A stretch of 63,954 bases of DNA, filler included, from Stramenopiles sp. TOSAG23-2 (Eukaryota): the NCBI GenBank assembly GCA_900128395.1. It is 3 parts of 3 records of this genome, joined end to end, with 100 filler letters (N's around TTAATTAATTAA, not from the genome) between each part and the next. Parts side by side here need not be neighbours in the genome. Positions count along the whole stretch, not along the records: positions 21,891 to 43,566 come from LT649530.1; 2 more parts are not named here. One strand, given 5' to 3'. The translations under genes and the position numbers were made by a program. Shown here one piece after another: positions 1 to 63,954 of the stretch (the first letter of the stretch is position 1; the number at the start of each line of letters is the position of its first letter). The notes under the pieces are model-generated. The model was not told the DNA's origin. It was given only the letters and a program-made list of their open reading frames with translations, and did not search any database.

Positions 1-3000
1 CTAATTTATTTATACGAATATCTAATGATTTATTATGATATTCTAATGCTTCATCATATTTATTTTGTGATTCATAAACTAATCCTATATTATTATATGA
101 TGTTGCAACATCAGTATGATCTTTACCTAATTTATTTATACGAATATCTAATGATTTATTATAATATTCTAATGCTTCATCATATTTATTTTGTGCTCGA
201 TAAACTGCTCCTATATTATTATATGAACTTGCAACATCATGGTGATCTTTACCTAATTTCTTTATACGAATATCTAATGCTTTATTATGATATTCTAATG
301 CTTCATCATATTTATACTATATTATTATATGACATTGCAACATCAGTATGATCTTTACCTAATTTATTTATACGAATATCTAATGATTTTTTATAATATT
401 CTAATGCTTCATCAAATTCATTTTGTCTCCAAAAAATATTTCCAACATAATGATACGAATCACCAACATCTATATGACCTTCATCCAATACTTTCAAACG
501 TATTTTTAAACTTTTCATGCAATATTCCATTGCTTGGTCATATTTACCATTTAATTCACAAGTCCGCCCCATTCGAACATATGTCTCTCCAACATCTACA
601 TGTTCCTCCGTACCAAATTCTTTCAATTGCATTGATAATGCTTTTTCTAAATATTCCATCGATGTATTAAATTCACTTTGTTTTTCATATACATCTCCTA
701 ATTTAACAAATACTTTCATTAAATCAACACAATTTTCATATGTCTCTCCAACATCTACATGTTCCTCCGTACCAAATTCTTTCAATTGCATTGATAATGC
801 TTTTTCTAAATATTCCATCGATGTATTAAATTCACTTTGTTTTTCATATACATCTCCTAATTTAACAAATACTTTCATTAAATCAACACAATTTTCATTA
901 CCATCATTCATTTCAATAACATTTTCTTTCCATTTTAAATATATAGCAATTGCATCACGATAATCACTTTTTGCATATGCTTTATCACCACGTAAACGAT
1001 TTGCTTGAATTTTTAAATACATTGATGTTTTATTTTTCTTGGTCGTTGTTGCATCCTTATTATCACCATCACCACCACCTTCTTCTTGTTCTTGACTTTC
1101 CATATCATTTGCCATTTCATCAATATTGTTTTCCAATATTTTAATCGCATCTTTACGTTCCTCATTCGTATTATCATTTTTTTGTTCATCAACCATTTCT
1201 TTTAATGATGTTGTTAAATCATTACCGTAATCACCAACTAATTTTGCAGTTTCTTTTGCTAATTTCATTGAATCCATTGCACGATTCGTTATCGATTCTA
1301 AGACTTTCATGTAAGATTCTGTTTCAAAAACATGTTTAATCACAACATGTTCTTTTTTTAAACGTGGTTCATACGAAAAGATAATAATTTGTAATGCATC
1401 ACATATATCATTGTTATTGATAACATTATTATTAAGATAATAATTTGTAATGCATCGCATATATCATTGTTATTGATAACATTATTATTACCAGTATCAT
1501 CATCATTCACTACCCACCATAATTTCAATGCAATACGTAATGCAGTTTCACGTATTCTCCAATTACGTTTTTCCAATCGTTCTGCCATGAATGAAAACTT
1601 CGCAAATGTACTAAAATGACATAATCCTTTATGTTTTTTTGATGGATCACCATGTATTAATTTTAATCGCATATCCACATTTTCATTTGGTGTTGCTTTG
1701 AAAATTTCATATAAATCATTTAATAATTGTATATAAATTTTCCAATTTAATTTATGTGAATGTGCATAATCTAATTCTTGAAAGAAAATTTCATATGCAT
1801 CTGCTTGTGTTGGTGTTAATACGTTCTTCGGTGAGGAGGAAGAATCATCATTCACTACCCACCATAATTTCAATGCAATACGTAATGCAGTTTCACGTAT
1901 TCTCCAATTACGTTTTTCCAATCGTTCTGCCATGAATGAAAACTTCGCAAATGTACTAAAATGACATAATCCTTTATGTTTTTTTGATGGATCACCATGT
2001 ATTAATTTTAATCGCATATCCACATTTTCATTTGGTGTTGCTTTGAAAATTTCATATAAATCATTTAATAATTGTATATAAATTTTCCAATTTAATTTAT
2101 GTGAATGGCAAATGTACTAAAATGACATAATCCTTTATGTTTTTTTGATGGATCACCATGTATTAATTTTAATCGCATATCCACATTTTCATTTGGTGTT
2201 GCTTTGAAAATTTCATATAAATCATTTAATAATTGTATATAAATTTTCCAATTTAATTTATGTGAATGTGCATAATCTAATTCTTGAAAGAAAATTTCAT
2301 ATGCATCTGCTTGTGTTGGTGTTAATACGTTCTTCGGTGAGGAGGAAGACAACGTATCATTAACTAACAATTGATCAATTGTTTTTGTTAATGCTTTGTA
2401 TTGTATTAACTTTGATATCGTTTTCTTTGAAAATGATCCATGTATTTGTTCTTTTGCTACTTTTAATATACCAACACATACATTTTTTGATAATGTTTCT
2501 AATGCACCAGATATATTTAATGCTAAACATTCACTGAAAACATCCATTGCTGTATCCGATAAATTCATTTTCTCTGCAAATGACGATGTAGTTGACATTA
2601 ATTTTAATATATCTAATATATAATCAGTGAAAAAATATAATTGTGTGAAGGATAATTCTTTCGTTTCACTTGCTTGCATCCATTTAATTGACATTAATTT
2701 TAATATATCTAATATATAATCAGTGAAAAAATATAATTGTGTAAAGGATAATTCTTTCGTTTCACTTGCTTGCATCCATTTAATATGATTTGTAATAGCA
2801 TCAACCATTTCTTTATGTTTTTCCGAAGAAATTTTTAACCCAGTTGATTTATTATTTTGGAAATTAACAAATGCTAAATCTTTTAATAATATCATAATAT
2901 TTTCTTTGATTTGCTTCGTTTGATCGGTATCAATACCTTGAAATAAATCCGTTGCACATACAATATCAGACATTAAATTATTAAAATATGTGCCGATTGA

Positions 3001-3396
3001 TATAACTTGTCGTGGATCCATCTGTATAATGTTGTTAACATTTTCTACGGCATCGTTGTAGGTAGCTGGGGATGCAATATTTGTTTTAAAAGCTTCAAAT
3101 AATTGATCAAATTTATTTGTTATCTCTTGTGATTTTTGTATTTTTTTAGATGGTGATTCCATGCTTGTTGTACTTGTTGCTTCTTTTTGTATATTATCGT
3201 CTTTTAACGTTGATAATTGGTAATGTATATATTGTTTCACTTTTTCATCTGTTGTTAACGTTTCTGCTTTTTCGTAAGATGCAATTGCATTTTGTACGTC
3301 CTTATTTTTGATTTGTGTTTCTGCTGCGTTAAATAATTGTTTAACAATTGGATTTGTTGGTGTAACTTTTGCAGGTGTTGAGTTTCCTGATCCCAT
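1..3396 (-). CDS. N-myristoylation-motif protein with helical region and C-terminal 42-aa TPR array; 3'-partial, broken by local duplications and a 20-bp deletion
   Basis: ORFs 2092..3396, 1358..2023 and 312..1460 join into one reading frame once the duplicated blocks are removed. It starts MGSGNS. The 126-bp repeats (KDHxDVAxSYNNIGxVYxxQNKYDEALEYxNKSLDIRINKLG) continue to base 1. One repeat period is 106 bp instead of 126 bp (GCAACATC at 337, 231, 105), which creates the stop at 312. Confidence 0.75.
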
Positions 3397-3728
3397 GTTG
3401 TTATTAATTTCTGTGTTTATGTATGTTGTATGTAAATATTTGTTGCTTATATATTGTATGAATCTTGCTGAATATTATATTTGTATGTATATATTCCCGT
3501 TCGTTGCTTTCAACTTCACTTAAAGATAATTAATGATGAAAATTTGCCAATTAAATGTTTAATGTTTAAAAAAAAAAATTAGAACTTGATTTCTTTTTTT
3601 TTCGTCGATAAATATGTTTTTGTTATGTATAATATGATGATTCAATAAATTAAAGATTACAAATAAATATATATATTAACGATATATTCTACATCATTTC
3701 TATCTCCTGCATCTATATATCCTATCGA

Positions 3729-4663
3729 TAGGGGTGCAAAAAGGTGGGTCACAGTATTCACCTGCTATATATACAATAGATATAGCATACAAGATAGACA
3801 TACCATTGTAAATGTTTGATAGATATATTACAGGTATTTAGTATAGCCATAAGTATGAAGTGATTCACGGCAAGAACCAAGAATTGGAATGCAGGAGATT
3901 TTCGCAACTTTCGTGTTGTAGCCAAAAGTCATATATAGATATTGACTATATTTATGTTTAAATGCATCCAATTGCGAAAATGGACTGATAAAATTAATGA
4001 CAGTAGCCAATGGTATGTACCTAGTAAATAAATATAATATAGTAGAAGTGATTCACGGCAAGAACCAAGAATTGGAATGCAGGAGATTTTCGCAACTTTC
4101 GTTTTGTAGCCAAAAACCATATATCAATATCTAATAATTTATGTTATAAGCATCAAATTGCGAAAATGGACTGATAAAATTAATGACAGTAGCCAATGGT
4201 ATGTACCTAGTAAATAAATATAATATAGTAATACCATTACAATGCTATGTAGTGTATATACCACTATAGCAGGTGAATACTGTGACCCACCTTTTTGCAC
4301 CCCAATAGGACTGTACTGGCATAGCTCCCAGGCATACTGGCATACTGGCATAGTCTACCACCTGGTGGTAGTCTATTAATACCAGCATACATACATTCCA
4401 GCAGTATTTATACCAGGTAATAGCTATTTATGATTTAATAATTCCAAAATAATGTCTTTTTTTTATTTTACTCATCAAGAAGAAAAGATGAAATCTTTTT
4501 TTAAAAAGGTACTCCTGAAAATTTATATAAGTATACGGAGTATAAGATTTTTGTTTGGATAAACAAATAGATAAACAAAAATATAGTAATACCATTACAA
4601 TGCTATGTAGTGTATATACCACTATAGCAGGTGAATACTGTGACCCACCTTTTTGCACCCCTA
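3729..4663. mobile_element. Non-autonomous DNA transposon/MITE-like element with ~41-bp terminal inverted repeats and a duplicated right end
   Basis: TAGGGGTGCAAAAAGGTGGGTCACAGTATTCACCTGCTATA at 3729-3769 has reverse complements at 4265-4303 and 4623-4663. Internal direct repeats lie at 3857/4045 and 3970/4157. No coding capacity and no clear TSD. Confidence 0.6.
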
Positions 4664-4980
4664 TAGGATATATATCAGGGACGGAGGGAAGGCGAGGTGC
4701 ATTTTTATTTAAGTCATATTTACATCAGCTTTGTTCATTTTATCATGTTGAAAATGTAATGTAGAAATAGTGAGAGTTTGTGTAGGGGGATTAAATATAT
4801 GTCAACATTGAGAACTCCACCGCTTCACCGATGCACCAACTTTAAAAAGATGTTAGTGCTATTTAAATGCTATTCAATCAATGCTATTGCTATGCTATTC
4901 CACAAATATTGGTGACTAAGTTGGATGTATGTCGTTCTTTGGTACACTTACAACTTTTAAAACTATATAAAATGATAGAC

Positions 4981-5293
4981 ATTTTAATCCACATAACACT
5001 ACAATAAGGCATACTTACTACAAACATCTAATCATAAGTTGATAGGTATTTTACTCCACATAACACTACAAGCAGGCATACTTACTACAAACATCTAATC
5101 ATAAGTTGATAGGTATTTTACTCCACATAACACTACAAGCAGGCATACTTAACACAAATATCTAATCATAAGTTGATAGGCATTTTAATCCACATATCAC
5201 TACAATAAGGCATATACTTACCACAAACCACAAATATCTAATCATAAGTTGATAGGAATTATAATCCACATCACACTACAATAAGTCATACTT
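4981..5293. repeat. 67-bp minisatellite, ~4.5 copies
   Basis: Units start at 4981, 5048, 5115, 5182 and 5258 (ATTTTAMTCCACATAACACTACAA...CTAATCATAAGTTGATAGG), with scattered substitutions. Confidence 0.9.
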
Positions 5294-5384
5294 GTACCCA
5301 TACCGTTATTTAACAACAACAAATATCGTGATCATTCCTGTATTATATTTATTTATTTAATCTACACACATGTACACATTTACA

Positions 5385-5750
5385 TTAGATGGATGGATTG
5401 ATGAGAGATAGACCGTGTACATGCAGAGAAAAATCCAGGTATTGCAGGTCGATTGATTGCAGGTTTGGTTGATTAATTGCAGATTGATTGATTGATTGGT
5501 TAATTGCAGATTGACAGAGGCAGAGAGTTCCAACCAGATAGTAAAATAGTAAAATAGATAGATTGATTCAGATAGATTAATTCAGATCGATTGGTTGATC
5601 GATTGGTTGAAAGGTAGATTGAGATACCAAGGTAGTTCCAGATAGTTCCAAACAGTACCAGATCAGATCGATTGGTTCAGATTCATTGATTGGGATAAGC
5701 TGTTCAATCCACCAGATAGTTTCAGAATACCTCGATCCAGATAGACAGAT
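5385..5750. repeat. Degenerate (GATT/GATA/GGTT)n simple-sequence tract
   Basis: Runs of gattgatt, gatagatt, gattggtt and ccagatag. Confidence 0.7.
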
Positions 5751-5782
5751 CGTTATAGCGTACCTCCTTCACCGTACACAAT

Positions 5783-7465
5783 ATGTTAAATTTAGGATAT
5801 CGTGATCGATCGAAAGTAATAATAGCATGTGTATCAGAACAAGAATTAAAACAACAAGAGGAGGAAAAGAAAGAACAAGAACGTAAACGAAAAGAACGAG
5901 AAAATACAAATCATGTCATCGATGGTGTCAAACAATTAAGAAATTTATTAACAACCATTGAAGATGGGGATGCATATAAAAAACGTGGTGCACGTACTGT
6001 ATCAAAAGAATTAGCAAAATATGCAAATAAAACGTTAGAAGATCCAAATAATCAACACAATGATGGTAATGGGAAACAATATTATAATAATATATCAACA
6101 AAAAGTCCATTGCATTTATTAAACCAAATCCGAGGCAATCAATTAGAACATAATAAACAAATCATAAATATTGTAAAGCAATCGTATCGATCCTTTAGTA
6201 ACAATATAAATCGGAATAACAACAATGCCATGGAAAAAATTGATGATAATGATCAAACATTTATAGATAAATTAATTGTAAATAATAATATTAATGACAT
6301 GTTTCCAAGTGATAATAATAATGATAATAATAATAATAATATCAACCAAGATGATAACAACAACACCCAACTAGACATACACGAGCGGGAAACAGTATCA
6401 ACTGACAACAACGACAATGACAATAAAAGTATAACAAGTGAATCATCCATAACAACTCCACAAAAAAGAATGCGATTGCCAACACTTCGTACATTAAACA
6501 AATCTGAACGAAAACATTTAAGAGGGATTACCTATAAAAACTAAAATTGGTGCCTTTAAGAAAATACGTTACCGTGCATCTCGAGCATTAAGAATTCGTT
6601 CGGCAAAAAAGGAAATGAAAGAATTTGATAAAGCAGCAGAAGATAAAAAAATGGAGATGGATTATTCAGATCGTTTATATGCAGAGAGTAAAATGTACGT
6701 AGCGCCAATTAAAACACAAAGCTGGGAAAAATCATTTCAAGAAATAGAATTGCTACGCACTGTATCAGAATGGGAATGGTTACGTGATTTAGCAACAGGT
6801 AAAAAATATTGGATCAATGTAAAGACTGATGAACGAAGACAATTCAAACCTGTTGAATTTGTAACTTGGAAGGATCAATTGCATTATTTTACAATACATA
6901 TGTTGAGAGAACAATATAAACGGTATACGATAACGGACTATGAAATAGCAGAAGCGGTATGTATTACTGCATGTAATATACTTCTATTACCTATGTGCAT
7001 ACATATACATATATACATACATAACTAACAATAAGATACATTGATCGAACTATGAAATAGGATTGGTTTACTATCAAGAAGCAGGAAAAAGTGTTAACAC
7101 CAGAAGAGATCGCTAGGAAAGAAGCAGCAACATGGAAAGAAGGATTTGATGAAGAGAAACAAATGCCATTTTGGTCTCGTGTTGTCGTAGTGAAACCACA
7201 ATTTGATGATGAGGACATTGAAATAGAAGATTTACCAACAAAAAAAGAAATCGTATGGGAAAAACCATTAGAGTTATTAACACCAGAGGATAGAAAGAAA
7301 AAATTAGCTGAAATAAACGAAGAGAAGTTACAAAAAGATGCGGACGAGAAATTGAGAATTGAAAACGAACAAAAACAAAAATTAAGATTAAGAGAACTTG
7401 AACGCAAAAAAGCAAAACGTGGTGGAAGAGGTGGAAGAAGAGGAGGTCGTGGCGGGAGAAGGTAA
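5783..7465 (+). CDS. WW-domain coiled-coil protein with RGG tail; one intron (6957-7060) and an apparent frameshift near 6536-6540
   Basis: WW motif EWEWLRDLATGKKYWINVKTDERRQFKP plus a second WW-like segment ending WEKP. Intron GTATGT...ACTAAC...TAG (phase 0) joins the 6615 ORF to the 7091 frame (EIAEA|DWFTIKK). The frame of 6615 stays open back through the A-run at 6536-6540. Confidence 0.65.
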
Positions 7466-7795
7466 ACAACATCTCTCCCTTTTTCGAAAAAGATAATAAA
7501 ATTTTGATTTTTTTAAAAAAGTGGTCAATAATTCAATAAATACCGGAGATGTACTTGTACTTGAAACTTGAAGAGGCACGGCCCGATGTACATTGTCGTA
7601 ATTTTTAAAAATTAAAGAAAAAAGAAAAAATGTAAAAAAATGTGCGTGTGGTTTTAAAAAAAAAAGTGTTTTGTTAAAAATAAAAATCTCTCCCTCTCGA
7701 TTTATTGATTTAAAATTTATATTTTCTTTTTATAATACATCACCCGGCCTCCCCGCTCCCCGGCCGAAATCATCAGCCTAGAGATATCCCTTTTT

Positions 7796-9589
7796 TTAGC
7801 TTCTCAAACCATTTTGCCATGAATCTGTACCATCAGCCACTTCTTTACGATGTTCAATTGCTTCCCGGTGCTTCAATTTTATGTATTTTTTCCTCATGAA
7901 ACTATCTCGATGTTCTTTGAAATCTTTTACTTCGTTTTTGCTTCGTAAAAATTTTTGTACCCACATTCCATCCGGACCAGCATGTCGCTTTTCCAATCGG
8001 TTTATTTCTTGATCAGCAATAAATAATGCACGTTTAGAGAAGGATTTACCTGTAACATCCCATAAAAAATTCAATATATGTTTTGATTTTACACGATGTG
8101 TATTCCATAATTTTCGTAATAATTGTTTATCTACTCTGCCATAATTAGTACCTTGTTGTTGCTGTTGCCGTGTTATGTATTCAACATTTAATGCATCATC
8201 ATCATCATCATCCATTGAATTACCATCAACAATGCCACCATATTTATTTAATACAATAAAATTCGTTCGATCTTCTTCATCTGTTAAATTAATATCAGCA
8301 TTTAACATCAATTGCAATGTTTTATTTCGTTCTATTGTATGACTTAATTCCCGTTGTAATCGTAAATTTTGTTCCAATGTATCAGCAGTAGCTTCAATAG
8401 TTTGTTTCATTTCATATTCACTATCCCTTACATTCTTTTCCATTTGATGGTCAAAATCTCGTGCCATTTTATTTGAAACTAAATGTACTTTACGATTTAA
8501 AAGCGCCTTTGCTTCCTCGATTGATGCAACTGTCACACGTTGCTCTGCATCAATTAATTGTTCATATTGATTGGATATTTGATTTTCTATTTTTATTCGC
8601 ATGTTATTGATTCTATCTTCATATTCATGAATGGATTGTTTTATTTTATTTAATTCCTTTCTTTTAGATTCTATCATATTTCGATTTCGATGTTTTTTAA
8701 TATATAACAAAAAAGATAATTGTTTTATATTTCGTTCTAAGGTTGATGTGTTGTTATTGTTATTATTTACAGCATTTTGTTTTTTTGGCGATTCGAAAAA
8801 TTGAAGTGACGAAGAGGATTTCTTCTTCTTATTATTATTAGACGATGTTGTCCTAATATTGTTCATACTTATTAGGCGTTCCAATTGATTGACTTCTGAT
8901 AATAAACTTAAATATTCATTATAATGTTTTACTTTCTCAGTGTATTTATTATTACTTCTTTTCATCATCGTATCGATTGTTTTTGTATTATAATAATGTT
9001 TCAGTGTTAAGCCTTTTATAATTGTTGTTTGATATTCATTATATAACGATGTAAGTAAACTGTTTAAATGACCAAATTTTTCGATACTACTAATACTTGG
9101 TATTGATTGTGGTATTGTGTGCTTTCTTTCATCCCGGTTATCATCAAAAGGCACCAAGACTGCAGTGGATGACGCTGTAATCGTGTTTAATTTTAATCTT
9201 GAATAATATTGATGTTGTAAATGTTTTAATGTATTTATTTTTTTAATTTTTTTATTTATATTGGTTTTCAGTTTATATGTGCTATATATATATATATATA
9301 TTGTTTTGTTTTTTTGGTGGTGTTAGAATTTAACTATAGTGATAAGAGATAGAATACAGATTCATACTTACATTGTGGATGGAGGAGATGTTGGTGGTGT
9401 ACGTGAAGGTGTACTTGAACGTGATGTTGTCATATTTGTTTTCCTTGTTATTATTATCGGTGTTGTTTGTGGTTTAAATGGTGGAATCGATGGTGGTAAC
9501 ACTGTTGGTTCATTTTGTTGTTGTACATGATCTTCTTTATTATTATTATTATTATGATATACTTCGTCAAAAATCATATGATCCTCCAT
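7796..9589 (-). CDS. Coiled-coil protein of unknown function, two exons (intron 9282-9371)
   Basis: GTAAGT donor at 9371, CTAAC branch point near 9324 and TAG acceptor at 9282. Splicing joins ORF 9368..9589 in frame to 7796..9157 (PPSTI TYKLKTN...). Confidence 0.75.
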
Positions 9590-10106
9590 GGTGTATGCTA
9601 TATATCTATCTATGTATATATATATATATAGCGAGTCTGAATTGAATGTTTATCGATGTATGTATGTATGGAAGAAGTTGTATCAAAGTATAATTACTAT
9701 ATATGTCTATTGGCAGTTTAAGTTTAATATCTATATTATATCTATCTTATATTCAATACTTCTTTTACTTTATTATAACTACTTTTTGTGTTGTTTGTTT
9801 GTTTTTTTGTTGTGCACTTGTGTCTTGTGTCTAAGTTTAAAAAAAAAGGCTGTTCGCCCTATCAAAATTAAAATGACAATAAGGAATAAGTTGTACTTGA
9901 AAGGTAAAAAATACCCAAAACACAAAACAAAACAAAAAATACTCATTTCCTATATTAAATACTTTATATATATATATATACAATGTTTCTGTATCAAAAT
10001 GTTTGTATGATCAATCATAGGATTGTATAATTTGTATATATGTGGATAATATTTGACGTAGTAATAATAAAGAGTGAAGGTTGAAAGACAATTATTTCAA
10101 AAAATA

Positions 10107-11141
10107 ATGGATCATGAAAAAATAAAAAATAATGATGATGTTGTTCAAAATAATGTGGAAGAATTATTCAATTTTTTCAAGCAACTGCCCCCATTTTTCA
10201 AAAGGCAATATTTGATCAATATTATTCAATACATATCAAATGATTACATCTCGTTATTTAACTTCTTATTGACTGGTATGTTTCGTAAAGATCATTGTAA
10301 AAATAATCATCTAGGCAATAGTCCTATATCCACCCATGAAAACAAGGATGCAAATCTTAATGTACATACCTCTTCAAAATCAACATCATCAAAATCAACA
10401 TTATATAATGTAATTCAAAACACACTTAATACAATAAAACAAAATAAAATAAATAAAATCAAAGCAGAATATAAAGAAAAATATCCATACGGGAATCCAA
10501 TTGTTGTCTTTTGTGAACAAAACAAACTATCATATCTCAAATTATTTGAAGGATTATACGATGTACATACAATATCTAAAAATTCATATGGAAATAGTCG
10601 TTGGAGTTTATTAATGATTAGTGCTTACCATGGCTATATTGATTTAATTACGTATTTATTATCAAATCATGAAAACATTAACGTAAATCAAACTGATCGT
10701 ACAGGTTCTACTGTATTTCATATTGCATCATATTTTAATAAACATGAAAGCATTCAATGCATTTTAAATTGGGCACGGAAAAATCATGTAATATGTAATA
10801 TTGATCATATATCTAAACGTGGTGTGAAAGCAATTGAAGTTGCTAAATCACGATTTCATGTAGAAACAATTGAATTATTACGTGAATATTCATTAGAAAT
10901 CAAACAAGTGATGATTGCATCGGCAGCTGCAAATAATAATAAATCAAATAGAATGAAGAAGAATGAAGATGGAAAACAACATGATGCCTTGCATATCCAT
11001 GCCCCATCTGATATGATGAAACTGATTAACAATATGAATGATCAAGCACGACGATTGAAAATAAGAAAACAAAAAGAGGAACTTGAAGCACAACATGATA
11101 TTGAAACTATCAATAGCTTATTCAAAGAGACATATTTATAG
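10107..11141 (+). CDS. Ankyrin-repeat protein
   Basis: Three ankyrin-like repeats (SLLMISAYHGYIDLITYLL; GSTVFHIASYF; GVKAIEVAKSRFHVETIELL). First ATG at 10107. Confidence 0.8.
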   Translation: MDHEKIKNNDDVVQNNVEELFNFFKQLPPFFKRQYLINIIQYISNDYISLFNFLLTGMFRKDHCKNNHLGNSPISTHENKDANLNVHTSSKSTSSKSTLYNVIQNTLNTIKQNKINKIKAEYKEKYPYGNPIVVFCEQNKLSYLKLFEGLYDVHTISKNSYGNSRWSLLMISAYHGYIDLITYLLSNHENINVNQTDRTGSTVFHIASYFNKHESIQCILNWARKNHVICNIDHISKRGVKAIEVAKSRFHVETIELLREYSLEIKQVMIASAAANNNKSNRMKKNEDGKQHDALHIHAPSDMMKLINNMNDQARRLKIRKQKEELEAQHDIETINSLFKETYL

Positions 11142-11628
11142 TATAATATAATATATAATATTGGTCGGTAAATTGATGTTGTAGATTTACATCCTCCATT
11201 ATAGAAGACTTAGACACCTTTTGATAGTGGAAAAATCTTTTTAAAACGCATGGAAATGTGGTGGTGTTTATTTTGTGGCATGGAACCTTCCTCTTGATTT
11301 CATTCTCTACATGTATAAGTGTGGGATGTGCGTCCTTTTGAAGTGTGTGTGTGTAAAAAATTTTCTATAACAATTATTATTATAAATACTATATACTACA
11401 TTAACATGTACTTGATATTTTTTGATTGAATTTGAATTACAAAAGTCTATTATTTATTAATACATTCCGTCCTATATTAATATTAATATCGATAGAAAGA
11501 GAGCACAATGGGGAAAATATATATTTGCATGTGTACGAAAATATATAAATACACCAGACTTGATATTTATACAATAACATACAAAGTGTAAGATTGATAT
11601 AAGTATAGTACCCGCACAAAGAAACAAC

Positions 11629-11784
11629 ATGTCGTATACACCATTATTAGCTGTGAAATATGATGATTCACATGAAAATATATTTACATTATTAGGTTAT
11701 ATCGTCGGAATATCATTTATATTGGCATTAATTATATTTGTAACTTGGATTTATTTTTGTGAAGACAAAGAAAAAGACGAATAA
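11629..11784 (+). CDS. Candidate 51-aa single-pass membrane microprotein
   Basis: MSYTPLLAVKYDDSHENIFTLLGYIVGISFILALIIFVTWIYFCEDKEKDE*. It has an ACAACATG start context and is below the ORF-track cutoff. Confidence 0.5.
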   Translation: MSYTPLLAVKYDDSHENIFTLLGYIVGISFILALIIFVTWIYFCEDKEKDE

Positions 11785-12177
11785 TCTGTTGATTCATCAC
11801 ACCGTATGTATATGTAAATTTTGTCGTTTAGTATGCGTTTCATTTCATCGCAATAGGGTATATACATCTGCAAAAAAATAATTGTTTTTACATTCATATT
11901 CCGTCTAATTTATCAAAAATATTTTGTAAATTTGTAATCTCATTGATGATTCTCATAGTTGTTGTTGAGGGGGAGTGGGATTCAACGGGTGTGCTTCAAG
12001 CTTCAAGGATTAAAATGAAGAATGTAATAAGATTGATATCAAGTGTTATTTTATTTATAATATCTATCTAGATTATTTTACTCTCCCCTCCTCCTCCCTT
12101 TCTTACAAATTATAACGCTCACCGTGTGAAACCCTCCACTCCAGCTTTTTTTCCTTCATCTTAAAACTATCACAAGA

Positions 12178-14469
12178 TTACAACTTATCCAACAACTCAT
12201 CATCGACATGATTGACTAATGTTACTTTTAATTTTGGATTTTGTTCCATGGCACGTTTAATAGCAAATTCTGCATTATCATTTCGTGCCCAAGCACGTCT
12301 CGATACACCATTGTTGACATCCCAGAATAACATCGATGCGGCACGTTGACCAGCTTCTTCGGAACCATCTAATACTAATCCAAATCCACCATTCATCACT
12401 TCACCCCAACCAACACCACCACCATTATGAATTGCTACCCATGTTGCACCACGGAATGAATCGCCAATCACATTTTGTACGGCCATATCTGCAGTGAAAC
12501 TACTACCATCACCGATATTTGATGTTTCACGAAATGGACTATCCGTACCACTAACATCATGATGATCACGACTGATAACAACTGGACCTTTTAATTCACC
12601 TTCACCAATTGCGTCATTAAATGCCTTTGCAATCAATGCACGTCCTTCCCCATCTGCATATAATATTCTAGCTTGTGAACCAACAACTAATTTATTTTCC
12701 TCTGCTTGTTGTATCCATTTAATATTATCATCAAGTTGAGCAACAACACGTGGTGGTACACGTGCGCGTATCTCTTTCATTACTTTCTCTGCAATTTTAT
12801 CCGTCATCGTTAAATCAGATGCTAATCCACTTGTACATACCCATCGAAATGGTCCAAATCCTAATGAGAAAATATCACCCATAATATCTTGAACATAACT
12901 TGGATAACGAAATGTTTTCCCATCATTTTCACCTGGTAAACCAACATCTGCACCAGCACGACTTGCTTCTAATAAAAATGAATTGCCATAATCCCAAAAT
13001 TTCATACCCCTTGCAGTTAATGTATTAATAGCAGCAACATGTCGACATAATGATTCTTGTACTAATTTTTTAAACCGTGGTGGATCTGCTACCATTACAC
13101 GTCTAGCCTCGTCAAATGATATTTGTACTGGATAATATCCACCATTATAAGGATTATGTAATGAAGTTTGATCTGAACCTAATTCTACTAGTAATTCTTT
13201 TTCTTCCGCTAATCGTTCCCATAAATCAACTACGTTACCTAAAAATCCAATTGATGTAACGCGTTTTTCTTCTCTTGCATTGACAATACGTTCAATACAA
13301 TCATCTAAACTTTTGGATACTTCTTTGACCCATCCTTGTTCATATCGTTTCATTAATGCATTTTCATCCACTTCAGCAATTACACCAATTGATCCAGCAA
13401 TCATTGCCGCTTTTGCTTGTGCACCAGACATACCACCTAAACCAGCAGTTACAAATACTTTACCAGATAAATCGCCACTACCTAAATATTTACGCCCTGC
13501 ATTTAATACCGTCTGTGTATGTATTTGTATTAATGTGTTTGGATTTTATATCGTGTTGTATAATATTTTCTAAGTGTTAGTATATATATACATACAATGA
13601 GAATTTTATGTTGAAATTTATGTAAAGAGCTATATATAATTATGGATGATGGATAAGAGATACATTTGTGTATATAGGTATATATATATAGTGTGAGTTG
13701 TCTGTGATAACGTCTATTTACATACAATGGTTGTTCCATGAACAATACCTTGTGGTCCAATGTAACAATAACTTCCAGCTGTCATTTGTCCATACATACT
13801 ATTGCCTCTTGCATACATTAATTGTAAATTTTCTTGTGAACTATAATTTGGTATGACCATTCCATTTGTAATAACAACACGTGGTGCATTTGTATTTGAT
13901 GGAAATAATCCCATTGGATGTCCACTATACATTGTTAATGTTTGTTCTTCCGTCATTTCACTTAAATACCTCATAGTTAAATGATATTGTGCCCAATTTT
14001 GAAATACACTACCATTACCACCGTAAGTAATCAATTCATGTGGAAATTGTGCTACGGATGGATCTAAATTATTTTGTATCATCAACATAATTGAAGCAGC
14101 TTGACGTGAACGTGCTGGATATTGTTCAATTGGATATGCTCTCATATCATAATGTGTTGGTCGAAAACGATACATGAAAATATGACCATACGTACGTAAT
14201 TCTTCTGCAAACTCTGGTGCCAATGTGGAATGTAATTCAGCTGGAAAATAACGTAATGCATTACGTATAGCTAATTTAAAATCTGTATCCGATAATTTCA
14301 CTTGAAAGACAGGTGCATGTGGTACACTTGCATCACGTGTTGGTTGTGGTGGTGGTAATGGATTTAACGGGATACCATTTGCTAGTGTGGATAATGGATT
14401 GTTTAACGTGATGGTACCGGAGTTGGTATTGGTATTTGTTGTTGTCTCTGTTGATGTCATTGTTGCCAT
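12178..14469 (-). CDS. UROC1: Urocanate hydratase, long eukaryote (UROC1) type, ~692 aa; intron 13513-13725
   Basis: Motifs ELITYGGNG, YGQMTAGSYCYIGPQGIVHGT, GLGGMSGAQ, SDQTSLHNP, RDHHDVSGTDSPFRET and HNGGGVGWG. The GTATGT...CAG intron restores HGTTI|TVLNAGR. Confidence 0.95.
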
Positions 14470-15546
14470 GTTTCTACTTTTTGTATGGGGCGTTTGATTT
14501 ATCTTGTATATTTATGTTTCTTTATACGAAAAAGCAAAACACTAAAACTCGTATTATTACAATTGTTTCAAAATATGTTATTAATTTCTACAAAAAAAAA
14601 ATGAAGAAATTTTAAAATTTAAAATTTAATAAAAAAAAAATATTGTAAAACTTTTCTTTTCTCTGTCCCTAAAATTGAAAATTCGTATAAAATAATAGTA
14701 TTAGAAACACTTATAATGATATATATAGATATATATATATATATATATATGATATTTGATCAATATATGATATATATATCTTATACGTACACACACAAAC
14801 AGAGTTTCTCGGAACCTTCTATATATAAAATAATCAAATTTTTGTTGGAATCGATCTTCAACTTAGATAAATATCCGATTTAATTATTGTAATATGAGGT
14901 AGTTATTGACATTATTATACGACATAAATTATTATTTTACAATAATAGTTTCTATACCTATTAATACCAATAATCCATAATAGTATATTTCCATAATAGT
15001 CTTAATGGTATTATACTCAATCTGATTGATTTAACCCGTGTTATCATTGATATTTTAACGGGAAGATTTTTTGGTTAAGGTACATGTTGAATATTTTAAT
15101 ATTCAAATATTGATAATATACAAATGGTATGGTAATATACGATTATTACATTTATTCCTTAAGTAAAAATAGTCCAGGTTTGAAGAGATAAGCTATATAT
15201 CTAGAAGTAATACACATTAAAGGCGTATATATACATATAGTGAGTGATCATTGATATATATATATATATATATAATCATTTATCTTGTGTTTTAGTAAGT
15301 ATCCATACAGTATTGAACAACCGGAAAAGTTATAATATAGTTTGAACGAACGGGAAAAATAATAATAATAATTAATAATTGTAAATTATTTTAAATTTTG
15401 AATATTTTAATAATCTTGCAGTTTTTTTTGTTTTTTTTCTCAATTTGAAGATAAACATTTATATATAGCATACACGTATTATTTTGGATAATACAATATA
15501 TCAAACCAAAACAAGCCAAAGCAAACAACAAATAAACACATTCAAA

Positions 15547-16827
15547 ATGCCACATCCAACATTATTTATTCATAATATCTCATCGTTATATACATTGAAT
15601 CCAAAATATATCACAGGAACAAATCCACTTGGATTATTAAAAAATACATCTATTGGTTTTGTAAATGATAAAATATCATTTATTGGTGATGCAACCTCAT
15701 CTGAAGCAATTGAAGGTAAAAATGTTGCTGCTATTGTTATTGATGGAACTGGGTTTATTGGTTTGCCAGGTCTTGTAGATTGCCATACACATACAGTATG
15801 GGCAGGTTCAAGAGCAGATGAGTTTGCAAGACGTTTAGCTGGTGAAAAATATGCAGATATAGCAAAAGCTGGTGGTGGTATTTTATCCACTGTTGAACAT
15901 ACACGAAATGCAACATTAAATGAATTAGTAACAAATGCAAAAAGTCGTATACAAAACATGGTACGTAAAGGTGTTACAACGGTTGAAATTAAATCGGGAT
16001 ATGGTTTATCACCTGATGCAGAAGCAAAAATGTTACGTGCCGCAAAAGAATGCAATGATACAGCACGTATTGTGACTACGTTTCTTGGTGCACATGCATT
16101 ACCAAAAGAATTTCGTGATAATCGTAAAGGATATGTACAACAAGTGATTAATGATCAATTACCTATAATACAAAAATATGAATTAGCTGATAATATCGAT
16201 GTATTTTGCGATTCTATTGGATTTACATTGGAAGAAGCAAAGGATATATTAACTGCTGGGCAACGTGCCGGTATGAAAGTCAAAGCACATGCTGAACAAA
16301 TACAACATACTGGTTGTACCTCATTAGTATCTGAATTAAATGGTATTAGTGCGGATCATTTAGAACGTGTTAAATTAGAGGATGTAAAAAATATGGCAGC
16401 TAAAAATGTTGTTGCTGTATGTTTACCAGGTGCACAAATGTATTTACATGATACGAGTCCGCCGGTTCAATTATTCCGTGAAAACAATGTAAAAATGGCA
16501 GTTGCAACGGATTTGAATCCAGGTAGCAGTCCTGTACATGATTTATTCACCTCTGCAACATTAGCATGTGTATTACAAAGCATGACGATTGTAGAAGCAG
16601 TGGAAGGTATTACAAAAAATGCTGGACTTGCATTAGGACGTAATGATTTAGGATGGCTTGGTATTGATGGTGCAAGTGTAGGTGATATGATCTTATGCAA
16701 AGCTATGGAAGGTGATCCACCCACCGTTGAAAGTTTAATACAAAATATTGGTGGGCATGATTTAGTCACTACGATACGGGATGGTGAAGTGATTTATAAT
16801 AATATGCGTTATGGTAAGACAAGTTGA
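15547..16827 (+). CDS. hutI: Imidazolonepropionase (amidohydrolase), bacterial-type
   Basis: Motifs DCHTH, GGGILSTV, TTVEIKSGYGL, FLGAHA, HAEQ, SADHLE and ATDLNPGSSP. Intronless, ATG at 15547. Confidence 0.93.
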   Translation: MPHPTLFIHNISSLYTLNPKYITGTNPLGLLKNTSIGFVNDKISFIGDATSSEAIEGKNVAAIVIDGTGFIGLPGLVDCHTHTVWAGSRADEFARRLAGEKYADIAKAGGGILSTVEHTRNATLNELVTNAKSRIQNMVRKGVTTVEIKSGYGLSPDAEAKMLRAAKECNDTARIVTTFLGAHALPKEFRDNRKGYVQQVINDQLPIIQKYELADNIDVFCDSIGFTLEEAKDILTAGQRAGMKVKAHAEQIQHTGCTSLVSELNGISADHLERVKLEDVKNMAAKNVVAVCLPGAQMYLHDTSPPVQLFRENNVKMAVATDLNPGSSPVHDLFTSATLACVLQSMTIVEAVEGITKNAGLALGRNDLGWLGIDGASVGDMILCKAMEGDPPTVESLIQNIGGHDLVTTIRDGEVIYNNMRYGKTS

Positions 16828-17522
16828 AGTGTAATATATGCGATGTATATTAATGATGGTTACATGTATATTATATATATATGTCTAGTGATGTTCACAT
16901 CTCGTCCCTGACGAAAGGTATGAATATAGAAAAAAGTTTTATTATCTTAGTAAAAATGCATGATAAATGGTATAGAGACAACACAAATGGAATCTAAATA
17001 ATTTTCATCTCCTCCCTTTTGTGCTCTGAAATTCTATATAAAAACATGGTGTGCGTGCATTGCAACTTCTTGCGTGTATGTGTGTAGACTATATACGTGT
17101 GTGCGCCGTGTGAATTTTTTTACAAAATATTGTTGTTGTTTTTTAAAATATATATTTAAGTACATACATTGGTACACTAGAATACTCCTATCAATCAAAT
17201 AGGAATACTTAGTATACCGGTATGTATACTTAATCATATATCATTTGTAAATTTGTATAAATCCTATAAATCCTATAAATCTATAATATATAGATATAGA
17301 TATAGATATAGATGTGCAAGATGTGCAAGCCTTAGGGCAAGATGCATTTGTAAAGTGTAAAAAGTGTATTTTGTTAGTTGTTAGTTGTTAATCTAGAAAA
17401 TAAAACATCAAAAAGGGTCCACTTATCATCTTGCTTGACAGAGATTAATTATCGTCTGCTGAAAAATAACGATATATATATTTATCTTGTTGGGGCCACA
17501 GTGTGTGATAATAAAAAAAAAG

Positions 17523-17959
17523 ATGAAAATATCATGTTTATTTGTATATATATTGTTCATAATATTATTGTTGATAATCAATTGCCATGCAGAATGTGGA
17601 AACAACGTATGTGAGAAAGATAAAGGTAAGTGAAACTAAATGCGTTAATCGATCAAACTAATCATTATCCATTCCTAACAAATTCGTCTATATTAAAACA
17701 TCAACAGGTGAAGATTGGAATAGTAAGTGTAAAAATCAGTTATTTAAATATAATATAAATATAAATACAGTTTCTAACAATATATAAAAATATATATCAA
17801 AACACATTCGATGAATATTTAGATTGTTCCCATGATTGCTGCAAGACGGATCATTGCGATTGCGATCATGCAAACCCAGGGGAAGGTGCATTAGGAAACA
17901 ATTGTGCACATAAAGATCCACCAGAAACACCTGGAACGGGTGGAAAGATCTACAATTAA
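17523..17959 (+). CDS. Small secreted cysteine-rich peptide (84 aa); exons 17523-17625, 17708-17722, 17823-17959
   Basis: Two GTAAGT...CTAAC...YAG introns. Spliced product: MKISCLFVYILFIILLLIINCHA-ECGNNVCEKDKGEDWNNCSHDCCKTDHCDCDHANPGEGALGNNCAHKDPPETPGTGGKIYN*. Confidence 0.8.
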
Positions 17960-18850
17960 AATATTTTCATCATGATACCATTTCCTCATATCCCCATTGA
18001 CATATTTAAATATACCAAAATCACCATCTTCTTTTAAATTTAATGATTCTTTGATTGCTACACATAAATGTTTTATAGACATGTGTAAATTTACATTAAA
18101 TGTTTCATGTGACCCATCATAACCAATATAAACTTTAATGGTTGCAACTATATCGTTTTGTACATGATTTTTTGTATTGATTTTACCAGTGCTACTGTTA
18201 CAACGCCGAATATGCTTTAAACGTGGATTGCGATTTATACTTTTTGCTTCATTATCGTTATTAGAGTTTAATAATTGCAATTTAGAAATTTTCATCACGC
18301 CACTTTTACTTGAATGCATATTAATGCGTGTTCCATTATCCGTTTTTTTAAATTGTTTGACCCAAAATTCTTCGCGTTGATATATTTCTGATTTACGCGA
18401 TAAGATTGTTTGATTGTTGTTGTTACCATTCTTTCCAATTGCAACGGTTGATTGATTATCGTTTGTTCTAGCTGCAATGGATGAAATACCTTCATATATT
18501 TCAGCTAATGCTTCATTTGTATCATGTGCTAATGATGAAATAATACAAAGAAATTCTTCAAAATTAATCAATCCATTGCCATCTACATCATATGATGTTA
18601 ACATATCTTCCATTTTACTTTGATCGATTTCCATGGATTTAAAACCATTCAATTCATTCAACAACGCAATTGTCATTCCATTTGTTAATTCACGTGTTTT
18701 ATTATTATTATTGTTATTATTATCTTTATGAGTTCCATCCTTCATTTTGTCATAATATTTTATAAATAAATATTGTAAATATTTTAATTCATTTTGTGTA
18801 AACAATTGCAATATGTGTTGTGGTACATTGTTTGTAAGTTTATTATCCAT
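17891..18850 (-). CDS. EF-hand protein with possible ubiquitin-like (RA/FERM-type) segment; 3' end uncertain
   Basis: Canonical EF loop DVDGNGLINFEE. TIKVYIGYDGSHETFNV...LNLKEDGDFGIF resembles a beta-grasp fold. The last ~23 codons overlap the opposite-strand peptide gene. Confidence 0.65.
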   Translation of the reverse strand: MDNKLTNNVPQHILQLFTQNELKYLQYLFIKYYDKMKDGTHKDNNNNNNNKTRELTNGMTIALLNELNGFKSMEIDQSKMEDMLTSYDVDGNGLINFEEFLCIISSLAHDTNEALAEIYEGISSIAARTNDNQSTVAIGKNGNNNNQTILSRKSEIYQREEFWVKQFKKTDNGTRINMHSSKSGVMKISKLQLLNSNNDNEAKSINRNPRLKHIRRCNSSTGKINTKNHVQNDIVATIKVYIGYDGSHETFNVNLHMSIKHLCVAIKESLNLKEDGDFGIFKYVNGDMRKWYHDENILIVDLSTRSRCFWWIFMCTIVS

Positions 18851-19457
18851 CGTTGTTGTTGATGTTGTTGTGTGATTTGTTTGTTTTGTATTTGTTTTGT
18901 TTGTTTTTTACATTTTACATTTTTCTATTTTTATATATATATATGTATTATATAACGACATATTTCATTGGAATTGGGCTGGAAATGGACTGAAATATGC
19001 ACTTTATTAGCACCAGAACCATGACAGGAAGCATGTACTGTAGTATCAAAACATGAAAGAGAGAGACGAGCGAGTACAGAGCTTTGGCAATGAGGATGAT
19101 GCGAAAGGGATGATGATGAGATGCGAAATGACAACCATGGCGGCAAGCTTTTGCTAGAATGAAAAGATGACAAAGAAAGTTTAAATGACTTTTATACCCG
19201 GTGATATGTGTGCGTTTCTGAAAAGTGTTTCTATGTTTTTGTAAATACACATGGAGTAAAATTTGCAAATATAAATGTGTTTTTTATTTAAATATAAAAA
19301 TATGTGTTTGTGTAAACATACACACTCAAAATAACTTTTTAATCTGGACATGCATGATCACAAATACGACTTGGCAAATATGAAGCTGGAAGTAGCTAAA
19401 ACATCATGAACACACACACCACTCCCACCAACATCCAGAAACGACAACATCCCATCA

Positions 19458-20699
19458 TCACAAAAAGGAAACGATTTCATCATGATTAATGTCCATATTG
19501 TCTAAACATTCATACATGATCTTTGCTAATCTATAACCAGTTGGGCGCGTGCCGTCTTTAATACCATTTGATAATCGATTCCGTACAAAACCAATGCCTA
19601 ATTTATAATCATAATCCCCAAAACCAACATGTCCACCACGACCACCATGTCCAAATGTCTTATCACGCCCTTGTGTATTAATAGTAAACCCTAAACTTCG
19701 ATTGCCTTGTCCTTTCATTTCACAATGTTTAGTTATAGTTGCATCTTTTAAATCATTTTTTGATATAATATTCTTTTCAACTATTTCACCATTTGATATT
19801 TTTGAATACAACGATGCCATGCCTTTTGCACTGCACCATCCACCACTTGCTGGGTATAGAACGGTTTGAAATTCCTTACTATTCAATGCAGCAACTGGTC
19901 GTTGTGGATTAATTGCTGTTAATTTTGCTAATGCTTGTTGATCACCATTATCCGCTTTCATGACTAACTCATTCACTGTTTCAATATATGTATTTTCATC
20001 ACCTTTGAATTGATAAAAATCATTATCATTATGCCAAAACATTTCTGCACATCGTTCCTGTGGTGGATGAGAGATCATAATATCATCACTAATCCCAAAT
20101 TTATCAGTAATTTCTTCTTTGAATATCTCACCTACATTTCTACCTTTACCATCAGCTAATTGACATACGTTTCCGACTAAATGTCCAAATGTAAATGCAT
20201 GATACCTCGATGCAGATCCTGGTGGCCAAAATGGTTTTCCAGATGCTAATGAATTACAAATCGTGTCCCACTCATTTTCACGGTTACATTTATATATTGG
20301 AACACGTATGGTAGAACAACCAGATTCATGGCATAATAATTGTTTCACTGTAATCTGTTCTTTTCCATTTTGTTCAAACCCTTTCCAATATTTACAAACC
20401 GGTGCATCCATCTCTAATAATTTTTTACTTCGTAAATGCGATGCTACAATGCTAGTCCACCCTTTGGTGCAAGAATATACCCCAGCTAATGTGTTGTCAT
20501 TCCATTTCTTTGTACATTTTTGATCTTGAAAACCACCATATAAATTAACGACGATTTTATTGTTCATGATGATACATAATGCAACACCACATTCATTAGT
20601 ATATTTCTCCTTCTCATTCTCTGGCACGTTTAATGAATTACTTAATTCGTTTTTTAAAGGTAAAAATTCAGTCTTGCAAGTGCCATGTAATTCAATCAT
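19458..20699 (-). CDS. Beta-lactamase-fold serine hydrolase (family VIII esterase-like)
   Basis: SxxK motif (YSCTKG), LLCHESG, YHAFTFG and FGHGGRGG. Confidence 0.85.
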   Translation of the reverse strand: MIELHGTCKTEFLPLKNELSNSLNVPENEKEKYTNECGVALCIIMNNKIVVNLYGGFQDQKCTKKWNDNTLAGVYSCTKGWTSIVASHLRSKKLLEMDAPVCKYWKGFEQNGKEQITVKQLLCHESGCSTIRVPIYKCNRENEWDTICNSLASGKPFWPPGSASRYHAFTFGHLVGNVCQLADGKGRNVGEIFKEEITDKFGISDDIMISHPPQERCAEMFWHNDNDFYQFKGDENTYIETVNELVMKADNGDQQALAKLTAINPQRPVAALNSKEFQTVLYPASGGWCSAKGMASLYSKISNGEIVEKNIISKNDLKDATITKHCEMKGQGNRSLGFTINTQGRDKTFGHGGRGGHVGFGDYDYKLGIGFVRNRLSNGIKDGTRPTGYRLAKIMYECLDNMDINHDEIVSFL

Positions 20700-21309
20700 A
20701 TTATAATTTTAAATAATTATATTATAAAAATGAGAGTTTTATAATATAATTTAATGATGAATTTTTTAGTTGTTTACTTTTTAAGAAAATTAAATGTATA
20801 TATATATATTATTCTTTCTTGTGGTATTAATATACCTCTGTGATTGTGGTGGGGGGTTAAAATATGTGTTATAAATTGATATAATACGTGTTGTGTTTGA
20901 ATTTTTCCAAAAATAATTTGTTGTTTTGTTATTTTTTTCATGTTTGTTTGATGATGAAGGCCAGGTGTAAGACGTAAAAAAGGACGACCGGTAAAAGGAG
21001 GAACTTTCACGACTTCGTACATTCAATGTCCCCTGTTGTTCATAAAAGAGGGAATTAAAAAGAAGAAGAAAAGGAAAACAGTCACTCGTTACTCGTATGC
21101 TTCGTACAGTAAATATTAATACAAAGATTAAGGATACTCTCTAGATAAAAAAGAGATTGTAGAGAGATGTATGATACATGCGTACGGATGAATAGATATA
21201 AAATATTAAATCTTAACATACAAACACAAACACGGTTGCACATCAATGACTTCTTTTTATATACGCGCGTGCATTATGTGCCACATCTGTATTGGAGTTT
21301 TTGTTAATT

Positions 21310-21790
21310 TTACACTGCTAATTGATTTTTACATCTTTGTATCATTCTTATAGCATCTTTTGTGTCTTGATGATCATCACCGAATTTATCTTTCCATATA
21401 TTGTAAGACTTGTTGTAACATTCTAATGCTTCTTTGTATTTGGATTGATTGTAATATAAGTTACCAATGTTATAATATGTATCTGCAACATCAGTATGAT
21501 CTTTACCTAATTTATTTATACGAATATCTAATGATTTATTATAATATTCCAATGCTTTATCATATTTATTTTGTGAATAATAAACTGCTCCTATATTATT
21601 ATATGATCCTGCAACATCAGTATGATCTTTACCTAATTTATTTATACGAATATCTAATCCTTTATTATAATATTCTAATGCTTTATCATATTCAGCCTTA
21701 TCATAATAAACAACTCCAATTTTATGATACGAATCACCAACATCAACATGACCTTCATCCAATACTTTCAAACGTATCTTTAAACTTTTC
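21310..21790 (-). CDS. C-terminal part of a paralogous 42-aa TPR-array protein (5'-partial at contig end)
   Basis: Same repeat consensus as the gene at 1-520, ending in a capping helix (DDHQDTKDAIRMIQRCKNQLAV*). Confidence 0.85.
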
Positions 21791-21890
21791 NNNNNNNNNN
21801 NNNNNNNNNNNNNNNNNNNNNNNNNNNNNNNNNNTTAATTAATTAANNNNNNNNNNNNNNNNNNNNNNNNNNNNNNNNNNNNNNNNNNNN
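21791..21890. other. Artificial contig linker
   Basis: N44-TTAATTAATTAA-N44, which puts stops in all six frames. Confidence 0.98.
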
Positions 21891-22111
21891 AATTGGAAAA
21901 CGTACATCATAGGAAGGCGGAGAATAAATTGTACCAGGGTACATATATATATATTATATTATATAAAAAATAAATAAGAGAATTAATTTTATATATAAAA
22001 ATACCAACGAGATACGAAGTATTTATATATCACATATTAATGTTTTTAAAAGTCTACTCTCTCAATATATATAAAAATATACTAGTGTATATATTTTTAT
22101 TACTTTTTTTT

Positions 22112-23089
22112 TTAAAAAGTGCGAAAACCTTTCTTTTTATCTCCAACCCATTTGTCTTTTGCAAATTCACGATACATTGATCTTGCTTTGTAACTTGGTT
22201 CAACATATGGTCCAGTGGATAGCGAATTACGTCTAGGACTTTTTCTAAATGCAAATGGTATATCATTCATGTCTTCTTCAGCTGTAACAACACCACCAAA
22301 TCTAGATGCGGCAGTCTCTATATCTTGTCTTTTACTTTCATTGATTAATTTTTTCAGCTTTACCTCACTATCTAATTTTTTGATCCGTCTTCGGTTCATT
22401 AATTGATGATAATCACGACGATTTAACACAAGCTGAAAACTAAAAGAGTCCCCTTCCTGCAATTGGTATTCTGAAGCATTTGCATGAGGAAATGCAATAC
22501 CCTTATTTACCTTTGTTTCCCAACCGTAAATTGAAGCTTTTCTAGTTCTCTTTGCTTTCTTCTTTGCATTTCTAGTCGGTATTGGTATTCTTCTTTCTCT
22601 CTCCAATGTTTGTGAAGCATATTCTTCCCGTGCAGCATCTACTAAAGCTAGTTCATCTGCTGTTTGTCCCATAGACTGCTGCATATTATCGTATATCATA
22701 TTAGAATCTTCTTGGCTATAAGTTGTTTTTTCATTATTTTGTCTTAAGTTAGTATTCCTCATCGAGGTGTTATTTATTTGATCTATGTTTTGTGATACAT
22801 TATTATCATCATCTTGTGCTATTTTTGTTGGACTACTATTTTTACTTTGCAAAACCTTGCGCAAACGGCGGCATTGTTTTTGGAACAATACAATCCTAGT
22901 ATCAGTATCATTATCCTGTATGAATTCTTCAAGTCTATCTATTTCTTTAGCTATTTCACCACACATGTACTCTACCGTTGCCCTTTCTCCCTCTCTAGAA
23001 GCATCATTAAAAGTTTGTATTATTCCGCTCACTTGTTGTTCATATGGTGGACCTAATTTTAACTTGAGTTTTTTCCAATCTATAGGCAT
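22112..23089 (-). CDS. Hypothetical protein, 325 aa
   Basis: Long ORF with ATG start in AT-rich DNA. No family recognised. Confidence 0.7.
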   Translation of the reverse strand: MPIDWKKLKLKLGPPYEQQVSGIIQTFNDASREGERATVEYMCGEIAKEIDRLEEFIQDNDTDTRIVLFQKQCRRLRKVLQSKNSSPTKIAQDDDNNVSQNIDQINNTSMRNTNLRQNNEKTTYSQEDSNMIYDNMQQSMGQTADELALVDAAREEYASQTLERERRIPIPTRNAKKKAKRTRKASIYGWETKVNKGIAFPHANASEYQLQEGDSFSFQLVLNRRDYHQLMNRRRIKKLDSEVKLKKLINESKRQDIETAASRFGGVVTAEEDMNDIPFAFRKSPRRNSLSTGPYVEPSYKARSMYREFAKDKWVGDKKKGFRTF

Positions 23090-23924
23090 CTTAATTTCTC
23101 TCTTTTATGTTAACGAAGATTCTTGTATATATATGCTAGTTGTTTTATATTGTCTGCTTTTACGTTTCGTCTTTGCATTGCAGGTGTATGTATACATATT
23201 TATTATTGTTATTGCCATTATTATTATTATTTAGAATAACTAGGATTGCTAGCTAACCACCAGGCTAACTGGCTAACCAGCTAACCAGCTAACTGGCTAA
23301 CAGCATTTTTTTTACTCTAGAGCTACTGCTGCGATGCTGCGATCAAGAATTTCCAAAAGAAACACTGCTACAGACGATTCGGTATTCGGTAGTGCTATGT
23401 TCATTTTATATTAAACCTTAAAACTACAGCCTTTTTTTTATTCGTTCAAATTTGGTTATTATAGGCACAGTAAAGGAAATGTGGCTGCCTGTGTGTTTAA
23501 GTTGATAAAGGTTGCAAAGAAACAAATGAAAACTGAAAACTAATAGCAAATCTAACTAATGTCAGAATACAAAAGACTTTGTATTATACCAAAAGTTCAT
23601 CAAGTTAAACTTAAAGTCAGAAATATCGAAGGTTGTACCTGACCAGCTGCTGGTCTGCTTAGTGCATACCAGCAGGGCATACCGACCTGTAATAATAATA
23701 ATACCAGGTACTACTAAATAATTGACATCGAGGACAACAATCTAAATCCACAGGTGAAAAAAGTGAACAAGAAGAGTAATAAGATAAAGTGAAAGAAAGA
23801 AACGGAGCAACATCGTCCTAAATATTTATATCTATATATTTATATCCAAGCGTGTAACGTTTTTGAATTGAAAGACACACCTGGGCATATATATATATAT
23901 ATATACATATTTATTTATACAACC

Positions 23925-26900
23925 ATGGATTTTGATGGATTAGTGACAGAGCACTCATTTACATATCCAGAGCAAAATTATTCACACGAAGCAAGTGTAT
24001 TGATTGAAGATGACTTTTTTGTTGGCGACGTTGTTGAAATCTTCTCATCTCCAAAACGCACTTCACCGTCTCGATCCATTAACCGTGCTAGTGAACATCC
24101 TGATTTAGACCCCGAAATGCTACGAATAGTGGAAGAAGTAATTATGGCAGCAGAGGTTGCTGTGACGACTAACATGGACAAAACGAAAAGGTTTCATGGA
24201 CGAGTTATTCAAGGTAGAACAATGGTAAAGCTAAAAGATATTTTGCACATTTATAATAGGTATAAGGTAGAGCTATGTATAGACACTATCTTAGATTCAA
24301 ATCTCTACTCATTCCTGATGGATTTAGATTTGATACCGGAGCAAAATTGGTGGAGCAAGTTAGATACGGTATTAAATTCAGCAGGAAGCGTGACTAGAGA
24401 AATGTTAAAAAAAGAGGAAGTCGATACAGAAGAAAATAATGAGTTTGCAGAATCATATCACCAAATAACAATGATGCAAAATGTTTTTGAAAGCTGGAAA
24501 TCCACCGTTGCCTTGGGAAAGCGAAAAGTTGCAGCGCAGCCATTATTAGTGTTTTCTGCACTAAGGTGGATCCGCTCATCGTCTTTACCAATACAAATTT
24601 TATTTGATAGTAGGCGAAAAATATTAAAGAAACATGGTTTGCCACCACGTATATCTGATAGATTAGATATACCAACAGATGGTGGTTTAAAAACTGCATC
24701 TAAAGCAATGGGAGGGATGCACGCTTGGTTGATGAGAAAATTATTCTTAGCGTGGTATGAAAACACACAAAAAATTTTGGTACTTAGACTGAAATGGATC
24801 CGAAGGAAACGTAATTTGATTTTTAATGCATGGAAAGAATTTACAATAACAGAACAGTATCACAGACGTACGCTAGATGCTTGGGGGGATAGATGGAAAA
24901 GGCCATTTAAACGTTTTATGTTGCTTAAGTTAAGATATCGAGTAAAAGAATACAAACGCCAATTGGTTCTACATGCAGAATTAGCAAATGAAAGACGAAT
25001 AATGATGACAGCATTCTCAATATGGTATGATCAATGGGAATTGAAAAGACAATTGACTAGGTTCATAGCTAGATGGAAAAATATGGGTGTATTGAAAACG
25101 TTTGACCAATGGGTAGCTTACACAGAGGATCAAAAAGAATACAAAATGAAAATCAACAAATCAATGAGACGTTTAAAAAATAAGACGTTAACAAATGCAT
25201 TCGATGGATGGTATTCAGTTACATATGCAGAACAAGAGGAAAAAAGAAAATTTAAAAAAGTAACATCGTGGTTTTTAAAAGGTTCCATGACTAAAGCATT
25301 TAATAGCTGGGTAGCAAATGTACATAAGATAGTCCGAGAAAGAAGAGTTGTTGAAAGATTTATTTACAGATTGAAAACAAGAAATGCAAGAAAAGTATTC
25401 AATACGTGGTATGACACGATACACAAGTGGAAATATAATAGAACGATTGTTATTAAACATAGAAGATATCGAAATGAGATCTCATTAGAACGTCATTTTT
25501 ACATATGGTTTAAAGAAATTAGGGATGAACGTATTATAAGGCGTCATATTCGTATGAAAAATTGGAATAAAGCAATTGTTATATTTAATGAATGGAAAAC
25601 AGAAACAAAAGAATTAAAAGCTTTATATCGCAAACTAGCAAAGGAGCGAAGATATGCAACAAAGTTCAGAATCATTAGACATTGGCGTGTACGTGCTATA
25701 AAGTGGAAAACCAGAAAAAATTTGTTGAAACTAGGCGCAAAACACAAACGACAACAAGACATCCACCGTACTTTGATATTGTGGGATAAATATGCTAAAA
25801 ATAAACTAGTAATGAAAAAACGAAATGTTGAAGCACAGAAGTTTTTAAAACGTTTACATCGAAGACGTGTGTTCAAAGGGTTCGTGAATAATTTGACTGT
25901 AAGCCGTAGATTAAGAACATTTTTCATGCGTGGATTAATTGTGTTTAAGTTTTGGTCATTGCCTGACATGTTTTATGCTTGGCGTAAATACATTCGAAAT
26001 AAAAAAATTGCTGTCAGTATGTATATGACAAATTACAAAATATCAAAAGCAATAACTTTGTGGAGAAATAGATTGGAAACAACAAAAGAGCATAGAATTT
26101 ATTATAAAAAAGGTAAAAAAATATTGCTAAAAAATGTAAAGCGAAAGTATATGCAGAATTGGAAGTTGTATGTTCTGGAACAAATAGCTGGAAAAGATGA
26201 GCGTTTAAAGCGGGAAAAAAGTTATAAACGATACTGCAAAAAGACTACAGTTAGATGGTTACACGAGTATACGATAAATGTACGCTTATGGCGCTTGAAC
26301 ATGAAGAAAGCAAAGGCGTTCCAACGAAAATCCATGATAACGCTGTTCTTTAGAGAATGGTCTGATATAATTATATTGCATAATAAAACTAGTTCATTAC
26401 GTAATAAAGTTCAAAAAACGTATATGAAACAATATTTAAACACATGGAAAATATATATTGTAAATGTAAAGGAGGAGAACGTTCGACAACAAAAAGCTAT
26501 CATTTTACATGAAAAATTGAGTGTAAAAAACGCTCTACGATTCTGGAATAAATATACATCGGAATGCGTAAATCTATATAATGCTAATATTAAAGCAATG
26601 GAGTTGAACAGACTTCGAATATTACGTTTTGGATTTTATAATGGTTTTCGATCTGTTTTATTCAAGAAACGCATGATGATACAAGCAGAAGAAATCTATG
26701 ATGCAATGAGAAAAAAAGAAACTTTTAAACATTGGGTTAATTATTATAAACGGTGTAAACGCAATAAAAAAATTCTTAAATTCTTCGATCGTAGAACCAT
26801 GAGCAAACATTTCAGTGCATGGAAAAAATATTACAACAAGGCCATGAACGATAAAACCAAACTAAATAAAGCAATAAATAGTATGAAAGGTGTAAAACAA

Positions 26901-27320
26901 CACTTAGCAATCATGCAATGGCGAAAGTTTACACATCGAGCTATCGATGAAAAATTAATGCAAAAACATTACAATGCCTGTTTAAGATTTTTTAAATTAA
27001 ACAGACGCTTTCGTTATTTAAACAAGTGTTTATCATATTGGCATGGGATAGTTTTAAGACGCAAGTATGTAGACGCATGTTCCATCGTTGTTGCCCAAAG
27101 AAGAAGAAGGAAAACATTAGCAGAAATTTTCAATAGTTGGAGAAATATGGATAAAGATATTACATTTGGTATAATGGATCCTAGCCGTGATAGCAATAGC
27201 AGCAGTGCCAGTGGAGTAGATGATTATGACGACGACATTGAAATCGAGGAAAAAGAAATGGAAAGCAATGCTACTACAAAAAGCAATGTTGTATTTGAAG
27301 AACCTTTAAAAGAAGTTTAA
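23925..27320 (+). CDS. Sfi1-like centrin-binding repeat protein
   Basis: Basic helical protein with dozens of AFxxW/FxxWK repeats (e.g. KTFDQWVAY, NAFDGWYSV, KAFNSWVAN). ATG at 23925. Confidence 0.75.
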   Translation: MDFDGLVTEHSFTYPEQNYSHEASVLIEDDFFVGDVVEIFSSPKRTSPSRSINRASEHPDLDPEMLRIVEEVIMAAEVAVTTNMDKTKRFHGRVIQGRTMVKLKDILHIYNRYKVELCIDTILDSNLYSFLMDLDLIPEQNWWSKLDTVLNSAGSVTREMLKKEEVDTEENNEFAESYHQITMMQNVFESWKSTVALGKRKVAAQPLLVFSALRWIRSSSLPIQILFDSRRKILKKHGLPPRISDRLDIPTDGGLKTASKAMGGMHAWLMRKLFLAWYENTQKILVLRLKWIRRKRNLIFNAWKEFTITEQYHRRTLDAWGDRWKRPFKRFMLLKLRYRVKEYKRQLVLHAELANERRIMMTAFSIWYDQWELKRQLTRFIARWKNMGVLKTFDQWVAYTEDQKEYKMKINKSMRRLKNKTLTNAFDGWYSVTYAEQEEKRKFKKVTSWFLKGSMTKAFNSWVANVHKIVRERRVVERFIYRLKTRNARKVFNTWYDTIHKWKYNRTIVIKHRRYRNEISLERHFYIWFKEIRDERIIRRHIRMKNWNKAIVIFNEWKTETKELKALYRKLAKERRYATKFRIIRHWRVRAIKWKTRKNLLKLGAKHKRQQDIHRTLILWDKYAKNKLVMKKRNVEAQKFLKRLHRRRVFKGFVNNLTVSRRLRTFFMRGLIVFKFWSLPDMFYAWRKYIRNKKIAVSMYMTNYKISKAITLWRNRLETTKEHRIYYKKGKKILLKNVKRKYMQNWKLYVLEQIAGKDERLKREKSYKRYCKKTTVRWLHEYTINVRLWRLNMKKAKAFQRKSMITLFFREWSDIIILHNKTSSLRNKVQKTYMKQYLNTWKIYIVNVKEENVRQQKAIILHEKLSVKNALRFWNKYTSECVNLYNANIKAMELNRLRILRFGFYNGFRSVLFKKRMMIQAEEIYDAMRKKETFKHWVNYYKRCKRNKKILKFFDRRTMSKHFSAWKKYYNKAMNDKTKLNKAINSMKGVKQHLAIMQWRKFTHRAIDEKLMQKHYNACLRFFKLNRRFRYLNKCLSYWHGIVLRRKYVDACSIVVAQRRRRKTLAEIFNSWRNMDKDITFGIMDPSRDSNSSSASGVDDYDDDIEIEEKEMESNATTKSNVVFEEPLKEV

Positions 27321-27821
27321 AATTAGTCGTCTATTATTATTGTACCTTTCTCTGAACACCATACGACCTCGTAGATCTTCCCAGGTCCAAATCTCCGTTT
27401 TACTGTGTACCTGGGGTTATAATATACCACAGCTGGCCAGGTACAGTGTGTGTAAAAAAAATACATGATAATTTATGAGATAGTTTTTAGTTTTTTGTTG
27501 TAAACTCGATGATTTCAAATGATAGGATGGGAAGTAGAAAATGTAGTAAAAGAGTATGATATATTATAATAGCATCACAGCACCTATTATATTACAGTAG
27601 ACGACTATCTATAATTCAATTATACCACCACCTTAATTATCCTAATTGGACGTTATTAATAAAATTCAAATAATTCATAAAAAATTAATTATTTATAATT
27701 TTTTTGATGAGAAAGTACTAAATATATAAATATATGTAAGTACTAAGTAACAAGAATTTAAAACATCAAAGTATACATCCTGTAAATTACATCAGCAGTA
27801 CTATTAAACTAAACTATAATA

Positions 27822-30239
27822 ATGGCATCGGTACCTGCTAATGATAAAATAGAAGAAATTCAGGAGTCTGAGCAACTAGAAAATCCATATGATGTCCCAA
27901 CTCCGCTATTGAATATACGTAATCGTTCGCCGAAAACTACTAGAAAAAGCGAGAGAAACTATCCTCAAAATAGCCTGAAACAAATACAGTTAGGGCCTAG
28001 CATGCAGAAAGAAGAACATGATCATCCTGACGAGGTAAAATCTAGTTTGTGCCACGATATTTCTACACGAATATTGATTTTGTTATGCGATACTGATTTA
28101 GAAAATGCTTGTCATGCAATATTACGGAAAAGAGGAAAGGAGGAAGACCGACAAGGTTATTTACAATACCTTGTAAAGAGATTTATCTTTCCAACATTCC
28201 CTGCAATATTTTGTTGGATTTTGACCATAGTAGGGAAATCATCTTTTGTTTTATGTTCCTTTGTATCATCAATAGTTTGGTATTTGGTCTCTTTTTTATT
28301 GATTTTATATACTTTTTCAAATTTACATAATAGCGATGATGTCGTTAGCAATTATAGCGATAAAGCTAAAATTAAAGAAAAAAAAATACGTTCATCATCA
28401 TCTATTTTTTCCAATGCAACAAAATATTATTATAAGGAACATTATAATTTATTTAGCAACGAGAATATAACTTCGAATGCATTTCTGAAATGGTTGCAAG
28501 TATTGACGATATTATCCATAAGTGTAGTCTTTGTCGATCTGATGTTTACACATTTTATATTTATAGATAGTAAATTTAGTTTTGGATACTTCTTGGGAAA
28601 CTTGTTTTTTGGAATTATTGCATTTATTGCTTTGCCACTTTGGTTTTATATACAACGTAGACGCCGGGATTTATCAACTGCTAGTAAATATCAACCTTCA
28701 ACACCAATTGCTACAGTAAGCTACATCACTTTATTTCTTTGTTTAATTTGTTCGTATGTATCTTACAATACAGATAAAAATTATTGGGGATGGATAACAC
28801 CATTGTTTTTTGTACATATATTTGCAGTTTTATTAGATGCAAATAAAAACTTGCAGTATAATTTTCAATATGTCATTTTTTACTGTTCAGTTATGTTAAG
28901 AACTCCTGATTTTCTAGGACATGCTGTAATGCATTATCATGATATGATTGAATCATATTTTGCTGCATTAGATGAACACGAATATACGTTGCAAATATTT
29001 AAAGTTTTATTTTCATTAATCTTTTTAGTTGTGATGACTTTGTATGTTGTTGTATTAAAATTTGTAGTACAACGAATGTCTACAAAATATACATCATCAC
29101 GATTCTTATATGTTGGACAGTTGTATTATTACATGTTTTGGTACTTACTAATTGTAGAGGAGAAACCAACTGATTGGACGTTTTGGGCCATGCTTTTGTT
29201 ACAAAATTTAAATTATATATTGATGAATACTGGTGTTTATGAAGATCTAAATTCTTTGCGATTAATAGTATACAAAAAATGCGTCTTGGCAAATAGCAAT
29301 AGCAAGAAACGAAAACTTGGGAAAAGAAATAGTGATTTACCAACTGCAAATGATGAGGAACATGATAATAGTGTTGCTTCCTCTTCTTCCTCCTCTCAAA
29401 ATAATAACAAGAATAAAAACAATAGCAATACTGATGGAAACAATACCTCCTCTAATGATAATACTAATGATGAGAAAAATATATTGCAAAATGAAATAAA
29501 TGAACTACAATATCGTGTACAAGTAGCTGAAAACGATCATTTAGCTGATACGACTGCATTAATTGTGGTTGTTACTACAACTATATTGTGGGTCATTTTA
29601 GGGGAAAAAGACGTTATGGTGAAAGAATATAATCGACAAGTTTTAGTAGATGATGTTATTGGTGGAGGAGGTGGATTCGGTGAAGTAAAATTAATAGAAA
29701 TACATCAAAAAATTGCAATTGGAAATTTATTAATCCGATTTGTATGCACTTTTGTCTGTAGATTAATAAGCCAACGTATTTCACATTTAGTATTTGCATT
29801 GAAGGAACGTTGTTTGGAACGGCGAAATAAAGCACAAATAGCACAATCATCATCATCATCATCTTCTTCTAAATCATCACCAAAGACATCACGCAGACGT
29901 GGAAGAGATTCTTTGGCAAATTTACAATTTGGGGAAGCGAAAGAAATGGTCAATATTGCTTACGATGATAATAACGATGGTGATGATGATGAAGAAAAGC
30001 AGCACGGAAAGAGAACAACTAATGCCCCAAATAAAAGGAAACGAAAACAATATTTACATCGTGCTTCAACTGTACAAACAATGACAGGTGTGAATATACC
30101 AAAAGGTGCAGCTGCAATTATTTTAGAATTTGAAGACAGTTTCTGGTTCTTTTTATTGACATCTATTACAGTATCATTTTCGTGTTTACAATATATAAAT
30201 ATGCCAGTAAGATTAGCATTTTGTAGACAATATGGATAA
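27822..30239 (+). CDS. Multi-pass membrane protein of unknown function
   Basis: 805-aa ORF with more than 10 hydrophobic segments and Ser/Asn-rich loops. Confidence 0.75.
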   Translation: MASVPANDKIEEIQESEQLENPYDVPTPLLNIRNRSPKTTRKSERNYPQNSLKQIQLGPSMQKEEHDHPDEVKSSLCHDISTRILILLCDTDLENACHAILRKRGKEEDRQGYLQYLVKRFIFPTFPAIFCWILTIVGKSSFVLCSFVSSIVWYLVSFLLILYTFSNLHNSDDVVSNYSDKAKIKEKKIRSSSSIFSNATKYYYKEHYNLFSNENITSNAFLKWLQVLTILSISVVFVDLMFTHFIFIDSKFSFGYFLGNLFFGIIAFIALPLWFYIQRRRRDLSTASKYQPSTPIATVSYITLFLCLICSYVSYNTDKNYWGWITPLFFVHIFAVLLDANKNLQYNFQYVIFYCSVMLRTPDFLGHAVMHYHDMIESYFAALDEHEYTLQIFKVLFSLIFLVVMTLYVVVLKFVVQRMSTKYTSSRFLYVGQLYYYMFWYLLIVEEKPTDWTFWAMLLLQNLNYILMNTGVYEDLNSLRLIVYKKCVLANSNSKKRKLGKRNSDLPTANDEEHDNSVASSSSSSQNNNKNKNNSNTDGNNTSSNDNTNDEKNILQNEINELQYRVQVAENDHLADTTALIVVVTTTILWVILGEKDVMVKEYNRQVLVDDVIGGGGGFGEVKLIEIHQKIAIGNLLIRFVCTFVCRLISQRISHLVFALKERCLERRNKAQIAQSSSSSSSSKSSPKTSRRRGRDSLANLQFGEAKEMVNIAYDDNNDGDDDEEKQHGKRTTNAPNKRKRKQYLHRASTVQTMTGVNIPKGAAAIILEFEDSFWFFLLTSITVSFSCLQYINMPVRLAFCRQYG

Positions 30240-30650
30240 TAAAAGCCAGAATTTAGAGAGCGAAAAGAGTTGATTTTAAAAAGAGGTGAATTGTACGACG
30301 TACGAATATATATATATATATTTACATATATAAATAAGAGAATTTTTTATATATTTACATATATATTATAGGTTACGCATAATTTATTTTTTATAATTTA
30401 CTCAATGATAATTCCTTCGTACTCTATTATTTAAAAAAATCTCGCAAATTAAAAATGATTATATATTTTATATAATATAATATTATAATATATATATATA
30501 TATATATATAATATATATCTAGATAGACTATTTTATACGACGAACACTTTGTAACTTTTAAATTTTAACCACATCATCTACCACCACCGCACCGAGGATG
30601 GTATGATATATATGATATATACGAATATTAAATATGTAATATGGCACCAA

Positions 30651-31241
30651 CTATATCATATTCGTACTATGTTTACTCCAAGTTTGCATTTTTTCCATTT
30701 GTTTTTTATTTAATCTTTTAAAGATACCAGTTGTTTCCACAAGTATTTTTTCATCATCACCAGGATAAAATAATTTGCCATATGTATTAATATATTTCCC
30801 ATCATCACTGATACTTTTAATATATGCTACACCATGAATTTCTTGATTTAATTTTACAGGAAGATGATAACTAGTAGTGAATTCTTTTGTCATAACTTGG
30901 ATTTTATTTGCCCAACAACTTGTACCCATGGCTTCATCTAAAATGGACGCTGTCAATCCCCCATGGGCATGTAAAGGTGGCCCTTCACAAGTATCTCCAA
31001 AAAATGACTTGATGTAGAAAGTCTTTAACGATGGCATTTCTTCGTTATTATTCTCAGATACAAAATATTCATGGTGAACATCCTTATGTGACTTCAAAAA
31101 CGTTTTTTGAGCAGCCCGTTCATTTGCTACCCAGTATAAATCTTGTGCCTGCAATTTTTTATATTTATTCGGTGCATCAAATACAATCTCTTTTACATTT
31201 TTCGTAATAACAGTACCAGTAGTAAAATATCGTCGAAGCAT
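30651..31241 (-). CDS. HotDog-fold acyl-CoA thioesterase (THEM4/PaaI-like), probably mitochondrial
   Basis: GPPLHAHGGLTASILDEAMG motif and an MLRRYFTT N-terminus. Confidence 0.8.
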   Translation of the reverse strand: MLRRYFTTGTVITKNVKEIVFDAPNKYKKLQAQDLYWVANERAAQKTFLKSHKDVHHEYFVSENNNEEMPSLKTFYIKSFFGDTCEGPPLHAHGGLTASILDEAMGTSCWANKIQVMTKEFTTSYHLPVKLNQEIHGVAYIKSISDDGKYINTYGKLFYPGDDEKILVETTGIFKRLNKKQMEKMQTWSKHSTNMI

Positions 31242-31753
31242 CTTATTATTTATTATATACATATATATATATTTCGCTATTTAAATTATGTGTTGTAAAT
31301 ATATATATATACAATATATACTTCCATTCCCAATATCCAGGCAATCTATTATTTATTATTATTTTATTATTTTATTACCATTTATTTAATTCAAATAGTC
31401 TAATAATTGCAAAAAAAATAAATAATAAATGAGATGTGGAAAAAGGCTTTAATATTTTAATAATTGTTAATGCTATACCAAGTCATATTTTTATACTATC
31501 ACTGCAAGTATTATTAATCCGGCTACCGGCTTATTGTTAATTATTCTTTTTTTCCACCTTCTTTTTTCTATTTTTTTCTTCTCGAAGATACCACCACCAA
31601 TCTAGTAGGTGTTGTGGTTTTGGAGGTTGGTTAATAAGTATATATAAGTAGAAGATATGTAATATCAGCATAGAAAGAAGAAGAGAGCAAAAACTGTAGG
31701 ATAGATATGATAAATACGGAGATCATATATTTATTCATCATCATTAGAAAAAG

Positions 31754-32962
31754 ATGGAACCTATGATTATTAGAGAATGGATAATATGTTTATTACTTTT
31801 GATTGTTACAACATCATCATCGTTTGAATATTATTATTATGAAGAAGAGGAAGATTTTGGTGGTTACGGCGGTGGAAATCACCATCATTCTCATCACCAC
31901 TATCACCAGGAAGAAGAGCAAGTTGCAGAGCCAGATTATTATGCAGATTTGGGAATTTCTAAGACTGCCACAGCAAGGGAAATTAAAAAGAAATATAGGA
32001 TGTTAGCTTTGGAACTGCATCCAGATAAGCAGAAAAAACATGATTTAAGTGTACAAGAAAGATTTGAAAAAGTTCAAGCTGCTTATGAAGTTTTGAGTAA
32101 TCCTGAGAAAAGGGATGCATACGATGATACAGGCCTTAGTACCTTTACCTCTCGATGGGATTGGGTCAATGCTTTGCAACGCAGGGGAAAACAAGTAGAT
32201 AGCAGCAAAGGATTTTTCAAAGATTTAGATTTAATCACACAATTTACACCATCCAATTTAAATCATTTTTATCATCACCAACGTGACCCTTTTATAGTTG
32301 ATTTTTATGCTCCTTGGTGCTCGCATTGTTTAGATGTCGCACCGGCTATCCGATCAGTTGCAATTTCCTTAGATGCTGAAAATTCAAATATTAAAGTTGG
32401 TGCTGTGAATTGTGAACAATATGGTGATCTTTGCGGAGAGTTTAATATACATTCCTATCCAACATTGCAAATATTTTATGTTGATGAGGATGGAAATCGA
32501 CAACATGATAAATCTGCCAGTCATAATCCTGAAGAATTAATGCAATGGATAAAGCGCACAACTGAATCCAAGGTTGAAATTATAACAAGACATAATTTCA
32601 ATCAAAAAGTATTAAGATCATCTTCTTTATATATAATTTCATTTACTGCTGGACATTGGTGCGGACCATGTATGAGATTTCGTACTAGCTTTAAAAATGC
32701 TGCTTTTAATATGGATGTAGATGGTAAAGTAAAATTTGGACAAATTAATTGTGATCAAGATAAAAGATTTTGTCAAGAGTTTGATGTTGGTCACTATCCA
32801 TATCTGATCATGTACGGTTCTGGTAACAACAAAGTAAAAGAAAAATATATTGATTTAAATATCGATCATGTCAGTAATGGAGATATTTTGAATGTAATAG
32901 AACGTATTTTACCAATCGTTATTTCGTCGTCATCATCGGCCGTCGAACATAATGATTTGTAA
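31754..32962 (+). CDS. ER DnaJ-thioredoxin protein (ERdj5/DNAJC10-like, two Trx domains)
   Basis: Signal peptide, J-domain with HPDK, WCSHC and WCGPC active sites, C-terminal HNDL. Confidence 0.85.
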   Translation: MEPMIIREWIICLLLLIVTTSSSFEYYYYEEEEDFGGYGGGNHHHSHHHYHQEEEQVAEPDYYADLGISKTATAREIKKKYRMLALELHPDKQKKHDLSVQERFEKVQAAYEVLSNPEKRDAYDDTGLSTFTSRWDWVNALQRRGKQVDSSKGFFKDLDLITQFTPSNLNHFYHHQRDPFIVDFYAPWCSHCLDVAPAIRSVAISLDAENSNIKVGAVNCEQYGDLCGEFNIHSYPTLQIFYVDEDGNRQHDKSASHNPEELMQWIKRTTESKVEIITRHNFNQKVLRSSSLYIISFTAGHWCGPCMRFRTSFKNAAFNMDVDGKVKFGQINCDQDKRFCQEFDVGHYPYLIMYGSGNNKVKEKYIDLNIDHVSNGDILNVIERILPIVISSSSSAVEHNDL

Positions 32963-33012
32963 AAGAAAAAAGATACACGTAATGTAACAACTAATGTAAT
33001 TTTTAATTTTTT

Positions 33013-34083
33013 TTAAAGATCTTTTACAACACCACAAATTTCTTTGTTCTCTCCACATGCTGCTTTATACAATGACTTTAATGCAACAACAGCTTTTGAT
33101 GATTTATTTCTCTTCTCCAATGTATCAATCATAAGTTTTAAAGTTTGATCAACCCATAGACAATTTACTAAATATAATATTTTACATATATTGACATATT
33201 CCATAAATATCAATTCCTTCATTGTATTATTGCCATTATCATTTTCATTACTACATACAAGATTTGAATTGACAATTACACCCCTACAAACATTTGTTAA
33301 GATATTTTCTTTATGAGAATTTAAACACGGCCATGAGTATTCAATAATTGCTTTAAATGATTTTATTACTGCTAATTTTAATGGCAATGGCTCTTTTATT
33401 TCAACCCCTGACAATGGTCCTTCACTTATTAAACCATACAACCATGGAAACAAAATGGATGCATACTTTATAATATGAATTTCACTGGAACGTATAAACA
33501 ACTCTAATTTACTAGCATAGATATAACGAACTTCTCTGACCGAGTGGATCGAATAATCGATCAATCGATCTAAAAAGCGAAAGTAATTTGGTCGTAAGGT
33601 CAATTTATTTTCTAGTTTCTCTGAAGCTTTAAAGGATACATCTAATGCTAATTTTAATAATTTCGGATTTCGTGTGGTTAATACTTTTAATAAAAATTCA
33701 TACATTGGTATATGGTACCATCTTAATTCTGTGTCTAGATTTTCATCGAGCACCTCTTGAAGTATTAACAGTGATAAGTATTGGACATCGTCATTAAACG
33801 AATCTATTCCTGGGAAACATGTATATGATAAAATCAATCCTAAAGCATCGCCTGTAGATATTTTTAGTTCTTTTCTTTTTTCATTAAATTCTTTCAAAAA
33901 TATTTTTGCATCATCAATCTTCAATATAACCTGATCAAATTGAGTTGTATCTGGAATTCTTTCCTTTTTGAATATACTCTTTATATATACATCATTTAAT
34001 AAAGTCGTCATTTCTTTAATTATATCGAAATGTATTTCATTTGTGTTTAGTTTTAGTATATTCAATACAACAGGTATGTACAA
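33013..34083 (-). CDS. ARM/HEAT-repeat protein, possibly TTI2-like
   Basis: Leu-rich helical ORF. FKAIIEYSWPCL resembles the TTI2 C-terminal WP motif as I recall it (unverified). Confidence 0.5.
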   Translation of the reverse strand: MYIPVVLNILKLNTNEIHFDIIKEMTTLLNDVYIKSIFKKERIPDTTQFDQVILKIDDAKIFLKEFNEKRKELKISTGDALGLILSYTCFPGIDSFNDDVQYLSLLILQEVLDENLDTELRWYHIPMYEFLLKVLTTRNPKLLKLALDVSFKASEKLENKLTLRPNYFRFLDRLIDYSIHSVREVRYIYASKLELFIRSSEIHIIKYASILFPWLYGLISEGPLSGVEIKEPLPLKLAVIKSFKAIIEYSWPCLNSHKENILTNVCRGVIVNSNLVCSNENDNGNNTMKELIFMEYVNICKILYLVNCLWVDQTLKLMIDTLEKRNKSSKAVVALKSLYKAACGENKEICGVVKDL

Positions 34084-34277
34084 CAGATAGTATTTATTAA
34101 TTGTAAATATATATGATTTAACAATGGATCAACAAAATAATGAGAAGAAGGACATAAAAATATAGGGAGGATATATAATATACAAAAAAACCAAAAAAAA
34201 ACAAAAATTAAAAAATTCTTTTTCATTTTACTAAACTCTTATCACAACCCACAATTTCACTTTCCCTCACAATCAGA

Positions 34278-36488
34278 TTAAACTTTGTTATCATCAATGC
34301 TACATAATCCATCAGCATCACAAAATGCATCTGGGCCATGAGTAAGTTGATCCGTTGCATCGTAATTTAACGATGATTGAAAATCAACATCTTTTAATTT
34401 TGAGACTAATTTATTATATGTCTCTTCTTTTATTTCTTCATAAGGCATTTGAGCATATGCACCTAATGGTACACGTGGCAAAAAACTAATGCCTTTCAAT
34501 TGGTATTGAAAAACATCTAATGCTCTTGGCAAGTCCTTTCCTTCCGTTTCAGGATCAAAGGTAATAGTACAACTCACTTGATTATCAGCCCAATAACGTT
34601 GCAAAAATGCTGCCAAGGATAATTGTTCCCACATTGTTACATCAGATACAGTACGAACACCGTCACCAGCATCTACTGGTATTTCAACTACAACGGTGTC
34701 ATTTGGGCTATCAACTGCTGGCTCAATATTATACCCAGCTTCTTCTAATGGTTTTAACAATGGAGAATCATGACCAATACGTATTCGTCTTAAATAAAAC
34801 CTAGATTCCGGAAAATGAACTCCTGGTGTTGCCCCAGCCAACAACGAAACAGTTCCACTTGGTTTGATAGAAGTACATTTGATTGATTCAGGTACATCCA
34901 TCCATTTTGACAATTCTTTATCTACACCACGAACTGTTTCATAACCTTTATCACACCATGTCTTCAATTCATCTAGACCATTCCTTGCAACAAATTGAGC
35001 TATTCCACTCATGCTACAACCAATCCTTCTGTTTCTAGACATGACTTCGTTTGTACGCTCCCAATGCGTTTCCCCTAAAGTAACAACTTTCGCATACAAA
35101 TATGCATATTTTAACGTCTCCATGTATTCATCTATATTTTCATGACGTGCTGGAAATGTTTCAACTAAGCAACACATTTCAAACGACTCTAAAGATTGTT
35201 CTAAACATGGGTTACCACCCATAACACGATGGTCCACATAATTTGGTGGATCCTTCATCCTGCCATAATCCCTCATATTTTCTAACCATGCGAATCCAGG
35301 TTCACCGTTTTTTACGACTCGTTTACATACGTTATCGTACTCCATTCCTAAATTAGCAAATATACTATTGTTACTTGTCCATCCATATTCCATTCGATGC
35401 GGATTAATTTCATAATCTTTTAAATCTATGTATTCCTCACTATCAGGTTCTCCAAATGCAATTTCTGCAGTACGACGTACATTTCCACTAACAACACATT
35501 TCCCAATATGATTCATTAAATCTACAATTGATGTGACTGTTAATTTCTGTCCGATCAATGGATTTAGTGTATTTTGCAAACGTTCATGTAATTCTGCAAG
35601 AACTTGATATCCAGAGCTTACACCACCAAAACCTTTAATTGGTGTGCCAGCAGGACGAAGTAAATCATATGAAAATTTAATTTGTTTTTGATTTGGTACA
35701 AAATATGATTGTAATAATAAACGTGTTGATTCAACCCATCCTTCCCTTGAATCTGGTACCTGAAATACTTCTGTATGTTCCTCATAATCTCCTTTCATCT
35801 TGCCAGGTTGATACACATCGATTTTACCAGCCGCATGCGTATCAAATCCGACACCAACACCTAACATACTTGCATCCATTAAGAATGTATAAGGCATCGT
35901 TGGATCATCTTCGATAGTAATTTGATCTCCAGTGCTGACAAAAGCACAATTATTCAGAGCAGCATATAAACCTCTTTCCTCCGTGATAGGCGAACCCATT
36001 GCCCACAAACCACGGCCAGGTGGCAAAAATTTCATCTCATATACCAGCTCATACATTCTTTCAGCAAGTTTTTCAGCTTCATCGATATCATAATCTAAAC
36101 CTTTTGCTAACATATATTTTTTTTGCATATTGAACGTCCCATTAATAACTCGTTCAACTGTTTGATACCATTCTTCCATTCGTCCATTTTCAAGCTCTCT
36201 AGCATATGTCCGACGATATACAAGTTCACCAAGCCCATTAAAACCAAATGGTGGTTTCCTATCCGCAAATTGATCGACGAATGCTGTACTTAATTTAAAC
36301 CTTTCAAAGTTTGCTGAATCCTTCATTTGGTGATGAAAGTTATTTATTGGTAAAGTCGAATAATAGTTTACAATTTTTTTACCATATTTATTACTAATTA
36401 AATGGTTATTCCATCTTTTATTTGTATCATTACGTCGTACAATTATTGTCCTTGACGACGATGCTATACGTCTAAATGAATTTATCAT
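34278..36488 (-). CDS. nrdJ: Class II (adenosylcobalamin-dependent) ribonucleoside-triphosphate reductase, monomeric RTPR type, with N-terminal extension
   Basis: Motifs GLGELVYRRTYAR, PPGRGLW, ALNNCAF, SGNVRRTAE, GGNPCLEQ (thiyl Cys), CCLVE, IKPSGTVSLLAG, DNQVSCT and C-terminal CDADGLC. Confidence 0.93.
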   Translation of the reverse strand: MINSFRRIASSSRTIIVRRNDTNKRWNNHLISNKYGKKIVNYYSTLPINNFHHQMKDSANFERFKLSTAFVDQFADRKPPFGFNGLGELVYRRTYARELENGRMEEWYQTVERVINGTFNMQKKYMLAKGLDYDIDEAEKLAERMYELVYEMKFLPPGRGLWAMGSPITEERGLYAALNNCAFVSTGDQITIEDDPTMPYTFLMDASMLGVGVGFDTHAAGKIDVYQPGKMKGDYEEHTEVFQVPDSREGWVESTRLLLQSYFVPNQKQIKFSYDLLRPAGTPIKGFGGVSSGYQVLAELHERLQNTLNPLIGQKLTVTSIVDLMNHIGKCVVSGNVRRTAEIAFGEPDSEEYIDLKDYEINPHRMEYGWTSNNSIFANLGMEYDNVCKRVVKNGEPGFAWLENMRDYGRMKDPPNYVDHRVMGGNPCLEQSLESFEMCCLVETFPARHENIDEYMETLKYAYLYAKVVTLGETHWERTNEVMSRNRRIGCSMSGIAQFVARNGLDELKTWCDKGYETVRGVDKELSKWMDVPESIKCTSIKPSGTVSLLAGATPGVHFPESRFYLRRIRIGHDSPLLKPLEEAGYNIEPAVDSPNDTVVVEIPVDAGDGVRTVSDVTMWEQLSLAAFLQRYWADNQVSCTITFDPETEGKDLPRALDVFQYQLKGISFLPRVPLGAYAQMPYEEIKEETYNKLVSKLKDVDFQSSLNYDATDQLTHGPDAFCDADGLCSIDDNKV

Positions 36489-36734
36489 TTTTTATTGTTC
36501 TTATCGATGAATTATTTAATACTATCTTTGTTTTGATTTTCTCACTTCGTTAATAATCTATATACGCGTTTATATTGCTTCTTGTAGAGTTCTTAGTTTT
36601 TCGATTGAATATATACTTTCCATTCTATATATATTATTCTATATATATATACGTATTATCATTAAGTATACACAACACCTAATCGAGACTTTATATTTTT
36701 GTAAGCACAACTCAAGTATATAACTAAAGATAAT

Positions 36735-37727
36735 ATGAAGAAATTTTTGACCATTCCAAAAGGGCGTCATTTATTATCATTAAAAGATTTCAACGCACCA
36801 GAAATATGTGAATTGTTACGTGTTGGACATGAAATCAAATCAAAACATGCTAATCGTTATGATGCAGCTGCTGTGGAAAACTTAGAGAGATATCACAAAC
36901 CATTGTCAGGAGAAAGTTTAGCTATGATATTTCAAAAGCGTAGCACGCGGACCAGGGTGTCTAGTGAAACTGGTTTTAATATGTTGGGTGGACATGCTTT
37001 GTTTTTAGGTAGCGATGATATACAACTTGGTGTAAATGAATCCATTTTGGATTCTGCAAGAGTCTTATCACGTTTTAATAGCATTATATTAGCACGTGTT
37101 TTTGGACACGATGATGTCGTTGAAATTGCAAATGAATCAAGTGTTCCAGTAATTAATGCATTATCTGATAAATACCACCCATTGCAAATATTGGCGGACT
37201 TAATGACACTCCAAGAGAATATGGGAAATGATTTATCTGGCATGAAAGTTGCATGGGTCGGTGATGGGAATAATATTTTGCACTCCTTAATGGTAGCTTT
37301 ACCAAAATTAGGTATTGACTTGGCAATTGCAACACCTAATGGTTATGAACCAGATGATGATGTTATGGCAATAGCAAAGCAAGACGCTGCAACACATGGT
37401 ACATTTTTAGAACATACGACAAATCCACTTGACGCTGTTGCAAGAAGTGACGTAGTTGTCACAGATACATGGGTGTCAATGGGACAAGAGGATGAAGCAG
37501 CAAGACGATTGAAAGATTTTGAAGGATATCAAGTCACTAAAAAAATGATGGAGAAGGCCAACCCAGATTGGCGATTCTTGCATTGCTTGCCACGAAAACC
37601 ATATGAGGTTGATGATGATGTCTTTTATGATGATAAAAGGTCATTGGTATGGGATGAAGCTGAAAATAGGATGTGGAGTGTCATGGCAGTGTTTATTACC
37701 CAATTACGTGGATCAAATACAGTATGA
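36735..37727 (+). CDS. OTC: Ornithine carbamoyltransferase
   Basis: Motifs KRSTRT, HPLQ, GDGNN, DTWVSMG, FLHCLP and EAENR. Confidence 0.95.
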   Translation: MKKFLTIPKGRHLLSLKDFNAPEICELLRVGHEIKSKHANRYDAAAVENLERYHKPLSGESLAMIFQKRSTRTRVSSETGFNMLGGHALFLGSDDIQLGVNESILDSARVLSRFNSIILARVFGHDDVVEIANESSVPVINALSDKYHPLQILADLMTLQENMGNDLSGMKVAWVGDGNNILHSLMVALPKLGIDLAIATPNGYEPDDDVMAIAKQDAATHGTFLEHTTNPLDAVARSDVVVTDTWVSMGQEDEAARRLKDFEGYQVTKKMMEKANPDWRFLHCLPRKPYEVDDDVFYDDKRSLVWDEAENRMWSVMAVFITQLRGSNTV

Positions 37728-37918
37728 TATTGTGAAATATTTCAAATGATATATCATAATTTAATTTATGCATAACTTATGATCATATTTTTTAATTTAC
37801 TCACTGATATATAATATAAGAATTTACACACATGTATATTATATTTAATATATGACAGCTAGATATAAATTACATATTATAAATATGATATATATATGAC
37901 AAAAAAAACAACAAATTT

Positions 37919-40900
37919 TCACGTGAACTCCTCCATTAAGTTAGTACTTGCAACTACTCTCCTATGTTGTGCTTCCTGATGATTTCGAACCAAAGCTTCT
38001 TTCTCTTTCTTCATTTTTTCAAGCAAAACATTACATTTATTCTTTTCAATTTTAATTAATTGTTCTGTAGTCTTATAGACTTTTTCCAATTGCTTTTTAT
38101 GATGCTTACGTGATTTTGCTAGTTGATCATGTAGACTTTGAACTTTCTTATCTGGATCTGTTTGAACTTCTGCAGCAGCTGTACTACTTTTCTTACCATT
38201 TCCTGGTTTATTACCGAACATTGATTTACGTTGATACATAGCAATTGCAGTAGCAGTAATGGATGCCAATGGTTGCAAAGATTCAATATCACTTGTCTTA
38301 AACTCAGCAGTATGATTTATGCCATATATGACACCGACTGTTTTACCATCTTCCATATTAACACATGGAACACAAATTAAATTGTTCGTTTGACATGATG
38401 ATCTTACATCTAAAAAATTATTGAAGTTTTTATGCGTTTGGGGAGCATTTGTAATAATTGGTTGTCCATCGGAAAGAACAATGCCAGGAATTCCTTGGCC
38501 TAAGCCGATACGATGCGGATGAAGCTCATCTTGCACATAATTATACGATACCAACTGTTTTTTAATTTGATCAAAAACAAATATGTAGACCTTCTCACAC
38601 GATAAAATTTGACACGCCTGCTGACTCAATTTTTTATGCGGAACATCGATACTGCTCATTAAAGCACATGTTGCGCCAACTAGTAAGCTTGTATTCTTTC
38701 GTGATTTTTTAACCTCGTTCATATTTCCTGCCATTGTTTTTTCCAAGTTTTCTTTCATGCGTTTATTTGTCACTTTTCCGACACTAATTGCATCAGTCAT
38801 TTTCTTAACTCTTTTAATATGTATTAACGCAGCGCTTATACATGCTGCTAAATTTGAAGCTAGTATTTCATCAGTATCGGTAAAACCATTGCTATCATCA
38901 TATTTGTCTTCATCTGAACCATACTCTACATTGCGCTTATTAATTAAATATAGCACCCCAGAAGGGTTACCACGAGAATCTTTAAATGGCACAGCTAATC
39001 CGTTTCTTGCTGCACAAGAAATTGCGCGGTCGTATTTATTTTGATATCGTCGATCTGATGCTGTATTTTTTATATTAATTATTAGACCTTTCTTCACTGA
39101 CGACCCAATACAACCAACACCAAATGGAATTTTATCTCTAGCCCTGCCATCGACCGAGCATATAATTTCCTCTAGAAATCTATCATTTGCAGGATCAATT
39201 GAAAATAGCACCATTTCATCCACTGGCAAAAACTTGTGTATTGATAGTAAGCGATCACGGATATTACTAACAGCTTTCGATCCAATGATCAATAGACACA
39301 ATGACATACACTCGTTTAATTTTTCCACGTTTCTCTTTGTATCTTTAATATTAATTAATAACGAATTTGTCTTTACCTCGTTGTTGTTATTTGCATTTAA
39401 TAACTTTTCATGTGCAACAATATTGTCCGTCAATGATCGATCTAATTTTAAAACTGTTTTGTACATTAAAATTCGCAACAATACTAAGCTAACAATATCA
39501 GACACATGTTTCAAAATATCTATATCATCCAACGAAAACCCTGTACCTTGTGATTCATGTACTGCTTGCTTATTTTTAAATAAAGCTATGACCCCAAACA
39601 CTTTTGCTTTTTGGCCATCTCGTTTAGTAGAAGGACGAAAAAGTGGCATTCCTAGAAATGTTACCGTTTTACGCTGTTGGATGTAATCATTTGAAGTGCT
39701 AAAGCGCGAATCATCTGAAACATCATCAATGCATAAAGGTTGTTCGGTGCTAAAAATATGTTGGTACAAAGTTGGCTGTTCCATGGGTATTTCTACATCT
39801 TCTTCTTCGTCGGCTAGTTTCTTCTTCTTTTTTTTACTGCTAGATTGGTTTTTTCTATTATTGCTATCAATTGCATCTTTTATCCACCACATATCTATAG
39901 ATGACGAGTGGAAAAATTTTTCACAAAATGATTGCACACAGCGTCTCAAACCTTCTACATTTATTTGCTTAAAGAATATTTCTGTAGATTTTAAAAGGGC
40001 CGCTTTTAAACGAGTTACGTTGCTCAATAAATTCGTCTGTAAATTGTACGACTTGTCAATCTTTTTGGTCAGCGAATCACGTTCTGCTCTACATTCATTT
40101 AAATCAACCTTTAATTGAGTTATAACACCAGCCTGTACCGCCATAAAATAATTAAAGTTAAACGCGGCTTCCAATGCTTCTGAAAAATGTTTAGCATGTT
40201 CTATATCTAATTCAGTAAACCTCCTACTGTCACCCTCTTTCTCGTCAATGTCATTTTCCTCCTCCTCCTCAGTGTTTCTTTTTTCCCTTGTTAATTTTTC
40301 ATCAGCTTCTTGAACAAAAAGGACAATGCCTTCATGGTTCTCCATGAAGTTGACATCCCCTTCAGGGTTCAATTTCATGGCAAGAACATATTTTATAGAA
40401 CCAACGTATTGAGAACCAATTGCTTGCTCCAACTCAACAATATTATACCCATCAGCTTCCACTTCTCCAAATATATGTATAGTTTCTTCATGATTTTGTA
40501 AAATATCAATAAGTTTCACAGGTGGAGACACATAACAGGGTTCGCCACTGTCACTGCCTCTAACAGGATAAAAGGTATACTTTCTTTCTTCTTTTTGCCT
40601 AATTAAAATGAACGCACACGAGCATGAAATAACGTGATGAAACATGCGCTGAAAGATCATATGAACGCTTATATGCGTTGTTCTCAACTTTGTAGCTTCA
40701 ACAACTTTCCAGAGAAACGATTGGAGTTCAATTTTAATTTTTAACCTATGTTGTTCTTTTTCAAATAATTCCAAAGCTACTTCATTTACATGGTGCAACT
40801 CTTTTATTGCCAAATCGCTTTCGTTTTTAAATTCACTCAGTACATCTTCACTTTGATTCTTTAACTTTTCCACAGCAATTTCATGTTCATGTATGATTTC

Positions 40901-43511
40901 TTTTATTTTGCTCACTTTGTTATCTCTATCGTCCGTGATACTCTTCAGTTTTAACATCCTCATCTCCCTTTCTAGACGTACGACAATGATATTTTCTAGC
41001 TCTGGAATAATAAATTGTATGAATTTTTCATCATCCTTGCTTAAAGGAGCATCTGTATTAGTGAAAAATTGCATGACTCCAATGCATACAGGATATTTAA
41101 GAGACGGAAATAGTTCCTTTAATTCAGTCATTGATGACATTATTGGAAAGCAGCGAAGACAAAATATGTCTGACAAAGAAGGAGTAGGAGCGGGCATATC
41201 ACACTTCGAAAATGAACTGAAGTGCATCGAGGACGATTCACTAGAATCGACTTGTTTTCCTGTCTGGATAGCTTTGCCAACCAAACCTTCTCCAGGTTTA
41301 CACGAGCGATCAACTGCAGTGTATTCAATGATGTTTTGCTTTTCCATTTTACATACATAGAAACGAATTGTTTTAGCACCAGTTATTTTGCAAATCATAT
41401 TGCATAAAATAGCGGACAAACGATTAAATGGAATTGGCAAACATAAGCGCAAGGCTTCTTTCAAAACTTCTTGTGTCGCCCGAGCAGCTTTCGTCTCGTT
41501 GACATATGTAGTACGTAGATTTGCCAATGCCGCGGATATCTCTTCTTCTTTTCTTTTATCCTCATTGCTTTGGTTGATATAATTCATCGTAGTTCCCAGT
41601 ATAGAAGTAAAATGATTGATAATTTTCATTAAAGCTTGTGAATAACGTTTTTGTTGTTTTTTTCTCGATGATTTCGAATCATCTGTCTCGCTGCCCTCAG
41701 TAGATTTTGCTGTACCCCTAATTTGTAATAGCGCTATCATTACATCTTTGACTATGATAGGTGCAACAATGATGCCGTCTTGTATCGATGTGAAAATAGG
41801 TTTCTTCGAAACCATTACTCGACTCATACTATCAGACATCCTATTTATTTGTCGTTCCTTCATAGTCGAAGGATCAACATTCCATACGGTGTCTTCATCT
41901 TTTACCAGAAAAATTTTGGTATTACATCGAGATGATTGAAACAAACTGCACATGGCTGTACTTGTAAATTCGTACAATTCACCAAAATTATTCGACTTGA
42001 TAATATTGTTGTATCCTTGGATAGCATTTTGCAACATGATAATGTCTTCCTGTAGCGATTTACCATTTACCGCATTCAGTTTCAGCTCATTATATTCCTC
42101 TGAGAAATTCATAATTTCAATCTTAGAAGCAATTACAGATGCAATTCGTAACAACGTATTTCTATCATCCGCAGTTAAAGTGTGACCACCACGCTTCCCA
42201 CCAACCCTTATAATGCCTAGAATTCTTCCCCGTGACGATACTAATGGTACTAAAAGCATTGATGCTATTTGATTATTACGGGAAATTCCATCTGGCAGTT
42301 CATACTCCAATGTTTTTGCAATATCTGAATCAGTAATTAACCTATCACTACCCTCTTTGTACGTATCTAATAATATGCCCGTAAGTTCAACTTTATTATG
42401 AAAAGATCCATCATTCCCTTTGTATGAAACAAAAATTGGATCAGTGGATATAAGTAGTAAGTCAGCAAAACAATTACCAATTAGTTTTTGAACTTCATTT
42501 TTAGTGCATGTATACATGTTTTCTTCATTTAAAGTTTTTGAAATCACACCCAAACTTCTGAGAGCTCGATCACTCGTCCTGAGTTTTGACATATGTGCCT
42601 CTTTTTTCGAAAGATTATTTTGCAGCTCTGTAATTTTCTCCTTACAGTCAGCTAAAGAACTCAAAGGACCTTCTAATAAAGTTATTTTTGAGCATATTTG
42701 CAATGCAAATCCATGTACAATTTGTTCATCTATTGATGAAAATGTAGCACCGAAACGCTGCTTGTACAAGCACAAAATGCCATATGGAAGCCTTTTGTTC
42801 AAATGCTCCACTGGAATATACAACAGTGAATTTGGCCCTGAGACATCATCATACCTATCTATTTCATACGAAAAATGTTTATGATCTTCCACGTTCCTAT
42901 TCAATCTAATGATTTCTTTTTCCCGAAATGCATGTGTAACGAGGCTTTTTTTATCCAAGCGAATTTTCAAATTGTTTGGGCCTTGTAAATACTCTTTTTC
43001 GTATTTAAAAAAGGTAACTTTATCAGCAGTACAGAAATTGTTTATTTTATATCTCAAAAATGAGCAAAGTGAATCCATCGTGGAACATTCCGAGAGCTCA
43101 TTGGAGTAATTCATCGAGGATACATTTTTTGCAGACGCATTTTTCAGATCGTTAGCCATTATTTCTACCCTCAATTTTTCTGTATTTAGCAATAATATAT
43201 GCTCCCAGCATAGTGATAAATGATACATTAACCTCTCCAACAACTTATCTTCTGCAGGTAGGAAATTTCTTCCAGAAATTGTACGTCTAAGAAGAATGCA
43301 ACCTGATGCAGCGACCTTGGTGGAGGATGATTGATACAGTAAAGGTTTGCAAAGCATTGGACAAGGGTCATCCCCAGCAATAAAACCGTCTATACCTTCG
43401 TCGTAAATATCAGATTGCTTTGCATTGCTTAAATTTAATGTCTGACTTGTCTCGATAACATATCCAACGACACCAATCCCTGCCACATGTCTTTTTTTTT
43501 GAACCTTTCCT
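37919..43511 (-). CDS. Very large multi-GAF-domain coiled-coil protein, 5'-partial
   Basis: Several GAF signatures (GIGVVGYV, LLVPLVSSRGRILGII, AVPFKDSRGNPSGVLYLINKR...FTDTDE, GQGIPG) separated by coiled coils. The predicted start lies in chimeric sequence. Confidence 0.85.
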
Positions 43512-43566
43512 AATGGTCTGATATAATTATATTGCATAATAAAACTAGTTCATTACGTAATAAATA

Positions 43567-43666
43567 NNNNNNNNNNNNNNNNNNNNNNNNNNNNNNNNNN
43601 NNNNNNNNNNTTAATTAATTAANNNNNNNNNNNNNNNNNNNNNNNNNNNNNNNNNNNNNNNNNNNN
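43567..43666. other. Artificial contig linker
   Basis: N44-TTAATTAATTAA-N44. Confidence 0.98.
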
Positions 43667-43858
43667 GCTAATCGAATATCTCTCTGGCCCCCTGTGTTGT
43701 GTGCCTTCTATTTTAGGGCCTGTGTTGTGTGCCTTCCATTTTAGGGCCTCAAGCAAGTCAGGGGGCCTGTGATGGTATTTAATGCTAATCGAATATCTCT
43801 CTGGCCCCCTGTGTTGTGTGCCTTCTATTTTAAGCTGGCCAGCTGGCCAGGCTGGCAA
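43667..43858. repeat. Contig-end direct repeat (117-bp spacing) with three CCTGTGTTGTGTGCCTTCYATTTTA subunits
   Basis: GCTAATCGAATATCTCTCTGGCCCCCTGTG occurs at 43667 and 43784. Confidence 0.75.
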
Positions 43859-44148
43859 GTATTATAATTCCATCATCATAGAATAATAATAAAAAATAAT
43901 AATAATAATAAATAAATAAAAATTAATAATAAAAATAAATAAATAAATAATAATTTTGATTGTAGCTTTTATATATTATATATATAATACTTGAAAAAGA
44001 GTCACGTAATGCAAATGCTAATGTTGGTTGGTAAATAATTATATACCAGAGAAATTAGAAATATAATCATAATAACAGGGGAAGAAAAAATTCATTCCTG
44101 TATCGCTTTTTATTAGTTTCAGTTGCATACGTATATATATTATATATC

Positions 44149-44490
44149 ATGAAATTAACGCGTTTTTTGCAAAAGTTAGCCAACGAGACTGTAACAATAG
44201 AATTGAAAAACTCTACGACAGTCACTGGGACGATTGTTGGTGTTGATGTAGCTATGAATACACATTTGCGTGCGGTAAAACTATCAATAAAAGGAAGTAA
44301 GACAAAAACACTCGATAATATGAGCGTTCGTGGAAACACAATACGATTTTTCATCTTGCCAGATAGTCTTAATTTAGATCAGTTATTAATCGACGATTCT
44401 CCAAAAAACCAACCACCAAGAAACAGTAACTCTAATAGTGGTAGAGGTGGACGAGGAAATCGTAGAATGGGTCGTGGTGGTAGAAGATGA
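44149..44490 (+). CDS. SNRPD1: Small nuclear ribonucleoprotein Sm D1
   Basis: [21 protein letters not shown]...[10 protein letters not shown]...[15 protein letters not shown] with an RG-rich tail. Confidence 0.95.
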
Positions 44491-45048
44491 TATTACTATC
44501 AATTATTGCTAGTGTTTACATATATATTATATATACTTATGAGTAAATAAAATCTTTAAATTATAAATAAGAGAATTTTTGTATGATATTTTAATATATT
44601 TTATTTTTTATAAATATCATAATATATATTGATGTGTTATAAAAATCAAAGATATCAATCTCTCCTCTATATGGGTGGGATCATAAATATTATTTTTAGA
44701 TTAAATGATTTCGTATTATGAGACATATAATATCATATGATATCATATATTATATATATATCCATAGACATACGAATATATATTTATGATATCATATGAT
44801 ACACGGTATTTTTATTTTATATTTAAAATATTTTTTTTTTAAAAAATATTATTCTTGCTAATTGCAATTGAGTATTTGAGCATATTACATAACATGAGAA
44901 GTGTAAAATTATTATAACTTTAGATTTTAAACCATCTTTTTATAAATATCATATTTTTCTTTATTTTATAAAAATATATATAAATTTTAAAATACTTGTA
45001 GCAAGACTTGTATTTCTAAGGTCTTTTAGCGCAAATTTCAAGAGAGAA

Positions 45049-46098
45049 TCAAGAACGTAATTCTAAATCTAATTCATCATCAAAATCATCACCAAAGTCA
45101 TCATCGTTAAAATCACCTGTATCAACTAAAATGTCTTTATCTGAAGATTGACTTCTTGTACGCCTTCGTGCACCACCACTGTTATGCTGAATTTGCGATG
45201 AATATGGACCCCCTCCACCAGTTCCCCAATCATCGCTATTGTCATTGCTATCGTTGAATTCATCATCGTCGTAAAATCCACCTGCAGTTGGTATGCCTCG
45301 GTAAGAATATCGAGCTTTATCCGCTTTTTTTTTACGCACCCAACAATATATTATCATTATAAGAAGAGTCATGCCAACCAAAATATAATAAATGTAATGT
45401 ATACTTGGTCTAATATGCGTATTATTATCCACAATTTTTTCATTAACATTTTTACTATCTGTATTCATGATATGCTTTACCTGGTTATTTATTGCAATTA
45501 CACTTTTACCTGTTTTCAAACCTTTAGTCGTTGGAGGAGCTCCATCACTCGGCACAGTAGCCATTAATTTCGCTTGTGCACCATTTTTAACTTTGGTTGT
45601 AGGCGTCACAATTGGTGAGGTTTTCTGAACAAGTGGAGAGGATGATGTTTTAAGTTCTGAAGCTTTATCTTCAGCTGGGGGGTTAGGTGCTGTTTGTGAA
45701 GACTGTGATGTTTGTGGTGGTGGCGGGGGGGGAGGAGGAGGAGGAGGAGATGTATCCACAGCGCTATTGATGCCTGTGCTGCTGCTACTACTACTACTAC
45801 TACTACTACTACTAGAGGTACTTGGAGGATTGAGTCCACTACTAGGCGCTATTGCTGGGACGGTCGTTGCAGGCAGACGATTAGAAGAAACGCCTTCATT
45901 TGTTACCGGTAGTGTTTTTTTTATCCCATCTTTCACCGCTCCTAAATCAATACCCGATCCACCAGTCGGCAACTGCTTTAGAAAAGATCCACTTTTGCGC
46001 AACGAAAGTTTGGTCGCACATATTCTATTTGTATCGCAAAAAAAATAGACAAACACTACCGATAAAATAAAACTGTTTTTTTTGGACCTCAAATTCAT
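45049..46098 (-). CDS. Type I membrane protein with Ser/Pro/Thr-rich ectodomain and acidic cytosolic tail
   Basis: Signal peptide, poly-S and poly-P runs, a TM segment (YIYYILVGMTLLIMIIYCWV) followed by RKKK, a YRGI tyrosine motif and an acidic C-terminus. Confidence 0.75.
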   Translation of the reverse strand: MNLRSKKNSFILSVVFVYFFCDTNRICATKLSLRKSGSFLKQLPTGGSGIDLGAVKDGIKKTLPVTNEGVSSNRLPATTVPAIAPSSGLNPPSTSSSSSSSSSSSSSTGINSAVDTSPPPPPPPPPPPQTSQSSQTAPNPPAEDKASELKTSSSPLVQKTSPIVTPTTKVKNGAQAKLMATVPSDGAPPTTKGLKTGKSVIAINNQVKHIMNTDSKNVNEKIVDNNTHIRPSIHYIYYILVGMTLLIMIIYCWVRKKKADKARYSYRGIPTAGGFYDDDEFNDSNDNSDDWGTGGGGPYSSQIQHNSGGARRRTRSQSSDKDILVDTGDFNDDDFGDDFDDELDLELRS

Positions 46099-47024
46099 AT
46101 TATCGTAAATATATTTAAATAATATTAGATAATAAAAAATAAAATGATATATTTATTATTCTACTAATAATACCTCGTCGGTGTTCGTATATTATTATCG
46201 CGTATAAATGATATTTTTTGTTATCGAATGATGATATTATTGTTTATTAATTTCTCTTTGTTTCAATAATGATGAACCATCTATGTTTTCTACATGGTAT
46301 TATATTTGGTTTGGATAATCAATAAATATTATATTTTATATATTTGTTGATAATATATAAAAAAATATATATACTACCGGTGTATGCCTATATGCACCTA
46401 TTTTAAAGTATTATAGTAGAGTTAATATTAATATATATACCGACCTGGTACAGTACTGTACACTAATAATTTATTGCGAGGAAGAAAAAAAAAAAATAGA
46501 TAAGTTAAAAAAATCCTTAATCTAATACGTATCTACAACAGGCACACAGTACGAGGTACAGTAGCTCTAGCTAGATCTAATACCGGTAAAAGCCGTAGAG
46601 CTATCCAGGCTTTTAGGGGCTGTTAGCTGGCTGGGCTGGTTAGCTGTTGTAATGCAACTAATTAAACTAATTCTAGACTAATAATAGCTCTGATTTCAAT
46701 TAAGGTACAAATGAAAATTTTGATTTTTATAAGATTTGCATTTAGATTTTTGAGCTTGCCAGCTTGATGGTCATGCTGTGGCATGCCAGCATGCCAGCAT
46801 GCACTCCAGCACTCCTGGCACTCATCAACCCATCATCATCAACCCATCACACAGGGCAACCTACTTTGGCTCCACAAAATTTAATTTACCAATATAATAT
46901 GTAGATATATATAGAAGGAGTTTATGAAATGTATATTATTGTCATTAAGTTCGTCCTCTCTCACAATATATCATATCGTGTATTATATATTTCAGCAGCA
47001 GCCTCGTTGCGCAACAAGAGCAAA

Positions 47025-47213
47025 ATGGACCTGCAAAGATCTGACTCAATAATTAGAAGTAGTAATGGATATAGAGAATATGTAAATTCACAATCAAATC
47101 TTGAACCATTCGATATTGAGGATGTCTTTGAGGATGATGCTTCAGATATTTTAGATGACTTTGACATAAGTGATGCTTTCGAAGAGACAGGAAATTTTCT
47201 TGACACCTCGAAT

Positions 47214-47248
<35 letters not shown>

Positions 47249-49472
47249 CATAGACCGAAGCTCAAATACTCTTTCCAGGAGCAAAACATCTGCTTCTTCC
47301 TCCTCCTCCTCTTGCTCCCCTTCACCCTCCACATCCAACAAACCATTGCCAAGAATTCATAAAGAAAAAGCAACACGACTGGATAAAACGATAGGACCAT
47401 CAAATTTAACAGAACGAGATGCCTATACGTTTCGGATTGCACTGTTACATGAAAGCAAACTTCGTAATGCTCATGTATGGCAATTATTTTGCAACGATTT
47501 AAAGATTATTGGATTTGTAAAGCACGAAAATAACAAAATTCCATACGAAAAATTGGAATCATTATCCATGACTAGTTTTGTGACAAGTAACAACATTTAT
47601 CGCGACGTCATAGGGCATTTGCCAGGAAAATACGCAGCATTTTTAGCCATATTCCGTTTTATATGTTATGTCTGTTATCGTAATGATGATTGTGCTAACA
47701 ATAATAATTTAACTTCAGGTGGAATACCGATATTGAATGGAAAATGCAGAGAAAATATTGTAAATTTTTTCCGTAAATATATAGTTCCTGTGAAGCCACT
47801 TGAACGAGAAAAAGATATACAAATTGAAGATGTTAGTGATACAAAAAAATTGCGAATAAATTTAAGTGTAGATTTTGAAACAAAAACATGGCGACCAACT
47901 GTTCATTCATCTATGAAATTGCCAGCGATAAATTCTTGCAGAACCATCAATAAAGGTAACGAAAAGCTATTTCAGGATTTACCACAAAGCTCTTATATGC
48001 CAAAAAATAAATATTTTATATTTACGGACTCAAAAATTGTGACAAAGGCAACAGATATTTCAGTAAATACAAATATTTTAGCAGAATATCGATGGAAAAA
48101 TGATGGCAAGAAAAATAAACTCTCTGTAGCATGGATTCGCATTCTTATGATTCGTCAACTTTATCGATCTGCTGAGTTGTGTGCTCTCTTTTCTGCTAAG
48201 CAATTATATGGTATTGGAGACTTATTTGAGCAACAATGTAAGCTTATAAATACATTTATTAAAAATGAACTATATATGAATGTTACAAAGAAAAGAAAAA
48301 GGCTGGATTTAAAATCCACTACAACCCTTAAAAAAAATATAGGACCAAGATTTCAAGGATTAAAATTTAGCTTGGAAAACTTCTTTGGTATTTCTAATAG
48401 CAATGTCACGGGCAACATTGAAAACAACATTAAGATCGAAATAGACAATGAGAAAGAAAATATCACTCCTTTAGAATCTAACTTGACGGGTTGTATTTCA
48501 GACAAACATCTAAATGACAAAGCGGCGACAATTAATACGTTAAAATCTGTTAAACAATATACTACTATACGAAATGAAGTGGTCCCACCTTCGATTTGTA
48601 GATTTATATTTGATTCTGTCTTTTGGGAATGCTTCTTAATTACTTTTCTTTGGTTGGATAGTTCAATACTAACCAACATTTTTGAACAACAGATCAAAGA
48701 TGTAGGGTTTCATAAATTCATTAATAGTGGGTTAGGATATCAATTAGTTCCGTATTTCATTCAAATTATGGCTTTGATTTCGTTCTCCATTTTATCATTT
48801 AATAAATATTATATGGTTTATTACAAGGAACGATTAATTTCTGAATCTACCAACAACAAGTGTTATTATATGATATTGATGCACTCTATTTTTACGATAT
48901 GTTATGCAATATATATTATTCAAACAAGATCCGGGTCTTGTGTACGGTATCCATGTTATTCACACAAATCGTTGAATGGTTCATGTATACCTCTCTCAAG
49001 AAAATTGATTCCATTTTTACCCGCGGAATATTTATCACATTGCTATGCATTTAACACCACAGAGTCTCCTACATTTTGCGGTGTAAAATATTGCAACGAA
49101 GGTTGGAATACCTGTGCCTCAGGTGGTGGAGTCGATAACAAATTTTGGGGTTTTCCGATAGATAGAGTAGAAGAATTTGAAGGAATCAATTCTTTATTAG
49201 GTATTGTAATGCAAGGATCTTGTGAAAATGTGTTTTTCATTTTTACGTTTATCTTTGGATATTTGCGAATTGCTACAAATTCAATATCCACTGTAGAAGC
49301 TTTGAATCGACTTTATTTTTATAAAAATATAAATAGAGATGGAAAAAATACACAAATGCATTTGGAAGGAATTTCGAAGAAAATGTTATTACTGTCTGCC
49401 CTCATTGTTCTTATTTCATGCTATATAAGTATGGGTAATAAATACGAACAAGAATTTGCATCAAGTCCATGA
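47025..49472 (+). CDS. Hypothetical protein with C-terminal TM segments and Cys-rich loop
   Basis: Long ORF with likely ATG at 47025 (MDLQRSDS). About five hydrophobic segments flank a Cys-rich loop. Confidence 0.7.
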
Positions 49473-49985
49473 ATAAATTTTTCGTATAAGTTGTATGAGA
49501 GTCTATATTTATAAGTTGTCGTCTGCTGTAACTGCGTGTTCGCGTTATATATAATATGCTGTAAATTATAACCTTAAATAGAAGTGACGGAAACATACAG
49601 TACGTATTATTGAACAACTGATATTGGGAGAGATTTTTTTGCCAGATGATTTAGATTTAGAAATAGAACGAAAAGGTGATAGTTCTGTTATAAATGTACA
49701 CCGTTATAACATGTACACACAATGTAATTCTATATTTTGAAAAAGAATCCGAGAATCCTTAAAACGAATTTTGGCCCTAAAAAGCTACAGAGGAATATCA
49801 TTACAAAGATTGAATTTTTAGGGCACATTGATGCTAATAAAATATACGCATTAATGCTCCACTCTAATTTTCAAACTACCTCGAAAGCTGCGAAAGACTT
49901 TTATCAAATTAAAATTAAATTTAGGCTTTTTACGACTTTGTAACAATATTTTAGAAGCGTAAACATACTTTATACACAATATATA

Positions 49986-50017
<32 letters not shown>

Positions 50018-50025
50018 TATAATAT

Positions 50026-51834
50026 TTAACAACTAACCAGATCTGTACTCATCATTTCGTACCATGATGTACCGTCTTCACAAGTACATTGACCATTAGA
50101 ATATACTGGCTTACAACCACATTTTCCCGTAGTGGTAGAACAACATTCTCCGCTTCTATCGTTGCGACTTGTTCCAGTCGGGCATGGAGGTCGATAAAAT
50201 TCATTTTCGCCAAATTGTTTTCGTTTAAAACATTTGTAATCTAAACAATCGTGTGCACGTTCAATGCGTTCAATCCTAGATACAAATCGGTTTATGTTAT
50301 CTGTCCCACCAGCAACATATATAATATCTTCATATGCGGCCCCCGCATGTTCCGAATGACCTTGTGGCACATAGTCAAATTGCCATTCAGTACCATCATA
50401 AAAATCTATTCGCTGTGAATGTTTTGCTTGGCCTTCATAAATCCATCTATTAAAACCACCGAACGTTATACCTCCTACAAAAATTACCGTCTCTAAGCCA
50501 GTATTTGGATTTTTCAAAACACCTGACACCATGCCTTGCCTGGGTTGGCTTATGCGGGTATGATCAAAGGCATCGGTTTCTAAATCCAATATGTCAACTA
50601 CATCTGAATTTTGACTTACTTCTAAGCCACCAGCAAAATATACCTTACCACTACTCATGTATTCTGCTGAGCAATGGCTTCGAGGAACTGATAGTTTTTT
50701 AACAGTCCAAGTGTTTGTTTGCACATCGTATATGTCAATAGTATCATCGACTAATGTTGGATTGGTAAACTGATAAAATCCACCTGTCGACCCACCTGCA
50801 AAAAAGATTTTACCCCATCCTTTAGTGCCCCTAGCTGCTGTGACACACATATTTGCACGATAATTTGATAATTCATGTGGTGGTCGCTGCACGCCGTACC
50901 GTGGTGGGGTATTATCCTCCACCCAGCTTTCCCATGTATCTGTTTCCAAGTCATAAACTTCAACACTATTTGAATATTCTACCTGTTCGAAACTACCTCT
51001 GGTACCACCAGCAACATATAACTTGTTCTCAAATATAATAGCAGAAGCATGGCCACGTGCTTCTACCATATTTGTAGTACTCCAAGCATTTGTAAGCGAA
51101 TCGTATATATCAACTACTGTGCTATAGAATGGATCTACATCATTTGGGGCAACTGAGGAGTGCTCCTGGTTGCTTACAGTTGTATAGTATCCCCCAACAA
51201 ACACAGCTTTTTTCAGGCTACAGCCGTCTACAGTGTTACCAACGCCTTGAATGCATGAAGATGCTACTGCTATCCCAGTTCTACTTTGTGAAAGTGTAGC
51301 GGTTGAAAATGTTTGAGTTGTAGTATCATATATATCTACCACATTGGATTCGTCACCTGGATATGGACCCATTAAGCCACCAGCCCATAATATTAAAGTG
51401 TCTAAATTAATTGATACCAATCCTTTCCTTTTTTGAGAAAGTGTTGTTGTGGTAGGTTTAAGAAATAAAGGAATGTAAGTCCCTTCGGTTCCTTCGCCTA
51501 CGTTTTCACCGTATAAGTTATAATCGTTTCCATTGTTTACAGCATCTTTGTATTGCTCCAAGGACCACGCCGTTGAATTATTGAAAGGGTAAAGACGGCG
51601 AGATATACGCGAGTAATCTAGCTGTTCCAATGGGCGATATGAACGATCATATAAATCCTCTTCCCTTATGTCAAATAAACCTGTACAAAGTCCTGATGAA
51701 CAATCTGTGTTATATTGACAAGGGGTGCCGTCAACATCACAAGTACTTTCACCATACTCCAAGGTATGTTTATCAGTATGTGTGGCAGAAATTATTTGGA
51801 CACTGAAACATAACAATAATAGAAATAAAAACAT
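50026..51834 (-). CDS. Secreted Kelch-repeat beta-propeller protein with Cys-rich ends
   Basis: Signal peptide MFLFLLLLCFSVQIISA and repeated FAGG...VDIYD...W Kelch units. Confidence 0.85.
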   Translation of the reverse strand: MFLFLLLLCFSVQIISATHTDKHTLEYGESTCDVDGTPCQYNTDCSSGLCTGLFDIREEDLYDRSYRPLEQLDYSRISRRLYPFNNSTAWSLEQYKDAVNNGNDYNLYGENVGEGTEGTYIPLFLKPTTTTLSQKRKGLVSINLDTLILWAGGLMGPYPGDESNVVDIYDTTTQTFSTATLSQSRTGIAVASSCIQGVGNTVDGCSLKKAVFVGGYYTTVSNQEHSSVAPNDVDPFYSTVVDIYDSLTNAWSTTNMVEARGHASAIIFENKLYVAGGTRGSFEQVEYSNSVEVYDLETDTWESWVEDNTPPRYGVQRPPHELSNYRANMCVTAARGTKGWGKIFFAGGSTGGFYQFTNPTLVDDTIDIYDVQTNTWTVKKLSVPRSHCSAEYMSSGKVYFAGGLEVSQNSDVVDILDLETDAFDHTRISQPRQGMVSGVLKNPNTGLETVIFVGGITFGGFNRWIYEGQAKHSQRIDFYDGTEWQFDYVPQGHSEHAGAAYEDIIYVAGGTDNINRFVSRIERIERAHDCLDYKCFKRKQFGENEFYRPPCPTGTSRNDRSGECCSTTTGKCGCKPVYSNGQCTCEDGTSWYEMMSTDLVSC

Positions 51835-52320
51835 TGTAAATTGAAAATATGTTGCAAATATGCGAGTGAAAAATGTTATATACATATTGTTGAATAGTTC
51901 TTTTAGGCTTTAGTGCTTTTACATTATGTCCTCTATGTAAATGTGAATTGCTAAAGCAGTGTTCTTTGAGTTATTTATATATAGTATATATATATACAGA
52001 TAATAGTACTATTATTATTATAGTAGTAGTATAATACCAGGTAGTATTATAAAAAGTGCTTTTGCTATATAATAAAAGGCTATTGGCTATTGTTAAAAAA
52101 AAAAAATACCAACGGCTGATCCAATCACGATACCTGGTATAGCTGGATAGCTAAAGAGCTAGATTCTAGATCTACCTCTACTCTGCACGTCTGCACGTAG
52201 TCTATGATATAATATATTATGCCAGGCACACCACTACACAAACACACAACACACAAACAGCCTTTTTTTTTTCGGCAGCTCCCTGGCCCAGCTGGGAGCT
52301 CGGCAGCTACCTGATAAACG

Positions 52321-52557
52321 ATGGCACTATGCTTGATTGTTTTTTTTTTTTACAAGATGCGTATTTTCGGATATTATCAGATTAAATAATTTAATTTTTC
52401 ACGTTATTTGTCGTTTTCGTCATTTAAATAGTAATATATATAGTTTTGAAAAGATATTTTTCACTCAAAATTTTACTAAAATCAGTGATGACATTTTTGG
52501 AATTTAGATGTCGATATTTTTTCGATCTGAAAAAAAAAGTCTCAAGCATAGTGCCAT
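52321..52557. mobile_element. MITE-like element with 16-bp perfect inverted ends
   Basis: ATGGCACTATGCTTGA (52321-52336) and TCAAGCATAGTGCCAT (52542-52557), with inner poly-T and poly-A extensions. No TSD seen. Confidence 0.5.
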
Positions 52558-52899
52558 TCATTTCCTGAGTATATACAGTATGGCAGCGACAGCTGCCATA
52601 CTGTATATGCGAATAGCATAGCGGGGTTTCCTGAGTAGCCGGCAGCATCTATTATTGCTATTTTCTTATTATTTATTAATAATTATTTGCACATTTTTTT
52701 AATAATAATATATAATAGTGCAATAATAAATGATGCACAATTATATATATACCACATTATTATTATTAATAATATTACACAGATGATATATCAATCATTA
52801 TTATTAATATTAGAAAATAAGAATAACTCTTCATTTATTTATTATACATCACGACTGTGAACCTCCAAACCAACGTCAACACCGTAGAATCGAAATAAA

Positions 52900-54477
52900 A
52901 TGAACGAGGATAATCAAACGGATTATGCATTGCTTCCACCAGACGGGGATGGGGAAAGAAGTCATAGTAACAATAACGAAGATGATTTAGAAAGTCCTTT
53001 AGTTGGTGGCAGTAAAATACCTTTAAAAGAAAGTTATCCAGAAGTCATGCTTGTTGCTTTAGCAGCATTTTCAGCATATGCAGCTTTTGTTGTATTGCAG
53101 CATAAACTTGCAGATGAGTTTTTTAAGGATACCGTTTTAACAAAAGATGCCTTAGAAGTAGCAAAAAGAGAATTTCAACATGGTAAGTAACATATTATTA
53201 CTGATTATATAGGCAAAAACTTGTGTGTTTTTCAACTACATTCAAAGATAATAATAATTTGATAATAAATAATACATATATATATATTATATATATATAT
53301 GTACATACATACATACTAACAATTTTGCGATTTTATCATATACATACATATATATATAAATACATAGCATGTTCATTTAATTACATTGGTAATATGGTTT
53401 TTCGTATTGGGCACAACTTTGTATTGGGATGCCTTTCACCAAGACAAAGAGTTTATTTTGCATTAGGAGCTATTGGAACTGCTATGAGTATTATTACATT
53501 TCTAGTTATTATATTTCAATATCATTGGATAGGATTTATTTATATGGCATATTTTCTGGGTGGATGTGGTATTGGTACCATATCACCAAATTTATTATCC
53601 TGTATTACACCACTTGGTCATGATACAAAAGTATGGGCGATATCCGGTATGCCAGTAGGATTTAATCTGATCTCCATTGGTGGTTTTGCAGCGTAAGTAT
53701 ATCTCTATATATCGTTGTTTTTGTTATTAAATGATCATCATCATCGCTCTAACTTCGATCCTCATTTTTGCTATTTGTAGGCAAGCATTAGGCGCGCCGT
53801 TGATCTCATTATATATTTTTGTATGTGCTCTAATTTTCCTTGCCGGCTTTATTTTCTTTACACGTGTGCCTCACATACCGATGAAAAATAATTCCGTGAC
53901 AGTAACTGATTTCATAACGAATTTGAAAAAATGGAATGAGTGGTTCCCAAAAATAAAGTTTAATGGTTTGGCGCTAATGATTGATATGTACTGCGTGTCG
54001 TTTTTCAGTGCAGCATTGTTATATATTTATAATGATAGTCGACCAGGAGTTGGACAAGTTCCTTTATTTGGGGAAGGTACCTATTTGGTGTCTCATGATT
54101 GGTTTTTTGCAATTACAAATTGCTTAACATTTGCTGGGGATACTGTATCAAGGAAATACGCCTATTGGGCAAAACCACGTTCTCCATTGTTATACCTTTT
54201 GCTTTCTATTATTGGCGCCGCTGCATGTTTATCAAAAATTGCAATATTAGCACCGCTTGGAATGTTTTGTGTTTTCTTTGCAAATGGGGCTATTTATGGA
54301 ACGAGCACACGATATATTGACAACGCCGTAGATAAGCGATATAATTTAATTGCTTTAAGTATTTGGTTATTTATTGGTGATTTAGGAAGTGTAACAGGTA
54401 GTAATACATATGAATACATTATTGCTGGATTATGTACGAACCATGGAAAACATATATGTGTCCATAAAACTGCATGA
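52900..54477 (+). CDS. CLN3/battenin-like MFS-type membrane protein; introns 53183-53367 and 53693-53780
   Basis: Both introns are GTAAGT...CTAAC...TAG and join ORFs 52900, 53223 and 53731 in frame. About 11 TM segments. The family call comes from recalled similarity. Confidence 0.75.
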
Positions 54478-55005
54478 TTATTTTTTTAATACCCATGTAA
54501 AAAGATATATTCGTATATAAAAAAAGTCAAACTAATATACCATGCACGTCGTACTTTTTACGAACTTGTTATAGACACAAGTGTAAGATAATATTATATA
54601 TATGAGATATATTATATTTAATGAGAATCGTGGTATGAATGTATGATATGATACGAAGTATCATGTATTATATATATTATATATTGTATATATATATATA
54701 CGAAGTATAATGTATCATATACGTATCATATGATATGATACGTTACACATGTGGTTATATGATATCATAATTTTAAATATGAACAGTGCATATATATTTA
54801 AAATAAAATATTTATTTTATTATATAAATATGATATGGTATGCATAAGATAATACATTTTTATATTTTATAAAATAATATTTCTATATTACAATATATAT
54901 ATCGTACTCGAGTATACGTCGTGTTACAAAAGAGGAAAAATTAAAAAAATATATATTTTATACAAATATAATCATGTATACAATTAATTATGGGATATAC
55001 GTAAT

Positions 55006-55323
55006 TTATTTTAAATTCTTACTCTCAGCTTGAACTTGAGCTAATTGTTGTTTTTGTTCTTGTGACAGTCCATCCCATTCATCTTTAGTTAAATGTCTTC
55101 CAAAAGTAATTTTACTCTGATCATCACTTTCAATCGTTTTCTGCGTATCCAATGTCCCTGCATATTGCTCCCATTGCTCCATAAATTGCTTTACAAATTC
55201 TGGTGAAGCTTCTTTATGTTGTCGAAATTCTTCTTTTACATATTTATCTCCCATCTCCTTCATTTGAAATGGTAATTTTTGCCTATGAAGCCTTAATATT
55301 CTTCTGTATAAATTCAAGGCCAT
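55006..55323 (-). CDS. SDHAF3: Succinate dehydrogenase assembly factor 3 (ACN9, LYR family)
   Basis: LYRRILRLHR...MGDKYVKEEFRQHK...FMEQWEQY. Confidence 0.88.
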   Translation of the reverse strand: MALNLYRRILRLHRQKLPFQMKEMGDKYVKEEFRQHKEASPEFVKQFMEQWEQYAGTLDTQKTIESDDQSKITFGRHLTKDEWDGLSQEQKQQLAQVQAESKNLK

Positions 55324-56154
55324 GTTTTTCACCCCTATATATTTTGATGATGATAATTTTTATATATTTATCTTTGTTTACACTGATTGAATACTTTCTA
55401 AATATGTATATGTATATAGATAGATGGATGTAACGATATCTAAAAAAATATACCTTATCTATATCCGTTTGTTTTAATAATTGTATTGTATTAAATATAT
55501 ATATACGAACACAATACTTACACACACTTCTGCATGCCGGGCATGCAATATGATCTTCTATTTTATCTAAATTGTTTTGATGTTCGTTCGATGATGATTC
55601 GATGATCGCTCGGGCGCTCCTATGATCTACTATTTCCTATTTCAACTTTTATCATTTCCCTTAAATTAAAAACACCCACAATGAATTAGAAGAAACATAG
55701 AAAACATATACTTATTAGTATATGTATATGAATAGACGACTAACGACTAGCATACGGTTTTCGGTTTTCGGAGAAAGTTTTTTTGAAAACCGTATACTAA
55801 CAGCAGTGTATACCATTGTGTATATATTGTACTACATAGCGAGCTAGCTAGTCGCTAGACTACCACCGCGTCAGTATGTCACACAGTGCCTAATTCAATA
55901 ATAGTATAATAGTCCAGTACCGGTATCAATATTTATTTTCAAATTATTAATAATAATAATAATAAATGTACTACAATTAAACAAGTGGATGTAGACAACA
56001 TGTACAATATATAATAGACACCTACATAGATAGCTACATACGATTCTTCTCAATTGAAAATAGAAATCAATATATTATTACTGCTATTGTTACATTTTCC
56101 CTTTTTTTTTCTCTTTTTTATTATTGTATACGGTTGTTGTTATTCTTGTTACAC

Positions 56155-57417
56155 ATGACATCTATCATACCAAAGACGGATAGATTATTATCAGCAGATG
56201 AAATTGTTTCAAAATATGGAATTAATTTAAAAAAAGAAAAGAAACAAATTACTATATTAAATATTTCGAAATGTTCTGTGCTAGAGCTAAAGGAAGAGTT
56301 AGAAAGGCGTGGTGTTTACGATGAAGAGGATGAAAAGATATGGAAAAAATTTAAAGATTTAGAAACGAAAATGTGGGTCGAAGGATATCAAAAAGAAAAA
56401 GAAGATATTGCAAAGGAGAAGGAGGAGGAGGAAGAAGCTAGTAATAATAATAACAACGAAAAAGATGAAAAACCAACAACGGAAAAGAAAATGATCACAG
56501 AAGAAGAAAAAGCTGTTGAAATTGGGAAGAGATTGACTAAACCATTTGCATTGACATTTCAAGAAATTGAGGGATGGTCCATGTACGAATTGAGACAACA
56601 AATGGATCAAAGAAAATTGTTGGAAGAAAAAGAATGGGAAAATGCGTATAAATTATTTGAAGAAATGCTTGCAAAAGTTATACGTGAATTATTGAAAGGA
56701 GATGGTGACAATAATACTAATAAGGACAAGAAGGAGAAGAAAGAAAAGCAAAAGCAACAAGAAGAAATGTCACCAAAAAATTTAAGCGATGAGTGGATAT
56801 CTGATCGTATTAAAGAAGATACAAGTAAAGTTGGGGATGAGGATGATGAAAAAAAAAAGCAAGTAGTAAAAGATGAATTGATTGATAAAGAAACACAAAA
56901 ACATTTACTTGCTGGGCAACCAGTAGGTGCTAATTTAAAACGCAATACGAATGTTAATATCAATGAACTTGGTAAAAATGAAATACCAAATATTGAAGAT
57001 ATTACTGTGAAAAATGCACCGAAATTGAATATATATCAAATTCGAAAAGTACTTGAACGAAATGATTTATTTGAGGAATATAAATCTGGTAAAAAAAAAA
57101 TTAGTTTCGAAGCATGTTTGCGTTCATTAGTATCTTATATTGTTGATAAACGTGAAAAGGAAAATATTGTTTATGCATCCACATTGGAACCAGAAATTGA
57201 TTTAAAAGCACGATTACAAAAGGAAAAAGCGGAAAGAAAAGCAAAGGCAATTGAACGTAGTAGATTAAGACAAATTGCTCGAAAAGAAGCAGAAGCAAAA
57301 GCAAAAGCTGAAGAGGAACAAGCAAATACAGCTGCAGCAAATAATGATACCACTGTTAAAAGCAATGATAATAATAGTGGTGGTGGTGGTGGTGGTGATG
57401 ATGAAGAAAAGAATTGA
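56155..57417 (+). CDS. Charged protein with SAP/HeH-like helical motifs
   Basis: SKCSVLELKEELERRG, EGWSMYELRQQMDQR and PKLNIYQIRKVLERN, plus a C-terminal coiled coil. Confidence 0.65.
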   Translation: MTSIIPKTDRLLSADEIVSKYGINLKKEKKQITILNISKCSVLELKEELERRGVYDEEDEKIWKKFKDLETKMWVEGYQKEKEDIAKEKEEEEEASNNNNNEKDEKPTTEKKMITEEEKAVEIGKRLTKPFALTFQEIEGWSMYELRQQMDQRKLLEEKEWENAYKLFEEMLAKVIRELLKGDGDNNTNKDKKEKKEKQKQQEEMSPKNLSDEWISDRIKEDTSKVGDEDDEKKKQVVKDELIDKETQKHLLAGQPVGANLKRNTNVNINELGKNEIPNIEDITVKNAPKLNIYQIRKVLERNDLFEEYKSGKKKISFEACLRSLVSYIVDKREKENIVYASTLEPEIDLKARLQKEKAERKAKAIERSRLRQIARKEAEAKAKAEEEQANTAAANNDTTVKSNDNNSGGGGGGDDEEKN

Positions 57418-58116
57418 TGAGTGTCTCGTATATTATATATTTTATATAACTTCGTGTATAATTATGTATTTTTAAATATCGATAATACGTACGAACGTAC
57501 ACTCTGTAGGACAAAACTTTTGTTGTGCGTAGATTTTTATATCTAGGAGGCGTATCCGGGTCATAAAATACTAAAATATCATCCTGGCATACGATAATAA
57601 ATAAATTTACACCACCATTTTATATTTTTTTTTAATAATACCTGGTAAAGAAGAATATCGTATGATGATATTTCTCTTACGTAGTTATAGTATTTTAAGT
57701 GTTCAATTTTTTATTGATTTAAATTTTAAAATATATATTATATACTGTATATATATATAAATATTCTTCTCAAAGCACCAAATGCACAAAAAACTACTAT
57801 TAATAATTTAATATAGTAAAAGAACTCGGAAATATACAACGAGAAAGAGTCTGACGACGCAGACTAGTGGAAATATATATTTTTGAAAATTAATACATTA
57901 CGAAGGTAATATATATATATAATTATACAAATATTTGTATATTCTACTAATCTGGTAATATACTTGTTTAGGTAATTTTTTATATAAATGTACCAAAAAA
58001 AAAAATGAAACAACCTGAATTAATTGTTTTTGATATTATACAAATATTTGTATATTCTACTAATCTGGTAATATACTTGTTTAGGTAATTTTTTATATAA
58101 ATGTACCAAAAAAAAA

Positions 58117-58716
58117 ATGAAACAACCTGAATTAATTGTTTTTGATTGTGATATGTGTTTATGGTCTCCAGAGATGTATGAATTGAGGGAAACACCAACT
58201 CAACCAGTTATAGGTAATTTAAATGGACGTGGTGAAGGAGTTATGGGTGTTAAATCTGGATCTGAGGTGGTTAAATTATTTCCTGGTGCTTTGCAAGCAT
58301 TACAAGATTATGCAGATGGTAAATTTCCTAATTCAAAGATTGCTGCTGCTTCTAGCGCTGATAACAGCAGAGCTGTAGCTTGTGCGCACGCGTCCATGTC
58401 AAAGTTGGAAATTCTGCCTGGTTTAACAATGAAGGAACTATTTGCTAGAGGATTCGACACAGGCTTTACAGGCAATATTCAAATAGGAAGATCAGGTAAA
58501 TTGTCTTCAAATAAAAAAACACACTTTAATGAAATACAAAAGGCTACTGGTATAGACTATGATAAGATGGTTTTCTTTGATGATTGTAATTGGGGAGATA
58601 ATTGTGCGGTTGTTGGTAGCTTAGGAGTCATAACACAAAAGACGCCAAATGGATTAACATATAATGAATTTATGAATTGTTTATCAAATTATGATAATAT
58701 ACAATCGAAACAATAA
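58117..58716 (+). CDS. MDP1: Magnesium-dependent phosphatase 1 (HAD IIIC)
   Basis: Motifs PELIVFDCDMCLW, AAASS, KKTHF and MVFFDD. Confidence 0.85.
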   Translation: MKQPELIVFDCDMCLWSPEMYELRETPTQPVIGNLNGRGEGVMGVKSGSEVVKLFPGALQALQDYADGKFPNSKIAAASSADNSRAVACAHASMSKLEILPGLTMKELFARGFDTGFTGNIQIGRSGKLSSNKKTHFNEIQKATGIDYDKMVFFDDCNWGDNCAVVGSLGVITQKTPNGLTYNEFMNCLSNYDNIQSKQ

Positions 58717-59470
58717 AATTTAATATATATATATATACAAGAAACAAGAACAATATTATAATAATACTAATATTGTATTTAATTATCATTTATGAATTGT
58801 TTATCAAATTATGATAATATACAATCGAAACAATAAAATTTAATATATATATATATACAAGAAACAAGAACAATATTATAATAATACTAATATTGTATTT
58901 AATTATCATAATTCTTCTTCTCGATACTGTCAATATTTGGCTATCTCTCCATTTAAATACACACACCTCACATCAATATTTTGTTGAAATTTTTTATTTT
59001 TTGGATAGTGAGGATATATTTTTTTTATATTTGATGATGTATCAGTACGTATTTATTTTTATAAAAAAATAAATATTCGTTGCACATTTTAGACAGAGTG
59101 TGGGTACATTTTGCATTAGAGCTGTTACAAGATATTAGTAATGCATAGGACTGACTAATATTTCTGAGATAGAGTATCCATCCCGTGGTAAATACTGCAT
59201 TCAGTATTTACCGCAAGGGAAGTAAAATTTATTTTATTAAAATACTTTTAAGATTTTAACTACATCACATATTATACAACTTTTGTAAAAAAATACATTA
59301 TACGTGTCGGTATCCGTATTACGAACTCGTATTTATATCATTAGCATACCCCTCTTAAATTATTTACAACTCTAAATTCTGAAGAATATTAATTTTTTTA
59401 TTTTCAATTAATGTTTGTAAACCACTGATCAAATCAATTACAGAATTTGTTGATACCCCTCTTAAATTAT

Positions 59471-60871
59471 TTACAACTCTAAATTCTGAAGAATATTAAT
59501 TTTTTTATTTTCAATTAATGTTTGTAAACCACTGATCAAATCAATTACAGAATTTGTTGAATATGGTACATTATATTCTTTAAAGGTTTGTTGCATAATG
59601 TCGCGGTAAAGATGGTGTTTACTATGATCAATGCCTGGAAATAAATGATGTGCTGTATGATCATTTAAAAAACCATACATGCATAACGATAAGTAATTCC
59701 CAGAAAAACTCCCATCTGATAAATGTAATGAATGATCGGATGTACTCATCACTTGATGCCTGCCAAAATCAGTACTTGCACCTGCTTGCCCTTCATGCCA
59801 TGCTGCTGTATCTCTTTGCTCCGTCCCATCTTGGCCACCTTGTTTCGCACTATGATGAACTGCTAATGCACCAGGGGCAAATCCTAATACGAAAGATGAA
59901 CATTGTATAGCAAATAATAAAAATCCTTTCATAATACCTTGGTGGTATATATAATGTAATAATTGTAATGTTGGTAAACTGTGTGCCCATTCATCTAGCT
60001 CAACATTAGCAATGCCATTTTTTTCAATTGCATTATTTAATAAATTAATTTTTGTCAATGCTGGTTGAAAAGCAAATGCCGCACTTAAACCATTCCATTG
60101 CCAAAATTTCTTCATTCCCTTTCGTGTTTCCATTTGTGTATCATCTGTAAAAACACCACCTGGTAAAAATGGAAATACATGTTCAATCGAAGTAGCTTCC
60201 CAATCTTGATGTAAGTTTGTATATTGATGATGTGATAAACAATGTGTTATTCTAGTCATTCGACTGGACCAATACGTTAAATCAACACCATATCTAAACC
60301 ATCCTAACGTTTTATCTGCTTGATGCATTGAATTATGCCCAACACCCCATGTACCAATTAATGCTAAGCCACTCAAAGCAGATAAGATATATGAACCAAA
60401 CATTGCCGCGCTTGAATGGACAATAAAAAATTGAAAAATAACAAGATAATTAATTAATTTCATTTTCCAATCAGGTGCAGTAGCTTCCATTGTAGTTTTT
60501 GCCTTTGTTTTCTCCAACAATGTTAATAATACTCTTTTCTTTAACATGTTGTAAAATTCATATGGATCGTATATAAATGTGCGAGATTGCTGTCCTATTT
60601 TTTTCTCCTTCATTTTCTCTTCAAGATGATCGTAATAATAAAATTGTACAAAATAATACTCTTTTCTTTAACATGTTGTAAAATTCATATGGATCGTATA
60701 TAAATGTGCGAGATTGCTGTCCTATTTTTTTCTCCTTCATTTTCTCTTCAAGATGTTTTGGAATTTGCAATGCTTTTTTACGTGCAATACCATTTTCTTT
60801 TTTTAATGCAGTATCATTATTTACAACTAATCCACCACTGAGTGTCTCCTCTGCTGTTGGTGTTTGGTCAT

Positions 60872-60904
<33 letters not shown>

Positions 60905-61274
60905 TGTTTGTCTCAAAAACCATTAACTCCTCATCTGTACAATCTTGTACGTAAAAATTTGATAGAACGTTATCTACACGTTTCATGTCCAAATGATGCG
61001 ATTCATAAGCTTCTGTACAATCATGACCTTGTGTAAATTCTATAAATTGTTTTCCTCCCGGATGAAACTTTGCAAACTCTTTTAAATCATATAATTTATT
61101 CTTTATTCTCCATAAATGTTGATATTTAGGTTTCGTATCAGCTGTTTTTTTCGACTTCAACCAATCTATTGCATTAGCACCTGCACGTTTACCTGGAAGT
61201 GGCTGCCGGTTGCGATTTAATGGCGGGACAATTGGATAGTTACGATTTGGAAATATTTGATATTGTCTCGACAT
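59471..61274 (-). CDS. Cytochrome b5-fused desaturase-like protein (Cyt-b5-related type), ~558 aa after removing 60525-60651
   Basis: HPGG heme motif and His boxes HNSMH, HCLSHH and HTAHH. A 127-bp duplication plus filler splits the ORF. Confidence 0.85.
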
Positions 61275-61827
61275 ATATATATTATTCTCAGTTTGAATAA
61301 ACTAAAATGAATAGTTATATGATAAATATTATTACTACGCACGCGTTTAGTATTCTATAAATATAATTGTTATTCTAATGGGATAATAGAAAAAAATATA
61401 CAAGAAGAGTTTATAATAATAATGATATGCCTGTGCCAAAAGATTAGGGGGAGGGGGGGATTGAAAATAAAAATAAATTAAAAGAAGAAGCAGATGTTGT
61501 TTGAAATGTTATTATTTTGGTTATTGTTTCTTCTTCTTCTTTGTATAATAATATTATTTTTGTAATGTACATGGTTATGAATATTGTATGTGTATACAAT
61601 ACCAAGTATATAATAGGCCTAACTATTATATAATAATATTCGTCGCTATACACGATAAACAAGGGCACCGCCGTGCACCGTGCACCGTGTCCAGGTATAG
61701 TTGCTATCCAGCTATATGCCAGTATGCATCACTTATCCTATAATATAAATACGCGTATGATATTTGCCCTCTCGAAAATAAACTTCTTTAGAAAATACAC
61801 ACACCACTCAAAACGGCAACAAAATGT

Positions 61828-62190
61828 CTACCTCTCCATTGCCATTGCATTTGCTTCTAATCTATCCTGTTTTTCCTCTTCCTCTCGTTGTTTTATCTTT
61901 GCTCTACCTTTTTGCAATCTTTTTTTACGATCTTTGAAACCACCACGAGCATTAGCCCGTTTTTGCCGTTTCCTTTCATTTTCTGCTTTAATCTTACGCA
62001 ATTCTTCAGCTTTTTCTTCCTCTTGTTTGATAAAGCATTTTGGTTTTTCCCATTGGGTTTTTTGAGTCAATTTATTAAAATAATACGTCTCCTCCGTTTC
62101 TTCATCCTTAAGAACATCCCATAACGATGTTTCACCTAAATATTTTGCATCATCCAGTAATTGTTTTTGTCTAGCTTTTTCGGTGCAGCT
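61828..62190 (-). CDS. 3' fragment or last exon of a WW-domain coiled-coil protein
   Basis: WDVLKDEETEETYYFNKLTQKTQWEKP. The upstream sequence runs into the repeat element. Confidence 0.6.
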   Translation of the reverse strand, partial: SCTEKARQKQLLDDAKYLGETSLWDVLKDEETEETYYFNKLTQKTQWEKPKCFIKQEEEKAEELRKIKAENERKRQKRANARGGFKDRKKRLQKGRAKIKQREEEEKQDRLEANAMAMER

Positions 62191-62235
62191 AGTGTTGTGA
62201 TACAATTTTAGTACAGTAATTCCGTAATTAGCCAC

Positions 62236-63954
62236 TCAGGGAAAAGACCGGAATTCCAGCATAAGCTCCGCCGGTTTTGATGTTTCTCTTCCATTTTCGG
62301 CGTCAGCTTTCGTACTATTGATACAGCAGGTGTTATTTTAAGTAATATTTCCATTTTCGTCATTTCAGATATTTATATTTTTACTATAACCTTAGGCTTC
62401 ACAAAGTTGTTTTTTGTATGGTTAAATGTGCCTATATTTATCTAATAAATTTGCAAATTTCATTTATTTTTTTATTTACCATTGAATAGCATTAGTAGAG
62501 TTAGACAAGCTTAGATAAACACATACATACATACATATACATATATATATATATGTAAGAAATTGTTCAATATGTTTTTATATATGTATTAATAAAAACT
62601 TTCAATCATAATATTTAATATTGTATACATTTAAATATATATTTGAAAGATTTTAACAAAATTTTTTTTCTGAAAACAAGATAGCATTACTAGGTGAAAT
62701 ATTTCTTCGTACTTAAAGATTACCAAATTTAAACATATAACCCTAATTTTAGTTTATTTGTCTTTTTAAGGTAGTGAGAATCTATTTTGATAAAAATTAG
62801 AAAATCACATGGTAAAATCATATTTTGTACTAATATTTTAGTATATATTTTACAATACAAAAAAAGTGTATTTAATAGGAAAAATCATAAAATAATCAAG
62901 GAAAAACAAAAAAAAAGCTCATTATCATTACAAATTTATATATTGTACGATACTTACTAATATACAACAACACTGTGTTACTATTTAACACTACATACCA
63001 TTAATATAATTACTCAACCTTGCAATTTGTTTCTTTTTTACAAGATGCAAAATATTCCTATCAAATAATACAAGTAGTTTGTACTTAAATTGTAATTTTT
63101 TTATCGTTTGTTATTTTTAAGCTATTTTTCAATTATTGTCATTATACTTAAATTGCTGTTTTAAACTGTAATAAACAGAAAATTAGGGTTCAATGATGTG
63201 CACTGTTATATTCGAACGTATACTTTAAGTATACATCCTATATATTAAAATGATACATTTTAGAAGAACTTTTTAAAAATACTTTTCAAAACTTATTCAA
63301 ATGTATATAAATTTACATATTGTATTTGGAGGATTTAATTTATATATAAATAAAAACATAATGAACAATATTTTATATAATTATATTGATTTATATGTAT
63401 ATATGTATATGTTTATCTATGTTGTTCTAACTCTACTAATGCTATTCAATGCTATATGAAAATAACAAATAAAATACCTTAACTATTTAGAGTTACTATA
63501 TGGAAATAACAGGTACATAAAACTTATTTAATCTAATGATATCGCCGTACTAAATTAGCTGACGCTGATAATGGAAGAGGTGGCGAAGCTTATAGTCTAT
63601 TTTACTATGTAGGGAAAAGACCGCATCTCAGGGAAAAGACCGATTTTAAGCACTTGCTGTGTTCATATGAGTTTTGGGAAAAGACCGCTAAGGAGAACAC
63701 ACCATTGGACCTTCCGGTCTTTTCCCTCGGTCTTTTCCCTGAGCTAGTCTATTTTACTAGTAGGGAAAAGACCGATTTTAAGCACTTGCTGTGTTCATAT
63801 GAGTTTTGGGAAAAGACCGCTAAGGAGAACACAACATTACAACTTCCGGTCTTTTCCCTGACCGAGGGAAAAGACCGAGGGAAAAGACCGGAAGGTACAT
63901 AGTGTGTCCATGCTAGATTTAGGGAAAAGACCGATCATATTTCTAGGATGGACA
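62236..63954. mobile_element. Foldback-type element: long degenerate palindrome plus GGGAAAAGACCG motif array
   Basis: Arms match at 62286-62308/63557-63579, 62480-62505/63426-63451 (26/26) and 62739-62757/63171-63190. An 18-bp inverted pair lies at 62236-62253/63844-63861. There are 12 copies of the 12-mer. Confidence 0.7.

Follow-up and report, generated by a model that had tools for sequence, protein, structure and literature searches.

Eukaryotes are generally viewed as reducing ribonucleotides in the cytosol, with a class I enzyme that depends on iron and oxygen, and the source of mitochondrial dNTPs is a question of long standing and, given the mtDNA depletion syndromes, of medical importance. 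Animal mitochondria are supplied through the cytosolic class I ribonucleotide reductase (RNR), including its p53R2 subunit, through import and through intramitochondrial salvage kinases. The founding monomeric class II RNR is the ribonucleoside-triphosphate reductase (RTPR) of L. leichmannii (PDB 1L1L), and the accessible parts of three papers place monomeric class II enzymes in Euglena gracilis, Dictyostelium spp., Phytophthora and other stramenopiles, Naegleria, Capsaspora and early-diverging fungi (PMC3019208, PMC3605638, PMC8085122). For Dictyostelium, the available portion of Crona et al. 2013 (PMC3605638) calls the class II enzyme's role “enigmatic” and describes the enzyme as unable to compensate for inhibited class I, a failure that is consistent with a separate compartment, although this was not proposed by the authors in that portion. 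Neither a presequence nor an organellar location of the class II enzyme is mentioned in the accessible parts of Lundin 2010 (PMC3019208), Crona 2013 (PMC3605638) and Orlowska 2021 (PMC8085122), and those of PMC11550330, PMC9450145, PMC7050145, PMC12699882 and PMC13632651 are likewise without such a statement. Across the literature available in this partial form, no statement on a mitochondrial location or presequence of a class II RNR was found, with mitochondrial-proteome supplementary lists (Acanthamoeba, diplonemids, Andalucia) lying outside the scope.

The window analysed here is a 63,954-nt stretch of DNA (filler included) from Stramenopiles sp. TOSAG23-2 (GenBank assembly GCA_900128395.1) that carries one complete RNR gene (Table 1). 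The open reading frame starts with an ATG at 36488-36486 and encodes a product of 736 aa; an in-frame TAA (36494-36492) lies two codons 5′ of this ATG, inside the 246-nt intergenic region, which makes the ATG the earliest possible start. Genes for TPR, ankyrin, Kelch and DnaJ-thioredoxin proteins and for one GAF protein of 1872 aa flank the RNR gene, and a urocanase gene on the same contig is interrupted by a canonical GT-AG intron. The GC content of the RNR gene is 0.35-0.37, compared with ~0.31 for the window, and two window genes have oomycetes as their closest named relatives. Scans of the whole window against Rfam (gathering threshold) and for tRNAs gave no matches, and no MMAB or methylmalonyl-CoA mutase gene was found within the window. 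We propose that the RNR gene is nuclear and that its host is an AT-rich, intron-poor protist.

Table 1. Positions, within the 63,954-nt window, of the RNR gene, its coding features and its divergent neighbour.
Feature	Position	Strand	Remarks
Class II RNR CDS, intron-free	34278..36488	-	Complete ORF, 736 codons plus TAA at 34280-34278
N-terminal extension, codons 1-60, proposed mitochondrial presequence	36309..36488	-	No counterpart in prokaryotic homologues
Met55 codon, possible alternative start giving a leaderless form	36324..36326	-	6 residues before the core
Conserved catalytic core, residues 61-736	34281..36308	-	RNR_Alpha 66-166, monomer-type insertion domain 237-302, barrel domain
Cys181 codon	35946..35948	-	Aligns with C119 of the L. 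leichmannii enzyme; invariant in 50/50 rows
Codons 426-430, Asn-Pro-Cys-Leu-Glu	35199..35213	-	N426/C428/E430 correspond to N406/C408/E410 of 1L1L
Cys439 codon	35172..35174	-	Aligns with C419 of the L. leichmannii enzyme; invariant in 50/50 rows
C-terminal Cys723/Cys729 pair (C-x5-C)	34302..34322	-	Invariant in 50/50 rows
Divergent intergenic region, 246 nt, AT-rich (GC 0.23)	36489..36734	.	Between the RNR and ornithine carbamoyltransferase genes
Ornithine carbamoyltransferase gene	36735..37727	+	Divergent neighbour of the RNR gene

Family assignment was made with domain models and by alignment to 1L1L. The whole protein scored 360.8 bits (E 1.3e-107) against the RTPR model TIGR02505 (cut-off: 340.05) and only 60.9 bits against the dimeric class II model TIGR02504 (NrdJ/NrdZ; cut-off: 399.95), far under the threshold for a dimeric class II enzyme. 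Three Pfam domains were found, namely RNR_Alpha, RNR-II_ins_dom and Ribonuc_red_lgC, the second of them (PF21995; residues 237-302) at 39.5 bits against a cut-off of 27; this insertion domain stands in for the interface between the subunits of dimeric class II enzymes. The match to chain A of 1L1L (1l1l_A; HMMER, E 5.4e-103) covered residues 62-713 in three aligned stretches, in which C181 and C439 are the counterparts of C119 and C419, which we take to be the active-site redox pair of the L. leichmannii enzyme, and N426/C428/E430 are those of N406/C408/E410, presumably its Asn-x-Cys-x-Glu thiyl-radical loop with C408 as the thiyl-radical cysteine. The C-terminal pair of the 1L1L chain falls outside these stretches, and C723/C729 were judged from a 50-row alignment, in which this pair and the catalytic Cys, Asn and Glu positions are invariant in all 50 rows. 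In the L. leichmannii enzyme the C-terminal pair is assumed to shuttle reducing equivalents from thioredoxin, and C723/C729 are presumed to be a thioredoxin-reducible shuttle pair. By sequence, the protein is assigned as a monomeric adenosylcobalamin-dependent RTPR, with adenosylcobalamin dependence and NTP substrates predicted. It shares with the L. leichmannii enzyme the family model, the active-site Cys/Asn/Glu and the PF21995 insertion domain, but differs in its 60 added N-terminal residues, in its eukaryotic nuclear contig and in the C-x5-C form of its C-terminal pair. An earlier note on this DNA had called a B12-dependent class II RNR with all catalytic cysteine motifs present and with eukaryotic flanking genes; the TIGR02505 score and the 1L1L match, the alignment with its 50/50 invariance, and the neighbouring genes together with the urocanase intron uphold these three claims in turn.

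The main new result is comparative: in the family tree, such extensions are associated with the side on which the eukaryotes lie. The window protein groups with RTPRs of Aphanomyces, Achlya, Saprolegnia, Umbelopsis, Basidiobolus, Rigifila, Filamoeba, Balamuthia, Thecamoeba and Luapelamoeba and is 59-63% identical to the named eukaryotic RTPRs, a comparison that excludes Euglena and Dictyostelium, whose RTPRs are absent among the matches listed (the best 120 of either search). A marine bacterial RTPR clade (657-693 aa) is ~60-62% identical to the window protein over a near-full-length alignment and has identical catalytic residues, but is without the extension in 180/187 rows and sits in a bacterial gene neighbourhood. 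A tree of 212 rows was built with FastTree after the extensions had been removed, and a single branch (support: 100) splits it into 187 and 25 rows. On the 187-row side the number of extra N-terminal residues is 0-5 in 180 rows, 6-14 in 5 rows and 17 in 2 rows, whereas on the 25-row side it is at least 15 in 22 rows and 6-14 in the other 3, with no rows at 0-5. All 10 rows that are named eukaryotic by a source fall on the 25-row side, and two loci of the 187-row side are flanked by DnaB-like helicase and TonB-receptor genes, which indicates a bacterial context for these two. The window row lies on the 25-row side, off the bacterial side and with the named eukaryotic RTPRs, within a 6-row and then a 13-row group of extension-bearing rows beside the oomycetes, and an IQ-TREE quick tree gave the same grouping. 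When rooted, the quick tree nests the bacterial clade among eukaryote rows, and eukaryote monophyly was not rejected by an AU test (p 0.30), so that both directions of transfer between bacterial and eukaryote RTPRs are compatible with the data. Known phages were considered as a source of the bacterial-type clade and rejected, as the best match of a bacterial-type row in the phage collection was only 47% identical.

For the window protein, residue 62 aligns with chain residue 3 of 1L1L, and a MAFFT alignment to the bacterial-type row P0086 likewise leaves 60 extra N-terminal residues, in line with the ~60 that had been claimed. The first 30 aa contain 7 basic (Arg/Lys), 1 acidic and 6 Ser/Thr residues, and residues 1-55 contain 6 Arg, 4 Lys, 6 Ser, 3 Thr, 9 Asn, 1 Asp and 0 Glu. 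The earlier description of this leader as Arg/Ser-rich with a single acidic residue in positions 1-55 is right on the acidic residue; as to the rest, the extension is Arg/Ser-rich yet equally Asn-rich. As a chance test, windows of 30 aa that carry no more than 1 acidic residue and have a net charge of +6 or higher were counted; they made up 431/13807 of those in long open frames of the window and 56/11681 of the internal windows of 18 RTPR proteins; taken alone, the charge composition of the leader is unusual, not extreme. The longest hydrophobic run in the first 30 aa is 3 residues, and a signal-peptide core is thus absent. By eye, neither PTS1/PTS2 peroxisomal signals nor a classical nuclear signal were seen in the window protein. 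Points against a mitochondrial presequence are the length of the leader, as 60 residues is long for one, and a maximal hydrophobic moment (0.73; 11 residues, 100 degrees) that 28% of composition-preserving shuffles also attain, so that amphiphilicity is not shown to go beyond composition. The moment is likewise not above shuffles in most orthologues. Read by eye for an R-2/R-3 cleavage motif, the leader has several Arg-x and Arg-x-x positions, none convincingly spaced from the core. When residues 1-60 were searched against the ESM Atlas, the best score was 0.80; according to the tool, shuffled proteins attain this in one case out of three, and the search was discarded.

Orthologue leaders were scored in Met-starting rows by three features: an extension of 15 aa or longer, a net charge of +3 or higher and no more than 1 acidic residue within the first 30. 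Such leaders were found in 15/23 complete eukaryote-side rows, compared with 4/187 rows of the other side and 0/77 full-length homologues of urocanase, a control enzyme with a similar range of organisms. The 8/23 eukaryote-side rows that lack them speak against the mitochondrial reading; they comprise Achlya, Saprolegnia and Umbelopsis, with merely 9-13 extra residues, A. euteiches and B. meristosporus, which are probably truncated models, and Balamuthia, P0166 and P0169, with weakly charged N-termini. Each of the four nearest orthologue clusters has full-length members with basic, acid-poor leaders, and named rows that bear them include Aphanomyces stellatus, Rigifila, Filamoeba, Thecamoeba and Basidiobolus ranarum. 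The earlier note had treated orthologues without a targeting signal as evidence against its reading; basic leaders are present in the nearest clusters and in most other eukaryote-side rows, an outcome that favours the note. The leader of the window protein and that of an 82%-identical orthologue cannot be aligned (score: 16; shuffle mean: 19.4), and on the eukaryote side leader composition is kept without sequence conservation. Oomycete-type rows have a conserved acidic motif behind a basic N-terminus, and at least some extensions thus hold more than a targeting signal.

Because the leaders track the eukaryote side, are basic in composition and form open, fast-evolving extensions, we take import into mitochondria as the best reading and consider it moderately probable that the leader is a matrix-targeting presequence. 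Of the interpretation given in the earlier note, the enzyme and its extension stand, while the mitochondrial location is drawn from composition and comparison and has to be set beside the alternative start at Met55.

This Met55 could be a second or sole start that gives a short form. With both starts in use, Met1 would yield a mitochondrial form and Met55, through leaky scanning or a shorter transcript, a cytosolic form feeding nuclear replication, an arrangement that we consider unlikely. Met55 precedes the core closely, has A at -3 (as does Met1) and is kept in 11/11 full-length variants of the species cluster, and a Met no more than 15 residues from the core start is also found in P0149, P0009 and P0021 (3/19 other extension-bearing rows). 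No Met near the core start is present, however, in 16/20 extension-bearing rows, and Met55 is therefore not a conserved feature; Met1 is the sole pre-core Met in 8 of those 16, and in P0003, the nearest orthologue and one of the rows without a near-core Met, it is the only Met ahead of the conserved core. Leaky scanning would moreover be intercepted by three out-of-frame ATGs between Met1 and Met55, two of which have A at -3 and G at +4. A start-context matrix (19 ORF starts against 207 internal ATGs, leave-one-out) scored Met1 at -0.39 and Met55 at -1.6, with starts at -0.7 +/- 3.1 and internal ATGs at -2.4 +/- 3.0; it was set aside as a discriminator, having no power to separate the two. A cytosolic form would be required if the organism had no class I RNR, but class I RNR was present in all completely sequenced eukaryotes examined by Lundin et al. 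2010, according to the accessible part of that paper (PMC3019208).

If Met55 were the true start, the first 54 codons would be accidentally open 5′ leader or promoter DNA, the extension would be untranslated and the enzyme cytosolic, which we rate as quite unlikely. The GC content of codons 1-54 (0.26) is near that of intergenic DNA (0.23-0.28) and below that of the mature part (0.37), and windows of 55 codons without a stop account for up to 6% of the window DNA that is unannotated, a value that is an upper bound because unannotated exons are included. The codon-usage log-likelihood of codons 1-54 (3.87) is intermediate, falling between coding windows (12.5 +/- 6.5; 8.7% as low) and stop-free “non-coding” windows (0.58 +/- 11; 29% as high), and codon usage was rejected as a decider of coding status; the second half of the leader scores -0.27 and is Asn/Lys/Ile/Tyr-rich, resembling translated AT-rich spacer. 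The other two frames, by contrast, score -23 and -34, and the ATG tops the open stretch, two codons past the upstream TAA. An automated public gene model, P0124, begins at Met55, but this model is faulty, with its last 8 residues, including Cys729, spliced away and a neighbouring gene fused. Variation within the species cluster (11 sequences; 2/54 variable columns in the leader and 14/682 in the rest) was set aside as a coding test, as there are too few variable columns. The comparison with relatives speaks for a coding leader: like extensions are present in the nearest orthologues, which have no alternative Met, and in 9/9 related pairs conservation of the extension falls far short of that of the core, yet the extension is open, diverging without stops or frameshifts (extension against core in cluster 2: 73-79% against 93-95%; in Balamuthia: 83% against 99%; in Filamoeba-like rows: 64% against 96%). 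Four extension-bearing rows (Rigifila, Filamoeba, Thecamoeba and Luapelamoeba) come from transcriptome assemblies. We take the leaders to be coding and infer that Met1 is used as the start.

That the translated extension serves instead as a nuclear or nucleolar signal, as a disordered regulatory or partner-binding tail, or as a plastid transit peptide is very unlikely in our view: residues 18-38, with basic pairs and a small Lys cluster, form a loosely bipartite nuclear-signal-like pattern by eye, and the acidic motif of the oomycete-type rows and a hydrophobic moment at the level of shuffles are compatible with such roles, but the leaders of P0149, P0151, Rigifila, A. stellatus and P0183 are Arg/Ala/Ser/Leu-rich without Lys/Arg clusters and are presequence-like rather than nuclear-signal-like, a specific binding motif is made less likely by sequences that are not conserved, and the hydrophobic signal-peptide core that complex plastids of stramenopiles require is absent (longest run: 3-5 residues).

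Under the preferred reading of the leader as a mitochondrial presequence, the RNR would be made as a precursor with a ~60-residue leader that directs its import into the matrix and is probably cleaved after import. The matrix enzyme would then turn NTPs into dNTPs with adenosylcobalamin and a thioredoxin-type reductant, and this pathway would run independently of the class I enzyme in the cytosol. A monomeric reductase that uses NTPs can do without a second subunit, and in animal cells the mitochondrial matrix is where the adenosyltransferase MMAB produces adenosylcobalamin; it is from this knowledge of animal B12 handling, rather than from the window, that the proposal of matrix dNTP synthesis and of mtDNA replication dependent on dietary B12 derives. 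If the reading is right, the window's RNR would resemble the animal methylmalonyl-CoA mutase/MMAB system in being an adenosylcobalamin enzyme imported into the matrix, the site of cofactor synthesis, although the two are unrelated in fold and reaction. With the animal routes of dNTP supply it would share the end product used for mtDNA replication; those routes reduce ribonucleotides in the cytosol, whereas an imported class II enzyme would carry out de novo reduction inside the organelle. The same arrangement may extend to the greater part of the monomeric class II RNRs on the eukaryotic branch, and we tentatively suggest, as a possibility somewhat short of an even chance, that these enzymes are mitochondrial as a rule in stramenopiles, Amoebozoa, CRuMs and early-diverging fungi. 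The class II enzyme of Euglena serves nuclear replication, which argues against a mitochondrial location everywhere in the family.

If the mitochondrial reading holds across this branch, many protists and fungi would run a second, B12-dependent and oxygen-independent dNTP pathway in the matrix, beside adenosylcobalamin synthesis. The class II enzymes called “enigmatic”, which coexist with class I in many of these organisms, would gain a concrete role, and the coexistence of the two classes as well as the failure of the Dictyostelium enzyme to rescue inhibited class I would be explained. To our knowledge B12 is made only by prokaryotes, and de novo organellar dNTP synthesis driven by a vitamin of prokaryotic make would be a distinct solution to the supply of mitochondrial dNTPs. 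Maintenance of mtDNA in such organisms would then rely on bacterial B12, and the ecology of this vitamin, for example in marine heterotrophic flagellates that graze on bacteria, would be tied to the maintenance of the organelle genome.

The reductase gene is a single open frame, and its ATG is the first possible start because an in-frame stop codon lies two codons before it. The predicted protein scored 360.8 bits against the NCBIfam model for adenosylcobalamin-dependent ribonucleoside-triphosphate reductase (RTPR; TIGR02505, curated cut-off: 340.05) and 60.9 bits against the dimeric class II model (TIGR02504), for which 399.95 are needed. Pfam placed the RNR alpha domain at residues 66-166 (126.8 bits) and the insertion domain of monomeric B12-dependent reductases at residues 237-302 (39.5 bits vs 27), and the barrel domain was also found. 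The only solved structure with a sequence match was that of the Lactobacillus leichmannii enzyme (PDB: 1L1L; E-value: 5.4e-103). A 50-row alignment that joined eukaryote-side homologues with bacterial-type ones showed no variation at any catalytic residue in the table, and the earlier note was correct in listing the full set of catalytic cysteine motifs; the roles of these residues we take to be those worked out for the L. leichmannii enzyme.

Positions of the features discussed in the text, and catalytic residues of the RTPR with their counterparts in the 1L1L chain
Feature	Position	Strand	Details
RTPR	34278..36488	-	736 codons, ATG start, single open frame
In-frame TAA	36494-36492	-	two codons upstream of the RTPR ATG
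P0124, public automated gene model, same species	33013-36326	-	955-aa chimaera
ORF joined to the RTPR in P0124	33013-34083
Ornithine carbamoyltransferase	36735-37727	+	TIGR00658, 368 bits
GAF-domain ORF	37919-43537	-	1872 aa, intron-free
Urocanase (hutU)	12178-14469	-	two ORFs
Imidazolonepropionase (hutI)	15484-16827	+	TIGR01224, 377 bits (cut-off 298)
Cytochrome-b5 ORF	60621-61274	-
Fatty-acid desaturase ORF	59471-60613	-
RTPR cysteine	C181		1L1L C119
RTPR Asn/Cys/Glu	N426/C428/E430		1L1L N406/C408/E410
RTPR cysteine	C439		1L1L C419
RTPR C-terminal pair	C723/C729		outside the 1L1L alignment

The roughly 60 extra N-terminal residues reported earlier were confirmed by alignment: residue 3 of the 1L1L chain pairs with window residue 62, and 60 residues are additional relative to the bacterial-type row P0086. 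Residues 1-55 comprise 6 Arg, 4 Lys, 6 Ser, 3 Thr, 9 Asn, 1 Asp and no Glu, which bears out the single acidic residue counted before. The first 30 residues hold 7 basic and 1 acidic residue with hydrophobic runs of at most 3, so that a signal peptide, and hence a stramenopile bipartite plastid signal, is unlikely. Chance was assessed by counting 30-residue segments with a net charge of at least +6 and at most one acidic residue, which made up 431 of 13807 segments in long open frames of the AT-rich window and 56 of 11681 internal segments of 18 RTPR proteins; the composition is by itself unusual, yet it could be chance. Presequences are typically amphiphilic as well, but the leader did not stand out from its composition in this respect: its maximal hydrophobic moment (0.73) was equalled by 28% of composition-preserving shuffles. 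Most orthologue leaders behaved in the same way, and inspection of the window leader by eye gave no convincing processing site.

Direct coding tests on the window leader were weak. The GC content of codons 1-54 is 0.26, as compared to 0.23 in the intergenic spacer and 0.37 in the mature part. Their codon-usage log-likelihood was 3.87 in frame, as compared to -23 and -34 when read in the two remaining frames. The in-frame score lies at the 9th percentile of coding segments and the 71st percentile of stop-free segments from unannotated sequence, and the second half of the leader on its own scored -0.27. No more than 6% of the unannotated DNA consists of stop-free 55-codon stretches. A start-context matrix did not tell Met1 and Met55 apart, three out-of-frame ATGs lie between them, and leader variation within the species cluster was too low to inform on coding. 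A short cytosolic RTPR may accordingly be made from Met55, alone or alongside the long form: this residue stands six residues ahead of the conserved core, has a -3 A as good as that of Met1, is kept in 11 of 11 full-length variants and is the start chosen in P0124, although this model has other faults: it splices out the final 8 residues, Cys729 among them, and runs on into the downstream gene.

Comparative evidence for the leader, drawn from homologous sequences, was much stronger than these tests. Two homologue searches gave thousands of matches at ~60-70% identity, and the best 120 of each were analysed together with full-length cluster members; with three incomplete representatives replaced and the 99%-identical P0002 dropped, this gave 212 distinct rows, from which extensions were removed before alignment and tree building with FastTree. 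One branch (support: 100; length: 0.14) parts 187 rows from 25. On the 187-row side, 180 rows have 0-5 extra residues, 5 have 6-14, and 2 have 17, the last of which look like mis-called starts; on the 25-row side, 22 rows have 15-154, 3 have 6-14 and none has 0-5. The smaller side holds the window protein and every row of the 212 that is named as a eukaryote by a source (Aphanomyces stellatus, A. euteiches, Achlya, Saprolegnia, Umbelopsis, Basidiobolus, Rigifila, Filamoeba, Balamuthia, Thecamoeba and Luapelamoeba). Two loci on the larger side have the gene of a DnaB-like helicase on one flank and that of a TonB-dependent receptor with a Plug domain on the other, which is a bacterial context despite inconsistent assembly labels.

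A leader criterion (extension ≥ 15 aa, net charge ≥ +3, no more than one acidic residue among the first 30), set only after the first examples had been seen, selected 15 of 23 Met-starting eukaryote-side rows, 4 of 187 other rows and 0 of 77 full-length homologues of urocanase, a control enzyme of comparable organism spread. Among the eight eukaryote-side rows it did not select, the A. euteiches model begins within the acidic part that comes after a basic leader in A. stellatus, and the B. meristosporus model begins within the longer basic leader of B. ranarum; Achlya, Saprolegnia and Umbelopsis have only 9-13 extra residues, and the N-termini of Balamuthia, P0166 and P0169 are weakly charged.

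The window leader could not be aligned with that of the nearest orthologue, the 82%-identical P0003 (local score: 16; shuffle mean: 19.4). Related pairs had, in 9 of 9 cases, an extension far less conserved than the core (for example 73-79% vs 93-95%, 83% vs 99% and 64% vs 96% identity) and still open, with in-frame indels only. Transcriptome assemblies are the source of four rows with an extension. Of 20 rows with an extension, 16 lack a Met close to where the conserved core begins, and in 8 of these, including P0003 and the further orthologue P0151, Met1 is the sole Met before the core, so that an intact enzyme can be made in those species only with the leader. Fast divergence, a kept frame and a basic, acid-free N-terminus confined to eukaryote hosts are the signature expected of an organelle-targeting peptide.

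The oomycete-type rows P0008, P0010 and P0042 have a conserved, strongly acidic stretch after the basic N-terminus and an aromatic motif at its end, both absent from the window protein; some extensions therefore carry more than a targeting signal. Balamuthia mandrillaris has two reductase loci or alleles (P0163, P0376 and P0377) with Ser-rich extensions of ~145 residues that are 83% identical vs 99% for the core, and the annotated 'variant 2' has the same N-terminus, so that annotation contains no leaderless isoform.

A large marine bacterial RTPR clade (P0011-P0121 and P0167-P0254; loci L001 and L006) consists of proteins of 657-693 aa without the extension, only ~60-70% identical to the eukaryotic enzymes. 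Assemblies with close copies are labelled inconsistently (Pelagibacter, Nanoarchaeota, Methanobacteriota and Flavobacteriales). When more distant prokaryotic RTPRs are used as the root, the clade falls within the eukaryote rows (SH-aLRT: 93-99), which hints at eukaryote-to-bacterium transfer; eukaryote monophyly was not rejected by the AU test (p = 0.30).

The eukaryotic surroundings described earlier are borne out by the neighbouring protein types (long ORFs for TPR, ankyrin, Kelch, DnaJ-thioredoxin and GAF-domain proteins) and by a canonical GT...AG intron of ~200 nt that separates the two urocanase ORFs. GC content in 2-kb steps is 0.27-0.38. The top named matches of a urocanase fragment were oomycetes (Globisporangium, 70-71%), with corals nearly equal in score, and oomycetes are also the nearest named rows to the window protein in the reductase trees; the host is accordingly taken, at modest confidence, to be a protist with stramenopile affinity. 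Urocanase and imidazolonepropionase, which catalyze consecutive steps of histidine degradation, form an adjacent divergent pair clustered on a eukaryotic contig. The ornithine carbamoyltransferase and RTPR genes diverge from a common 246-nt spacer; the conserved domain of the carbamoyltransferase starts at residue 11, leaving no presequence, and this enzyme is presumably cytosolic here. Its gene adjoins the 1872-aa ORF, which has several GAF domains and long coiled-coil-like stretches and for which no family assignment beyond GAF was found. The cytochrome-b5 and desaturase ORFs, 7 nt apart in different frames, probably belong to a single front-end desaturase gene interrupted by a short intron or a frameshift. 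The 64-kb window gave no tRNA gene and no Rfam family at the gathering threshold, and genes for a class I reductase, MMAB and thioredoxin reductase are absent from it.

Monomeric class II reductases are described in Euglena, Dictyostelium, stramenopiles, Naegleria, Capsaspora, choanoflagellates, green algae and non-Dikarya fungi in three papers (PMC3019208, PMC3605638 and PMC8085122), and the window enzyme is therefore itself of a known family. In the passages searched, these papers (Lundin 2010, Crona 2013 and Orlowska 2021, respectively) do not mention class II targeting or localization, their mitochondrial remarks concerning other matters; in Crona 2013, the function of the Dictyostelium enzyme is termed enigmatic, and the enzyme is reported not to have compensated for an inhibited class I enzyme. 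No statement that a class II reductase is mitochondrial was found in the full texts searched, which include only a minority of subscription papers and, for organelle proteomes, not the supplementary tables.

The earlier proposal that this enzyme makes dNTPs inside the mitochondrion is partly supported: the class II RTPR with its N-terminal leader stood as observed, the family-wide leader pattern added weight, and import into mitochondria is probable from composition and comparison. We consider it moderately likely that the RTPR precursor would be translated from Met1, imported via the presequence pathway and then trimmed, and that the monomeric enzyme would reduce NTPs to dNTPs in the matrix with adenosylcobalamin as radical generator, its C-terminal cysteine pair being re-reduced by a thioredoxin-type system. 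This model is attractive because adenosylcobalamin is made in the matrix in animal cells and because a single-chain reductase that uses NTPs makes a second subunit and nucleoside-diphosphate kinase unnecessary. Judged from its sequence and those of its relatives, the window RTPR is a member of a known enzyme family and probably carries an organellar address undescribed in the literature searched.
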